Shown here one piece after another: positions 1 through 64,000 of a stretch of 64,000 nucleotides of DNA (its first letter is position 1; every line of letters starts with the position of its first letter). The stretch is taken from positions 54,135 to 118,134 of the forward strand of contig JAPLVZ010000011.1 of assembly GCA_026396805.1 (NCBI GenBank), written 5' to 3'. The stretch is from Candidatus Falkowbacteria bacterium (GTDB lineage Bacteria > Patescibacteriota > Patescibacteriia > Patescibacteriales > UBA12465). The notes under the pieces were generated by a model. That model was given only the letters and a program-made list of their open reading frames with translations. It was not told the DNA's origin and made no database searches. A program made the translations under genes and the position numbers.

Positions 1-2476
1 CGACGGCGCGATTTTTGCTCGTCCCGGCCGTGACCACGGTAAAGGTCCCGAATGATTCATTGATGTCCGGAGCCATAATCTTGATGCCCATATTACGGCA
101 TTCTTCAATCTCAATCGCTACGCGATCAGTGTCGCCCTGGTCCGAAGTTAAAAGCGCCGCCATGAATTCTACCGGCCAATGCGCTTTTAAATACGCAGTC
201 TGATAACCGATAAGGGCGTAGCAGGCGGCATGACTCCGGTTAAAGCCATAACCGGCGAAAGGTTCGATAAAAGAAAAGACTTTCTCGCCTAATTCTTTAT
301 AAACGCCATTTTTCACTCCGCCTTCGATAAATTTTTCTTTCTGTTCGGCCAGTAATGAAGGGATTTTCTTACCCATGGCTTTGCGTAAAATATCGGCCTG
401 ACCCATGGTAAAGCCGGCTAAATCTCTGGCGATCTGCATGACTTGTTCCTGATAAATCGCGACGCCGTAAGTCTTTTCCAAAATAGGCGCCAATTTCGGG
501 TGGAGATAGCTTACTTTCTTGGTTTGGTGCTTGCCGGCGATATAATCGGGAATCCATTCCATCGGTCCCGGACGGTATAAGGCGACCATGGCGATAATAT
601 CTTCAAAAACCGTCGGCTTCAGTTCGCGCAGACAGCGTTTCATGCCGGAAGATTCAAACTGGAAGACGCCGGTAGTTTCCCCGGTTTGAAATATTTTATA
701 CGTCTTGGCGTCGCCAAGCGGAATCTTATCAATATCTATTTCCAATCCGCGGGTATTTTTAATGATTTTTAGAGCCGATTCGATGATAGTCAGATTTTTT
801 AAGCCCAAAAAATCCATTTTTAACAGGCCCAAGTCTTCAACCGGATGAAGCGAATATTGCGAGATAACGCTCTTATCGGCGGAAGAAGCGTATTGGATGG
901 GCACGTATTCAGTTAAGGGTTCTTTGGTGATTAAAACGCCGCAAGCATGCGTTGAGGCGTGGCGCGCGACGCCTTCCAGCCGCTTCGCGTAGTCAAGAAT
1001 TTTCTTGGCGGCCGGTTCGCTGTTATACATTTCCTTTAATTCGGGAACGGTTTTGAGCGCTTCATCCAGCTTCATGAACATCGGAATGCTTTTGGAAATC
1101 TTATCGCAATATTCATACGGTTCGTCCAAAACGCGGCCGACATCGCGCACGGCCGCCCGAGCCGCCATCGTTCCGAAAGTGATAATTTGGGCGACATGAT
1201 TCTGGCCGTATTTCTTTTCCACGTATTTCAAAACTTCGCCACGCCGTGTATCGGCAAAATCCATATCGATATCGGGCATGGAAATACGATCAGGATTCAG
1301 GAAGCGCTCAAAAAGCAAGTCGTATTTAAGAGGGTCTAAATTAGTGATGCCGGTCAGATAGCAAACCAGCGATCCGGCGGCGCTGCCGCGGCCCGGACCG
1401 ACGACAATCTTATTGTCTTTCGCCCAATTGATAAAATCGGCGACAATCAAAAAATAAGACGGCCAACCCATTTTCGTTATCACCGCCAACTCATATTCTA
1501 AACGTTCCTGAATCTTGGCCGTTTCTTCGTCGCTCGCCTCGGGAAAACGTTTGCCAATTCCCCGCTCGCACCATTCTTTCAAGTAAGAAGCGCCGTCATA
1601 CCCGCTCGGAACTTCAAAATGCGGCAATTGGATATTACCCAATTCAATTTCCACATTGCACATCTCCGCGATTTTCAAGGTGTTGGCGATCGCTTCCGGC
1701 GTTTCTTCGAAGGCGGCAATCATTTCCGCGTTCGGGCGCAAAGAATAATCGCCGTGACCGAGCATTTTCATCCGATCGCTGTCGGTAATTTTTTTCTTAC
1801 TCTGCAGACATAAGAGGATATCCTGCGCTTCAGCGTCTTCTTTCTTAAAATAATGGACATCATTAGTCGCGACCAGAGGCACGCCTAATTCACGAGAGAA
1901 TTTAATCAGAGCCTGATTGACCTTATCCAAGTCCTCCAATTCCGGATGATCCATTATTTCCAAGTAAAAATTACCTTGCCCGAATAAATTATTATATTCA
2001 TTTATTCTGGTTTTGGCTTCTTCTAACTTATCGGCAATAATTAAACGCGGAATTTCTCCGGCCAGACAGGCCGTCGAAGCGATCAGACCTTCATGATGTT
2101 TTTGGAGTATTTCCCAGTCAATCCGCGGTTTATAATAAAACCCCTCGATATGAGCGTGGGAAACGAGTTTGATAAGGTTCTTATAGCCGACCAAATTCTT
2201 AGCCAATAAAAGCAAATGATAGCCGCGGCCGTCTTCACGCGTATTCTTATCAAAGCGAGAATTAGGGGCGACATAGGTCTCAACTCCTAAAATCGGCTTA
2301 ATTCCCGCCTTTTTAGCCTTCTGATAGAACTCTATGACTCCATACATGGTTCCGTGGTCGGTCAAGGCGATGGCCGGAGACCCTTGATCTTTAGCAAAAT
2401 TAACCATCTCGTCCAGCTTAGTTAAGCCGTCAAGCAAGGAATAATGACTATGATTGTGGAGATGGACAAAAGACAT
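1..2476 (-). CDS. dnaE: DNA polymerase III alpha subunit (N-terminal ~825 codons; remainder lies beyond window start)
   Basis: Absent from the ORF track because the frame is open to the window edge. Manual translation from ATG (complement of 2474-2476) gives MSFVHLHNHSHYSLLDGLTKLDEMVNFAKDQGSPAIALTDHGTMYG (PHP domain). Later motifs: GPGRGSAAGSLVCYLTGITNLDP, KMDFLGLKNLT, ALYRPGPM, GYGFNRSHAACYA. Confidence 0.93.
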   Translation of the reverse strand, partial: MSFVHLHNHSHYSLLDGLTKLDEMVNFAKDQGSPAIALTDHGTMYGVIEFYQKAKKAGIKPILGVETYVAPNSRFDKNTREDGRGYHLLLLAKNLVGYKNLIKLVSHAHIEGFYYKPRIDWEILQKHHEGLIASTACLAGEIPRLIIADKLEEAKTRINEYNNLFGQGNFYLEIMDHPELEDLDKVNQALIKFSRELGVPLVATNDVHYFKKEDAEAQDILLCLQSKKKITDSDRMKMLGHGDYSLRPNAEMIAAFEETPEAIANTLKIAEMCNVEIELGNIQLPHFEVPSGYDGASYLKEWCERGIGKRFPEASDEETAKIQERLEYELAVITKMGWPSYFLIVADFINWAKDNKIVVGPGRGSAAGSLVCYLTGITNLDPLKYDLLFERFLNPDRISMPDIDMDFADTRRGEVLKYVEKKYGQNHVAQIITFGTMAARAAVRDVGRVLDEPYEYCDKISKSIPMFMKLDEALKTVPELKEMYNSEPAAKKILDYAKRLEGVARHASTHACGVLITKEPLTEYVPIQYASSADKSVISQYSLHPVEDLGLLKMDFLGLKNLTIIESALKIIKNTRGLEIDIDKIPLGDAKTYKIFQTGETTGVFQFESSGMKRCLRELKPTVFEDIIAMVALYRPGPMEWIPDYIAGKHQTKKVSYLHPKLAPILEKTYGVAIYQEQVMQIARDLAGFTMGQADILRKAMGKKIPSLLAEQKEKFIEGGVKNGVYKELGEKVFSFIEPFAGYGFNRSHAACYALIGYQTAYLKAHWPVEFMAALLTSDQGDTDRVAIEIEECRNMGIKIMAPDINESFGTFTVVTAGTSKNRAV

Positions 2477-2514
2477 GGAGAAATACTTTAAAAAAAATTA
2501 AGTTTTCTCTTATC

Positions 2515-2543
2515 ATTCTAGTATAAGAAGCCTTGGCTGACAA
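2515..2543 (-). promoter_or_regulatory. sigma70-type promoter for dnaE (TTGTCA-17-TAGAAT)
   Basis: Minus strand: TTGTCA (2543-2538), 17-nt spacer, TAGAAT (2520-2515), 38 nt upstream of the dnaE ATG. Confidence 0.55.
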
Positions 2544-2544
2544 C

Positions 2545-2573
2545 TTGACACCATTTTATAAAAAATGTATAAT
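2545..2573 (+). promoter_or_regulatory. perfect-consensus sigma70 promoter (TTGACA-17-TATAAT) with no CDS downstream
   Basis: TTGACA 2545-2550, 17-nt spacer, TATAAT 2568-2573. Sits back-to-back with the dnaE promoter. Confidence 0.7.
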
Positions 2574-2579
2574 TGAAGT

Positions 2580-2760
2580 AGTTCTTCATTTTAACTAGGT
2601 TTAGAACTGAAACCCGGGACGGGATAGGCAGGTTAGTGTTGTATTCGTAATTCTCATTCACTCATTTTCCCTACCGGGAAGGCTTCTTTACATAGGAGCC
2701 TTTTTCATAAAAGGAGCCTTTTTTCTTATAAGAAGAGCCGGCGACCCGGCTCTTTTATTA
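2580..2760 (+). ncRNA. candidate ~180-nt small RNA, family unknown
   Basis: Bounded by the consensus promoter and an intrinsic terminator, with no ORF. Visible stems: AGTTCT/AGAACT, CCCGGGACGGGA/TCCCTACCGGG, AAGGCT/AGCCTT. Confidence 0.4.
2733..2760. terminator. intrinsic terminator between the convergent candidate sRNA and parB
   Basis: Stem GAGCCGG (2735-2741) / CCGGCTC (2746-2752), loop CGAC, followed by TTTTATT. Confidence 0.65.
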
Positions 2761-2792
2761 TATCTGTCTGGTTATTGGTTATCGCCATCTGT

Positions 2793-3677
2793 CTATAACT
2801 TGTTTATTTTTTTTAATATCGCTATTAATTCTTCTTCACTATAAAAATCAATCACTATCTGGCCGCGTTTGCCCCGTCTCTTTAATTCCACTTTCGTCCC
2901 CAAAAATTCGCCCAATTCGTTTTCTTGGGCGCGGTCGGAATAATCTTTTTCCTTTGTTTCTTTAGTGCCGGTCAATCTTTTGATCTCCGAACCGGTGGCC
3001 GCGACCGTCAGGTTCTGGCGCAAGATTTTCTTCAGCATGTTCAGCTGTTTCGCCTCGCTTTCCAAGCTTAATAAATATTTAGCATGCGCCTCGGAAATCT
3101 TGCCGTCAGCTAATGCCTCTTGAATCGCCGGCGGCAGAGCTAAAAGACGTAAAGCGTTGGCGACGCTCGAACGAGCCTTGCCGACTTTTTTGGCCGTCTC
3201 TTCTTGAGTAATATTAAATTCATCAATCAAACGCTGATAAGCTCGGGCGATTTCCAAGGGATTAAGATTTTCGCGCTGAAGGTTTTCTATCAAAGACAAT
3301 TCTAACTTCTTCTGATCCTTCTCCTCTCGGACTATCACCGGCACTTCTTTTAAGCCGATGAGTTTGGCGCTACGCAAACGGCGTTCGCCGGCGATAAGTT
3401 CGAACTTGTCCCCTTTCCTGGTAACGATTAAGGGCTGAATTATTCCGTGCTGTTTAATAGATTCCGCCAGATCATTTAAAGCGCTTTCAGAAAAATGCGT
3501 CCGCGGCTGTTGGGGATTAATATCTATCCTATCGGGACTTATTCTTAGGATTCTGTCGCCGTCGTTTAAAACCACGGTTTCCTCTTCCGAGCTGGCCGCT
3601 TTAAAAGGGTTTTGTCCGTAAGTAACGGTTTTTTTGGGGATTAAGGAGCCGAGTCCTCGGCCTAAACCTTGAGGCAT
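2793..3677 (-). CDS. parB: chromosome partitioning protein ParB/Spo0J
   Basis: 294-aa ORF with the ParB-box motif LIVTRKGDKFELIAGERRLRSAKLIG and HTH TQEETAKKVGKARSSVANALRLL. Confidence 0.93.
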   Translation of the reverse strand: MPQGLGRGLGSLIPKKTVTYGQNPFKAASSEEETVVLNDGDRILRISPDRIDINPQQPRTHFSESALNDLAESIKQHGIIQPLIVTRKGDKFELIAGERRLRSAKLIGLKEVPVIVREEKDQKKLELSLIENLQRENLNPLEIARAYQRLIDEFNITQEETAKKVGKARSSVANALRLLALPPAIQEALADGKISEAHAKYLLSLESEAKQLNMLKKILRQNLTVAATGSEIKRLTGTKETKEKDYSDRAQENELGEFLGTKVELKRRGKRGQIVIDFYSEEELIAILKKINKL

Positions 3678-3709
3678 ATATTATTTAAAAAAAATAAAGA
3701 ATTTAAAAA

Positions 3710-4474
3710 TTATTTTTCCAAGCTCAAAATTTCCCGCGCCAAACCTTCATAAGCCTTGCCGCCCTTGGATTTCGGATCGTAATGTAAAATAGAACGGCCG
3801 TAACTCGGCGCTTCCGCCAGACGGACGCTGCGCGGGATGACGGAACGGAAAATACGATTCGGGAAATATTGATACAATTCGCCCATGACCGATTCCGATA
3901 ATTTATTGCGGCGGTCAAACATAGTTATGACCGCGCCCATAATGCCTAGACCGGGCTTTAAATTATTTTGGACCAAGCCGATAGTTTCCAAGAGCTGGCT
4001 TAACCCCTCTAGGGCGTAATATTCGCTTTGGATAGGGATAAGAACTTCATCGGCCGCGACCAGACTGTTGACCGTCAAGAGCCCGAGCGAAGGCGGGCCG
4101 TCAATGATAATATAATCAAAATCTTTTTTAACTTCTTCTAAAATATTGGACAGGAGGAATTCGCGATTATCAAGACCAACCATTTCAACGCTGGCCCCGG
4201 CCAAAGATATGGTCGCCGGAGCGATATGAAGACCTTTTTGAACTGTCCTTTTTATGACTTCAAAGAGCGGCTTATTGCCGACCAGAGCCTCATAAATACC
4301 GACTTCTAAAGTACGATGATCGATTCCCAGTCCGGAAGTCGCGTTCGCTTGAGGATCAATATCGACTAAGAGAACCCGTTTGCCCAGGTGAGCCAAATAG
4401 GCGCTAAGATTGACGGAAGTTGTGGTTTTCCCGACCCCGCCTTTTTGGTTAACGATGGCAATTATTTTCCCCAT
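3710..4474 (-). CDS. parA: chromosome partitioning ATPase ParA/Soj
   Basis: 254-aa ORF. Deviant Walker A NQKGGVGKTTT, plus LLVDIDPQANATSG. Lies directly upstream of parB. Confidence 0.94.
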   Translation of the reverse strand: MGKIIAIVNQKGGVGKTTTSVNLSAYLAHLGKRVLLVDIDPQANATSGLGIDHRTLEVGIYEALVGNKPLFEVIKRTVQKGLHIAPATISLAGASVEMVGLDNREFLLSNILEEVKKDFDYIIIDGPPSLGLLTVNSLVAADEVLIPIQSEYYALEGLSQLLETIGLVQNNLKPGLGIMGAVITMFDRRNKLSESVMGELYQYFPNRIFRSVIPRSVRLAEAPSYGRSILHYDPKSKGGKAYEGLAREILSLEK

Positions 4475-4504
4475 ATACAGATATTATATAGCAAAGAATC
4501 CCTT

Positions 4505-4533
4505 TTGACAATTAATAATTTATTGATTATACT
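4505..4533 (+). promoter_or_regulatory. sigma70-type promoter for tRNA-Leu (TTGACA-17-TATACT)
   Basis: TTGACA 4505-4510, 17-nt spacer, TATACT 4528-4533. The tRNA starts 19 nt downstream. Confidence 0.65.
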
Positions 4534-4551
4534 AAACTCGTAATAATAATC

Positions 4552-4638
4552 GCCCGAGTGTCGAAACTGGTAGACGATCACGACTCAAAATCGTGCGGCC
4601 TCACGGCCATGAGGGTTCGACTCCCTCCTCGGGCACCA
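4552..4638 (+). tRNA. tRNA-Leu(CAA), class II long variable arm, CCA encoded
   Basis: Hand-folded. Acceptor GCCCGAG/CTCGGGC; anticodon arm CACGA-CTCAAAA-TCGTG; variable arm GGCC-TCAC-GGCC; T arm GAGGG-TTCGACT-CCCTC; 3' end ACCA. Confidence 0.92.
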
Positions 4639-4683
4639 AAACGGAACCAATCGGTTGGCAACTATTATTATCAATTAAATTTT

Positions 4684-5967
4684 ATGAATATAAAAAAATA
4701 TTTGAGTTTAGTTTTTGTTCTAACATTTCTAATCGTTGGTGCAAGAACAGTTAAAGCAGATGACGGAGGACCAAACAGCGCTTTTTGGGTAATCGATCAT
4801 AAAACAAATTGTGTAAGTGTAATCAATCCAGAGGCCACAGGCGCTAACGCTTTTCTTGTTTTTGATTATTCCGCTAAGGTAGGTCAAACTCGCGGCAAAC
4901 CTTGGACTATTGTTGAAAAAGGAAAATGTTATGAAGTCGATGACGGAACAGAAGATATGTATTTGATAAAAATTGTAAAAGGAAACGAACGAGATGTGTT
5001 CTCAAATTATACTTCTTATAATTCCACAGACAGTATTCCGCAAATATTTTGCAAAGATAACGCAAGTAATAATCAATATCATGATTATGATTACAGTACA
5101 ACTACACTTGGATATTCAATCACACCCATGCGTTTTTTGGGAGAAAATTCAGTAACCACAACCGCATCGGAATTAATACATTTCACTGGTATCACTGCTA
5201 ACGCCCTTTCCCCGACAAAATATGATTTTGGATTTCCTGTAACTAGTTTTAGTTCGATGATGCCAGAGGAATTAAAACCGATAGTGAATTATCCGTCTTT
5301 TGTTTCAGCAAGTAATTTATACATATCTCTCGCAAAACAATTAGTTAGCACACTCCAATCTTGTGATACTCGTGTTCGTGTTGAGCGTCAATATAATTTT
5401 TTTGATGTAAAAGGAGATTATTCATTTTTAGATGTGAAAAATATTGTTTGGAGACTTGCTAACAATAAAGATGTGATTGTTCAAACATCCAATCGCCAGT
5501 TTAATGATGGTGTTCCTTCAAATATTATAGAATCAAAACCAGATTTACTAAATGAAGTAGACCTTATGGGTTGCAAAACTGCGTTCAGTGGTTTTATACA
5601 AGCACATCAAACAGACTTCAGTACGATTGATCGTTTAGCGCAAGAAGTTATTGCAAAATATCCTAGTGCTTTGAAAAAAGGTGAAAATGATTATTTGTCG
5701 CCGATTAGTTTAAAAAATAGTGCTGAAACTTCAAAAATTCTTGCATTCGCAAATAATTCTAGTACTACATCAGGAATTGTCACAACACCACCAACACAAA
5801 CGCCACAAGTTGTTACGCCAACAGTTTTAGACGAACCAACACCAGAGAAAAAAATTGATCTACTTGTTAATTCTAAAAATCCGTTAATGCGGGCGTATGT
5901 CTATTTACCAATCCTTGCGCTTGTCGGAATAATTATTTTCTTCTTACTTAAAAAACGCCAGAAATAA
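4684..5967 (+). CDS. hypothetical secreted protein with C-terminal membrane anchor
   Basis: Start moved to ATG 4684 because the track start at 4558 overlaps tRNA-Leu. Signal peptide MNIKKYLSLVFVLTFLIVGARTVKA; Pro/Thr linker; C-terminal TM plus KKRQK tail. Confidence 0.75.
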   Translation: MNIKKYLSLVFVLTFLIVGARTVKADDGGPNSAFWVIDHKTNCVSVINPEATGANAFLVFDYSAKVGQTRGKPWTIVEKGKCYEVDDGTEDMYLIKIVKGNERDVFSNYTSYNSTDSIPQIFCKDNASNNQYHDYDYSTTTLGYSITPMRFLGENSVTTTASELIHFTGITANALSPTKYDFGFPVTSFSSMMPEELKPIVNYPSFVSASNLYISLAKQLVSTLQSCDTRVRVERQYNFFDVKGDYSFLDVKNIVWRLANNKDVIVQTSNRQFNDGVPSNIIESKPDLLNEVDLMGCKTAFSGFIQAHQTDFSTIDRLAQEVIAKYPSALKKGENDYLSPISLKNSAETSKILAFANNSSTTSGIVTTPPTQTPQVVTPTVLDEPTPEKKIDLLVNSKNPLMRAYVYLPILALVGIIIFFLLKKRQK

Positions 5968-6302
5968 TGTTTATCGAAAATGCAATTTTGCTCGCGTACG
6001 CCACAACAATCATTTCGGAAATCGCAATCATTCTCGCGATACAACGCCCGAGGGAAATTTGGCAGTGGATAGTTGCGATATTCCTTATTAACTCTTTAAC
6101 TCACCCTCTAGTCATATATCTGTTGCGTGTGCAAGGTGCGCCATATATTCCGGTTGAATTTGGAACATTCTTAATAGAAATGATTTGGTATAAATTGGCG
6201 TTTAATTTGAATTGGAAGCGCTCAATGATTGTTTCAGGGATAGCAAATGCTTTTTCAATTATTGTTGGCGTTGGTATAAGATTACTTTTTGGTTTACAAT
6301 AA
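5967..6302 (+). CDS. hypothetical small integral membrane protein
   Basis: 111-aa ORF with 3-4 hydrophobic segments. Its start overlaps the stop of the upstream gene (ATAATG coupling). Confidence 0.6.
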   Translation: MFIENAILLAYATTIISEIAIILAIQRPREIWQWIVAIFLINSLTHPLVIYLLRVQGAPYIPVEFGTFLIEMIWYKLAFNLNWKRSMIVSGIANAFSIIVGVGIRLLFGLQ

Positions 6303-6493
6303 ATAGGCGGCGCGCCAGTTTCACTGGCACGAAATTCGGCGGCGGCGGAAAGCGAGTGCGGGCAAAAATTCCTTCCCCCCAACCCCCTTCCTTTTTGCCC
6401 GCCCGAGCGTTCAGTTTTGGTTCTGCCGCGCGAAGCGCGGCAATCAGTCAGTTTCGTTCAAAATAGGTTCGAGCAGAGTTGTATAATTCCACC

Positions 6494-6530
6494 AAAAAAA
6501 GACGGGTACTTTCGGTCCCCGTCTTTTTTT
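6494..6530. terminator. bidirectional intrinsic terminator between convergent genes
   Basis: A-run, stem GACGGG (6501-6506) / CCCGTC (6518-6523), then T-run 6524-6530. Confidence 0.7.
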
Positions 6531-6575
6531 ATCCTAAAATTATGGCAATCGGAAATTATCACGTTTGAAAATTAA

Positions 6576-7709
6576 TTATTTTAAAGCGGCGATTATCCCT
6601 CCGCCCAAAACCCGCTTCTGATTATAGAAAACAACGCTCTGCCCCGGCGTCACCGCGCGCTGCGGTTTGGCGAAAGTAACCAGGTAATCCGTTTTATTTC
6701 GGGAGCCCGGCTTATTTTTTCGGCCGCTTTTATCATTTAAAGTCACGACGCAACTGACGGCCGGATGACCGTAGCGGATAACCACGCCGCATTTGAAAGA
6801 TTTTCTCGGCGTTCGGCCGGAGAGCCAATTGACTTTCTTGGCAATTAAACCCTTCTTATATAAAACGCGCTCATCCCAGTTCTTGACGACATAGAGGATA
6901 TTTTTCCGATAATCGAATTTCGCCGCGTAGTAAGGTCCGGTTCCGCCGACCAGACCGCGGCGCTGGCCGATAGTATAAAGCGGCAAGCCTTGATGCTCGC
7001 CGATTTTTTTGTCGGTGTCTAAGGTTCTGATATCGCCGGGGATGAGCTTCAGATATTTTTTTAAAAAATTATTATGGCTGCCGGACAAGAAACAAATATC
7101 CTGGCTTTCCGGCTTAGCCGCGACTTTTAAGCCGAATTTCGCGGCTAATTTTCGAACTTGCGGTTTGGTATAAGTTCCGAGCGGAAATAATAGATGCTTT
7201 AATTCAGCGGGCGTAAACGTATAGAGAAAATATGATTGATCTTTATTTTTGTCTTTAGCTTTAAATAATCGGAATTCCCGACCGACTTTCTTGATGTTCA
7301 AATAATGGCCGGAAGCGACATAATCAAAACCAAGGGCGCGGGCGTGTTTCAACAAAAGCCCTAGTTTAATCCGCTTATTGCAGACAACGCAAGGATTAGG
7401 CGTCCGGCCGGCTCCGTATTCGCTTAAGAAATTATCCACGACCGCCTTCTTAAAAGCGCCGGAAAAATTAAAAGTATAAAATGGAATGCCGATTTTACCC
7501 GCGACCGCGCGGGCGTCCAGAAGCGACTCCAGAGAACAACAGCGATTCTCCGCTTCTGAACCAAGCGTTTCATCTTTCCAAAAATGCAAAAAGACTCCGG
7601 AGACGTCATACCCTTGGTTTTTCAGAAGCTGGGCGGCGACGCTGGAGTCAACTCCGCCGGACATAGCGACCAGGACTTTTTTCCCGGAAAGAGATTTATC
7701 TGATTTCAT
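6576..7709 (-). CDS. mnmA: tRNA 2-thiouridine(34) synthase MnmA
   Basis: 377 aa. PP-loop VLVAMSGGVDSSVAA, plus NPCVVCN and SQDICF motifs typical of MnmA/TrmU. Confidence 0.92.
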   Translation of the reverse strand: MKSDKSLSGKKVLVAMSGGVDSSVAAQLLKNQGYDVSGVFLHFWKDETLGSEAENRCCSLESLLDARAVAGKIGIPFYTFNFSGAFKKAVVDNFLSEYGAGRTPNPCVVCNKRIKLGLLLKHARALGFDYVASGHYLNIKKVGREFRLFKAKDKNKDQSYFLYTFTPAELKHLLFPLGTYTKPQVRKLAAKFGLKVAAKPESQDICFLSGSHNNFLKKYLKLIPGDIRTLDTDKKIGEHQGLPLYTIGQRRGLVGGTGPYYAAKFDYRKNILYVVKNWDERVLYKKGLIAKKVNWLSGRTPRKSFKCGVVIRYGHPAVSCVVTLNDKSGRKNKPGSRNKTDYLVTFAKPQRAVTPGQSVVFYNQKRVLGGGIIAALK

Positions 7710-8871
7710 GTAATTCTTTAAATAATTCTAAATATTCTCCCGCGGTTTTATCCCAAGAAAACATCTGGGCCCGGGCATACCCCAGGGCTATCAAGCGGAC
7801 GCGTAATTTGGCGTCAGTTAAAACGAGTTTTATCGCCTCAAATATTTCTTCCGATTTATAGGGGTTGACCATTATTCCGGCGCCCGCGACTATTTCCGGA
7901 AGGCTGGAAACATTGGAGCAAACGACCGGCAGGCCGTAAGTCATCGCTTCTAAAGGCGGAAAACCGAAACCTTCGTAATAAGACGGATAAACGAAAACAG
8001 CGGCGCGTGAATATAAGATTTCTTTTACTTCTTCATCGATATAACCGAGAAATTTAATTTGATCTTTATAGGGCGAGGCCTGCCAATCGGCATAAATCGG
8101 CGCGTTCTTCCAGCCGGGAGCGCCGGCTAAAATCAGACCGAGATTTTTAAAATTATCCGCCGCCTCTTCGCTCTCGCGGCGCAATTTGTCGTAAGCTTTA
8201 ATCAGGCCGCTGATATTTTTGCGCGGCTCAATATTACCGACATAAAGAATAAAAGGTCCGCTGATGTTTAGTTTACTAAGACAAGTTTCAACTTTCTCCG
8301 CCACCCAGTCCTTTTTAACGACATTATTTCCGGAATAAATCACTTTTATTTTAGCGGCGCCAATGCCGGCTAATTCCATAATGTCATTTTTCGTATTGGC
8401 CGAAACCGCGATTATTTTATCGGCCTGCCTTAATATTCTTTTGACGCCCAGAGATTTATGCCAAAAATTCTTGCGCCAACTGAAAAATCGCGGATATCTT
8501 AAAAAAGATAAATCATGGACGGTAATAACTTTTTTCAACCCGGATTTTGAACCGCTTAGTTTCGTAAAATTAAAATGCGGCGACCAAAAAATATCCGCTC
8601 CTCCCAAAACTTTATCCAGACGCGGATAGCCAAAAACTTTCTGCAGACAATAATTAAAGATTTTATTCGGCCAGTGGAGGCCGATAACTTGAAAATTTTG
8701 GCTGTTCCATTTATTTAAACGCCCGCCAAGATCATGATAGGAATTATAGAATAACTTATATTCATTAATCTTATCGGCCTTCAATATGGCCGACAATAAA
8801 TTAGCGGTATATTCCGATATGCCGCTATAATGCTTATCCATTAAAACTCTGATATCGACCCCTATTTTCAT
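7696..8871 (-). CDS. glycosyltransferase family 4 (GT-B, GT1-type C-terminal domain)
   Basis: 391 aa with the C-terminal motif VFVYPSYYEGFGFPPLEAMTYGLPVVCS. Confidence 0.85.
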   Translation of the reverse strand: MKIGVDIRVLMDKHYSGISEYTANLLSAILKADKINEYKLFYNSYHDLGGRLNKWNSQNFQVIGLHWPNKIFNYCLQKVFGYPRLDKVLGGADIFWSPHFNFTKLSGSKSGLKKVITVHDLSFLRYPRFFSWRKNFWHKSLGVKRILRQADKIIAVSANTKNDIMELAGIGAAKIKVIYSGNNVVKKDWVAEKVETCLSKLNISGPFILYVGNIEPRKNISGLIKAYDKLRRESEEAADNFKNLGLILAGAPGWKNAPIYADWQASPYKDQIKFLGYIDEEVKEILYSRAAVFVYPSYYEGFGFPPLEAMTYGLPVVCSNVSSLPEIVAGAGIMVNPYKSEEIFEAIKLVLTDAKLRVRLIALGYARAQMFSWDKTAGEYLELFKELHEIR

Positions 8872-8896
8872 AGAAATTGGCTAGTATTTTAAGGGC

Positions 8897-8925
8897 TTGA
8901 CAATAATTAAAGAGAAGATTAAGAT
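8897..8925 (+). promoter_or_regulatory. promoter-like element TTGACA-17-TAAGAT (orphan, + strand)
   Basis: TTGACA 8897-8902, 17-nt spacer, TAAGAT 8920-8925. No + strand CDS follows; a terminator-like hairpin lies at ~9196-9236. Confidence 0.4.
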
Positions 8926-9195
8926 AGAAACTATCAAATTAAGGCTGAACGTGAAATGGGTCGGACATCAAAAGCTAGCAATAATTTTCTGAAATACTTA
9001 ACTAGTCAAACGTAAGCATACGTAAACTGACTAATAGTTAACTAAACGGAAAAAAATAAATTATTTGCACCCGGGTGCTGTAATCCCATTAAAAATCATC
9101 ACAATCAGCTTATTCTGACAAGATACCTTTTTAACCCCCCCGGCCAGCCGGAAGATGCTCATTTGGAGCATAAATCTTGATCAGAAAATTTTGGA

Positions 9196-9236
9196 GAGGC
9201 AGACACAATCGTTTGCCTCTCTTTTCTTTTTTAACA
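9196..9236. terminator. intrinsic terminator hairpin (usable on both strands)
   Basis: GAGAGGCA...TGCCTCTC stem followed by TTTTCTTTTTT. Lies just downstream of the stop of the 9250-10410 gene. Confidence 0.6.
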
Positions 9237-9249
9237 TCCGTTACTTTCT

Positions 9250-10410
9250 TTATTTAAAATTTTCAACTATACCTTTATCGTTCCGGCGACTGGCGATAAA
9301 CTCGCTCATCCGGCGCTTAAAATTCTCCACGGAATATTGACTAGCATGCGCGCGAATCTCTTCCGGATTATATGCCTCCGCTTTAAAATTTCTAATCGCC
9401 ATTTCCAGCGCTTCCGAAGTCTGAACATCAAAAAATACTCCCGTCTTCCCGGCCACGATAGTTTCGGTGGCGCCGCCTTTGCGGTAAGCGATAACCGGCC
9501 GGCCGCTGGCCATAGATTCCACGACAGTAATGCCAAAATCTTCTTCTTGAGGATTAATAAAAGCTTCGGCCCCGCGGTAAAGGCGGGCTTTTTTTTCTTC
9601 AGTTACCCGACCTAAAAATTCAATATTAGAACTCTCATTATCTTTGAGGGCGGTATTTTCACCGGCGATTTTTTTCAGTCTCTTCAAATCAACACCGTCG
9701 CCGAATATTTTCAACTTATAGCCCTGACCTAATTTCTTAAAAACTTCAATAACCAAATCAAGGCGCTTGTACGGCGCCAAGCGGCAGCCGGCCAAAAAAT
9801 ATTTTTCGCTTGTTGCCTTTTCAGCCGGAGAAATAATAGAAAACTTCTCGGTTTCTACCGGCGGATAAATGACGACGGACTCGCGCCGATAATATTTTCG
9901 GATACGTTTTTGAACGGTAACGGAATTGGCAATGAATAAATCAACCCGATCGGCGGCCGCCCGATCCCAAAGACGGATACGGGAAAGAACCAGAGAAATT
10001 ATCTTCTTGAACCATTTATTATACTTGAGCTCGTTGAGATACTCATGAGTATCGCTCCAAAGATAACGGGTCGGGGTATGGCAATAGCAGATATGGAGGC
10101 AATTGGGTTTAGTGATGACCCCTTTGGCGAAAGAGCTGGTGTCGGAAATAACCAGGTCATAAGCGCTTAAATCAAAAAATTCCACCGCAATCGGCATAAA
10201 AAAAAGATACCACTGATAATGCTTGACGCCGCCGGGCAATTTTTGGATAACGGAAGTCGCGATCTGGTGGCCGGCGTAACAATCAATATTTTTCTTCTCG
10301 TAAAGAAGCGTAAATATCGGCGCTTCCTTGAACATGTCCGCCAAGACCTGCAGCACCTTTTCGGCGCCGCCGTCCTGGGCTAAATGGTCATGGATTAAAG
10401 CGGTTGGCAT
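9250..10410 (-). CDS. glycosyltransferase family 4
   Basis: 386 aa. Motifs AFINPQEEDFGITVVESMASGRPVIA and GGATETI. Confidence 0.85.
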   Translation of the reverse strand: MPTALIHDHLAQDGGAEKVLQVLADMFKEAPIFTLLYEKKNIDCYAGHQIATSVIQKLPGGVKHYQWYLFFMPIAVEFFDLSAYDLVISDTSSFAKGVITKPNCLHICYCHTPTRYLWSDTHEYLNELKYNKWFKKIISLVLSRIRLWDRAAADRVDLFIANSVTVQKRIRKYYRRESVVIYPPVETEKFSIISPAEKATSEKYFLAGCRLAPYKRLDLVIEVFKKLGQGYKLKIFGDGVDLKRLKKIAGENTALKDNESSNIEFLGRVTEEKKARLYRGAEAFINPQEEDFGITVVESMASGRPVIAYRKGGATETIVAGKTGVFFDVQTSEALEMAIRNFKAEAYNPEEIRAHASQYSVENFKRRMSEFIASRRNDKGIVENFK

Positions 10411-10416
10411 GAGATT

Positions 10417-11832
10417 TTATTCCGCCGCGCGATGCTTCAGCACCGCGAAGGGCGTTCTTAATAGAATAGAAATGTCCAGGAGCATGGACCAATTTTCAAT
10501 ATAATAAATATCGAGCTTAGCTTCTTCTTCAAACAATAAATCGCTGCGTCCGGAAACTTGCGCCAGACCGGTAATCCCCGGCTTGATGGTCAAAGTCTTG
10601 CGATGATAATTTTCATATTTGGCGACTTCTTCCGGCAAATGCGGACGCGGACCGACTAAGCTCATGCGGCCGATGAAAACCAAAAATAATTCCGGCAATT
10701 CATCGATGGACCAGCGGCGAATTATTTTTCCGACGCGCATGATGCGCGGGTCGTTTTTAATCTTGACCATCGGACCGTCGGTGCGAATATTTCTCTCCGC
10801 GAGTTCATTATAACGCATGCTGTCGGAATTAGGAATCATGGAACGGAACTTAAAATATTTAAAAGGCACGCCGCCTTCGCCGACGCGAGTCACCGGCTGG
10901 CCGTCGTCGCGGCGCGAAAAAAAAATCGGTCCCCGGGAGTCAAGTTTGATAGCCAGCATGGTAATCAGGATGAGCGGCGAGAGGATAATTATCAGAAAAG
11001 AAGAAACAATTATGTCAAAACCGCGCTTTAAAATCCGACCCCAGCCTTCCAGCGTCGTCCGTTTGACTTCCACGACCGGAATACCGATGATTTCCGCGAC
11101 TTCCGTCCTTAACACTTTCACTTCCAGCAGATCGGCGACATATTTAAAAGTCAGGTGATTATCATTGGCGAAATCATAAAGACGCAAAGTTTCTATCTTG
11201 CTTAAGTTAGGATCGCTCTGGATAATCTCATCGATTTCCTTATCCTTGATAAATCCGGCCAGTTCCTGGGCGGTCTCCAAAGAAAAATCCCGAACTCGCT
11301 TGATAACTTCAAAACCGGCTTTCTTATTGCTGGAAAATTCCGTCATCAGATTATCGGTCGTCTTGGAATTGCCGACCAGAATAACTTTATGGATGCCGAT
11401 GCCAAAAACATATAAACGGCGTTGAATGAAACGGATGAGAATATGGGCGAAGCTGATATAGACGACGGCGAAAAGCCAGCCGGCTAAAACAATAAAACGC
11501 GAATCAAAAAGTTCGCGCTGGAAAAAAATCATTATCGCGATTAGAGCCAGACCGGTGGAACAAGCAAAAAATATTTTTTTCAGTTCCTGCGCCAATTGGC
11601 GCGCGCCCTTAATCTGATATAGGCCGGCGATTATAAAAATAATCGTCCACAAAACAGCGATCAGAACCACCGAACGAAAATATTCCGGAAAAGGCAAATT
11701 AAAAATAACCGGGCGGATACTATCCGACCAGTTTGAAAATCTTAAATAATAGGCGGAGAGACCGGCCGCAAGAACCATAATAAAATCCACCGGAATAAAA
11801 AGAACGGAAAAAAATGATTCAATTTTTTTCAT
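10417..11832 (-). CDS. polyprenyl-phosphate sugar phosphotransferase (WbaP/exopolysaccharide priming transferase family)
   Basis: 471 aa. N-terminal TM bundle plus the C-terminal bacterial sugar transferase motif DELPQ-like SIDELPELFLVFIGRMSLVGPRP. Confidence 0.88.
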   Translation of the reverse strand: MKKIESFFSVLFIPVDFIMVLAAGLSAYYLRFSNWSDSIRPVIFNLPFPEYFRSVVLIAVLWTIIFIIAGLYQIKGARQLAQELKKIFFACSTGLALIAIMIFFQRELFDSRFIVLAGWLFAVVYISFAHILIRFIQRRLYVFGIGIHKVILVGNSKTTDNLMTEFSSNKKAGFEVIKRVRDFSLETAQELAGFIKDKEIDEIIQSDPNLSKIETLRLYDFANDNHLTFKYVADLLEVKVLRTEVAEIIGIPVVEVKRTTLEGWGRILKRGFDIIVSSFLIIILSPLILITMLAIKLDSRGPIFFSRRDDGQPVTRVGEGGVPFKYFKFRSMIPNSDSMRYNELAERNIRTDGPMVKIKNDPRIMRVGKIIRRWSIDELPELFLVFIGRMSLVGPRPHLPEEVAKYENYHRKTLTIKPGITGLAQVSGRSDLLFEEEAKLDIYYIENWSMLLDISILLRTPFAVLKHRAAE

Positions 11833-11855
11833 ATGTAAATTTTTTGTTAACTGGT

Positions 11856-12292
11856 GTTATTAGAGCAGCCGTAAGCCGGATTCTGTTCTAGCGATCATTT
11901 ATCTAGGCGCGCCATTGCTGGCGAGCTCGAGCGAGCTACTTACCTTAACTCGTTCCGCCATCCGCCAACCGGCGGAGGCGGACGAGTTAGTTTGCTCTTG
12001 CTTCTGATAGGGTTTACCACGGCATCTCCGTCACTGGAGGCCGAAGCCGGTAGCCCCGAAGGGCATCCAGCCACTTTTCACCTTTGATTCTGTCAAAAAT
12101 TCCAGAATTAGTATTGTCTCTGTGGCACTTTCCCTAATCCATTTAGTCTTAAAACGAGACTAGCCCGTAAATTAAGAAAAATAGACCGGTGGGCGTTACC
12201 CACTATCATATTTGCTTATAAATAAACAAATTACGAAGTCCGGACTTTCCTCTCTATTAAAAATAGAGCAATCGCCCGCTTACTCTAATAAC
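11856..12292 (-). ncRNA. rnpB: RNase P RNA, bacterial type A
   Basis: Minus-strand read contains GAGGAAAGTCCGGACTTCG, GTGGGTAACGCCCAC, AGGGAAAGTGCCACAGAGA, GCCGTGGTAAACCC..AAGCAAGAGCAAA and CCTAGATAAATGATCGCTAGAACAGAATCCGGCTTACGG. P1 pairs GTTATTAGAG with CTCTAATAAC. Confidence 0.9.
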
Positions 12293-12298
12293 GTTTTT

Positions 12299-12327
12299 AT
12301 AATATAAGAAAAACCAAAAAAAAGCAA
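12299..12327 (-). promoter_or_regulatory. promoter for rnpB (TTGCTT-17-TATTAT)
   Basis: Minus strand: TTGCTT (12327-12322), 17-nt spacer, TATTAT (12304-12299). The predicted start coincides with the P1 5' end. Confidence 0.55.
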
Positions 12328-12330
12328 GAG

Positions 12331-12358
12331 AAAAGCCACCCGAAGGTGGCTTTTTTTA
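12331..12358 (-). terminator. intrinsic terminator of the 1298-aa gene
   Basis: Stem GCCACC-CGAA-GGTGGC (12335-12350) flanked by A/T runs. Overlaps the stop codon. Confidence 0.7.
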
Positions 12359-15300
12359 TTGATTATTAGCGTAAAGTTCTCTTACTTGATTGGGGCTCAA
12401 GGCGCCCTTCCAAAGGCTTAAACTGTCAATCTCCGCCTTTTCCCCATTGGTCATTATCTTTATCCCCCTGACTTTTTCCCCGTCAGGCATCCAGATTAAA
12501 GACGTGCTCGCCTTCTCTTCTCCGTCCACATAAAAGTTCAATTTATAACGATAGGAATCATAAACATAGGTCAAATAATGCCAATCGCAACCGCCGGGTA
12601 TGGCCTTATTAAGACCCTCCACTAAAACTCCGTAGCTATTGTTAAACCAATAATCCAGACGATAATTATCCGCCAATATGGCAAAAAGATTTTTTTCGTT
12701 ATTCGCCCCGCCGGTCAAATAAATATCGGCTTGGCCGTTATAAGGGTCGGAGCGATCGCGCCACCAGAAAGCCATAGACAAATCTTTAGTTTCCGGAAAA
12801 TTTTCCAGCGCGCCGGAGTGAGGACGACCGGTGATGCTCTTAATAGCGTAATTATTAGGACCGCGGCTAGTCCAAGAGTTGGCGGCTAAATTAAGCACGG
12901 CTCCGCCGACGCTATCTAGCGCCGTCAGACCAATATCTTCTTCAAAACTCCAAAAATGAAGAAGTTCGGCCGCCGTTTGCGCTTCGCGTACCGGCATCGG
13001 ACTGTATGGCGCGTCGGTTTCATAATCCGCTTTTATTTCCAAGGCCGTGAGCGGTCTGTTCCAAAGCCCCAGTTCATCAAACAAAACCGCGACGCTCTCG
13101 CTTCTAATTTCTAAATCAGTCATCACCGGCAAACGTTGCCAAAAAAATTCTTGGACGACCAGAAGCGAGTCGATATAAACTTCCCAATGACCCGCCGCCT
13201 GGTTTATCACTAGAGTCAATTTATGCCATTTATAATCATCGGGAATTCCTTGATAATACCGGAATTCAGAATCCGGCAAGCCTTCTATTTCTAGCATGCT
13301 GGCGTCGGTTCTAATCGAAAATCTTTCTCCCGCGGCGTTTGATAAAACGGTTTTTATGCTCGGCACATCCCATGACTTCTGATAATAGAAACTCAAAGAA
13401 AATCCGTTATTCATATCAACCGCCGGATCAAGAAAAATATTTAACGGCTGTTCGCCGCGATTGCCGAACTGACGCGCGCAATCCCATTTCCCGACCGCCC
13501 AAGTCCCCTCTCCGTAGCATTCGTTAAAATGCCAAATGTCGGTCAGGCCGGCGGAGACAATCGGAATCGGCGGAGAAAATAAATCTAAGTTGACGATCGG
13601 TTCAGGGCTAACTGCGTCAGGATCGTCGGAAGCAATCAGATTAAAATCGGTGGAATTATTATGAGTATCAGCCAGACGGTTTAAAATATAAGCATCCGGA
13701 ATTTCCAGCGCCGGTCCGTTACCTTCATAATAAAGAGCCGCGGAACCAAAGCCGACTAAATCAATAATATCCGGATCAGTACTGGAACTAATCGCGTCAC
13801 TCCCTAAATAAAAACTATATCCGTTCCCGTCCCAAACGAATTCTGTTCGTGTCGCAATCGCGTCCGCTTGGTCAAGATAATAACTATTGGCGTCATCTCG
13901 CGCTATCAGATAACTGTTATGCGCCTTAATTACCGTGCCTCCCGGATAAAAACCGTCACCGGCGTCTCCGAAGCGCATTAATATATTCGGATCTTGTGTG
14001 GAAACCGATTTTTCTAAGCGATAACCAGCAATCCCCAAGTCAAAATCGTTATCAGTCGGATTAAATAATTCTATCCAGTCATTATCGCCGGTACTATAAA
14101 TCTTCTGTATCAACAGTAATCGACCCCAATCAATATTTTCGGTTGAGGTCGCGGTTTCTGATTCATTAGGGTCCGTAGAAGTCGCGGTTTCCGAAGTTGA
14201 AGTCGCGGTTTCCGAAGTTGAAGTCGCGGTTTCCGACTCATTAAGGTTAGTTGAAGTGGCTGTCTCTGGAGTTGAGGTGGCGGTTTCCGAGGTATCGTTA
14301 ATATTAGTGTTTAAAGCAATAGACGGGTCATCGCTTAAAACTAATTCAAAATCTATGGCATTATCATCAGACGAACTGGCACGCCGCAAAATATAATTGT
14401 CCTTGATCTCCGGCGCCGGCCCGCTGCCTAAGAAATAAGTCGCGTCGGCGCCGAATCCGACCGCGTCAACGATATCCGGGCCTTGACTGGAGCTAATCGC
14501 CCCGGTACCTAAAAATAATGTATAACCCGAGCCGGGCCAACTAAATCCTTCTCGAATAACCAGAGCATCGGCCTTTTGCTTATAATAATCACTCGCGCCG
14601 CCGTTTACAATTAAATATGTGTCATGCGCCTTGATTATCGTTCCGCCGGGGTAAATTCCGTCATCAACATCGCCGACGCGAAATAATAAACTTGGATCAA
14701 CAGCGGTTTTCGCCCTTTCCAGACGATAACCGGACGCGGCCAAATCAAAATCATGGTCGGTCGGATTGATTAATTCTACCCAATCATTATCGCCGGTGCT
14801 ATAAATCCTATTGATAATCGCCAATTTCGGATAATTATCAGCCGCGACACTGGAAGAAGAACCACCGGAACTGCCGGAGGAAGAGCCGCCGGAGCCGCCG
14901 GAACCGCCGCTATGAACTGTAGCGGAACTGACGACGGGCGCGGCCGGACTGTAATAAGCCGGACTGGCTGTTTTAGTCTGACTGATCGTTTTAGCCTGAC
15001 TGGCGGCCACGGTCGTACTCGCTTTAGCGGCCGCGGGCGTGTTGGTTTTAGACGCGCTAATTTTAGACGCGCTAATTTTACTTGTGTTAGTTTTAACCGC
15101 AACGGCTTTAGTCCCGGTAGTCTGGTTAGTGCCGGTTCCAACACTTGAACTTTTTGTACTGCTGTTAATCGCCGTTTTTGCCGCCGTCGCTTTATTTACA
15201 GTCACGACTTTCTTAGTACCGCTCGCGGCGCCTGTCGACTGTAAATCATCATTAATTAAAGTCAAAGACGTTCCAGCTCCGGAATTAAAAATTTTCTGAC

Positions 15301-16252
15301 TTAAGTTTTTCGCTATTTCTTTAGTTTTTACGGCAACTTTCACGGCCGTTTCTTTAATGGCCGCGCCGACAATCTTTAATGAGGAAATCGGATTATTAAT
15401 CAGGCTCCAGCGCGCCACTAAGGCCTTGACGTTCAGCGGGCCATTAATCTCGGCGCGCGAAAAAGACGAAGAAATCTCCACATCCGCCGCCACCGCCGTC
15501 AAGGTAGGCTGAAGAAACTGGGTATAAGGCAGAAAAATATAGCGCTCCCCCTCGTGTTCCAAGCCGACATCATAACCGATAATTTCCGGAGCCGGAATTA
15601 AAATATCCGTCCGCCGCGCAATCTTGGAAAATTCCCGCTCCTTGGAAAAACAATCTCCGGAGGAATTAACGACGCTAGAATTATCAAAACCGTCGGGCGT
15701 AATATCGACGGCATAATAAGCCGGGTCATACTCCAGGGCTCCAAGATTATTGGGGTTATAGACATTCGCGCTTTCATATAATTTTTCCGTCAAACCGACG
15801 CAAGTCCATTCCTTATCGCCGGGACCTTTCTGATTGTGAAAATCAAAATCATAACCGAGATTTTTTCCGACTAAACTCTTGGCGAGAGCGACGACGCGCG
15901 CCTGTTGCAGGGCGCTGACAGAGCTGGGCATGCGCGCGCCGAGAAAAGTTTCGCCGTCGGCCCGATTAACGAAATATTTCGCCGGATTCTTGATTACGCC
16001 TCCGCTCATCGCCTCCACGATATAATCCTGCCCGTCCTCTTTACCGATATAAATGGCGACATGGCCGGAATAAATATTCCTGATTATACCTTTTTCCGAA
16101 TAAACTAGCGGGTCTTGGCTATAACCGAACATTTTTCCGTCGCCGGAAGTTCGGTATAATAAAGTTCCCGGCGGCATCGCTCGGCATAATTCCGGAAGAA
16201 AAAATAAACAAACCGCTAAAGCCAACGTAAATAATGATTTTTTATATTTCAT
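12356..16252 (-). CDS. giant secreted multidomain protein: permuted papain-like (YiiX/NlpC-P60-like) domain + 2x lamin-tail-like (LTD) + 2x LamG/ConA-like lectin domains
   Basis: - Signal peptide MKYKKSLFTLALAVCLFFLPELCRA.
- His..Cys pair: GHVAIYIG and EWTCVGLTEKLYE.
- S/T/A/G low-complexity linkers.
- LTD cores STGDNDWVELINPTDHDFDL and STGDNDWIELFNPTDNDFDL.
- LamG-like ends WHKLTLV..VYIDSLLV..DELGLWNRPLTALEI and WHYLTYV..FYVDGEE..IDSLSLWKGALSPNQV. Confidence 0.8.
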   Translation of the reverse strand: MKYKKSLFTLALAVCLFFLPELCRAMPPGTLLYRTSGDGKMFGYSQDPLVYSEKGIIRNIYSGHVAIYIGKEDGQDYIVEAMSGGVIKNPAKYFVNRADGETFLGARMPSSVSALQQARVVALAKSLVGKNLGYDFDFHNQKGPGDKEWTCVGLTEKLYESANVYNPNNLGALEYDPAYYAVDITPDGFDNSSVVNSSGDCFSKEREFSKIARRTDILIPAPEIIGYDVGLEHEGERYIFLPYTQFLQPTLTAVAADVEISSSFSRAEINGPLNVKALVARWSLINNPISSLKIVGAAIKETAVKVAVKTKEIAKNLSQKIFNSGAGTSLTLINDDLQSTGAASGTKKVVTVNKATAAKTAINSSTKSSSVGTGTNQTTGTKAVAVKTNTSKISASKISASKTNTPAAAKASTTVAASQAKTISQTKTASPAYYSPAAPVVSSATVHSGGSGGSGGSSSGSSGGSSSSVAADNYPKLAIINRIYSTGDNDWVELINPTDHDFDLAASGYRLERAKTAVDPSLLFRVGDVDDGIYPGGTIIKAHDTYLIVNGGASDYYKQKADALVIREGFSWPGSGYTLFLGTGAISSSQGPDIVDAVGFGADATYFLGSGPAPEIKDNYILRRASSSDDNAIDFELVLSDDPSIALNTNINDTSETATSTPETATSTNLNESETATSTSETATSTSETATSTDPNESETATSTENIDWGRLLLIQKIYSTGDNDWIELFNPTDNDFDLGIAGYRLEKSVSTQDPNILMRFGDAGDGFYPGGTVIKAHNSYLIARDDANSYYLDQADAIATRTEFVWDGNGYSFYLGSDAISSSTDPDIIDLVGFGSAALYYEGNGPALEIPDAYILNRLADTHNNSTDFNLIASDDPDAVSPEPIVNLDLFSPPIPIVSAGLTDIWHFNECYGEGTWAVGKWDCARQFGNRGEQPLNIFLDPAVDMNNGFSLSFYYQKSWDVPSIKTVLSNAAGERFSIRTDASMLEIEGLPDSEFRYYQGIPDDYKWHKLTLVINQAAGHWEVYIDSLLVVQEFFWQRLPVMTDLEIRSESVAVLFDELGLWNRPLTALEIKADYETDAPYSPMPVREAQTAAELLHFWSFEEDIGLTALDSVGGAVLNLAANSWTSRGPNNYAIKSITGRPHSGALENFPETKDLSMAFWWRDRSDPYNGQADIYLTGGANNEKNLFAILADNYRLDYWFNNSYGVLVEGLNKAIPGGCDWHYLTYVYDSYRYKLNFYVDGEEKASTSLIWMPDGEKVRGIKIMTNGEKAEIDSLSLWKGALSPNQVRELYANNQ
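14143..14292. repeat. in-frame 18/21-bp tandem repeats encoding (S)ETATST units
   Basis: GAAGTCGCGGTTTCCGAAGTT-type units repeated about 7 times between the two LTD modules. Confidence 0.85.
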
Positions 16253-16278
16253 ATTTTTAAACCTTAAGTTAAATAATC

Positions 16279-17112
16279 TTAATTATTATAATATTCATCC
16301 CATTCCGACGCGCTCACTTCCGGCACGATGAATTCCTCTCCTGCCAGCCGATTCAGGCTATCGGCGGCGAAGGCGCGGCTGATAGAATCGCCGCTGGATT
16401 CGGTCAGGTAATAGGCGGTCAAAATATTTTTTGTTTCAGCCGGTAAAACCGGATAATAATCACTTAGTAAAAGTATCAAGGGCTGGCGCAGGCGTTTATC
16501 GGTTCCGGAATTAAATATTATCTTCTTAATAAGTTCCAGTTGCCCGCTGTTAAAAAGATCCGACTTATCGGCCAACGAACTTAGAGCGTTTATCGCCGCC
16601 AGCTTAACGGCTAAATCATCATCACCGGTCAAAATCTCATAATAGTAATCAAGAGGGTTACTTCCCGCGCTTAGAGCCGGCGCGCTAAATGCCGTGAGTA
16701 TGGCGGCGCGAATCAAAGGATTATCCCCTTGAGCCATGAAATTTTTAATATAATCAGGGGGATTATCGGGTCCGTCCGCCTCTTTAATCATCCCGATTAA
16801 ATTTATCCGAAAATTAGTTTCATTTTTTTCATCCAAGAAATATTCCTTCAGGCGCCGAGCGCCCTTGGAATCGGGATGATCCCTTAACTCTTTAGTTATT
16901 TCCGACATGGCTGTTTCCCTTTCGGCGGCGCAAGTTTCATGGCAAATCAGATCTTCGCGCCAAGAGCGGCGCAATTTCTCTAAATTTATTTCTGTTGGAC
17001 TGACCAGGAGCACCGATAAAACGAAATAAAACAAAACGAACGAAAGCGCGGCGAGAGCAGCCAGAAGTCGTTTCTTCTTTAAGGCTAACAAGCGCCGAAA
17101 AAAATTTTTCAT
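16279..17112 (-). CDS. membrane-anchored HEAT/ARM-like repeat protein (hypothetical)
   Basis: 277 aa with an N-terminal TM (LLAALAALSFVLFYFVLSVLLV) followed by an alpha-helical repeat-like sequence. Confidence 0.6.
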   Translation of the reverse strand: MKNFFRRLLALKKKRLLAALAALSFVLFYFVLSVLLVSPTEINLEKLRRSWREDLICHETCAAERETAMSEITKELRDHPDSKGARRLKEYFLDEKNETNFRINLIGMIKEADGPDNPPDYIKNFMAQGDNPLIRAAILTAFSAPALSAGSNPLDYYYEILTGDDDLAVKLAAINALSSLADKSDLFNSGQLELIKKIIFNSGTDKRLRQPLILLLSDYYPVLPAETKNILTAYYLTESSGDSISRAFAADSLNRLAGEEFIVPEVSASEWDEYYNN

Positions 17113-17239
17113 ATTTTTGTTTGCGTTAATTAATTAGTTTCTCCACTATAGCAGAAGCGCCGTGATGGAATTTTTAATTTTTCTTAAAATGTTTTCCTGT
17201 TTTCCACCATAAAAACACCTGAATTAACAGGCGTTTTCA

Positions 17240-17275
17240 ATAAAAACAAAAATCAGACCCAGTGGGTCTGATTTC
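17240..17275 (-). terminator. intrinsic terminator downstream of the 771-aa gene
   Basis: Stem ATCAGACCC-AGT-GGGTCTGAT (17252-17272). The minus-strand read is followed by TTTTTGTTTTT. Confidence 0.6.
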
Positions 17276-17403
17276 TACAAAAAACATTTTAACTTTTTAT
17301 TTATCAATTCACGTTCTTTTTCTAATCGGAATTAACTCACACCCTTCTTTTAAAATCAATCAGCGCTATTTCTCAAATCAGATTCAGCCTCTTCTTTCTT
17401 GTC

Positions 17404-26304: not shown

Positions 26305-26505
26305 TTTAAAATGTTTTACAAATGCTAAAAAAACATTAAATGATTTTAACAAAAAATAACGGGAACTAATACGAGCCCGCCGCTATGCCTAATTATTTTT
26401 ATGGCTTTATCCTATCATAATAGAAATCCAAAGGCAAGAATAAAAACAGGTTTTACACGCCCGTTTATTATGAAGCCATCTTAAGTAATACGCCTAAAAC
26501 TCCTC

Positions 26506-26534
26506 TTGACTTTTAGATTAACAAGAATTAAAAT
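26506..26534 (+). promoter_or_regulatory. promoter TTGACT-17-TAAAAT (P1 of HTH gene)
   Basis: TTGACT 26506-26511, 17-nt spacer, TAAAAT 26529-26534. Immediately followed by operator A. Confidence 0.5.
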
Positions 26535-26542
26535 ATTATGAC

Positions 26543-26693
26543 TTAAGTCTAGTTATATATGGACTTAAAAATAATATTTGACATTTTTTAAATAAATAAC
26601 TATATTTAAGTCTAAACTAATATGGACTTAAATATTTTTTATTTTTTATTAGCTAATTTTCTAATTTAAGTCTAAGATATTATAGACTTAAAT
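26543..26693. promoter_or_regulatory. three phased inverted-repeat operators, core TTAAGTC-N12-GACTTAA
   Basis: - Site A: 26543-26568.
- Site B: 26602-26635, with 11-bp arms ATATTTAAGTC/GACTTAAATAT.
- Site C: 26664-26693, with 9-bp arms.
- Centre-to-centre spacing is 63 and 60 bp. Confidence 0.75.
26578..26606 (+). promoter_or_regulatory. promoter TTGACA-17-TATATT (P2 of HTH gene)
   Basis: TTGACA 26578-26583, 17-nt spacer, TATATT 26601-26606. The -10 overlaps the left arm of operator B. Confidence 0.55.
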
Positions 26694-26711
26694 ATTAAAA
26701 TAATAAAAAAA

Positions 26712-26975
26712 ATGGCCGACAAAATTATTTTACCATCTAAAGAAATAATAACCCCTATCTGGATTTCTGTTTCCGAGGCCGCCTCTTTGGGTGGGGTCGG
26801 AGGCAAGACTATCCGCCGCGCCATTAAAACTGACCCTAATTTACGTTTCCGCATAGTCAAGAATCGCTACCAGATAGAATTCGGCTCCCTGCTCTACTTT
26901 CTCCACAAGAACACCAAGCTCAAAAATAAGCTTAAAGACTTCGGCCTCGGCCAATATGTCAAAGAATGGAAATAA
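26712..26975 (+). CDS. small excisionase/MerR-type helix-turn-helix DNA-binding protein
   Basis: 87 aa. WISVSEAASLGGVGGKTIRRAIK..RFRIVKNRYQI resembles the HTH_17/excisionase-family fold pattern. Confidence 0.65.
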   Translation: MADKIILPSKEIITPIWISVSEAASLGGVGGKTIRRAIKTDPNLRFRIVKNRYQIEFGSLLYFLHKNTKLKNKLKDFGLGQYVKEWK

Positions 26976-27007
26976 TTTAACCAACGTATAATGAGCGTGT
27001 TAAGAAC

Positions 27008-27042
27008 AAAAAAACATCCCGGATTCCGACGGGATGTTTTTT
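27008..27042. terminator. bidirectional intrinsic terminator
   Basis: Stem ACATCCCG (27014-27021) / CGGGATGT (27030-27037), with an A-run before and a T-run after. Lies between convergent genes. Confidence 0.75.
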
Positions 27043-27069
27043 GTATTTGAGAAACTTACTTACTTACAA

Positions 27070-27351
27070 TTATAGAACGGTATCCTTAACCGCTTTCGCC
27101 AAGCGGAACTTAACTACAGTTTTAGCCGGGATATGGATAGTGGCTCCGGTCGCCGGATTGCGGCCTTCTCTCGCTTTTCTCTTCGCTTTCACTAATTTAC
27201 CGAAGCCAGGAACGATGCATTCACCGCTCTTCTTGACTTCTTTGTAAACGAAATCCGCTAGATTATCCATAAAAGTGGCGGTTTCCTTCTTGCTTAAACC
27301 GGCCGTTTCGGATAAAGCGGCGATCATCTGCGACTTTGTCATTTTTGACAT
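27070..27351 (-). CDS. hup: DNA-binding protein HU
   Basis: 93 aa. MTKSQMIAALSE..VPGFGKLVKAKRKAREGRNPATGATIHIPAKTVVKFRLAKAVKD is the classic HU/IHF fold signature. Confidence 0.93.
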   Translation of the reverse strand: MSKMTKSQMIAALSETAGLSKKETATFMDNLADFVYKEVKKSGECIVPGFGKLVKAKRKAREGRNPATGATIHIPAKTVVKFRLAKAVKDTVL

Positions 27352-27524
27352 AGTTTTTGTATGGGGATTATTATAAGCGCCATAGAGCGCTTATTAATAA
27401 TTTCCAAAAATTATTAAAATTAATTAATATTTCTAAATCTTTTTAAGGGACTCTTATTGAAAACTCAATAGATATAAGTATATTATAGCACACTTAATAA
27501 AAACATGCCAATATAAGGGGCTTT

Positions 27525-28271
27525 TTACGAACGAACGACAATTCTCCCATTAATTACCGCCAAAACTTTTAATCCAAGCTTTTTGAAATTTAACCTTCGT
27601 CCGCTGGCGCGTAAGCGTTTTCTTAATTCCTTGACTGAAGGTATTTTCCGATCATAATAATTTAGCGGCGCCGCTTTTAAGTTGACAAATAAATCAAAAA
27701 TACTGTTATCTTTTACCGCCGCCGGATATTTTTCCAGAGCGCCTAAAACTTGGCCGACCGGCAATAATTTAAATTTTTGACCCTTGGTTTCTTGGCGATA
27801 GAAAGAGCCGTAATGCTTTAGTCTGGCGACACTTGTATACATAGTTCCGCGGCAAAACGGGCTGTCGCAAAAACAAGGATAAAGGAATTCTTTCTTATCG
27901 CTATCATCCGGATCAAAGCCATAATCAATCGTTAATTCTTCGCCCGACCAAATACGACGGAGCGCAAAATATAAAGTATGGCCATAATAGAAATAAGCGT
28001 CGCAATTCGGCGCGCAGGAATGGTTGATTAGATGAACACCGGCGGCTTTTATATCCACGGGGAAAATAGACAAACCATTATTATTATAATCCATGGAATA
28101 ACAGGCATTGCCGTATCTTTTTTCCAGAATCTCCGCCTTGGCGTCCTCCATCAATAACCCGAGATAATCGCCGATAATCGTACCGGCGGGAATCTCCTGA
28201 CGAACAAAAACGCCGCGCCCTTTTTTCTTGGTTTTTTTAATTTGATAGTAACCGGGGGGTAATAAGAGCAT
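27525..28271 (-). CDS. SET-domain protein-lysine methyltransferase family protein (with C-terminal extension)
   Basis: 248 aa. Motifs GRGVFV, NHSCAPN, EELTIDYG, and post-SET Cys cluster CFCDSPFCRG. Confidence 0.85.
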   Translation of the reverse strand: MLLLPPGYYQIKKTKKKGRGVFVRQEIPAGTIIGDYLGLLMEDAKAEILEKRYGNACYSMDYNNNGLSIFPVDIKAAGVHLINHSCAPNCDAYFYYGHTLYFALRRIWSGEELTIDYGFDPDDSDKKEFLYPCFCDSPFCRGTMYTSVARLKHYGSFYRQETKGQKFKLLPVGQVLGALEKYPAAVKDNSIFDLFVNLKAAPLNYYDRKIPSVKELRKRLRASGRRLNFKKLGLKVLAVINGRIVVRS

Positions 28272-28272
28272 A

Positions 28273-28806
28273 TTATTTTTTAAGCGACGATTTCCTCAAT
28301 TCCGGCCACATCCGTTCCAGATTCTTTTTCCTGAATTCCGAATTAAGCGAATCTTGACCGGTCACCAGCCCCCGACAATTAGGCGCGCCGCAAGCGCACT
28401 TCATCTTAAATTTCTGATCGAACATCCAGCCATAGTCCAAAAATAATTCTTCATCCTTCTTAATGTTTCTGGCCGCCACGTAATTCCCCCTTTTGTCATA
28501 GGCCACATTAGGAGAACAGCTGTGATTAAAGTACCAGGACGTCCCGATGTTATTCAAATCAGCCGGCAGACAATATTCAGCATCCTCGTCAAGAACGGCG
28601 AAACTATTGATCTTTTTTTGAGTGATCTTATCCAGCTTTTTAAAATAACGCCGAGGTAAAATAACCGCTTCTTCCGGCGAATCAATGTCGGCGATAATAG
28701 CGCCTTTTTTAATATTACGAACCGCGAAAGTCGCTACTTCTCCGGGCAAAGCTTTAGACGGACGAATCTCAAACATAAGCCGGGGAATGGTTTTAACTTT
28801 TTTCAT
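28273..28806 (-). CDS. SET-domain methyltransferase family protein
   Basis: 177 aa. Motifs NHSCSPN, EELFLDYG, and post-SET CACGAPNCRG. Its stop is 1 nt from the start of the next SET gene. Confidence 0.85.
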   Translation of the reverse strand: MKKVKTIPRLMFEIRPSKALPGEVATFAVRNIKKGAIIADIDSPEEAVILPRRYFKKLDKITQKKINSFAVLDEDAEYCLPADLNNIGTSWYFNHSCSPNVAYDKRGNYVAARNIKKDEELFLDYGWMFDQKFKMKCACGAPNCRGLVTGQDSLNSEFRKKNLERMWPELRKSSLKK

Positions 28807-28841
28807 TATATAGTTAGTTAGTTTAATAAGTCGCCACTTAA

Positions 28842-31310
28842 CTACATCACGTTCGACTGGAGATGGTAATAAGGCGGATTGTCTTTATAGCGCTTAATGG
28901 CGAGACGAATAATTTCTTCCAAAAAATCGCCGTAATTCATCCCGATAACTTCAGCGGAAGCGGAAAATGTTCCTTCCACGTCCAGGGACGGATTCGGATT
29001 AAGCTCCAGCACGTAAGGATTATTATTCTTATCGACGCGGATTTCAATGCGGCCGTAGTCATGGCAGTCCAGGATATTATAAGTATCAAGCGCGATTTCT
29101 CCCAAGAGCTGTTCCAGTTTTTTGCCGATATTTTTCGGCGGTCTCTGCACGACTATCTTTTTATATTCCCCGCCGTCGGCATATTTCGCTTCAAACGGAT
29201 AAATATGCCATAAATTTGCCGGCAGATTATCAAAAATAGACCGCGCCAGAGGTAAGATGCGCAAATCATCTTCTTCCGAACCGATAATCGGAACATCATA
29301 CTCATCGCCGTCAATATACTCTTCAATCAAAGCCGGACGGCCGATTTCTTTCAAAACTATGGCCAGTTGACGGGTTAATTCCTCTTTGTTCCTGACGACG
29401 GAGTCATTAGTGATACCAATAGAATTATCGGTATTAGCCGGCTTGACGATGAGCGGATATTTCAAATCTTCGCGGATATCATCCTCCATGGAATAAACAT
29501 AATCCCATTCCGGCGTCGGAATTTTATGATAGCTTAATAATTTCTTGACGCGAATCTTATCAATGCATAAACCCAAAGTAAAAGGATTGGAGCCGGTATA
29601 AGGAATCTGAAGAGTGTCAAGAATTGAGGCGACGTGCGGCTCCAATAAACTGGAGTTATTGATGCGCTCGCAGACATTGAAAACGAGGTCAACGTCGCTA
29701 TTCTTCAGGTCGTTAAAAGCTTTCGGCAAATCGTTAAAATCAAAAAAACTGATCTTATAGCCTCTTTCTTTCAAGGTCTTCTCCACATCCATCCCGATAA
29801 CCGTCAGATCTTTTTCCACCACCGTTTCCTGGTCGGCGCCGCCTTCTTCGTACATATTACAGGCGATGCCGATATGAAGATTGCGCTGGTTGGAAATCGC
29901 CATTTTGCGGATTTTTTCAATCTTGGAACGGCGCTTGAGAATATCCACGTTAATCGCCGAAGCCGAGAACGGCGAGCGGCGCGTCGTCTTGCCGATGGAC
30001 GAGGCGGGATGAAATTTCGCGACTTCGTAATAAATCGCTTTTTCCGCCTCGCGCAGATTATCCTGGGCGTCCAGCGGATTATGGCCGGAAACCAGGACCC
30101 AGCCCAGATATTCATAGCCGTCTGGCGGTGAGAGAACCGAATCGCCTATTTTTTTCTCAAACTGGAATTCTTTAACAAAAGGGCGGCGTTTCAAATCTTC
30201 ATCAATGTTTAAATTAACGATGATGCCGGAGTAATCCGAAGAAAATGTTTCCGCCACCAAGTATTCATAGGGCCCGGCCGGAAATTCAAGTTTAGGAATA
30301 TAAATACCGCAAGCGATCTTAACCAGATTTTCCACCAAATCAACGTGCCAAGCGGCTTTAACGCTCGGATAAACCTCGTCGCCTCCCAGGCGCAGGTTTA
30401 CTTCTAAAGGAATAGGCCCGGTGGCGGTTGATTTAGCTTCAAAATGAATACAGCCGTTTAAGACACCGAGTTTTTCCAAGGTTTCGTCGGCCATGGCAAT
30501 CAGTTCGGCCTGATGCTTCGGCGGCAAACTGGACGGCGTCATGCGCGTCGTTTCAATAAAAAAAGGCTCCTTGGTCTTACCATTATCGGAAAGAGCGCAG
30601 AATTTTATCTTGCCGTTTTGAATCAGGATATCCAAATCAACCTCATCGCCGTCAATATATTCTTCCACAAAAACTTCCAAGCCATCAGCTAGGGCTGATT
30701 CTATCTTCGGAGAAATATTCTTCTTGATATAATCATAGCTTTCACGCAGTTCTTCTTCATTATTGACCTTAACGACAAAGGCGCTGGACGCGCCATAGGC
30801 CGGCTTAACGACTAAAGGAAAACTTAAAAGCTTCAGGGCTTCATCTAAGTCCTTATGACTCTTCAGAGCCCGAAACTTAAGCGCCGGCAGATTATTGACG
30901 GCGCAAAATTCACGAAAAGAGTATTTGTTTCTGACTTGAGCGGCAACCTTATAAGGGATATTGATCAAATGGTACTTATCGGCAATTTTAGCGGTCAACA
31001 AGACATCATCTTCCAGGAAAGTTAAAACTCCATCCATTTTAACGCTCGGATTATTGCTTAAGAATTTATCCAGCGCACCCAGCGATTCCGCGTAATTAGA
31101 GGTATCGGCCGAAAGAGAATGGTCCACATAAGGCTGAAAGCTATTCGCTTCCTTGCTTAGAATAATGATTTTTACCCCTAAATTCTTAACTTTCTTGATA
31201 AAAAGTTTTTTAGAATGGAGAGGATCGTTCGCTCCGGTCGTATTAACTATTAAAACCGTCTTACCGACTAAAGGACTACGGTTGGAATCCGAATTGCCAT
31301 TGCCGTTCAT
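28842..31310 (-). CDS. fusion of two ATP-grasp ligase modules (N: L-amino-acid-ligase/carnosine-synthase-like; C: D-Ala-D-Ala-ligase-like)
   Basis: 822 aa.
- N half: FPLVVKPAYGASSAFVVKV..VFVEEYIDGDEVDLDIL..HFEAK..PLEVNLRLGG.
- C half: YPLIVKPANTDNSIGIT..ALIEEYIDGDEYDVPIIG..GRIEIRVDKNNNPYVLELNPNPSL. Confidence 0.8.
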   Translation of the reverse strand: MNGNGNSDSNRSPLVGKTVLIVNTTGANDPLHSKKLFIKKVKNLGVKIIILSKEANSFQPYVDHSLSADTSNYAESLGALDKFLSNNPSVKMDGVLTFLEDDVLLTAKIADKYHLINIPYKVAAQVRNKYSFREFCAVNNLPALKFRALKSHKDLDEALKLLSFPLVVKPAYGASSAFVVKVNNEEELRESYDYIKKNISPKIESALADGLEVFVEEYIDGDEVDLDILIQNGKIKFCALSDNGKTKEPFFIETTRMTPSSLPPKHQAELIAMADETLEKLGVLNGCIHFEAKSTATGPIPLEVNLRLGGDEVYPSVKAAWHVDLVENLVKIACGIYIPKLEFPAGPYEYLVAETFSSDYSGIIVNLNIDEDLKRRPFVKEFQFEKKIGDSVLSPPDGYEYLGWVLVSGHNPLDAQDNLREAEKAIYYEVAKFHPASSIGKTTRRSPFSASAINVDILKRRSKIEKIRKMAISNQRNLHIGIACNMYEEGGADQETVVEKDLTVIGMDVEKTLKERGYKISFFDFNDLPKAFNDLKNSDVDLVFNVCERINNSSLLEPHVASILDTLQIPYTGSNPFTLGLCIDKIRVKKLLSYHKIPTPEWDYVYSMEDDIREDLKYPLIVKPANTDNSIGITNDSVVRNKEELTRQLAIVLKEIGRPALIEEYIDGDEYDVPIIGSEEDDLRILPLARSIFDNLPANLWHIYPFEAKYADGGEYKKIVVQRPPKNIGKKLEQLLGEIALDTYNILDCHDYGRIEIRVDKNNNPYVLELNPNPSLDVEGTFSASAEVIGMNYGDFLEEIIRLAIKRYKDNPPYYHLQSNVM

Positions 31311-31377
31311 AATTATTTGTTTTGTTTGAGGTTAAGCCGCGTTTTAAACCCGGACCGCCTGTTATATTATAATAAAT

Positions 31378-32223
31378 CTATTTAATGTTATAAGTCACGC
31401 CGATTTCCATAATCACTTCACGATCGCCGGCCGGAGTCTGCGGCGCCACCGTCCCGCCCGCGCCCATCCCGCCTTTGCCATAATCAGCGGTGTTGTAAAA
31501 TGACATCGGACTAACCATATTTTCATACCAACCGGTAATATCTTGCAGGTGGACGCCGGCGCTGTCGGCTAAAGCCGTGCTCTTCGCTTTCGCGTCGGCA
31601 ATCGCTTTAAGACGAGCTTCCTGCTTCAACTCATTCATATTGGAAGCGTCAAAAGACAAATTATTGACCTGATTGGCGCCGGCCTTGGAGGCGGCGGCGA
31701 TAACCTGGCTTAATTTATTTTGATCCTTGTCATAGCCGCTGACCTTAATCACTAATTGCTCGTTGGCGTTATAGCCGGAAACGGAAGAAACATTATCCTT
31801 ATAATCATACTGCGGATACAACGTATAATTCTGAGTCTGGATATCTTCCGGCGCGACGCCGACGGCTTTGACGGCCGTCATGATACTCGCGACTTTAGTA
31901 TTTAACTGGTTCAAGGCGTCTTCGGGCTTAGCGACCTTATCTATCTGAACGCCTAAATTCACGATCGCCAAATCCGGAGTATAAGTAACTTTCCCCTGGC
32001 CGGTAATGGTTACCGACTTAAATTGCTGATTAACTATTCTGTCGCGCAAAATCGCGGTGATAATTATCGCCGTAAGTAATACTAAGCCGATAATCAAGAG
32101 CGAGCCATGGCATTTATGGCCGTGACCGCCGCCGTGGCTACAACATTTTTTATCATTACAACAACCCTTGTCTCCGTTGCCGTTTTCATTAGCGTCGCAG
32201 CAACTCTCTTTTTCGTTTTCCAT
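31378..32223 (-). CDS. SIMPL (DUF541) domain protein with Cys/His-rich N-terminal tail
   Basis: 281 aa. N-terminus CCDANENGNGDKGCCNDKKCCSHGGGHGHKCHG, one TM, then SIMPL-like ITGQGKVTYTPDLAIVNLGV...AKAKSTALADSAGV. Confidence 0.75.
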   Translation of the reverse strand: MENEKESCCDANENGNGDKGCCNDKKCCSHGGGHGHKCHGSLLIIGLVLLTAIIITAILRDRIVNQQFKSVTITGQGKVTYTPDLAIVNLGVQIDKVAKPEDALNQLNTKVASIMTAVKAVGVAPEDIQTQNYTLYPQYDYKDNVSSVSGYNANEQLVIKVSGYDKDQNKLSQVIAAASKAGANQVNNLSFDASNMNELKQEARLKAIADAKAKSTALADSAGVHLQDITGWYENMVSPMSFYNTADYGKGGMGAGGTVAPQTPAGDREVIMEIGVTYNIK

Positions 32224-32318
32224 AAAAATATATTTAGTTTGTTATGAGCTTAATAATATTATACCACTCCTTTTAAAAACTACAATAAAAATTCGGGGAA
32301 TTTACAGACTAACGCGGC

Positions 32319-32756
32319 CTAAGCTTCCACCGCGACCGTTAAAGTCTTGGCCGCCTCTTTCACCGCTTGATCAATCAAGTCTTTATCCAAAAAAAATTTT
32401 TTCTCTCTGGCACTAGCCGCTAAAGCGGCCACGGTCTCATGAAAATCTAAATTATCGGCCAGCATTTTATTCTTAATCGCTTCCGGACTAAAAACTAAAC
32501 GAACATATTCCTCGCCTAATTTGCCGGGTAAAGCGCCCTGCTCGCGATTAAAATGTTCTAAAACCGATAAAACAATCTCTGATTCATTACTTCCGGATTC
32601 AGCGGCGAAGGCGGCGATTAAATCGCGAGCCCGATCATTTAAACAGTAATCGCGGCTGTTTAGAATTACCGGCTCCACCTTTTTGTAAAATTGGTTTTCT
32701 TGCCTGGCTTGCTTTACCTCATAGCTGTTTTTACTATTGTTTTCAAAATCAATCAT
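32319..32756 (-). CDS. hypothetical protein
   Basis: 145-aa ORF in an operon-like position, with no recognisable motif. Confidence 0.55.
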   Translation of the reverse strand: MIDFENNSKNSYEVKQARQENQFYKKVEPVILNSRDYCLNDRARDLIAAFAAESGSNESEIVLSVLEHFNREQGALPGKLGEEYVRLVFSPEAIKNKMLADNLDFHETVAALAASAREKKFFLDKDLIDQAVKEAAKTLTVAVEA

Positions 32757-32765
32757 AAATTTATT

Positions 32766-33488
32766 TTAATTTTTTGATAAATAATGTTTCCGATCTCGAG
32801 CGCTCAAGCGCTCCAGCGCGTAACGTAAAGTCAGACGCGACATTTTCTTGTAATGAATATCTAAAAATGCCCGCAGTTTATCGACTCCGCCGCGCTTCCC
32901 GGCTTCCCTTAACATCCAACCGACGGCTTTATGGATTAAATTATGTTTATCTTTTAATAACTTGACGGCGAGACGAAAAGTTTCTTCCGTCTTCCCGGAC
33001 TTGATAAAAGCGAAGGTAGAAACTATGGCCATACGCCTTTCCCAAATATTATCAGAAACAGCCATTTTATCAAGGATTTGCCGGGCCGGCTTTATTTTTT
33101 GCGCTACTAAAAAATCTCCTAAAATCTTATAGACCGATAAATCTACCAAGTCCCAATTATTAATCCTGTCGGTGTGGGCCAGATAAAAATCCACTATTTT
33201 TTTCTTCCGCGCCTTATGAGCGGATTTTTCGTATTGATCAACCAGAATAAACAAACCGATCAGTCTAAACTCATGGATTTTACTTTTTAGAAGCCCTTTA
33301 ATGTCTAAGAAGGATAAATGAGCGTATTTCCGGGCTAAAAGCCGCTGGAGAGGCACATAAAGGCCTAAAAACCGGTCTCCGGCGCCATATTGGCCCGGCC
33401 CGGTCTTAAAAAAGCGCCGCAAAACAGAAGCTTGCGGCTTATTTTCATGACTCTTAATTTCCTTGATTAATTTCTGCAAGTCAGACAT
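32766..33488 (-). CDS. DNA alkylation repair protein (AlkD/AlkC-like HEAT-repeat glycosylase family)
   Basis: 240 aa. RRFFKTGPGQYGAGDRFLGLYVP, NNWDLVD and GWMLRE motifs are typical of the family. Confidence 0.8.
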   Translation of the reverse strand: MSDLQKLIKEIKSHENKPQASVLRRFFKTGPGQYGAGDRFLGLYVPLQRLLARKYAHLSFLDIKGLLKSKIHEFRLIGLFILVDQYEKSAHKARKKKIVDFYLAHTDRINNWDLVDLSVYKILGDFLVAQKIKPARQILDKMAVSDNIWERRMAIVSTFAFIKSGKTEETFRLAVKLLKDKHNLIHKAVGWMLREAGKRGGVDKLRAFLDIHYKKMSRLTLRYALERLSARDRKHYLSKN

Positions 33489-33558
33489 ATCTTAACAAAA
33501 ATATCTTGACAAAAAGACTATGGTATATTAATATATTGTCAAACAAAACTGTATAGAG

Positions 33559-33927
33559 ATGAAAACGACAAGTGTTGAGCAAAAACTTAAAAGGTTCCTT
33601 CAAAAAGCAAAAAAATATTTAGAAGAGCCTGGAAAAAATGAAAGCAATTGCTATATGATATTATATCATATAGTTCATATCAGCGAAGGTTTGGCCGAAG
33701 GCGACGAGAATCTCGCCACTATCATCTCTTCCTGGATGAAAGACCATGAAGAAGAATTCCGCTTCTGTACGACCGAGGATGATTTTCATAAAATGACTAA
33801 TCAGGTAAAAAAGAATGCTGATCGGGTGATAGACCCGGAGATTCAAACCGGAGAAGGTAGCGGGACGAATCTTAATGAGCATCTCTTATCCATCGCCGAT
33901 CTTATTCCCAATAAAAAAGGAATTTAG
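33559..33927 (+). CDS. hypothetical protein
   Basis: 122-aa acidic helical ORF, followed by a terminator hairpin at ~33990-34016. Confidence 0.55.
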   Translation: MKTTSVEQKLKRFLQKAKKYLEEPGKNESNCYMILYHIVHISEGLAEGDENLATIISSWMKDHEEEFRFCTTEDDFHKMTNQVKKNADRVIDPEIQTGEGSGTNLNEHLLSIADLIPNKKGI

Positions 33928-34054
33928 GAAAAATACTAAGAGAAGAAACTGAAAAAAGCTAAAAGAAAAAAGCCCAACAGCTGAAAACAAAACCGAAGTA
34001 TGTACTCCGGTTTTTTATATCTTCAATAAATTATTTTGGAGCCGCGCCAATAAA

Positions 34055-34978
34055 TTACCAACTCCCCGACGAGCCGCCGCCGCCGGACATACCTCCGCCG
34101 AAACCGCCAAAACCGCCTCCTCCGCCTCCGCCGAAGCCGCCCTTGCCGCCGCCGCCAAAAAACCAGAGATTATTTCGCCCCTTCTTAATCAGCCCGGGCT
34201 GAGGAAGGACGCGAGAAACCAGGAAATCTAATAATAAACCAAATCCGCCTAAAATCACCGGTAAGATTATCAAGACCAGTAAAATTCTGAAGAAAATGAG
34301 AGCGATAATTAATCCAATAACCCCGCCGATAACCCCGCCCTGCCACCAGCTTTTACTCTTGGCTAAAAAGCGCCAGAGCGCCGATACCAAATAAAATAAA
34401 ATAAGAATAATAAAAAATACCGCGTCAAAACTTAAATGCTTCATAAATCCGAGAGCGGAGTTAGAAGCGCCGGCATCAGCCTCGGCGCTATATTCGCCCT
34501 TGGTCGCGGCGATTATCTCATCGGTCGCTTTATCAACCCCGCCGTAATAATCATTATTTAGGAAAGCCGGCTTTAAAGTTTTAGTGATAATCTGATTGGT
34601 GGTCGCATCCGGCAAAGCGCCTTCCAGACCATAACCGGTTTCAATGCGCATCCGCCGGTCGTCGGTCGCGATTAGCAATAAGACGCCGTTATCTTTTTTC
34701 TCCTTCCCGATACCCCAATCCGCGAATAATTTATTGGCGAAATTTTCAATCGTATCACCTTCCAAGCTCTTAATGATTACGACCGCGATTTCACTAGAAG
34801 TCGTGGCGTTAAACTGGCTTAATTTATTTTCCAAAGCGCTAACTTGAGTCGCGTCCAAAACTCCGGCATAATCACCAACAAAAGCGGCCGGTTTCCCCGG
34901 GTTATAATAAGCCCGAGCCGAAAAGCCGACCGCCAAAAATAAAGCTAAACTGAAGATTATCAGCGCGCGACGCCACAT
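34055..34978 (-). CDS. TPM-domain protein (YgcG-like) with Gly-rich C-terminus
   Basis: 307 aa. AVVIIKSLEGDTIENFANKLFADWGIGKEKKDNGVLLLIATDDRRMRIETGYGLEGALPD, TM segments, and a GGGGKGGFGGGGGGGFGGFGGG tail. Confidence 0.85.
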   Translation of the reverse strand: MWRRALIIFSLALFLAVGFSARAYYNPGKPAAFVGDYAGVLDATQVSALENKLSQFNATTSSEIAVVIIKSLEGDTIENFANKLFADWGIGKEKKDNGVLLLIATDDRRMRIETGYGLEGALPDATTNQIITKTLKPAFLNNDYYGGVDKATDEIIAATKGEYSAEADAGASNSALGFMKHLSFDAVFFIILILFYLVSALWRFLAKSKSWWQGGVIGGVIGLIIALIFFRILLVLIILPVILGGFGLLLDFLVSRVLPQPGLIKKGRNNLWFFGGGGKGGFGGGGGGGFGGFGGGMSGGGGSSGSW

Positions 34979-35036
34979 AAGCGGATAATAAATTTCTTTT
35001 TTATAAGTAGCTTTCTTCTTTACAATTAAGCCTTCT

Positions 35037-35606
35037 TTATATAGTCAAATCCAACTTAACCGGCGGGACAATAGCGGCGGCCGGCGCAACCTCAAAATAA
35101 GTCTTAGCCGAGAAACCGTACATACCGGCAATCAAATTAGTCGGTAAGCGTTTGATCAGCACGTTAAAGTTCTTAACCTCTTCATTAAAACGGCTGCGTT
35201 CCACGCTGATACGATTTTCCGTGCCCTCCAGCTGCACCATCAAAGTTTGAACGGTTTCAATGGATTTAAGCTGCGGATAATTTTCCATGATGGCCAATAA
35301 GCGTCCGAAAGCGCTTTCTACTTGAGTCGCGGCCGCGGCTTTTTCATTGACAGTCGTCGCGCCGCTATAATTCGCGCGCGCGTCGGCTAAAGCGCCGAAG
35401 ACGGACTGCTCTTGAGTCATCGCGCCTTTAACGGAACTGACGAGGTTAGGAATCAAATCAAAGCGTCTCTGATATTGGGTCTCGACTTGCGCCCATTGAT
35501 TATCTACTCCTTCATTCGCGGTTACCAGGCGATTATAAGAAGTCCAAAGCCAAACGCCGACTATCACGACGACGGCGATAATGATAAGCCAAATTGTTTT
35601 TTTCAT
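35037..35606 (-). CDS. lemA: LemA family protein
   Basis: 189 aa. N-terminal TM plus QWAQVETQYQRRFDLIPNLV..YPQLKS. Shows the conserved LemA-TPM gene pairing. Confidence 0.9.
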   Translation of the reverse strand: MKKTIWLIIIAVVVIVGVWLWTSYNRLVTANEGVDNQWAQVETQYQRRFDLIPNLVSSVKGAMTQEQSVFGALADARANYSGATTVNEKAAAATQVESAFGRLLAIMENYPQLKSIETVQTLMVQLEGTENRISVERSRFNEEVKNFNVLIKRLPTNLIAGMYGFSAKTYFEVAPAAAIVPPVKLDLTI

Positions 35607-35714
35607 ATCATTGTTGATTAAGTTAATAAAAAGCGTCTAACAACGCTTTTAAAGCTAAAAATATTATAGCACAAAAAACAGAAATTCACAATAATTAATT
35701 TAAGCGCGAGTACC

Positions 35715-37499
35715 TTAGCGCTTGGATCTGACGCGATCATTCTCCGTTAAAAACTGCTTGCGCAAGCGGATATTTTTAGGAGTAATTTCCAAGTATTCGT
35801 CCTCGTTCATAACACTTAAAGCGCGCTCTAAGCTTAACTCCAACGGCGGAGTGAGAATAATCGCTTCATCGGAGCCGGAGGCGCGGACATTGGTCAGTTG
35901 CTTTCCTTTGATCGGGTTGACGGTCATATCGTTACCCTTGGTAACATTACCGATAACCATGCCTTCATAAACTTCCACGTTCGGGGCGATATATAAACTG
36001 CCGCGGTCTTGTAAGTTCCATAAGGAAAAAGCCAAGGCCTTGCCGGTCATCATGGAAACCATGGAACCTAGGTGGCTCTTTTCAATTTCACCGGCGTAAG
36101 GCTTGAAACCGGCGAAATGCGTGCATAAAATTCCTTCACCGCGCGTATCCACTACGAATTCATTGCGGTAGCCGAGCAAACCGCGAGTCGGGATTTCAAA
36201 AATCAAACGCGCTTGGCCGTTGTGATTTCTCATATCCTCCAGTCGTCCTTTACGTTTTGAAATCTTCTCCATAACCACGCCGGTCTGGGCTTCCGGAATA
36301 TCAATCGTTATTTCTTCATACGGTTCAAGTTTCACGCCATTTTCTTCTCTGATAATAACCTGGGGCTGGGAAACCTGGAGTTCATAATTTTCCCGGCGCA
36401 AATTTTCCAAAAGGATGGCGATATGGAGTTCGCCGCGACCGAAAACTTTATAAGAATTAGTTTCGGAAAAATCAATTTTCAAACCGACATTAACTTCCAG
36501 TTCTTTCTCCAAGCGTTCCTTGATTTGGCGGTTAGTGACAAATTTCCCTTCCCGGCCCGCGAAGGGAGAATTGTTAATCAAAAAATTCAAGGAAATGGTC
36601 GGTTCATCTATCTTAATCGCCGGTAAAGGAGACTGCTCGGCCGCTTCGGCGATAGTTTCACCGATATAAATATCGGACAAACCCGCGACCATAACGATAT
36701 CGCCGGCTACGGCTTCGGTCACTTCCTGACGGCTGATACCTTTAAAGGTAAATAACTTGGTTGTTTTTCTCTGACGCGTTTCACCGCTGAGATTTTCAAT
36801 AAAGACGGTTTGCGCGGCCTTGATTTTTCCTTGATAAACGCGGCAAATCGCCAAACGTCCCAAAAAATTATCATAAGCCAGATTGAAGGGCTGGGCCAAT
36901 AATTGTTTGGTTTCCAACTCCGGGTTGGAGGCCGGACGGACATGCTCTAAAATCAAATCCAAAAGCGGAGACAGAGAATCGGATTCGTCGCTTAAATTGC
37001 GCTTGGCAAAACCTTTTTTCGCGGCGCCGTAGATAACCGGAAAATCTAGTTGTTCGTCGGTCGCTCCCAAATCCAAAAATAATTCATAAACCATTTCCGC
37101 CACCGCTTCACAACGCGCGGCCGGCTTATCGATTTTATTGATAACCACAATCGGTTTTAGCCCGAGTTCCAAAGATTTTTTCAAAACGAATTTAGTTTGC
37201 GGCATCGGCCCTTCCTGGGCGTCAACGAGCAACAGGACGCAATCAATGGAACGCAGGATGCGCTCCACTTCCGAACTGAAATCGGCATGTCCCGGAGTAT
37301 CAACGATATTGATTTTTGTTTCACGATAAAAGACCGAAGTATTTTTGGAATAAATCGTAATTCCCCGCTCTTTTTCCAGGTCATTACTGTCCATGCTGAC
37401 GCTGCCGTCGTTCATGCCGGTCTGGCGCATCAAAGCATCGGTCAAAGTTGTTTTGCCATGGTCAACGTGGGCGATAATGGCGATGTTTCTGATTTCCAT
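35715..37499 (-). CDS. typA: translational GTPase TypA/BipA
   Basis: 594 aa. [35 protein letters not shown]. Confidence 0.94.
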
Positions 37500-37616
37500 A
37501 TCAACAGGCTAAAATCTAATAAAATAAAAAAATTACGCACCCGACGTAATTTAAATTAGGTCTTTTTTGATATTACCTTATTTTTTGATAACAGTCAAGC
37601 GAAATTAATGAATTCT

Positions 37617-39071
37617 CTATAATTTTCCCAAATCCAGCTCCTCGGTTATCCGTATTTCCTTGACGAACTCCGGCATATGGCTGACCATAATTATCGGGCC
37701 GTGATAGGCGTTAATGGCCGCGGCGATAATCGGAATATGGCGGAAATTAATATGGTTAGTCGGCTCGTCTAAAATCAGGATTCCCGGCCGCATCAAGACC
37801 AAGCGCGCGAAGGCGAGCAGACCCTTCTGCCCTTCCGACAAATCCCCGACCTTATGGCCCATTAAATCGCCGGTAATTAAAAACCCCGCAGCCGTGGAAC
37901 GAAGTTCCTGTTCTCCTAGACCGTCCGCCAGCGCGCCTTTAAGCGAATTAAAAACCGTCTCCTCAAAATTAAGAGTGGAAAAATCCTGGCTGTAATAACC
38001 GACGCGAACATTCTTGGCAATGCTCTGCCCTTCCTGTTTTCCGCTGACCAGCGAGCGCAGGAGCGTGCTCTTGCCGATGCCGTTGGGTCCGACAACGAGC
38101 AGGCGATCTTTTTTGCGCAGCACTTTATCGATGTTTTTAAATATCGGCTCATGATTTTTAATGACCCGAATTTTTTTCAGAATCACGATTTCCCCGCTCA
38201 ATTCTTCTTGGACCGGAATCTCAAAATCTCTGATTGTCTTATCTTCCCGGCGGACATCAACCATATTTTCTTCCAGGTCTTCGGTTTCGTCTTTCAGTTT
38301 CTTCGCCAGCTTGCGCATCTTCCCGCCTTTATGAGCGAAAAAATTAACTTTTTCTTTGCGGTCCTGGATTTGTTTTTCCAGTTGCGCGTTCTCGCGCTGT
38401 TCGCGTTCCACGCGGCGGCCGATTTCTTCCACGACGGAATAATAATCGCCGACGTACATTTCGGTTTGATGGGTAAAATTATTGAGATAGATGACGCCTT
38501 CGGTAAAGCAGTTTAAAAAATCGGCGTCATGAGAAATAACCAAAACGGTTTTATCGTACATGACTAAAAAAGTAATGAGATGGTCAATGCCGTCCTTATC
38601 CAGATTATTGGTCGGTTCGTCCAGTAACAAAATATCCGGATCCTGAACCAGCGCGTAAGCCAATAGAAGGCGCGCTTGCTGGCCGCCGGAAAGGCCGCCA
38701 ACCCGGCGATCCAGAGGAATATTAAAATTAACCGCATCCAGAGCTTTGCTTATCCGACTTTTGATGTTTCCCGGCACGGGTGAAAAAGCCCGTGAAAAAT
38801 AGGCTTCCACGCTCAATTCAAAATATTCGCGCGCCATGGTCTGGCTGGCCGCGCCGATAGTCGCGTTGTTAGCGGCAGAAATCTGGCCGCTCTTCGGAGT
38901 CAGTTCTTTTTTTATCAACCCGAAAATCGTGCTCTTACCAGAACCGTTCTGGCCCATTAAGGTTATTTTCGCGCCTTTCCGCACGCTAAAACAAGCCTCA
39001 TTTAAAATCGGCGTCTTATGGAGATATTCAAATTTGACGTTATCAAATCTTAAAACTACTTCTTCGGCCAT
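37617..39071 (-). CDS. ABC-F family ATPase (two ABC domains, no TM domain)
   Basis: 484 aa. Walker A GQNGSGKST and GPNGIGKST; signatures LSGGQQARL and LSEGQKGLL; charged inter-domain linker. Confidence 0.88.
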   Translation of the reverse strand: MAEEVVLRFDNVKFEYLHKTPILNEACFSVRKGAKITLMGQNGSGKSTIFGLIKKELTPKSGQISAANNATIGAASQTMAREYFELSVEAYFSRAFSPVPGNIKSRISKALDAVNFNIPLDRRVGGLSGGQQARLLLAYALVQDPDILLLDEPTNNLDKDGIDHLITFLVMYDKTVLVISHDADFLNCFTEGVIYLNNFTHQTEMYVGDYYSVVEEIGRRVEREQRENAQLEKQIQDRKEKVNFFAHKGGKMRKLAKKLKDETEDLEENMVDVRREDKTIRDFEIPVQEELSGEIVILKKIRVIKNHEPIFKNIDKVLRKKDRLLVVGPNGIGKSTLLRSLVSGKQEGQSIAKNVRVGYYSQDFSTLNFEETVFNSLKGALADGLGEQELRSTAAGFLITGDLMGHKVGDLSEGQKGLLAFARLVLMRPGILILDEPTNHINFRHIPIIAAAINAYHGPIIMVSHMPEFVKEIRITEELDLGKL

Positions 39072-39168
39072 ACGGATAAGGGCTAATAAAAAAATAACAA
39101 TTAAATCTTATAAGAAAAAACCCCTGCTGTAAAGGCGAGGGGTTGTTAAGGATGGCAGGACGTCAATT

Positions 39169-39615
39169 TTATTTCTTCTTTCCCGGTTTCGAGTATTTCA
39201 TCCTACGGATGAATTTACGAACCCAGAGGGGGTTCGCTTCGGAAACAAGCCGGACGCCGTATTTTACTAGGTCTTCAGGATTTATTACACCGTCTCCATA
39301 ATAATGAGGACGAGTCTCGTCCTGTGCCCAGAACCAGTTTTGAGGCAAAACATTATTCAAGGTAATCGGGTCGGGAAAATGACCCAAATAAATAGCATAT
39401 GTCCCTGAATAAGCATTGTTATTAAGAATCATAAAATCGCCAAATTTTAATTTTAGAACTGGATTCTTTGTTTCTTCCGCGGTGATAATCGCAAAATCCT
39501 GATCTGACGTCTGAATTTTGAAACAATTTAAACCCTTTCGTTCTATCCGTTGAACAGCTATGTCCATTAGCGATTCATGAATCTTTTCTCTGGTGGTCTC
39601 TTCAGTTTTCTTCAT
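39169..39615 (-). CDS. hypothetical protein
   Basis: 148-aa ORF with no recognisable motif. Confidence 0.5.
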   Translation of the reverse strand: MKKTEETTREKIHESLMDIAVQRIERKGLNCFKIQTSDQDFAIITAEETKNPVLKLKFGDFMILNNNAYSGTYAIYLGHFPDPITLNNVLPQNWFWAQDETRPHYYGDGVINPEDLVKYGVRLVSEANPLWVRKFIRRMKYSKPGKKK

Positions 39616-39718
39616 CTTAGATCGATTTTTTTCGTGTTATTTAAGAACTATGGTTATATTAATACATATTATGGTATATGTCAATACACAGATTATTCGC
39701 TATTTTACGTGTTTTTTA

Positions 39719-39755
39719 ATAAAAAACCGTTTCTTTTAAAATTTAAGAAACGGTT
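39719..39755 (-). terminator. intrinsic terminator (perfect 11-bp stem)
   Basis: AACCGTTTCTT (39725-39735) / AAGAAACGGTT (39745-39755). The minus-strand read is followed by TTTTTTATT. Confidence 0.75.
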
Positions 39756-39783
39756 ACGACTTAAAAATTTATGCCTTAAAGAT

Positions 39784-40464
39784 TTACGTAGTAGAACTGG
39801 TCAAATTTTTCAACCGGCGCCTTTTCCGTTTCAGACGATTTAACATCGCGACATTGTTGGGTTTGCCGGCCCTTTTCCGACCCTCACGATATTTTCTCCT
39901 AACTTTGCGTCTCTTTTTCACAAACGCGAAAGCCTTTGGCGGCATACCGATATCCCAATCCTCAAAAATTGACTTATATGAATGGTGATTACTTCTGTAA
40001 TCACAGCGCCAATACCGAGATTTTATCGCCCAGCCATAGGCTATTTTCATATAACGCTGGCATTCCCGGCAAGTCGGACGATTAATAACCCGCCATCTAG
40101 CTATCCAGGCCAGACGAACCAACGTTATTAAAAAATTTTTGGTTCGCATTAGCGGATGCGCAAAATAGCGAGCTTGGCCGGCTTGAGTAATTAAGATCCA
40201 GCCAGAGGCGGTAGCGCGAGATTTTTGTTCTTGGCTCAAATAAGTCGTCCAGGCAAAAACTTTTAGATCATTCGGTTTGTCCGGCCTATCGGCGCTATAG
40301 ACAAAAGCTGTTGACCTGCCCGCGCTGGAACTCGACGGTTTAAAATCGGAGCGCTCGAGAGCCGCAGTAAATTCCTCGTTCGTGAGCTCTCTGAATTCTA
40401 AAGCAAGAATCTTTTCCTTAAAGTCGGCAAAAGACTTTTCATCAGGCAGTACTTGACGTGGCAT
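39784..40464 (-). CDS. hypothetical protein with Cys-cluster (zinc-ribbon-like) and highly basic C-terminal tail
   Basis: 226 aa. CRECQRYM..WRCDYRSNHH, and tail KKRRKVRRKYREGRKRAGK..KRKRRRLK. Confidence 0.55.
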   Translation of the reverse strand: MPRQVLPDEKSFADFKEKILALEFRELTNEEFTAALERSDFKPSSSSAGRSTAFVYSADRPDKPNDLKVFAWTTYLSQEQKSRATASGWILITQAGQARYFAHPLMRTKNFLITLVRLAWIARWRVINRPTCRECQRYMKIAYGWAIKSRYWRCDYRSNHHSYKSIFEDWDIGMPPKAFAFVKKRRKVRRKYREGRKRAGKPNNVAMLNRLKRKRRRLKNLTSSTT

Positions 40465-40609
40465 TACGCTGTCCCTCCTTAGACAATTTGTATATTTTAG
40501 TTAATACTATTTTTAAAGTTCAATGCGCTTATCTTAGGATAATTATTGTATTATGTCAATAGATTACTAAAGATTGATAAAAGCCTAAAATTAGCCTATT
40601 ATTAATAAT

Positions 40610-41110
40610 ATGCAAACTCCCTATCGAAAAAAAGAAACTTATATCCGGCCCAAAGCCGACCCGAATATCACGCCTGAAAAATTCGCGGCTTTAGGTGTGA
40701 AACTGAAGCGAATGAAAGAAATTGACCGCCCCCGCTTAAGTGAGGAAACTAAACGCTTAGCCGCAATGGGTGATTTCTCGGAAAATGCCGGTTATCAACT
40801 GGCTAAGAGTCGCTTGCGCGGTCTTAACCAGCGCATTTTAGACAGCGAAGATTTATTGAAACGAGCGGAAATAATCGCGCCTAATCCGGATAAAAATTCT
40901 ATCGGACTAGGCCATAGCGTGACGGTGGAAGTTAATGGCCGAATAAAAACTTATCAGATACTCGGTTCAACCGAAACCAATCCTATGAGCGGAGTCATCT
41001 CCTATAGTTCCCCGCTCGGCGCGGCCTTGCTCGGCCATAAAGTCGGCGATATCGTCTCCGTCGCCCTTAGCGACCGCGTCGCTCGGTATAAGATTATCGC
41101 GATTGATTGA
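40610..41110 (+). CDS. greA: transcription elongation factor GreA family
   Basis: 166 aa. GDFSENAGYQLAK in the coiled-coil and a C-terminal FKBP-like SYSSPLGAALLGHKVGDIVSV. Confidence 0.88.
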   Translation: MQTPYRKKETYIRPKADPNITPEKFAALGVKLKRMKEIDRPRLSEETKRLAAMGDFSENAGYQLAKSRLRGLNQRILDSEDLLKRAEIIAPNPDKNSIGLGHSVTVEVNGRIKTYQILGSTETNPMSGVISYSSPLGAALLGHKVGDIVSVALSDRVARYKIIAID

Positions 41111-41156
41111 GCTCCGCTCTTTCAATCATCTCTTTTAATCATCATTCCGATTTATA

Positions 41157-41184
41157 TTGACATAACCGGAGTATTTGCTAGAAT
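41157..41184 (+). promoter_or_regulatory. promoter TTGACA-16-TAGAAT upstream of the GIY-YIG/tRNA-Asn unit
   Basis: TTGACA 41157-41162, TAGAAT 41179-41184. Confidence 0.55.
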
Positions 41185-41249
41185 ATAAACATAAAATGTT
41201 TTTAAAGCATTTTTGTTTTTTGAAGGGAGCGCGGAAGCGTTTCCTAAAC

Positions 41250-41297
41250 AATTTAATATTCCCGGGTAGCGCTCCGCCAGCTGGCGGAGGTAGCGCA
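41250..41297 (+). repeat. upstream partial copy of tRNA-Asn 5' flank + acceptor/D-arm, interrupted by an 18-nt perfect palindrome
   Basis: AATTTAATA-TTCCCGGGTAGCGC-[CTCCGCCAGCTGGCGGAG]-GTAGCGCA. It matches 41537-41573, where the bracketed part is AGCG. Confidence 0.85.
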
Positions 41298-41302
41298 TTT
41301 AT

Positions 41303-41569
41303 ATGTATTATGTCTATGCTCTATACAACGAGCGCAATAATAAAATATATATAGGTCAAACCTGTGATTTAGAAAAGAGGCTGATTTTACATAATAGTAA
41401 AATTATAAAGAAATCATACACCTTTCGATTTAATGGTTCTTGGGATATAGTTTATAAAGAAGAGGTTAAAGATAGAACGTCCGCCTTAACTAGAGAAAAA
41501 CAATTAAAAAGTTATCAAGGCAGAATATTTATTAAAAATTTAATACATTCCCGGGTAGCGCAGCGGTAG
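41303..41569 (+). CDS. GIY-YIG nuclease family protein (stand-alone URI domain)
   Basis: 88 aa. YYVYALYNERNNKIYIGQTCDLEKRLILHN..REKQLK. The last 7 codons and the TAG stop lie inside the tRNA-Asn gene (41549-41569). Confidence 0.8.
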   Translation: MYYVYALYNERNNKIYIGQTCDLEKRLILHNSKIIKKSYTFRFNGSWDIVYKEEVKDRTSALTREKQLKSYQGRIFIKNLIHSRVAQR

Positions 41570-41860
41570 CGCAGTTGGCTGTGAACACATTAGTTCTAAA
41601 CGCAGCTTCCTCAAGTAATTGAGGTCGAATAACGAGGTGAATTGCTGGAAGTCTAAATCCGTGAGGATAAGATAATCAGCAGCCAAGCCCTGATTTTCAG
41701 GGAAGGTTCAGAGACTATCCCGTAAGGGAGTACTTCTCTAATTCTTAGAGCAGGAAGCGCCTCGCATCCATTTCAATGGATGATGATATAGTCCACCCCA
41801 CTTGGAAACTAGTGGATAAGTGTAACCAATTGGTCGTCGGTTCGAATCCGACCCCGGGAG
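41549..41860 (+). tRNA. tRNA-Asn(GUU) interrupted by a group I intron (exons 41549-41582 and 41823-41860)
   Basis: - Acceptor TCCCGGG/CCCGGGA, discriminator G.
- D arm GCGC-AGCGGTA-GCGC.
- Anticodon stem GTTGG/CCAAT; spliced loop CTGT|TAA.
- T arm GTCGG-TTCGAAT-CCGAC.
- CCA not encoded. Confidence 0.8.
41583..41822 (+). ncRNA. group I intron (240 nt, ORF-less) in the anticodon loop
   Basis: - Conserved core: GCAGCCAAGCCC (41679-41690), GTTCAGAGACTA (41706-41717), GATATAGTCC (41785-41794).
- IGS GCAGCT (41602-41607) pairs with exon GGCTGT, giving U.G at the splice site.
- The intron ends in G.
- GTAA-tetraloop hairpins are present. Confidence 0.85.
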
Positions 41861-42086
41861 CAAGCATAAAATAGGCTAATATTAGCCTATTTTTTGTTAT
41901 AAAAAAGTAAAATATACTGTCTAAAATATCAAAGTGTGACGTTATTGTGACATAAAATAGATATTTTTTAAGTGAATAAAAATATCTGTTAAATGAGTCA
42001 GGCGGGCTCTCTTGACAAAAAAGAATGCATATTGTATTATTTTTTGATAGTTAAAATCATATTGTTGAACCTTAAAAATATAGAAA

Positions 42087-42386
42087 ATGAAAAAATATTG
42101 TTTAGGCAATCAGCCAGAAGAATATGAGTTAAGGGAAGATTATTTGGGATGGCTTCCAGAGAATGATGAAGATTGGGGGGATCTGTGTTTGGAATTTATC
42201 AAAAATACAGAATTAATAATCGTTAATCCCCAAAAAACTAAGAAAACTCTTTTCTTTCATAATTTCATCATCAAAGATGCCTTTCCGATGAGTTTTTACG
42301 GAGAAGAGAGGTCAAAAAAATGGAATAATTTTGCCATCGTTTCGGAAACTGAAACTTCGGAAAAATTCATTATCCCCTTGTATTAA
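42087..42386 (+). CDS. hypothetical protein
   Basis: 99-aa ORF in a very AT-rich segment. Confidence 0.45.
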   Translation: MKKYCLGNQPEEYELREDYLGWLPENDEDWGDLCLEFIKNTELIIVNPQKTKKTLFFHNFIIKDAFPMSFYGEERSKKWNNFAIVSETETSEKFIIPLY

Positions 42387-42678
42387 AATCCTATTAAAAA
42401 ACTAAATAAGGAGAAAATACAAAAAACCCTGAAACTGTTTTAGTTCCGGGGTTTTTAATTTGTCTAAACTAATTCTTACAACAAAAAATACGTTAAACAG
42501 TTCGGTAAATATGTAATCCGCGGAGCGAAGCTTGACAGAAATATAGCTATTATGCTATATTTTTGTGTTATGCAGCACTTTAACAAAACTAACTTTTAGT
42601 TAATATTTGTTGGATTATCTAAACCTCTTTATTGGGGGTTAAGATAATCCAATCAATACTAATTTAAAAAATCAAAGA

Positions 42679-43140
42679 ATGAAAAATTTATTAATTGTTT
42701 TCGCAGTAGTGACGTTAAGCGCCTGCAACCAGCACTCCCCATCAAAATATCCGGCCGTTACTTCAGCCGATATGGATATCGTCGCAAGAAAAATGCAAGA
42801 TGGGAGTTTGCCCAAAGCATCCGGGTATGACGGCTCTATGTATTTTGCGAATTTACCGGATAATGTATTATCCGGGCCTTATTTGACTTTTCTAAGATCA
42901 AATAAGGGGGGCATTTTCCGTATTGAGGTAACGACCACCATTAAGGGTCCTGGTGCGGGAACAAGAATAGATGTTGACTCCGCCGGCAGAATAATAAGAG
43001 CCTGGGGTTATTCTAGGCCTTCTATGAATTATTACTCGGAAGTATGGCCAGAAAAGTCTTTCGCTAGCACAAAAGCTGTCAACTTTTATGTTGACCTGCA
43101 AAGAGCTGTAATTAATTATATTAAAAATTACAGCGAATAA
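42679..43140 (+). CDS. hypothetical lipoprotein
   Basis: 153 aa with a lipobox signal MKNLLIVFAVVTLSAC. Confidence 0.65.
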   Translation: MKNLLIVFAVVTLSACNQHSPSKYPAVTSADMDIVARKMQDGSLPKASGYDGSMYFANLPDNVLSGPYLTFLRSNKGGIFRIEVTTTIKGPGAGTRIDVDSAGRIIRAWGYSRPSMNYYSEVWPEKSFASTKAVNFYVDLQRAVINYIKNYSE

Positions 43141-43152
43141 ACAATATATTTT

Positions 43153-43183
43153 AAAAAGGGGAACAATTCTTCCCCTTTTTTTA
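43153..43183 (+). terminator. intrinsic terminator
   Basis: AGGGGAA-CAATTC-TTCCCCT followed by a T-run. Confidence 0.7.
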
Positions 43184-43212
43184 TTTTTATCATCTTAAAT
43201 GTAGCCGAACTA

Positions 43213-43887
43213 TCAATGCGGTTCGGTAAATAAGACACGTTTAGCGCCGGCGGTATAATCTTTATTAGCCAGGTAATCGTGTAAAGCCGTCATCAGCACC
43301 TCATAAGGATAACGATAACTTTCCCCCTCGTCCGTCCCCGGGTCATTAGTGATAAATTCACCGCTCGCATCGTCGTAACCGGTGATAACAATTACATGGT
43401 AGGCCGGACCGGGGCTCGTGTAGTTAGGGTTGCTCAACAAAGGCGCGTAAACCGGAGCGATAACCGGATGGTTGGCCGCCAGCTCACCCTTGATTGCGGT
43501 TAGATCGGGATTATCAACCACGCGCGCCTGCCAGTTTAAATCACCGCTGTTTATAATTTCCACAATCCGCTCGAGAGATTCATCTTTGGAGACCGGAGCG
43601 GTGGTTTTTTTTAATTTAAAAACAGCCAGAATCTGCTCACGGGCTTTTTCCGGAGTGAGCCCTTCGTCTTTGTAAAAATTCTGGATCATTACGATCGAAG
43701 CTTCTTCGCAAGCGTTCTGCCAAGGTTCTTGCCAATTGCCCCCCGGCGCCTGGCTGGTAAAAGGAACGACGATTTTTTTAGTTAGCGGTAATTCCGGTTT
43801 TAATTTAAATATCGCGGCGACAATCAAAAGGCCCAACAAAATTGCTGAACTACCAATAATAATCACTGTTTTTCTAGAAAAATGCAT
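43213..43887 (-). CDS. C39-like (Peptidase_C39_2 / YvpB-like) cysteine peptidase domain protein, membrane anchored
   Basis: Start moved to MHFSRK (43887) to avoid overlapping the murJ start. Has a TM anchor, VPFTSQAPGGNWQEPWQNACEEASIVM (Cys) and YHVIVITGYDDASGEFITNDPG (His). Confidence 0.7.
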   Translation of the reverse strand: MHFSRKTVIIIGSSAILLGLLIVAAIFKLKPELPLTKKIVVPFTSQAPGGNWQEPWQNACEEASIVMIQNFYKDEGLTPEKAREQILAVFKLKKTTAPVSKDESLERIVEIINSGDLNWQARVVDNPDLTAIKGELAANHPVIAPVYAPLLSNPNYTSPGPAYHVIVITGYDDASGEFITNDPGTDEGESYRYPYEVLMTALHDYLANKDYTAGAKRVLFTEPH

Positions 43888-43971
43888 ACTGTAATTTAAT
43901 TGTATCACAGCTGTTTTGTTTGTCAAAAATAGGTTATAATTTAGAATAATAAGCTGAAAAAATAAAAGTGT

Positions 43972-45330
43972 ATGAAGCAACGATTAGCAAAATTGATTCC
44001 GGCCGGCAGCCTAGTTTTGGGAATTACCATCTTAATCTCCTATCTGTTAGGCTTAGTCCGCGATCATTATTTCGCTCAAGTCTTTGGCGCGACTAGAGCC
44101 CTTGACGCTTATAACGCCGCTTTTTTAATTCCTGATCTATTGTTTAATATTCTAGTGGCGAGCGGGATTGCGGCGGCTTTTATCCCGATTTTGACCGAGC
44201 TTTTAAAACTTGACGTTAAACGGGCCAACAAATACGCCAACTCCGTTATTACCGCCGCCATTGGATCAATGATCATCACTTCGATAATCATTATTATTTT
44301 TGCCGACCCGATCAGCGCTCTGGTAGTCCCGGGATTTAATCCGGAGGATCGCGCTCTGGTGGCTAAAATTCTTCGCCTCTTATCTCTCTCACCCATATTT
44401 TTTGGAATCTCCAACGCCATCGGCGCCATGCTCGTAACTAAGCGGCGCTTTCTTTTTTATGGTCTGTCGCCGATTTTATATAATTTAGGAATAATCGGCG
44501 GAACAATTCTGCTCGCACCGCGTTTTGGAATTACGGGCGTAGCCCTAGGCACTGTCGGCGGCGCTCTTTTACATTTCGCCGTCAGATTTTGGGACGCGCG
44601 GCGGTCCGGTTTTATTTTCAGTTTGAACTGTTCTTTCAGGACCGCGGAGTTTAAACAAACTCTCAAATTAATGCTGCCGAAAATGCTTGGCCATCCGATT
44701 GAGCTCGCTACTTTTTGGGCGTTTACGGCTATTAGTTCCACTTTAGTCCCCGGTTCGGTGGCGGTTATGAGTTTCGCCAGAAATTTCGAGAGTGTTCCGG
44801 TCAGTTTAATCGGTATTACTATCGCCACCACCACTTTTCCGATTTTAGCGCTGGCGATTGTGGATCGTTCGATTGACCGTTTTCGCAAAATTTTAAAAAA
44901 TTCTTTTTTGTTGATATTTTTTACCAGTATCGCCGCCGCCCTGGTTACTTTTTGGATTAAAGAGCCTTTAGTGCGAATCGCTTTGGGGGGCGGAGCGTTT
45001 ACAACCAGTGATATCGCCAGAACCGCGGCGACCTTAGGAATGTTTACTCTGGCGATACCGACCGAAGCCTCCATCCAGCTTTTGGCGCGCGCTTTTTATG
45101 CCACAAAAAACACGATTATTCCGGTCGCGTTAAGTGTCGTGGGCTTTGTTATCGCCGTCGGCGGCGCCTATTTATTAGTTCCGCGCTATGATATTTTAGC
45201 TCTGCCTTTAGGATTTTTTATCGGCAGCGCCGTGGAATTAATTTTTCTGGCCGTTTTGATTTCTGCCAGGACGCGGCGATTGTTTAGTTCCGTTTCCAAA
45301 AATGAACAAAGTTGTTATGAGCGGTTTTAG
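43972..45330 (+). CDS. murJ: lipid II flippase MurJ (MviN)
   Basis: 452 aa, polytopic. LGLVRDHYFAQVFGATRALDAYNAAFLIPDLLFNIL is typical of the MurJ N-terminus. Confidence 0.88.
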   Translation: MKQRLAKLIPAGSLVLGITILISYLLGLVRDHYFAQVFGATRALDAYNAAFLIPDLLFNILVASGIAAAFIPILTELLKLDVKRANKYANSVITAAIGSMIITSIIIIIFADPISALVVPGFNPEDRALVAKILRLLSLSPIFFGISNAIGAMLVTKRRFLFYGLSPILYNLGIIGGTILLAPRFGITGVALGTVGGALLHFAVRFWDARRSGFIFSLNCSFRTAEFKQTLKLMLPKMLGHPIELATFWAFTAISSTLVPGSVAVMSFARNFESVPVSLIGITIATTTFPILALAIVDRSIDRFRKILKNSFLLIFFTSIAAALVTFWIKEPLVRIALGGGAFTTSDIARTAATLGMFTLAIPTEASIQLLARAFYATKNTIIPVALSVVGFVIAVGGAYLLVPRYDILALPLGFFIGSAVELIFLAVLISARTRRLFSSVSKNEQSCYERF

Positions 45331-46187
45331 TTCGGATAAACGACGATAATGGCTTTACGGCCGGTGGGAATATCTTTTTCTAACCCGATATCATTTAATT
45401 CGCCGCCGCCATAGGGCGCGTCATGAATGGCGTCATATAAAACATTCGCGTCGTAAACATAATTATTACCTCTCTTTGTACCGACATCATTAGTAATAAA
45501 ATCACCGTCTTTAGTCAGGCCTTTGATCACGAGCATGTGATAAATCGGTCCGGGTTGGCGATAATACGGGTTACCGATCAGGCGGCCGGCTAAGGGGACG
45601 ATAACGGGTCGTCCGGCCATTATTTGCGCTTTAATGTCGGCCAGCGAAATATCATAATTAACATCCACCCGTTTATAATTAAAATATTCTTTTAGAATTC
45701 GTCCGGTTTCTTTGGCTGTGGTGTGTTCATAATAGCCGAAGGTTTTATTTTCCCAATCTACTATTTTAAGAATTTCTTGTTTAACTATTTCCGGAGTCAG
45801 CTCGGCGCCGGTGTAAAAGCGGTCGACTAAAAGAGCTGAAGCCTCTTCGCAGGCTTCCGCGTACGGCAAACTCCAATCTCCATAAGGCGCTTGAGCCGAA
45901 AAGGGTACCGCTAAGTTGAGGCCGGCAAATTTATTGGCGGCGGCGGTCGGGGACGGCGTGGCTACATTAACGGACGGCGTGGCTACATTAACGGACGGCG
46001 TGGCCGCGTTAACGGACGGCGTGGCCGCATCTTTAACGGTCACATCTTTAACTTCGGTTGGTAATTGCCGTTTCTCTAATTCTAAAGTAACGTCGCGAAT
46101 ATTACCGCGAAGAAAAAAAGCGGAAATTCCGATAATTAGTAAAACCCCGACGGCTATTAGTATTTTTTTCATACTTTTATTATACAA
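45327..46187 (-). CDS. C39-like cysteine peptidase domain protein (paralog of 43213-43887)
   Basis: 286 aa. TM anchor, ATPSVN repeats, VPFSAQAPYGDWSLPYAEACEEASALL and YHMLVIKGLTKDGDFITNDVG. Confidence 0.7.
   Translation of the reverse strand: MYNKSMKKILIAVGVLLIIGISAFFLRGNIRDVTLELEKRQLPTEVKDVTVKDAATPSVNAATPSVNVATPSVNVATPSPTAAANKFAGLNLAVPFSAQAPYGDWSLPYAEACEEASALLVDRFYTGAELTPEIVKQEILKIVDWENKTFGYYEHTTAKETGRILKEYFNYKRVDVNYDISLADIKAQIMAGRPVIVPLAGRLIGNPYYRQPGPIYHMLVIKGLTKDGDFITNDVGTKRGNNYVYDANVLYDAIHDAPYGGGELNDIGLEKDIPTGRKAIIVVYPN
45951..46037. repeat. 21-bp in-frame tandem repeat (about 4 copies)
   Basis: GGACGGCGTGGCTACATTAAC appears twice, then 2 diverged copies. Encodes (A/V)ATPSVN. Confidence 0.85.
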
Positions 46188-46304
46188 ATTTATTCAATAT
46201 TAGGCAATACTTACGGCTCGGACATTGGCCGTCCCTCTAAGGGAGCCAAAAAAATTCCTCGTCATTTGACGGGGAATTTTTCTTTTATTTAGGCTGTTTA
46301 ATTT

Positions 46305-46553
46305 TTAATTCCGCAGAGCTTTAACAATCCAAATAAGGACTACCGCTCCAAGCAACGCCACCAGAAAGCTGTACAAATTAAAACCACCCACCCCGCTCTT
46401 TCCGATTAAACTCATTATCCAGCCGCCGAGCACCGCGCCGATGATACCAACTATAATGTTTAGCACAAAGCCTTGCTGGGCATTGGTTTTCATAATCATC
46501 GAAGCAATCCAGCCGACCAAGCCTCCGAAAATTATCCACAGAATGATTCCCAT
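46305..46553 (-). CDS. GlsB/YeaQ/YmgE (transglycosylase-associated) family membrane protein
   Basis: 82 aa. MGIILWIIFGGLVGWIASMIM...GAVLGGW pattern. Confidence 0.85.
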   Translation of the reverse strand: MGIILWIIFGGLVGWIASMIMKTNAQQGFVLNIIVGIIGAVLGGWIMSLIGKSGVGGFNLYSFLVALLGAVVLIWIVKALRN

Positions 46554-46614
46554 AAATTTTGTTTTAATTAATAAAAATAAGCACTTATCAGAATGACTTT
46601 TATCAGAATGATTT

Positions 46615-46971
46615 TTACTTATCCTCTTCGTCTAACTTAGCCGCCGCTTCCGGCGTCGACACTGTTTTGCTCATAAAAAATATCTTAACAATGCCCCAAG
46701 CAATCAATAAGTAGACTAACATCGCTAAAAGCGTAGTCCACTCGAAAACACTGCCTTCGACCTTGGTAGCCCGGAAGACGTTAAGAAACGGAGTGGCAAA
46801 AGGATAACTGACCGTGTAAATAAAATTACTGAAACCGGCGGAAGCATTAGCCGCGAGCAGCTTTAAGATAAAACGAAAAGCTAATAACACCTCGAGCAGA
46901 CCAATAATATACCAGACAATTTGCGTACCGCGATAAAGCGGCTTGGTTGAGGGAGAATTATACGAATCCAT
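46615..46971 (-). CDS. YggT family membrane protein
   Basis: 118 aa. LLEVLLAFRFILKLL...PFLNVFR pattern. Confidence 0.75.
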   Translation of the reverse strand: MDSYNSPSTKPLYRGTQIVWYIIGLLEVLLAFRFILKLLAANASAGFSNFIYTVSYPFATPFLNVFRATKVEGSVFEWTTLLAMLVYLLIAWGIVKIFFMSKTVSTPEAAAKLDEEDK

Positions 46972-47066
46972 ATATTTTTAGATTGATTAATTTTTTAGAC
47001 TTAACACGTGGTTACGACCATGACCGCGCGTTTATTAATTATGATTTAATTCTAATACTTAAATTA

Positions 47067-48128
47067 TCAGTTGCTCACCGGGTTGCCGATTTTATAGTTG
47101 GTGAAAAAAGTGTCAGGAATATCGGCGACGTTTTTTGCCCATAAGGCTCCGTAATATTTCGTGGCGATAGCCGGATTTATCATCAAGCGAAGCGTGCCGT
47201 TACGATCAACAGCATAGACCTTGGAGTCGGTTTGGATTTTTACTAATTTGACGCCCGGGCGATAAGTAACATTTCCGCCCAAGAGGATTTTACTCAAATC
47301 TTCAGGCGCGATTATCTTAACAGTGGAAAAATCTTTATACCAAGTGGCGTAAGTTTGGGCGTTCGGGAAGACGTAGCGCTTGCCGTCTGAACCGCAATAA
47401 TAGACCGAGGAAATCGAAGGAGTGCGTATCAGTGAACCGGGCGCGCAATAAACCGTCGCTCCCGGAGTCACAACCAATCCTTTATCGGAATTAATAGTCG
47501 GGCTGGCGGCCTTGGCGGCGGCGACATCATAAGCGGAGATTTTCAGGGCGGCGTTTAAATATGGATACGGATCAATAGCGCTATCATCCGGCAAACGAAT
47601 TTCAAAATGGAGATGCGAGACGGTCGCCTCGGCGTTCCCGGAATCGCCGACCCAGGCGATATGCTGGCCTTGAATAACCTGTACGCCCCTTTCAATACCC
47701 GGCGCGTAGGCGTACTGCAATCCGCCGTTACCGTCATCCGTCCCCGGCGTGTCGTTATTGATGTGAAGATAATTGTACTTGTAGCCGTCGTCGCCGGCAA
47801 TCGAAAGCATATAGCCGTAACTCGGTTCAGTCAGCGACGCGGAAACTATCCTCCCGCCCCGGGCGGCCACAATGAGCGTCATCTTTGGCGCTATCAGATC
47901 ATTGCCTTCATGGATGCGGCCGCCGCTGCGCCCATCGCCGAAATCATCGGTAAAGCTCGCTCCTCCCTGAACGGGAAAAACAATGTCGGGCGGCCCGGAT
48001 GGTGTGATGGTCAAAGACTCGTACCAATCGTTATGCCAGCCGTTATCAGAATAGACCTGCGCACTCGCTAGAGATGGCGCTAACAGAGTCGCGACGATTA
48101 GCACCGATAGGGCGAGGCGGCTGTTCAT
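47067..48128 (-). CDS. M23 family metallopeptidase with C-terminal ~120-aa module shared with the S-layer-like protein
   Basis: 353 aa. Signal peptide; HEGNDLIAP (HxxxD) and GDSGNAEATVSHLHFEI (HxH). The C-terminus SVYYCGSDGKRYVFP..LGGNVTYRPGVKLVKIQTDSKVYAV..FFTNY is the shared module. Confidence 0.88.
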   Translation of the reverse strand: MNSRLALSVLIVATLLAPSLASAQVYSDNGWHNDWYESLTITPSGPPDIVFPVQGGASFTDDFGDGRSGGRIHEGNDLIAPKMTLIVAARGGRIVSASLTEPSYGYMLSIAGDDGYKYNYLHINNDTPGTDDGNGGLQYAYAPGIERGVQVIQGQHIAWVGDSGNAEATVSHLHFEIRLPDDSAIDPYPYLNAALKISAYDVAAAKAASPTINSDKGLVVTPGATVYCAPGSLIRTPSISSVYYCGSDGKRYVFPNAQTYATWYKDFSTVKIIAPEDLSKILLGGNVTYRPGVKLVKIQTDSKVYAVDRNGTLRLMINPAIATKYYGALWAKNVADIPDTFFTNYKIGNPVSN

Positions 48129-48206
48129 ATTTTATTAATCATACCATTTTCTCGGAAAATTTGACAAGTTCTTGAATTATTTTTTAAACCATGTTATCAT
48201 AATTAT

Positions 48207-48340
48207 ATGGTTTCAAATAAATTCCAAACAGCAAGTCAGAATTGGCGGACTGCCTATAATATTGGGTAGCTGGTTTTTTGTTTAAAATTTATTTTTTAAA
48301 ACTACCCGATATATGATTTATTGGGTAGTTTTTATTTATT
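48207..48340 (+). promoter_or_regulatory. transcription attenuator candidate: 20-codon mini-ORF with one Trp codon + mutually exclusive antiterminator/terminator hairpins
   Basis: - Mini-ORF MVSNKFQTASQNWRTAYNIG* spans 48207-48269, with TGG at 48243-48245.
- GGGTAG (48264-48269) or GGGTAGTTTT (48323-48332) can pair with AAAACTACCC (48298-48307).
- The second hairpin is followed by TATTTATT. Confidence 0.5.
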
Positions 48341-48442
48341 AAAGCTTTATCTTATGTATTATTATTTTCACAATCGATCCACCCAGCCTTGGCGACTCGG
48401 TTTGGCGCGCTGATTTATTTATTAATTATAAATTTAAATTAT

Positions 48443-49642
48443 ATGAAAAATTCCTTAAAATTATCACCCGATCAGACCGGTTATTTCGGCGAATACGGCG
48501 GACAAATTATCCCGCCGGCCTTAAAGCCGATTTTCGATGAGATTGCCGTGGCCTATAAAAACGCTCAAGCCGATCCTAATTTCCGAGCCGAATATGAGAG
48601 CCTGCTGAAAAATTATGTGGGCCGACCGTCGCCCCTATATTACGCCCGTAACTTGTCGGAGAAATTAGGGGGCGCGAAAATCTATTTCAAGCGCGAAGAT
48701 TTAAACCATACCGGGGCGCATAAAATCAATCATACTTTAGGCGAGGCCTTACTGGCTAAAAGGATGGGCAAGACTAAACTGCTCGCGGAAACCGGCGCCG
48801 GTCAGCACGGCGTCGCTTTGGCGACAGCCGCGGCCTTGGTCGGTCTGGCCTGTGAAATTCATATGGGCGAGATTGATATTGTCAAACAGCATCCCAATGT
48901 TATCCGCATGCAACTGCTGGGAGCGAAAGTAGTGACTGTAAAATCCGGCGGCCGCTGCTTGAAAGACGCGGTTGATAGCGCTTTTGAGGCTTTCGTCAAA
49001 GATCCGCAGAATATCTTTTTCGGCATCGGCTCGGTTGTCGGCCCGCATCCCTTTCCGATGATGGTCAGAGATTTCCAATCCATAGTCGGCAAAGAAACCC
49101 GGGTTCAAATCTTAGAACAAGCCGGCCGACTGCCCGATTATCTGGTTGCCTGTGTCGGCGGCGGTTCCAACGCCATCGGTTTATTCCATGAGTTTTTAGA
49201 CGACCGGGACGTAAAAATGATCGGGGTTGAACCGAGCGGCAGAAGTTTTAAGCCGGGCGACCACGCCGCGACTTTAACTTTAGGAAGACCGGGCAATATT
49301 CATGGAATGTTCACTTACCTGTTGCAGGATGATAAAGGCCAGCCATTACCGGTCCATTCTATCGCTTCGGGCTTGGACTATCCCGGCGTCGGACCGGTTC
49401 ACTCGGATTTAAAAGATAAGGGCCGAGTAACTTATGAGACTATTAATGATGCCGAGGCACTGGAAGCTTTTCAGGTTTTGACTAAAATTGAAGGAATAAT
49501 TCCGGCGCTGGAAAGTTCTCATGCCGTGGCCCAGGCCATCAAACTCGCGCCCAAGCTAAACTCCGATAAAATTATCATCGTCAATTTATCCGGTCGGGGA
49601 GACAAGGATGTTGATTATGTGGCGGAGAGATTGAAGTTATAA
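48443..49642 (+). CDS. trpB: tryptophan synthase beta chain (stand-alone)
   Basis: Start set at MKNSLKL (48443). [27 protein letters not shown] (PLP lysine), GGGSNAIG. Confidence 0.92.
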
Positions 49643-49656
49643 ACGCTTTTCCCTCT

Positions 49657-50913
49657 TTAATAATCCCTTAACTTTTCCAGCCCCTTGAACTTCCGAATCT
49701 TCTCTAGAGATTTAGATTCTATCTGGCGGATGCGTTCGCGCGTAACCTCAAACTCCCGTCCCACTTCTTCCAGAGTATGGGCCACTCCGTCAATCAGCCC
49801 GAAACGCATCTCTAAAATCTTCTGTTCGCGCGGCGAGAGCTGAGCGACGATATTTTTCACGTAATCTTTTAATAATTGCAAAGCGGCCGCCCGATCCGGC
49901 GTCACATTCTTTATGTCTTCGATAAAATCTTCCAGAGTCGAATCCTCGTCGTCATCGCCGATAGTCGTTTCCAAAGAAATCGTATCCTGGGAAATTTTCA
50001 TGATGTATCGCACCTTCTCTATATCTTCTCCCATTTCCGAAGCGATTTCATCGGCCAAGGGTTCGCGGCCCAGTTCTTGAATCAGATTGCGCTGGACCTG
50101 CTGGAATTTATTGATGGTTTCCACCATATGAACCGGAATCCGGATGGTTCGGGACTGATCGGCTAAAGCGCGGGTAATCGCCTGGCGGATCCACCAGGTC
50201 GCGTAAGTGGAAAACTTATAACCCTTGCGATATTCGAATTTTTCCACGGCGCGGAATAAGCCGATATTCCCTTCTTGGATAAGATCCAATAAGCTCATGC
50301 CTTTGGCGCCGGCAAACTTCTTGGCGATAGAAACGACGAGGCGCAAATTCGCTTCAATAATCCTCTTTTCCGCTTCTTTATCGCCTTTCTCTTTCCGCTT
50401 CGCCAGTTCCACTTCTTCGTCGCCGCTTAGCAAGGCGACCTTGCCGATTTCTTTCAAATACATTTGGATGGAATCGGCGCTTAATTTTGATAAATCAATA
50501 TTTAAGGCGTTCTGATGCGCCAGGGCTTTTCCGGTTAACGGCGGTTCCTGGGCTTTCTTCTCGACGGTATCTAAAATGCGACCGGAATCTTCCATAATTC
50601 TGACTCCGCTTTTCTGAAGGTCGCCCAAAAAGACATCATACTCATAAACATACTCTTCCACTTCCGGAAAAAGATATAATAATTCGGTTTCCGTGATAAA
50701 ACCGCGCAGCCGCCCCTTCTCAATCAGTTTTTTCAACTGCTCTTCGGTCGGTTTGACGACCGGTTTTGGTTCCCTTTTAGGCGCACCGGAAGCGTTTTTT
50801 TTCGAAGCCGCTTTCCCGGCCGTTCTGAATTTCGACTTAACCGTTGATTTGGGCGCTGATTTCGATGTTGTTTTTTTAGTTTTTAGCTTGGTATTTTTTA
50901 CCATATGTGACAA
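49657..50913 (-). CDS. rpoD: primary RNA polymerase sigma factor RpoD
   Basis: 418 aa. [68 protein letters not shown]. Confidence 0.94.
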
Positions 50914-50972
50914 AATGGTTATTTTTTTTAGCCAGCGGCTATTTATAAAGCAGTTATTTATGAAATAATTAT

Positions 50973-52814
50973 TTATGAAGCGGTTATTTTTCTTAATTCA
51001 TCCATCAAGACGTTGAGCCGCTCGTTGTCGCCGGCAGATTCGGCGGCGGCGATTTCGCGCTGGAGACTATGCACTTGCCGCTGACGGCTATATTTCTTAA
51101 GTTCAACGATGATATTAATTATTTCGGCTTTAACAGACTCGACGCCATAATCATAAAAATCTTTTTCTCCCAGCAGCACGAGTTTATCCAAAGTTTTTTC
51201 CGAACCGCCTCCGTCTTCAGTCAAATAGGCGCGAAAACTTTCATAATTCAAAGAGGCAGATTTATTATAATAGATAATTAAATCTCTGTAAAACTTAGCC
51301 AAAGCTTCGTTGTTTAAGATATCAGGGTCAAGATTGTCGACACTATAGGAAATAAACTCCGGAAATTTAATAAGTAAGGACATTAAAAGCTCGACCAATT
51401 TATCATCGCGACTCATCTCGGGCGCCAAGAACTCTTTTTTAGCCTCATTTTTGTCAGGCTTGGTGTTTCTGACGCCTCCGGCTTTTAAGACGCCGTGTTT
51501 TGATTGCCACTTCACAAATTCTTCGCGGGTATCAGTCTCGGAAAACCCGAGCTCCTCGCTTATTTTTTTCAGCCAATGCCCCTGTTCCATCTTACTGACA
51601 ACCAAATCTATCATCGCGAACATTTTTAAACTCACCGCGCGCTTATTGTCGAGGATGTTTAAATCCAGGCCGGCGCTCACTTTCTCAAAATAATATTCCA
51701 GCATCGGCTTAGCGCTCGCGACCGCAGTTTTGAATTCTTCGGGATTATTTTTCAAACATTCATCGGGGTCCTTACCCGAACTTAAAACGATTATTTTCAG
51801 ATTCATTTCTTGAGCCAACGCTTCCTTGATTCCCCGGTCGGCGGCCATTTGACCGGCGGCATCCATATCAAAGAGCAAAGCGACATTAGGCGTAAATCTT
51901 TTTATTAAAGCGACCTGCTCGGATGTTAAGGCGGTTCCCGACGACGCGACTACGTTCTTAAAGCCGTGATTATGGCAAGAAATGGCGTCCATTTGGCCCT
52001 CCACGACGATTGCCAGATCATCAGCCCTAATCGCGCTCTTGGCCTTATTTAGGGCAAATAAAACCCGGCTTTTATCATAAACCTTGGTCTGCGGGCTATT
52101 GATATACTTCCCCATTTTTTCGGTCTTTTCTTTATTCGGGTTAACTCGAGCCGTGAAAGCGATTAAGTTATCATTGACGTCAAAAATCGGAAACATTATC
52201 CGATCGCGAAAACGGTCGTAATAGCCGCTCCGCCGTCCGGCGGACGCCGCCACCGGCTCTTTCTTGATAGTCAGGCCGGCCAAAAATATTTCTTCATCCG
52301 TATATTTTTTCCCGGTTAAAGGTCGAGCTTTTAAGAAATCATATAAGCCGCTCCAGGAATCAAGACTATAGCCCAGATGCCAATCGGAAATATTTTCGTC
52401 GCTTAAACCGCGCTTCAATAAGTATTCGCGCGCGACCAGACCGGTCGGCGTCGTCAAAATATGAGCATAATATTTTCCGGCTAATTCCAAAATATCTAAG
52501 ATCCGGTTGCGCTCGGAATAGTCCTGCTGATTTTCATATTGCAAAATCACGCCGGCTTTCGGAGCGAGTAAACGCAGAGTTTCCATGAATCCCAGTCCTT
52601 CCTTTTCCATAATGAAAGAGAAAACGTCGCCGCCGCGGCCGCAGCCGAAGCAATGCCAAATCTGTTTTTCCGGAGAAATGACAAAAGACGGGGACTTCTC
52701 GTTATGAAACGGACAGAGCGCTTGAAAATTAGCGCCGACCGTCTTAACGGTAATATATTCCCTGATGACCTCCACGATATCCAGTTTTGATTTTATTTCT
52801 TCCGCCTGGTTCAT
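50973..52814 (-). CDS. dnaG: DNA primase DnaG
   Basis: 613 aa. Zinc ribbon [34 protein letters not shown] and TOPRIM VVEGQMD. Confidence 0.93.
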
Positions 52815-52898
52815 ATAAAATCATTTTCTATTAAAATCAGCTTTTATTTTTGTCGTTTGCTCTTATTAAAATCGCCGGCTCTATTTAAATTGTTTCGG

Positions 52899-53228
52899 TT
52901 AAACGAATAAATCCGTTGACAAGAAAGTTTTCAGCCGTTCCATCTCCGTTTCCACAACTTCCCCATCATATTCGGCGTTATGGCGGTTGAAGCCTTGATA
53001 GCCCGGACGCTTCTGGTCTAAATGTAAATTAAAGGTAATTATTTCCCGCCCGTCCTTATCCCGACTCTCCGTAAAATAAATATGAAAACGCGGGTAAAAA
53101 TCCCGGCTCAAGCGGCGCGCGAAACTGGCCTGCCCGTCCTCGCGTTCGGGAATGAAAGCGTAGCCGGCCCGGCGCAACCAAATGGCCGGCGCGCCTCCTA
53201 ATTGTTTAGCACTAGCAAGCAATTTCAT
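52899..53228 (-). CDS. hypothetical protein
   Basis: 109-aa ORF with no recognisable motif. Confidence 0.5.
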   Translation of the reverse strand: MKLLASAKQLGGAPAIWLRRAGYAFIPEREDGQASFARRLSRDFYPRFHIYFTESRDKDGREIITFNLHLDQKRPGYQGFNRHNAEYDGEVVETEMERLKTFLSTDLFV

Positions 53229-53285
53229 TTTTAAATAAAAAATTATTTAACGACCGATTACTCGAATTTATTTTATCCGGATTTA

Positions 53286-54155
53286 TTATCTGATCCAATT
53301 ATAGTTGGCAAACACCCAATTCGCCAAATTTCTGCTGTCTCGGAAACGGCCGTTCTTATCTTGGCTGTTTAAGACGACGGAAATCACTTCCCGACCCGCC
53401 TCGTCTTTTAAACGACCGACAAAGCAATACCCGGCCTGCTCGGTATAACCGGTCTTCCCGCCCAAGACAGTCAACGTTTTCTCTCCCGAATCGAAAAGAA
53501 GGTAATCGGTGGATTCTATTTTCTTCTCGCGGCCGCCTCCGGTCGTAAATTGATAATCCGATCTGGAGGTCGCGTCGCTTATCTCCGGCCGCTTAAAGGC
53601 GGCCTGGGCTAGAAGCGCGACCTCGCGCGCCGTGGATAAATTATATTCGCTCAGCCCCACCGGATCTTTAAAAGAAGTTTTTGTCAGTCCCAGCTCCTCC
53701 GCTCGACTGTTCATTCTGGCGACGAACTCGGTTTCGCTCAAGCCGCTGGCGTGGACCAGAGCCAGAGTCGCGCCGTTATCCGAAGCGACTAAGCTGACAT
53801 AGAATAAATCTTTGACGGTCACTTCATCGCCCAAAAAAAGATTCAAGCGCCCGCCCTCAACCTTGTCCGCTTCGGTAATCATATAAGCCTTATCCCAGCC
53901 CGGATTATTATCCAAAAAAACTAAGGCGGTCATGAGCTTAGTGATGCTCGCGATCGGTTGCGGCTCGTCCGCGTTTTCTTCAAATAGGAAAAAATGATCA
54001 TTCGCCATCAAAACCGCGCCTTTCCCCGCGGCCATTTCCACCGACTGCGCCACCGGATTAAGAATCAGGCTCTCCGCCTCACCAGTAACGGCCGGAACGC
54101 CCAGGAGCCCAAAAAATAAGGTGGTGATTATATTAACGATTGCTGTCCAAAACAT
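53286..54155 (-). CDS. D-alanyl-D-alanine carboxypeptidase (S11, PBP5-like low-MW PBP)
   Basis: 289 aa. SxxK (ASITKLMTA), SxN (ASDNGA), KTG (GKTGYT). Confidence 0.88.
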   Translation of the reverse strand: MFWTAIVNIITTLFFGLLGVPAVTGEAESLILNPVAQSVEMAAGKGAVLMANDHFFLFEENADEPQPIASITKLMTALVFLDNNPGWDKAYMITEADKVEGGRLNLFLGDEVTVKDLFYVSLVASDNGATLALVHASGLSETEFVARMNSRAEELGLTKTSFKDPVGLSEYNLSTAREVALLAQAAFKRPEISDATSRSDYQFTTGGGREKKIESTDYLLFDSGEKTLTVLGGKTGYTEQAGYCFVGRLKDEAGREVISVVLNSQDKNGRFRDSRNLANWVFANYNWIR

Positions 54156-54166
54156 TTTGTTATGTG

Positions 54167-54715
54167 TTAGTTCTGCTCTTCCGTCGCGGCTAAGACCGCG
54201 TTGAGAGATTCCATCTGATTAAGCTTCTGATAATCCGGCAGTTCGGCCACGCTCCCCAGTCCGAGAAAACGAACAAAATCATGAGTGACGGTATAATAAT
54301 TTTCATTTTTCACTTTGGAAAATTTTTCTTCTATCAAACCGCGCAAAAGAAGGTTACGGATAATCAGACTGCAATTAACGCCCCTGATCCTGTCTAACTC
54401 CAATTTGGCTATCGGCCCGCGGTAAGCGATGATGGTCAGAGCCTCTAAACTCGGCTGAGATAATTCCCCGCTCGTTTCGTCTTTTAAAAACTCCCGGACC
54501 AGAGGCCCGTTATCGGCCGCGGTCGTCAACTGGTATTGCTCGTTATTTTTGATAATAGCCAAACCGCGATCGTTCTTATTATAATCAGCCGTCAATTCCA
54601 CCAAAACTTCTTCCAGTTCTTTACTTTTCGCCTTCAAAAACGTCGCCAACTCTTTTAAAGACAGGGGCTTAAGGGAGATAAATAACAATGATTCTACTTG
54701 TGATTTTAGAGACAT
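54167..54715 (-). CDS. scpB: segregation and condensation protein B
   Basis: Start set at MSLKSQVESLLFIS (54715). EALTIIAYRGPIAKLELDRIRGVNCSLIIRNLLLRGLI. Confidence 0.88.
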   Translation of the reverse strand: MSLKSQVESLLFISLKPLSLKELATFLKAKSKELEEVLVELTADYNKNDRGLAIIKNNEQYQLTTAADNGPLVREFLKDETSGELSQPSLEALTIIAYRGPIAKLELDRIRGVNCSLIIRNLLLRGLIEEKFSKVKNENYYTVTHDFVRFLGLGSVAELPDYQKLNQMESLNAVLAATEEQN

Positions 54716-54731
54716 AATTTTAAATGGGAAT

Positions 54732-55460
54732 TTAAAGTTTACTGATATAAATTTCACCAAACAGCCCGTCTTGCTCAAAAAATAATTCTTTTTGTTTCAC
54801 CAGTTCCAGGATAGCCAGAAAACTCACGATTGCTTCCATTCTGGTCGCGGCGGAAGCGAGCAGTTTTGAAAAATTGACTTTAATTTTATCCAGGAGCATC
54901 TGTTTAATGGCCAAGATCTTATCGTCAATATTTATCTTCGGCTCCAGAGTTCTTTCCGATAATACTTCTTCCGCCTGCCGCGCCAATTGTCTGGCCAGAT
55001 TATCAAGCAGAATCAGGAAGCGTTCCTGAAGCAAAGCGATATTTACTTTCGCGGGCGGACAGAAAACCGGCAGATTAAACCCGCCCCGGCGATTCTTGGT
55101 TAAGGGCGGCAGGAATAAACGACGGCCGGACAGGACTAATTCTTTGACTTTTTGACTGGCGACGACAAATTCCTTATACATCTTCAATTGCCGTTCCAGA
55201 TCGTCAATTTCCTCCTCGGCTTCGCCGGCATAGAGATACGGGAGGAGCGCCTTGGATTTGATGAATAATAATTTGGCGGCGATGACTAAAAAATCAGCCA
55301 GTTCTTCCGGATCGATTCCCTGGTTGGCGCGGATATAAGCGACGTATTCGTCAGCGATTTTCGCCAAGGCGATTTCGGTTATATCCATTTCCTCGCTCTC
55401 AATCAAGCTAAGTAATAAGCCGAGCGGACCGGAAAATTTTTCAGTCGTGAAATCCATCAT
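54732..55460 (-). CDS. scpA: segregation and condensation protein A
   Basis: 242 aa. FSGPLGLLLSLIESEEMDITEIALAKIADEY and C-terminal VSFLAILELVKQKEL. Confidence 0.88.
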   Translation of the reverse strand: MMDFTTEKFSGPLGLLLSLIESEEMDITEIALAKIADEYVAYIRANQGIDPEELADFLVIAAKLLFIKSKALLPYLYAGEAEEEIDDLERQLKMYKEFVVASQKVKELVLSGRRLFLPPLTKNRRGGFNLPVFCPPAKVNIALLQERFLILLDNLARQLARQAEEVLSERTLEPKINIDDKILAIKQMLLDKIKVNFSKLLASAATRMEAIVSFLAILELVKQKELFFEQDGLFGEIYISKL

Positions 55461-55493
55461 AATTATTTTTTTGTCTGATTACTGCTGCGCTGA

Positions 55494-56540
55494 TTATAAT
55501 CTTATAGGTAGCGCCTCAATCGTCTTCGCGGAATAAAGGTTGCCGCGCAAACATTGATAACCGGCCAGATGTTCCTTGTTATTCATATCCGGACCGATAT
55601 ACGCGGTAGATGAATTCTTGACGGCCTCCGCGATCGAGTCTGTCCGAAAAGTCGCGCATAATTCAAATTCCTTATCGCTAATCTTATTATAAGCTATCGG
55701 CGCCTTGGTTTCCGGGTCCACTAAGGCGCTCGCGTTCATATAAAAATCATTACCAGCCTTGAATTCCTCCAGATTGGCCGGCAATTTCTTGTTGCGGTCG
55801 TAATAACTGTTCATCGCGTTCTCAATATTATAAATATTCTGAACCAAGGCTTGATCTAAACGGCGATTGCGCGCTGTCTTCGGCGATTCCACGAAAAACC
55901 AAGCGGCGACAAAGACGGCGATAACCAAAGCCAAGGTTGCAAAGAAAAAAATCTTTACAATCTTATCGGCCTTGTCCGGATTCTCACGCTTGATATCATA
56001 AAAATAAAAAGAAAAAGTGACGCCGGAAATAAATAGCATGGTCAGAGCCTTAAAAATAAAGCGTCCGGTCAGTTCGCCCGACAAGAAATTATTGATGACG
56101 CCGATAAAGACGCCGAGAATTATCATCGCCGAGACGAGAATAATAAAATAAGTCAGCCAACGGCGAATACCGGAATCCTTTTCCAGCTCGCCTTTATGCA
56201 GTCCCCGATTAATAAGACCGGACATAAAATAGAAAATCGGCGCGGCGATAAAAAGCGCGGAAATCGCGAATTTCAATTGGCCGTCGACATTGCTGTAGCT
56301 ATTTAAAACATCGGGAATAATCCTGTCGATGATACTGAAAATTATCATTCCGAAAGACAACGCCGTAAAAATGAGCGCGACGAGCGAGAGCAGATAGTAA
56401 AAGGCGTACTTGGCGTTGTGTTGGTTATTCATATGATTATTATTCCCTTCCCGAAGCGCTAAGATAATCGAGATTATCAGAAGCGCGGGAAGGGGTAAAA
56501 TTATAAAAGCGAATAGCATAAAGCTTGGTGCCCATATCAT
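55494..56540 (-). CDS. polytopic membrane protein with extracytoplasmic C-terminal domain (hypothetical)
   Basis: 348-aa ORF with 5-6 TM segments. An alternative start at MNNQHNAKY (56432) is possible. Confidence 0.6.
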   Translation of the reverse strand: MIWAPSFMLFAFIILPLPALLIISIILALREGNNNHMNNQHNAKYAFYYLLSLVALIFTALSFGMIIFSIIDRIIPDVLNSYSNVDGQLKFAISALFIAAPIFYFMSGLINRGLHKGELEKDSGIRRWLTYFIILVSAMIILGVFIGVINNFLSGELTGRFIFKALTMLFISGVTFSFYFYDIKRENPDKADKIVKIFFFATLALVIAVFVAAWFFVESPKTARNRRLDQALVQNIYNIENAMNSYYDRNKKLPANLEEFKAGNDFYMNASALVDPETKAPIAYNKISDKEFELCATFRTDSIAEAVKNSSTAYIGPDMNNKEHLAGYQCLRGNLYSAKTIEALPIRL

Positions 56541-56545
56541 ACGGC

Positions 56546-57937
56546 TTAAAATTCGGCGTTCTTAGGCGTGCGCGGGAACGAGATGACGTCACGGATATTG
56601 GCCAGGCCGGAGAAATACATAATCATCCGTTCAAAACCTAAACCGAAACCGGCGTGCTTAACCGAACCGAAGCGGCGCAAATCCAGATACCATTCATAAT
56701 CCTCTTTCTTCAAACCCATCTCGGCCATGCGCTTGATCAGATTATCCAGACGCTCTTCTCTCTGGCTGCCGCCGATTATTTCGCCAACGCCCGGAACGAG
56801 CAAATCCATGGCGGCGACGGTTTTACCGTCTTCGTTCAAGCGCATATAAAAAGCTTTGATTTCTTTGGGGTAATCAGTGACAAAAACCGGTTTTTTATAA
56901 ACCTTGTCCGTCAGATAACGTTCATGCTCGGTCTGAAGATCTATTCCCCATTTCACCGGCCAAACGAATTTCTCGCCGGACTTGGTTAAAATTTCAATCG
57001 CTTCGGTATAAGTGACGCGGCCGAAATCGGAATTAACGATATTATTCAAACGTTCCAAAAGGCCGGTATCAATAAATTTATTGAAGAATTCCATTTCTTC
57101 CGGCAATTCTTTTAAGACATAAGTAATTAAATATTTCAGCATCTTTTCCGCGAGCGCCATATCGTCGTTAAGGTCGGCGAAAGCCATTTCCGGTTCCATC
57201 ATCCAAAATTCGGAAACGTGGCGGGTCGTATTGGAATTTTCCGCGCGGAAAGTCGGACCGAAAGTATAAACCTTATTCAATCCCATCACTAAAGCCTCGG
57301 CGTTAAGCTGGCCGCTGACGGTCAGCCCCGCTTTCTTACCGAAAAAATCGGCGCTGTAATCAACCTCCCCGTTCTTATTTTTGGCGATGTTCTTTAGATC
57401 CAAAGTCGTCACCTGAAACATTTCCCCGGCGCCTTCGGCGTCGCTTGTGGAAATTATCGGAGTCTGGATATAAGAAAAGCCTTCCTCTTGAAAAAATTTA
57501 TGAATCGCGTAGCTTAAAACCGAACGCAGGCGGAAAACCGCGGAAAAAGTATTGCTGCGGCCGCGCAGATGCGCGATCTCGCGTAAGAATTCAAAACTAT
57601 GTTTCTTTTTTTGGAGCGGATAGTCTTCCGACGCTTGATTAAGAATAATGATTTTTTTGGCCTTGAGTTCGAAGGCCTGACCGGCCGCCGGCGATTTCAC
57701 GAGCTCGCCCTCAATTTCCAAAGACGAGCCGACGCTGATATTTTCCACTTCGGAAAAATTATTCAAATCGCTTCCGAAAACTATTTGCAGGCTTTTGAAA
57801 AATGAACCGTCATTTAATTCAATGAAGCCGAATTCCTTGGAAGAACGCGCCGTCCGAACCCAGCCGGCGACGCTTATCTTCTTATTCAGATAGCGGCCAG
57901 TATCTTTGTATAATGATTTTACGAGAATGTGAAGCAT
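56546..57937 (-). CDS. asnS: asparaginyl-tRNA synthetase
   Basis: 463 aa, class IIb. N-terminal OB fold ([23 protein letters not shown]), [30 protein letters not shown]. Confidence 0.9.
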
Positions 57938-57987
57938 AGAGAATAAATGATATTTATATTACGAAATTTCCCTTATGAAACCAGGGG

Positions 57988-59289
57988 TTACGGAGTCAGT
58001 CTCTTGACGTCTCGGGGCAGGAAGCAAGCTTCCTTGACGTTTCCCAGATTTAACATTTTCATCACGATGCGTCCCGGTCCCATGCCGATACCGCTATGGC
58101 TCGGGCAACCGTAACGGAAAAAGTTTAAATAATCTTTTAATTCTTCAAGATTCATCCCTTTTTCAACAGCCTGTTTTTCTAGAATCTCAATCCGATGCTC
58201 ACGCTGCGAGCCGGTCGTAATTTCCAAACCGCGATATAATAAGTCAAAACTCTTGGTCAGCCCGGGATTATCCTGATGGCGCATATGATAAAAGGGTCGG
58301 GCCGCAATCGGATAATCAATCACGAAAACAAAATCATGCCCGGTTTCTTTCTTGATAATGATACCCAGTTCTTTTTCTTCTTCCGTGGAAAAATCATAAT
58401 CCTTTTCGCTCCTGATGCCGGCCGCTTTTAATTTTTTCTTAGCCGCCGCCAAGCTTATTTTCGGGAAAGGTTTAGTCGGAACCTCTATATTGAGCCCTAA
58501 ATCTTCTTTAACTTTTTTAAAACCGTTAATCAATAAATCTTCTTCAATGCCCATCACGTCGTTATAATCGGAAAATGAAACTTCAAGATCCCAGCCGGTG
58601 AACTCGGTGACATGGCGGGTGGTAAAAGACGGCTCGGCGCGAAAAACCGTTCCGACCATAAAAACTTTCTCCAGGCCGGCCGCCATGGCCATTTGTTTAT
58701 AAAATTGAGGAGACTGGGCCAAATATGCCGGGCGGTCAAAATACTTTACCTCAAAAACCTCCGAACCGCTTTCCGAAGCGGTGCTCATAAAACAGGGGGT
58801 ATAAATCTGGATAAAATTATTCTTCAGCCAATATTCACGGCAACCGGCTTCCAGTTTCGTCCAGACTTTAAAAATAAGCTGATGTTCCGCCTGGCGTAAA
58901 TCCAGCCAGCGCCAATCAAGGCGATTTTCCAAATTTGCCTCATTATCCGCTTTTGTTAAAACAGGAATAGGTAAATTTTCATTAGCTAAAGAAATCAGTT
59001 CCGCTTGCGTGGCCGCCAATTCAAAATCCTTGTTCGGGTTAGGATCATTTTTCTTGGCCGGTTTTTCCTGCAAGGTCCCGGTAACTTTAATGACACTTTC
59101 CAGGGTCAGTTTTTCCGCCAAATCATAGCCCCCTTGGCCGGACACGAAAACGACTTGCATTGATCCGGAAATATCGCATAAATCTATAAAGACTAAATCT
59201 TTATGAGCGCGTAAATTTCTCACCCAGCCGCCGACAGTCACTTCCCCGACACCTTGTTTTTTCGCGTCGACAATTAAAATTCTTGACAT
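57988..59289 (-). CDS. aspS: aspartyl-tRNA synthetase, archaeal/eukaryal-type (short form)
   Basis: 433 aa. VGGWVRNLRAHKDLVFIDLCDISG, FRAEPSFTTRHVTEF, GIGMGPGRIVM. Lacks the bacterial insertion domain, judged by length. Confidence 0.88.
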   Translation of the reverse strand: MSRILIVDAKKQGVGEVTVGGWVRNLRAHKDLVFIDLCDISGSMQVVFVSGQGGYDLAEKLTLESVIKVTGTLQEKPAKKNDPNPNKDFELAATQAELISLANENLPIPVLTKADNEANLENRLDWRWLDLRQAEHQLIFKVWTKLEAGCREYWLKNNFIQIYTPCFMSTASESGSEVFEVKYFDRPAYLAQSPQFYKQMAMAAGLEKVFMVGTVFRAEPSFTTRHVTEFTGWDLEVSFSDYNDVMGIEEDLLINGFKKVKEDLGLNIEVPTKPFPKISLAAAKKKLKAAGIRSEKDYDFSTEEEKELGIIIKKETGHDFVFVIDYPIAARPFYHMRHQDNPGLTKSFDLLYRGLEITTGSQREHRIEILEKQAVEKGMNLEELKDYLNFFRYGCPSHSGIGMGPGRIVMKMLNLGNVKEACFLPRDVKRLTP

Positions 59290-59428
59290 AAATAAAAATA
59301 GTTTTTAATTTGAGATTTCAAATTAAAACTTAAATTATGTTTATTCTTTTATACTTAAATATTAACTGATTTTCGAGATTTTAGCAAGAAAAAACAGCCT
59401 TCTTCCGGCTGTTTTTTGTCAAATATTT

Positions 59429-60184
59429 TTAAAAATGAAATAAGATAAACTTGTCCAACAGGCCGCTAAACTCCTTAAGAGTCTTATTGTTTATTTTTAA
59501 TTTTTCTGCTGATTTGAAGCGGTTATCCACCATAAAACGCATTAATTTGATACAATTATCAGATATTGTCAATAATTCGGTTCTAAAGGCGCCTCCGCCT
59601 CCGCCTCCGGCTAAGCGATTTTTTTCAAAACAGCCGGCGCAGACAAGGCCGCCGTTAAGTAAATTAAAATAATTTAGACCTGGACTGATTGAGCTGGAGC
59701 ACCCCAGACATCGATACATTTCCGGTTGGTACCCTAATTCCGCCAAAAATTTAATCGTAAAAAAAGCCAAGACCAGTTCCCCGCATTCGCGCGTAAATAA
59801 ACAAAAATCATTCAAGATTTCCAGCCACGTTACCAATAAAAAAAACAAGTGTTCGTCGCTCTGATTTTCTTTAGTCAGCCGGTTAAAAAGATTAATGGCT
59901 CGGCCGGCGTAATAAAGCTTGTTCAAATCTTCTCTGATTCCTAAGTAAGCGGCGCGCGTAATGGCGCTGCCGATATAATCAAAACCTTTACCCCTGATAA
60001 TCAGGAGATCGGCCAAAGTCAGGGGCTCGATATGACCGGCTAATTTAGAGCTTAATTTTTTTGTCCCGCGCGCGACCAGCGTCAATTTGCCGAAGCAGGG
60101 AGTATAAACCGTCACCAAGCTGTCATTCTCCTTATAATCTTGGCGATTTAGTATTAACGCGGGAGTATTTTTTGTTTCATCCAT
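59429..60184 (-). CDS. recO: DNA repair protein RecO
   Basis: 251 aa. N-terminal OB (ALILNRQDYKENDSLVTVYT) and zinc motif CLGCSS..GGLVCAGC. Confidence 0.85.
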   Translation of the reverse strand: MDETKNTPALILNRQDYKENDSLVTVYTPCFGKLTLVARGTKKLSSKLAGHIEPLTLADLLIIRGKGFDYIGSAITRAAYLGIREDLNKLYYAGRAINLFNRLTKENQSDEHLFFLLVTWLEILNDFCLFTRECGELVLAFFTIKFLAELGYQPEMYRCLGCSSSISPGLNYFNLLNGGLVCAGCFEKNRLAGGGGGGAFRTELLTISDNCIKLMRFMVDNRFKSAEKLKINNKTLKEFSGLLDKFILFHF

Positions 60185-60566
60185 TTAATTTATCAAGATA
60201 ACTCTGCAATATTATCGAGGCCGCGATTTCATCCCGTCCGGCCGTCTCCTTATCTTCGCCTCCCAAGGCGTCCGCGGCCAAACTGCTTAAACGCTCATCG
60301 ACGGTCTCAACCAATAAGCCGCTTTTTCCCCTTAATTGCGCGACAAAACTGACCCAGGCCGGATTGTCGGCGGCTTCTCCGCTCATTTTCTGCGGCGCGC
60401 CGATAACTATGACATTGGTTTCCTCCTCTTTGAGAACGCTTAAAACTTCCGCCAGATTCGCCACGGTTTTTAGGGGTAGAGCCAGTCTCACTTCACTGTC
60501 GGCCGTCGCCAACCCGATTCGCTTCTCACCCCAGTCTAAGCCGAGATAATTCAAGATCTTATTCAT
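60177..60566 (-). CDS. ruvX: Holliday junction resolvase-like nuclease RuvX/YqgF
   Basis: 129 aa. LGLDWGEKRIGLATAD..DERLSS. Confidence 0.88.
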   Translation of the reverse strand: MNKILNYLGLDWGEKRIGLATADSEVRLALPLKTVANLAEVLSVLKEEETNVIVIGAPQKMSGEAADNPAWVSFVAQLRGKSGLLVETVDERLSSLAADALGGEDKETAGRDEIAASIILQSYLDKLNG

Positions 60567-60573
60567 ATGGATT

Positions 60574-61404
60574 TTACTTAGTTAAAACCTCGCAGCCATC
60601 TTCAGTCACCGCGACCGTATGCTCAAAATGAGCGCTTAAAGAGCCGTCGGCCGTCAGGATAGTATAATCATTATCCGCCATTTTTACGCGCCAATCGCCC
60701 TCGTTTATCATCGGCTCAACCGCTATGACCATGCCCGGGCGCAGAACGATATTTTCCCAGCTGCGCTCGCTAATTTCAAAATTGAAAACATCCGGCTTTT
60801 CATGAGAAAAATAACCGACGCCATGTCCGACCAAGTCGCGCACGACGCCATAACCATGGCTTTCGGCGCAACTAGAAACCGCGCGCGCGATATCGTTGAT
60901 GGTCTTCCCCGGCTTAACGGCTTTAAGCGCTAATTCCAAACATTTATAGGACACCTGCAATAATTTCTTGGCGTCAGAGCTTATCTTGCCGACGCCGCCA
61001 GTCGCGCACGTATCGGTGAAAAAACCGCCGTTTTTAGAATGCGAATTAATCGGCAATTTATATTTTTCTCTTAATTCCGCGTCAACCGGCCATTCCATGC
61101 CGATATCAAGATCAACAATATCGCCGCTCTTTAGTGTTCTAACAGGATAAGCCGCGCCATGGACGACTTCATCGTTAAGGGAAACGCATAAAGTTGACGG
61201 GAAAAACGCGCCGCCGGCCATCGGGTAATTCTTGAAAGCGGAGCGTCCGCCCGCTTTAGCGATTAGATCATTGGCTAAATCCTCAAGATAACCGGTATCT
61301 ACCCCCGGCTTTATCTCTGATAATAATCTTTTTAGGATTACCGCCAGGCGCCGGCCGCCCTCTCTTATCGCTCTTATCTCTTCGGCCGATTTTATGTAAA
61401 CCAT
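60574..61404 (-). CDS. map: type I methionine aminopeptidase
   Basis: 276 aa. VVHGAAY..GDIVDLDIG..GHGVG..VIAVEPMI..HFEHTV metal-ligand pattern. Confidence 0.92.
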   Translation of the reverse strand: MVYIKSAEEIRAIREGGRRLAVILKRLLSEIKPGVDTGYLEDLANDLIAKAGGRSAFKNYPMAGGAFFPSTLCVSLNDEVVHGAAYPVRTLKSGDIVDLDIGMEWPVDAELREKYKLPINSHSKNGGFFTDTCATGGVGKISSDAKKLLQVSYKCLELALKAVKPGKTINDIARAVSSCAESHGYGVVRDLVGHGVGYFSHEKPDVFNFEISERSWENIVLRPGMVIAVEPMINEGDWRVKMADNDYTILTADGSLSAHFEHTVAVTEDGCEVLTK

Positions 61405-61409
61405 ATTTT

Positions 61410-62336
61410 TTATTTAACAGCGTTCACCTTCTTCTTGTTGACGCGGATTGACATAATCAGGAATAAACCTAAAAATACGACCATACTTAAAGGCGCGATC
61501 CAAAACGGAAATTCATGGCCAAAACTTTCTAAAGTCATAATAGCGCCCAAGACGCCGATAGCGTACATGGCGCCGTTTTTAAGATAGGCGAACTTAGTAA
61601 TTATATCGATACCTCTGATAGTCATTTCTCGCACAACAAAAGCGCCTAAACCATTACCTAAAATAATCAGGGGGACGCTAACGGTAAAAGCGAAGGCGCC
61701 GATGACGCCGTCAATGGAAAAAGATGCATCTAAAACTTCCAAATAAATAATCTTACTCCAAGCGCTCATGGAAGAACCGAGTAATTTCTTTTCTTGCTCT
61801 TCGGAATTTTTTTTAAAGCCATCGGTGATAAAAAAGGCGCTGACGCCGATAGTCGCGGCTAAAGCCAAAGTCGGGTTTTGGCGCAGAGCGAAATAAACTA
61901 TCGCGGTCGTGAAGAGCGAAGCGAGCGCGTAGAACCAAACGCCTTGGCGGTGGATAAAACCTTCAACCAAGAAAGCGTATTTTTTCTCTTCCAAGAACAG
62001 CCAGGATAAGAAGACGAGAAACAGATAAATGCCGCCGCCTAAAAGGAGGAGCGGTTTTGAGGCGTCCAGATAATTCCTTATTTCCGGATTATTGGAAAAA
62101 GCGGCGGACACAACTTGAATAACAGATAAATCCGGATTCGCTATCCAGACGATAATAAAAGGAAGGACGCCTCTGACTACGAAAACCGCGAATAATAAGC
62201 CCCAAAATAAAAAAATCTTCCGATATTTTTCGGACATGGTCTTGAGGACATGGGCGTTAACGACCGCGTTATCGACGCTGCTAATAATTTCAAAGATGCA
62301 TAACCCGATAATAATGACAAGCAGGCTCCAGAACAT
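61410..62336 (-). CDS. TerC/DUF475-family integral membrane protein
   Basis: 308 aa, polytopic. FEIISSVDNAVVNAHVL and VLDASFSIDGVIGAFA motifs. Confidence 0.65.
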   Translation of the reverse strand: MFWSLLVIIIGLCIFEIISSVDNAVVNAHVLKTMSEKYRKIFLFWGLLFAVFVVRGVLPFIIVWIANPDLSVIQVVSAAFSNNPEIRNYLDASKPLLLLGGGIYLFLVFLSWLFLEEKKYAFLVEGFIHRQGVWFYALASLFTTAIVYFALRQNPTLALAATIGVSAFFITDGFKKNSEEQEKKLLGSSMSAWSKIIYLEVLDASFSIDGVIGAFAFTVSVPLIILGNGLGAFVVREMTIRGIDIITKFAYLKNGAMYAIGVLGAIMTLESFGHEFPFWIAPLSMVVFLGLFLIMSIRVNKKKVNAVK

Positions 62337-62357
62337 AGAAATATAAATAAAAAATAA

Positions 62358-62999
62358 TTAAATATTGCCAACCTGATGACCGACGGGCCGATGGACGTCT
62401 TTGGCTCCCAAACCTTTATCAGAGGTTTCGCCGCGATTCGCGGCGACGTTATAGTGGTTGCTGGCAAGGATGCTACCGGAAGCCAGACCAGTCCCATGAT
62501 CCTTCCCTGTATCAACATTCAGATAATCCAGATCGCGATTAATCCTGGCCACGCTCGGACGCGCCTTTTTAATTTCGGTCAGTTTAGCGGCGCCCCTCAT
62601 TTCGGCGGCCGTAATCGCTTTCTGTAAGGATGATTCATTGCCCTCACCCGATGCGTTGAGATCGATGCCGGCCTTAGCGGCCGCTTCGGTTTTCTTATCG
62701 CGAGCGTAATTATTAAGTAATTCTTTTATCTTATATTTGTCCTGTTTAGTTATCGTCTCGTCATTATGAAGTATTTCCAAAAGAGCGCTCTTGCGCTGCA
62801 ATCGGCTTAGCCCGCCGTATTTTCGAATCATCTCCTTACGCTCGTCAATCGCCTCGACAATCGCTTTTTTATTATTCTTGAGCATGCCGAATTCTCCGGC
62901 CTCGCGATAAGTTAACTTTGTCAGGCGTTTATTAAAATTGCCAAAGCCTGATTTAGAACGAAACCCAATTCCGCCCTTAGGCAAGATATCTAAACCCAT
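62358..62999 (-). CDS. hypothetical protein
   Basis: 213-aa ORF starting 5 nt after the upstream stop. No recognisable motif and no P-loop. Confidence 0.5.
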   Translation of the reverse strand: MGLDILPKGGIGFRSKSGFGNFNKRLTKLTYREAGEFGMLKNNKKAIVEAIDERKEMIRKYGGLSRLQRKSALLEILHNDETITKQDKYKIKELLNNYARDKKTEAAAKAGIDLNASGEGNESSLQKAITAAEMRGAAKLTEIKKARPSVARINRDLDYLNVDTGKDHGTGLASGSILASNHYNVAANRGETSDKGLGAKDVHRPVGHQVGNI

Positions 63000-63003
63000 A
63001 TTT

Positions 63004-63300
63004 TTATTCTTTAAAACTGTCTAATAAATTATTAATCTGTTCTAAATCATAATGCGTCAACCCGAGCTTAACCCGATTCTCATACAGGTAATATTTATCT
63101 TCCTTAACGGTTAAGCGCGAAGGTTTGAGGCCGTGCCTGATTTTTTCCTTATACTTCTTAATCAAATCCATGATCACTCCCCGATTCGCCTCGTCTAAAT
63201 TCCTATAATTAGGATTAGTCCGCATCATTTCTTCCATCCTTTGAGTAATCCGGTAATTGGTCTGACTGGTTAAATCTTTAGTAATGTCTTGTAAGTCCAT
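63004..63300 (-). CDS. hypothetical protein
   Basis: 98-aa ORF, helical and charged. Confidence 0.5.
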   Translation of the reverse strand: MDLQDITKDLTSQTNYRITQRMEEMMRTNPNYRNLDEANRGVIMDLIKKYKEKIRHGLKPSRLTVKEDKYYLYENRVKLGLTHYDLEQINNLLDSFKE

Positions 63301-63459
63301 AAATTTATATTATAACTATTTATTTTCGCTTATCTTAAAAATCAGCTCACATTTTAAGGATGCCGACAGCCCTTATATTCACTAATAATCATTATACCAT
63401 ACAAAAAACCGGCCTTAAAGCCAGTTTTTTTAATCTATTATTAGCTAAATATCCTTAAA

Positions 63460-64000
63460 TTAAAGGCTATCATACTCGCGCATGGTCATTTGGGCTTCTA
63501 TTTGCTTAACGGTTTCAATAACCACGGAAACAACGATGAGCAAGCTCGTACCGCCGATGGCGAAAGCTTGCATCCCCGTATAATAGCGCATGATAAGCGG
63601 CAAAACGGCAATCAGGCCCAAGAATAAAGCGCCGGCCAGAATGATTTTATGGGTCGTATAAGATAAATAATCACTGGTCGGTTTGCCGGGACGGATACCG
63701 GGAATAAATCCGCCCTGCTTCTGAAGATTTTCCGCGATTTGAGCGGGATGAAAAATAACTTCGGTATAAAAATAAGTAAAAGCAAAAACCAGAAGAAAGT
63801 AAACGATTCCGTAGAAAAGCTGGTTATTGAATAGGCTGATTGTCCCGGCCGCTATATTCGCGATCCAAGCGGTCTTGGCGTGGATCAAGAATTGAGCGAT
63901 CATGGACGGAAATAAAACGACGGAAATAGCGAAGATAATCGGGATAACGCCGGCCATATTCACGCGCAGGGGCAAGTGAGTGCTGGTGCCGCCAAAGGTG
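63460..64000 (-). CDS. secY: preprotein translocase subunit SecY (C-terminal ~180 codons; 5' part beyond window end)
   Basis: The frame stays open to position 64000 (..TFGGTSTHLPLRVNMAGVIPIIFA..), so the track 'start' at 63975 is an internal TTG. Also contains FIPGIRPGKPT. Confidence 0.92.
   Translation of the reverse strand, partial: TFGGTSTHLPLRVNMAGVIPIIFAISVVLFPSMIAQFLIHAKTAWIANIAAGTISLFNNQLFYGIVYFLLVFAFTYFYTEVIFHPAQIAENLQKQGGFIPGIRPGKPTSDYLSYTTHKIILAGALFLGLIAVLPLIMRYYTGMQAFAIGGTSLLIVVSVVIETVKQIEAQMTMREYDSL

Follow-up and report, generated by a model that had tools for sequence, protein, structure and literature searches.

Positions 48172–48442 of the window (the whole stretch of 64,000 nucleotides of Candidatus Falkowbacteria DNA analysed here) make up the leader transcribed ahead of a trpB that stands alone, in a metagenome-assembled genome from the CPR/Patescibacteria (Table 1). 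The product of the regulated gene was identified as TrpB with TIGR00263 (569.7 bits; cut-off 392), and a protein 100% identical to it is annotated as Candidatus Falkowbacteria TrpB. In the window, trpB is monocistronic, with an M23 peptidase, RpoD and DnaG encoded by the neighbouring genes, and none of the other trp genes (trpA, trpC-G) was found among the 49 window proteins scanned across the 64 kb. The comparative set consisted of 17 distinct leaders, with TrpB in the relatives 77–97% identical and the neighbouring genes all different. In every relative examined trpB stands alone behind a leader of 270–500 nt, and because the flanking genes differ each time while the leader is kept, the leader travels with trpB. 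Within the leader, a promoter, a short open reading frame with a tryptophan codon (ORF1), a set of alternative RNA helices ending in an intrinsic terminator and a second conserved mini-ORF (ORF2) follow one another, and the distance from the terminator to trpB is ~100 nt.

Table 1. Features of the trpB leader, in positions of the window; segments are numbered in order of transcription.
Feature	Position	Strand	Basis or description
Sigma-70-type promoter of the leader	48172–48200	+	-35 TTGAAT, 17-nt spacer with TG, -10 TATCAT
ORF1, trpL-like 20-codon leader peptide MVSNKFQTASQNWRTAYNIG with stop	48207–48269	+	Reading frame; relatives
Segment 1, CTGCCTA	48250–48256	+	Pairs with TGGGTAG at 48263–48269 (1:2 hairpin)
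Segment 2, ATATTGGGTAG	48259–48269	+	3' arm of 1:2, 5' arm of antiterminator 2:3
CTGG then T-run, TTTTTTGTTT	48270–48283	+	Directly 3' of the 1:2 hairpin; T-run kept in alignment A1
Segment 3, AAAACTACCCGATATAT, core CTACCC	48298–48314	+	3' arm of antiterminator, 5' arm of terminator
Segment 4, ATTTATTGGGTAGTTTT, core GGGTAG, plus T-rich tail TTTTTATTTATT	48316–48340	+	Intrinsic terminator with segment 3
ORF2, second conserved mini-ORF	48354–48413	+	3' of the terminator; in 16/17 leaders
Weak hairpin, lineage-specific, spanning the ORF2 W-R codons, then T/A-rich motif TTTATTTATTAATTAT	48372–48429	+	
trpB (tryptophan synthase beta subunit), regulated gene	48443–49642	+	TIGR00263; identical annotated TrpB

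The leader promoter has 9/12 consensus matches plus the extended TG and is kept in the relatives, with a gap of exactly 6 nt between the end of the -10 element and the start codon of ORF1 in 13 of the 17 leaders. Because the -10 element ends 6 nt before the ATG, the ORF1 mRNA is probably leaderless or nearly so, and judging by the promoter position transcription would begin at or within 1–2 bases of that ATG. The sensor codon of ORF1, a TGG at 48243–48245, is codon 13 and is followed by CGG, while the stop codon TAG (48267–48269) falls within segment 2 and within the repeat ATTGGGTAG. The window has just one TGG, which the original prediction had itself flagged as weak evidence, a caveat that is answered by the relatives, since two Trp codons are present in ORF1 of 13/17 leaders, 12 of them with a tandem TGG-TGG and one (L090) with W-S-T-W. 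A T-to-C change in the window lineage leaves TGG-CGG where most relatives have TGG-TGG. Tryptophan accounts for 0.98% of the codons in the window's genes. The single-Trp ORF1 of the window should respond more weakly than the tandem pair of the relatives.

Among the 12 relatives with a 20-codon ORF1, the length and the Trp position (codon 13) are fixed, and TGG-TGG occupies codons 13–14 in 10 of the 12. In these relatives the peptide 5' of the Trp codons drifts, with no codon periodicity, and 3' of the Trp codons the nucleotides are fixed, with third codon positions the most conserved, which argues for a constraint of RNA structure rather than selection on the peptide in this part of ORF1.

The RNA structure is built around the 9-mer ATTGGGTAG, present at 48261–48269 and 48320–48328, and its partner AAAACTACCC at 48298–48307. 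With three copies in the 64-kb window against 0.30 expected, the 9-mer is by itself only mildly unusual, and its significance comes from conservation in the relatives and not from copy number. The antiterminator (2:3) joins segment 2 to 48302–48312 in a helix of 11 bp (91% complementary). The terminator hairpin (3:4) has arms at 48298–48314 and 48316–48332, ~14 pairs and a loop of 7, followed by TATTTATT. Folding of the window sequence gives −9.3 kcal/mol for the 1:2 hairpin and −14.5 kcal/mol for the terminator, and the three structures are mutually exclusive in order, 1:2 with the antiterminator and the antiterminator with the terminator. The 1:2 hairpin would act as an anti-antiterminator or pause hairpin, with segment 1 the part that a Trp-stalled ribosome would cover. 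Positions 48250–48269 together with CTGGTTTTTT scored as terminator-like, and the T-run that follows the 1:2 hairpin can lengthen the antiterminator by pairing with AAAA at 48298–48301; by analogy with the E. coli trp leader, this stretch is a candidate transcription pause or early-termination site.

Much of this arrangement had been read from the window in the original prediction. The 9-nt repeat, both of its positions and the shared partner are all present as described, and the 20-codon ORF with one TGG and a stop codon in the 5' arm of the antiterminator was confirmed. The proposed 10-bp terminator hairpin exists and has the T-rich tail but is longer, at the ~14 pairs given above, while the claim that the upstream pairing forms an antiterminator that excludes the terminator is borne out by its conservation in the relatives (see below). 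Segment 1, the promoter abutting ORF1 and the second mini-ORF had been overlooked.

The layout of the leader, with ORF1, its Trp codon(s), mutually exclusive helices and compensatory changes, is kept in all 17 leaders, so that the alignment of relatives shows the mini-ORF, its TGG and the alternative pairings to be conserved. For the terminator form (1:2 plus 3:4) in alignment A1, 95.0% of cells are paired, compared with 33–50% when the partners are slid, and seven pairs have changed on both sides, which 0/500 shuffles reach, with the caveat that the 17 leaders are fairly close kin, that many pairs are invariant and that the shuffle control can overstate significance. By helix, 93.8% of the cells of 1:2 are paired, with two pairs changed on both sides, and 95.7% of those of 3:4, with five. 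The antiterminator is paired in 93.1% of cells (27–42% slid) and has three pairs changed on both sides. A whole-helix swap from GGG/CCC to GAG/CUC has taken place in three leaders (L088, L089 and L091), and three others (L023, L090 and L106) have wholly different arm sequences with the layout unchanged.

All three forms (1:2, 2:3 and 3:4) were computed by structure prediction. When the leaders were folded with the last Trp codon covered by a ribosome footprint and the transcript ending before segment 4, the 2:3 helix was obtained in 17/17, at −10 to −17 kcal/mol; the terminators of the same leaders have energies between −8 and −22 kcal/mol, with T-runs after them. Segment 1 begins 2–5 nt past the last Trp codon, and in the 16 leaders with the window-type ORF1 layout segment 2 contains the ORF1 stop codon, the exception being L090, with an ORF1 of 32 codons and a stop ~30 nt beyond segment 2. 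Searched with a covariance model of the element, the window gave a single copy (105 bits) and each relative likewise a single one, ahead of trpB; across the window and 63 loci, no copy precedes any other gene, such as transporters or trpS. Reverse-strand matches of the covariance model reflect merely the palindromic terminator. In a Peribacteria locus (L015), whose TrpB is 69% identical, WW codons and the 1:2/2:3/3:4 logic recur in a leader that looks unrelated. To cover other phyla, the 80 genome loci were scanned for W-rich upstream ORFs, and only this locus and possibly a Marinilabiliaceae locus (L057) looked real, the remaining ORFs overlapping coding sequence.

The leader is very probably a transcription attenuator of the classical kind, in which a ribosome translating a leader peptide senses charged tRNA-Trp. 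A ribosome acting on a Trp mini-ORF was the first of the two models in the original prediction, and it holds up in 17/17 leaders and in their compensatory changes, though as first drawn it lacked segment 1 and ORF2. In this attenuator, a ribosome would translate the 20 codons of ORF1 close behind the polymerase. When Trp-tRNA is scarce, the ribosome would stall at codon 13 (the window) or codons 13–14 (most relatives) and cover segment 1, leaving segment 2 free to pair with segment 3 once that is made, and the 2:3 antiterminator would then block the 3:4 terminator and let the polymerase continue into trpB. When Trp-tRNA is plentiful, the ribosome would reach the TAG in segment 2 and mask it, so that segment 3 would pair with segment 4 and transcription would stop in the T-run at about 48329–48340. 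Without any translation, 1:2 and 3:4 would both form, and termination would follow in this case too. The antiterminator does not exceed the terminator in stability at equilibrium, so the attenuator model depends on co-transcriptional kinetics and tight coupling; transcription-translation coupling in CPR bacteria is an assumption on which the model depends.

Transcripts that escape the terminator would carry ORF2. The ORF2 family has the consensus xYYF[HY]N[RK][SAC]TxxWR, with an invariant Trp codon (48390–48392) followed by Arg CGA (48393–48395), and beyond W-R the sequence and the stop position are free, the stop lying 6 to >51 nt after the TGG. The three codon positions vary by 0.20/0.13/0.32, the third the most, and synonymous turnover (including Ser TCN to AGC) as well as R/K swaps occur, a substitution pattern showing that ORF2 is conserved as a peptide. 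In metagenome contigs, a DNA pattern for ORF2 had 12 matches, of which seven (on six different contigs) are upstream of trpB and five are chance occurrences inside unrelated ORFs, and in viral contigs a relaxed pattern had 69 matches, all by chance in other frames and none near trpB. A reading of CGA/CGG as Trp, which would turn W-R into W-W, was rejected: in the window's trpB, the GRP motif has its conserved Arg at a CGA codon, and CGN and AGR codons are in normal use in the window's genes.

Around the W-R codons, a hairpin with a T-rich tail, ending at ~W+24, is present in 12 of the 16 leaders with ORF2 and missing from the other four. The motif that follows the weak hairpin in the window, TTTATTTATTAATTAT, is conserved and T/A-rich. 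RNAalifold predicted no conserved RNA structure between ORF2 and trpB, the hairpins being lineage-specific. The stretch around and after W-R in the window is a candidate for a second weak terminator or for a part of the trpB translation-initiation region. The likeliest role of ORF2 is that of a second ribosome-stalling checkpoint: a ribosome held at W-R might occlude the weak downstream hairpin and T-rich tract, or might keep the mRNA open or protected, and this would multiply the response to Trp starvation. This assignment of a role to ORF2 is weak, because conserved structure is absent downstream, 4/16 leaders have no hairpin and T-tail, and one lineage (L087) is without ORF2.

It is possible, if unlikely, that ORF2 is instead a ligand-sensing arrest peptide, like TnaC and SpeFL, with a nascent chain that in the exit tunnel would respond to a small molecule such as free Trp, indole or serine, and not a plain Trp-codon checkpoint. 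At the level of sequence ORF2 has what characterizes arrest peptides, a chain conserved up to a fixed point and free beyond it: the 12 residues before W-R are conserved as peptide and everything after is free, the pattern expected for an event at W-R, and a comparable constraint on the peptide is missing from ORF1, which simply reads codons. The use of CGA after the TGG in 12/15 leaders, despite its share of 7% of the Arg codons in the window's genes, points the same way. Set against this, no likeness to known arrest peptides was recognised, the L087 lineage manages without ORF2, indole sensing is pure speculation, and a Trp-induced arrest would have the wrong logic, turning trpB on at high Trp if the second hairpin is a terminator. 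A tentative, rather doubtful extension of the attenuator reading would place two ribosome-based sensors in series on an orphan TrpB, a codon-counting attenuator and then a peptide-dependent arrest at Trp-Arg(CGA) that might read a small molecule and not tRNA charging alone. As a tandem, peptide-conserved element, ORF2 is a concrete candidate for a new arrest peptide.

For the upstream part of the leader, it is very improbable that the promoter, ORF1 and the terminator form an independent small gene for a peptide or RNA of its own, with trpB served by a separate promoter. In favour of this, the unit comes with a promoter and a good terminator, and the gap before trpB would suit two separate genes, but the unit is found only directly upstream of trpB, across many neighbourhoods. 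No convincing plus-strand promoter for trpB was found between 48340 and 48443, and the sole plus-strand match nearby (48433–48461) overlaps the trpB start codon. In Sinorhizobium the trp attenuator RNA and peptide act in trans (PMC6614838), a role that could coexist with attenuation. The antiterminator, conserved with covariation, would be needless in a simple terminated gene.

Still less probable is attenuation by a Trp-activated RNA-binding protein, TRAP-like or other, that picks the hairpin and makes the mini-ORF incidental. Alternative hairpins alone fit any effector that masks segment 2. A TRAP-type leader, as in Bacillus, contains 9–11 (G/U)AG triplets at 2–3 nt spacing that overlap the antiterminator, and here no run of even three was found. 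A binding protein would also leave unexplained the fixed ORF length and Trp position, the tandem TGG-TGG of 12/17 leaders and the stop codon in segment 2, and the promoter abutting the start codon fits obligatory translation.

A T-box-like riboswitch, in which uncharged tRNA-Trp would pair with a UGG specifier and a UGGN-like bulge without translation, was the second model of the original prediction and can be practically dismissed: T-boxes do control trp genes in Firmicutes, and the window has a CUGG bulge between GGGUAG and the U-run (48270–48273) with a UGG upstream, but RF00230 gave no match at the gathering threshold (whole window) or at E≤10 (leader alone), as was also the case for the Trp leader model, no GGUGGNACC-type core sequence was found, the bulge varies (CGG, ACGC, AGAT, GCG or ATG in relatives), the upstream UGG is kept in frame, at a constant codon position within an ORF of constant length, which is a translational signature, and the ~50 nt from the likely start (~48206) to the 5' arm of the antiterminator (48259), all of it ORF1 coding sequence with no conserved structure, leave no room for Stem I, a specifier loop and a K-turn. 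Across Rfam, searches of the window at the gathering threshold and of the leader at E≤10 returned only sub-threshold noise (SpF39, VrrA and L10 leader). The terminator accounts for every one of these noise matches.

CPR/Patescibacteria are ultra-small, mostly uncultured and host-dependent, with almost no biosynthesis, and to our knowledge next to nothing is known of their gene regulation; in the library searched, nothing relevant on trp attenuators or trpB regulation in these bacteria was found. If the attenuator reading of the leader is correct, CPR cells would couple transcription tightly to translation and rely on intrinsic termination, as E. coli largely does, and the orphan TrpB would be a genuine source of Trp, switched on when charged tRNA-Trp is low, with indole plus serine salvaged from the environment or host as its most plausible substrates. 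The trpB leader family is absent from Rfam and could be annotated as a new cis-regulatory element for >100 CPR TrpB clusters.

Among known systems, the T-box (RF00230) shares with the window leader the control of the Trp pathway by competition between terminator and antiterminator, but the window leader has no Stem I, specifier loop, core sequence or model match and would sense through codon translation. ORF2 resembles the arrest peptides (TnaC, SpeFL, SecM, Erm leaders) in a peptide conserved to a defined site, free beyond it and located directly upstream of a gene, and differs from them in that no sequence likeness was recognised. In TnaC the arrest falls at the stop codon, 12 residues past the key Trp, whereas ORF2 has its Trp as the last but one of the conserved residues and a stop codon of variable position. 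Leaderless attenuators are known from Actinobacteria, for example the mycobacterial Cys-responsive short ORFs, with the sensor ORF at the 5' end of the transcript and no Shine-Dalgarno sequence. As in these, the codon content of ORF1 would sense an amino acid, and the amino acid, phylum and sequence are different, with the leaderless state in the window suggested by promoter spacing.

Another known case is Chlamydia trachomatis, which keeps trpB(A) for indole salvage and whose trpRBA combines TrpR with the YtgR repressor, the translation of which depends on a WWW motif (PMC7755916, PMC6504234). This is likewise a reduced-genome, host-dependent bacterium with Trp-responsive attenuation directly upstream of trpB, unlike the window in that it has no cis leader peptide with an RNA switch (PMC7755916, PMC6504234). 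The trpE(G) attenuator of Sinorhizobium meliloti (rnTrpL/peTrpL), with a 14-aa leader peptide and consecutive Trp codons, illustrates that ribosome-mediated Trp leaders occur far beyond enteric bacteria and that the RNA or peptide, once released, can take on additional functions (PMC6614838), though gene, phylum and sequence differ from those described here.

The enterobacterial trpL is a close counterpart. The window leader differs from it in serving a lone trpB rather than trpEDCBA, in its probably leaderless mRNA and single Trp codon, in the second conserved ORF after the terminator and in its CPR host, and it does not match the Trp_leader covariance model (RF00513) at the gathering threshold or at E≤10, a functional likeness without sequence membership. 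Shared with trpL are a short Trp-codon ORF, the 1:2/2:3/3:4 segments, a stop codon at or in segment 2, a terminator with a T-run, the predicted antitermination upon stalling at Trp codons and an Arg codon after the Trp codon(s), with peptides that end in ...GWWRTS in E. coli TrpL, ...NWRTAYNIG in the window and ...WWTT.NIG in the relatives, each followed by the stop. Read as an attenuator of this kind, the leader is a textbook mechanism in an unexplored phylum, with ORF2 as an add-on.

The trpB gene of the window is very probably controlled by a Trp-codon leader-peptide transcription attenuator, in which a leader ORF (ORF1) and four pairing segments (together module 1) are followed by a second mini-ORF (ORF2, module 2). 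On reading 47600-48900, the two copies of ATTGGGTAG, the AAAACTACCC element and the 20-codon ORF1 (MVSNKFQTASQNWRTAYNIG), with its one TGG and a TAG stop within the first repeat, were found as originally predicted, and the window has three copies of the 9-mer where 0.30 would be expected. The predicted terminator hairpin is also present and is followed by a T-rich tail, though it has more pairs than the 10 bp first assigned to it. Because an extra hairpin (1:2), followed by CTGGTTTTTT, adds to the antiterminator (2:3) and terminator (3:4), the segments number four rather than three, on sequence the layout of a textbook trp attenuator.

Features of the trpB leader and of other parts of the window
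Feature	Position	Detail
RNase P RNA, bacterial class A	11856-12288 (-)	164 bits
Two tandem SET-domain proteins	27525-28806 (-)	
Double ATP-grasp / D-Ala-D-Ala-ligase-like protein	28842-31310	
Small ORF just upstream of split tRNA	41262-41545	
tRNA gene split by intron	41548-41870	
Group I intron (RF00028)	41602-41815	86 bits
Overlap of divergent promoters	48138-48200	
Minus-strand promoter-like sequence	48167-48138	TTGTCA-18-TATGAT
Leader promoter	48172-48200	TTGAAT-17-TATCAT with extended TG; conserved in relatives
ORF1	48207-48269	
Covariance-model match	48240-48341	105 bits
TGG of ORF1	48243-48245	
Hairpin 1:2	48250-48256 / 48263-48269	CTGCCTA / TGGGTAG
Antiterminator 2:3	48259-48269 / 48302-48312	11 bp
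ATTGGGTAG copies	48261-48269; 48320-48328	
T-run after 1:2	48274-48279	
AAAACTACCC	48298-48307	
Terminator 3:4	48298-48332	~14 pairs
ORF2	48354-48413	after terminator, before trpB
trpB start	48443	TIGR00263, 570 bits against cut-off 392
Two adjoining class II aminoacyl-tRNA synthetase genes	56546-59289 (-)	each tRNA-synt_2 + OB anticodon-binding domain

ORF1 is present in all 17 distinct trpB leaders compared. Two Trp codons occur in 13 of these, 12 as tandem TGG-TGG (e.g., MISNKFQIVSQIWWTTYNIG and MLKNTQTIKNNAWWTTHNIE, each followed by a stop) and one (L090) as W-S-T-W, while TGG-CGG, a single transition away from TGG-TGG, stands in the window and in its 96% relative; this answers the initial reservation that one Trp codon was weak evidence. 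Trp is codon 13 in all twelve 20-codon ORF1s. Codons 2-12 vary about equally at the three codon positions (0.24 / 0.33 / 0.29), so selection does not act on this part of the peptide; codons 13-20 hardly vary, least of all at their third positions (0.03), and are by this comparison under RNA-structure selection, as expected for a classical leader peptide.

Helix statistics were taken from an alignment of 16 leaders (A1). The terminator conformation (1:2 plus 3:4) is paired in 95.0% of alignment cells, against 33-50% with the partners slid 1-3 columns, and 7 pairs have changed on both sides, a count that 0 of 500 shuffles reach, such statistics being indicative rather than probabilities as the sequences share kinship. 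The antiterminator is paired in 93.1% of cells (27-42% when slid), with 3 pairs changed on both sides. Whole helices have been swapped, with all four segments reading CTACTCA / TGAGTAG in L088 and GCCGCCC / GGGT(A)GGC / GCCGCCC / GGGCGG in L023, and L090 and L106 build their segments from yet other sequences. Searching with a covariance model made from A1 gave one match in the window and one ahead of each relative's trpB, with none elsewhere in the window or the relatives' loci.

The last Trp codon lies 2-5 nt ahead of segment 1. When each nascent transcript was folded as far as the loop of the terminator, with all positions up to and including +12 of the last Trp codon blocked to imitate a stalled ribosome, the 2:3 helix formed in 17/17 leaders (-10 to -17 kcal/mol); free 1:2 hairpins have -3 to -11 kcal/mol and terminators, each followed by a T-run, -8 to -22 kcal/mol. 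In the 16 leaders with the window's ORF1 layout, segment 2 contains the ORF1 stop codon, so that a terminating ribosome would mask this segment; the exception is L090, where a 32-codon ORF1 stops ~30 nt past it. The T-run after hairpin 1:2 is conserved in A1 and, judging from the E. coli 1:2 pause hairpin, may pause polymerase until the ribosome arrives. The conserved ORF1, the exclusive helices and the folding across leaders bear out and extend the proposal that a ribosome on the Trp mini-ORF sets the terminator or antiterminator, and the suggested alignment of relatives' leaders found both the mini-ORF and the alternative pairings conserved.

That the leader holds an independent small gene, with trpB on a separate promoter, is unlikely, as no plausible plus-strand candidate lies from the terminator to trpB and the antiterminator is under selection. 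T-box-like tRNA sensing, which the original prediction had read from a CUGG bulge, is rejected: the bulge is not conserved among leaders, the core sequence is absent, Stem I cannot fit in ~50 nt of coding sequence, and neither the T-box nor the Trp_leader model matched at the gathering threshold or, on the leader alone, at E<=10, where the weak Rfam matches are terminator-driven noise. No (G/U)AG repeat array was found.

By sequence, trpB encodes a genuine TrpB that matches a protein from a Candidatus Falkowbacteria MAG at 100% identity; the nearest species-representative genome likewise belongs to Falkowbacteria. More than 100 TrpB clusters occur at 75-97% identity; those with names are Falkowbacteria, Patescibacteria-group or Parcubacteria, plus a few 'bacterium', and the majority are nameless. 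The gene is monocistronic, with a divergent M23 peptidase gene upstream and convergent rpoD and dnaG downstream, and a Pfam scan of 49 window proteins showed no other trp enzyme. In 14/14 relatives fetched with flanks trpB is solitary behind 270-500 nt of non-coding DNA, with varying neighbours (ribonucleotide reductase, UvrA-like, aminotransferase, nitroreductase, BipA and others); because trpB is always alone behind the leader and its neighbours differ each time, the leader travels with trpB. G+C is 27% in the leader against 44% in the window.

The -10 element of the leader promoter ends exactly 6 nt ahead of the ORF1 start codon in 13/17 leaders (one start is GTG), so ORF1 is probably translated from a leaderless mRNA, for which the leaderless leader peptides of Actinobacteria are a related precedent. 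Such a start would tie the first ribosome to polymerase from the outset. The absence of a recognisable Shine-Dalgarno before the M23 peptidase gene, ORF2 and trpB suggests that it is little used in this genome. The leader promoter and the divergent promoter-like sequence assigned to the M23 peptidase gene stand back to back and overlap.

Elsewhere in the window, a tRNA gene split by a group I intron was uncalled by ARAGORN; after splicing by hand it is called tRNA-Cys(ACA) with one choice of exon junction and tRNA-His(GUG) with another, and its anticodon loop, read by eye as CTGTGAA (GUG), makes His a candidate identity. The small ORF ahead of it has a GIY-YIG-like N-terminus by eye, and the tRNA 5' end is partially repeated there. 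The paired synthetase genes probably encode neighbouring paralogues of the AspRS, AsnRS or LysRS type, the SET-domain genes adjoin that of the large ATP-grasp protein, and the RNase P RNA is an ordinary housekeeping RNA.

ORF2, missed in the original prediction, is present in 16/17 leaders (consensus xYYF[HY]N[RK][SAC]TxxWR) and, contrary to ORF1, is conserved at the peptide level as judged from its codons (variation by position 0.20 / 0.13 / 0.32). Phe (TTT 9, TTC 6), Asn (AAT 5, AAC 9), Thr (all four codons) and Ser (TCN and AGC) turn over, and Arg and Lys interchange via CGA, CGG, CGC, AGA and AAA. The Trp codon is invariant and is followed in 12/15 leaders by CGA, which makes up 7% of Arg codons (37/511) in the window's genes. 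There is no conservation past W-R, the stop lying 6 to >51 nt beyond the TGG (immediately after W-R in L103); 23 long window genes use TAA 17, TAG 5 and TGA 1 times. RNAalifold found no shared structure from ORF2 to trpB, and 12/16 leaders have a lineage-specific hairpin around the W-R codons, ending ~24 nt past the TGG and followed by a conserved TTTATTTATTAAT motif. One leader (L087, TrpB 85% identical; locus 2377-2500) keeps module 1 and wholly lacks the ORF2 module, with a junction that looks like a deletion between two TTTATTTATTAAT copies, which in other leaders stand after terminator 1 and after hairpin 2. A degenerate ORF2 DNA pattern matched metagenome contigs 12 times, seven (6 different contigs) in trpB leaders and five by chance within unrelated ORFs; the 69 matches of a relaxed pattern in viral contigs were all chance.

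We interpret W-R as the site of ORF2's regulatory event. Scarcity of Trp-tRNA, perhaps with help from the nascent chain and from the uncommon CGA codon, would hold a ribosome at this site and so raise trpB expression. The ribosome could act by occluding the weak hairpin and T-tract, or by keeping the mRNA open or protected; that ORF2 is in this way a second, multiplicative checkpoint is a tentative reading. A ligand-sensing arrest peptide is a rather doubtful candidate, and delivery of ribosomes by ORF2 to the trpB start, which has no Shine-Dalgarno, is less probable still, as stalling under Trp starvation would be counter-productive. This tandem conserved ORF is a concrete candidate for something newer.

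Trp attenuation in CPR/Patescibacteria was not described in any paper found by full-text search; one paper notes that a minority of groundwater Patescibacteria MAGs have trpA and trpB (PMC8672522). An uncultured Candidatus Peribacteria locus (L015, 2835-2960; TrpB 69% identical) has a leader peptide unlike the window's (MVFMYTQIATIRNCWWKGSQKAWRF, then a stop) and an attenuator of unrelated sequence with the same 1:2 / 2:3 / 3:4 logic (1:2, AAAUCGCCA / UGGCGAUUU; 2:3, -17 kcal/mol under a stalled ribosome; terminator, CCGUCAG / CUGACGG, then U7), which places the strategy in at least two CPR classes. Its segment 2, formed by UGGCGA (W-R codons), calls to mind ORF2's invariant TGGCGA. The mechanism is textbook; its setting is an unexplored, biologically odd phylum, where the element is well conserved and annotatable. 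Chlamydia also has its salvage trpBA under Trp-responsive control, although by a protein-based route unlike module 1 (PMC7755916), and the Sinorhizobium trpL attenuator is a related precedent (PMC6614838). Module 1 is not a sequence member of Rfam Trp_leader, and no Rfam family matches it, but in predicted function it is the same as E. coli trpL, even to the Arg codon after the Trp codon(s).
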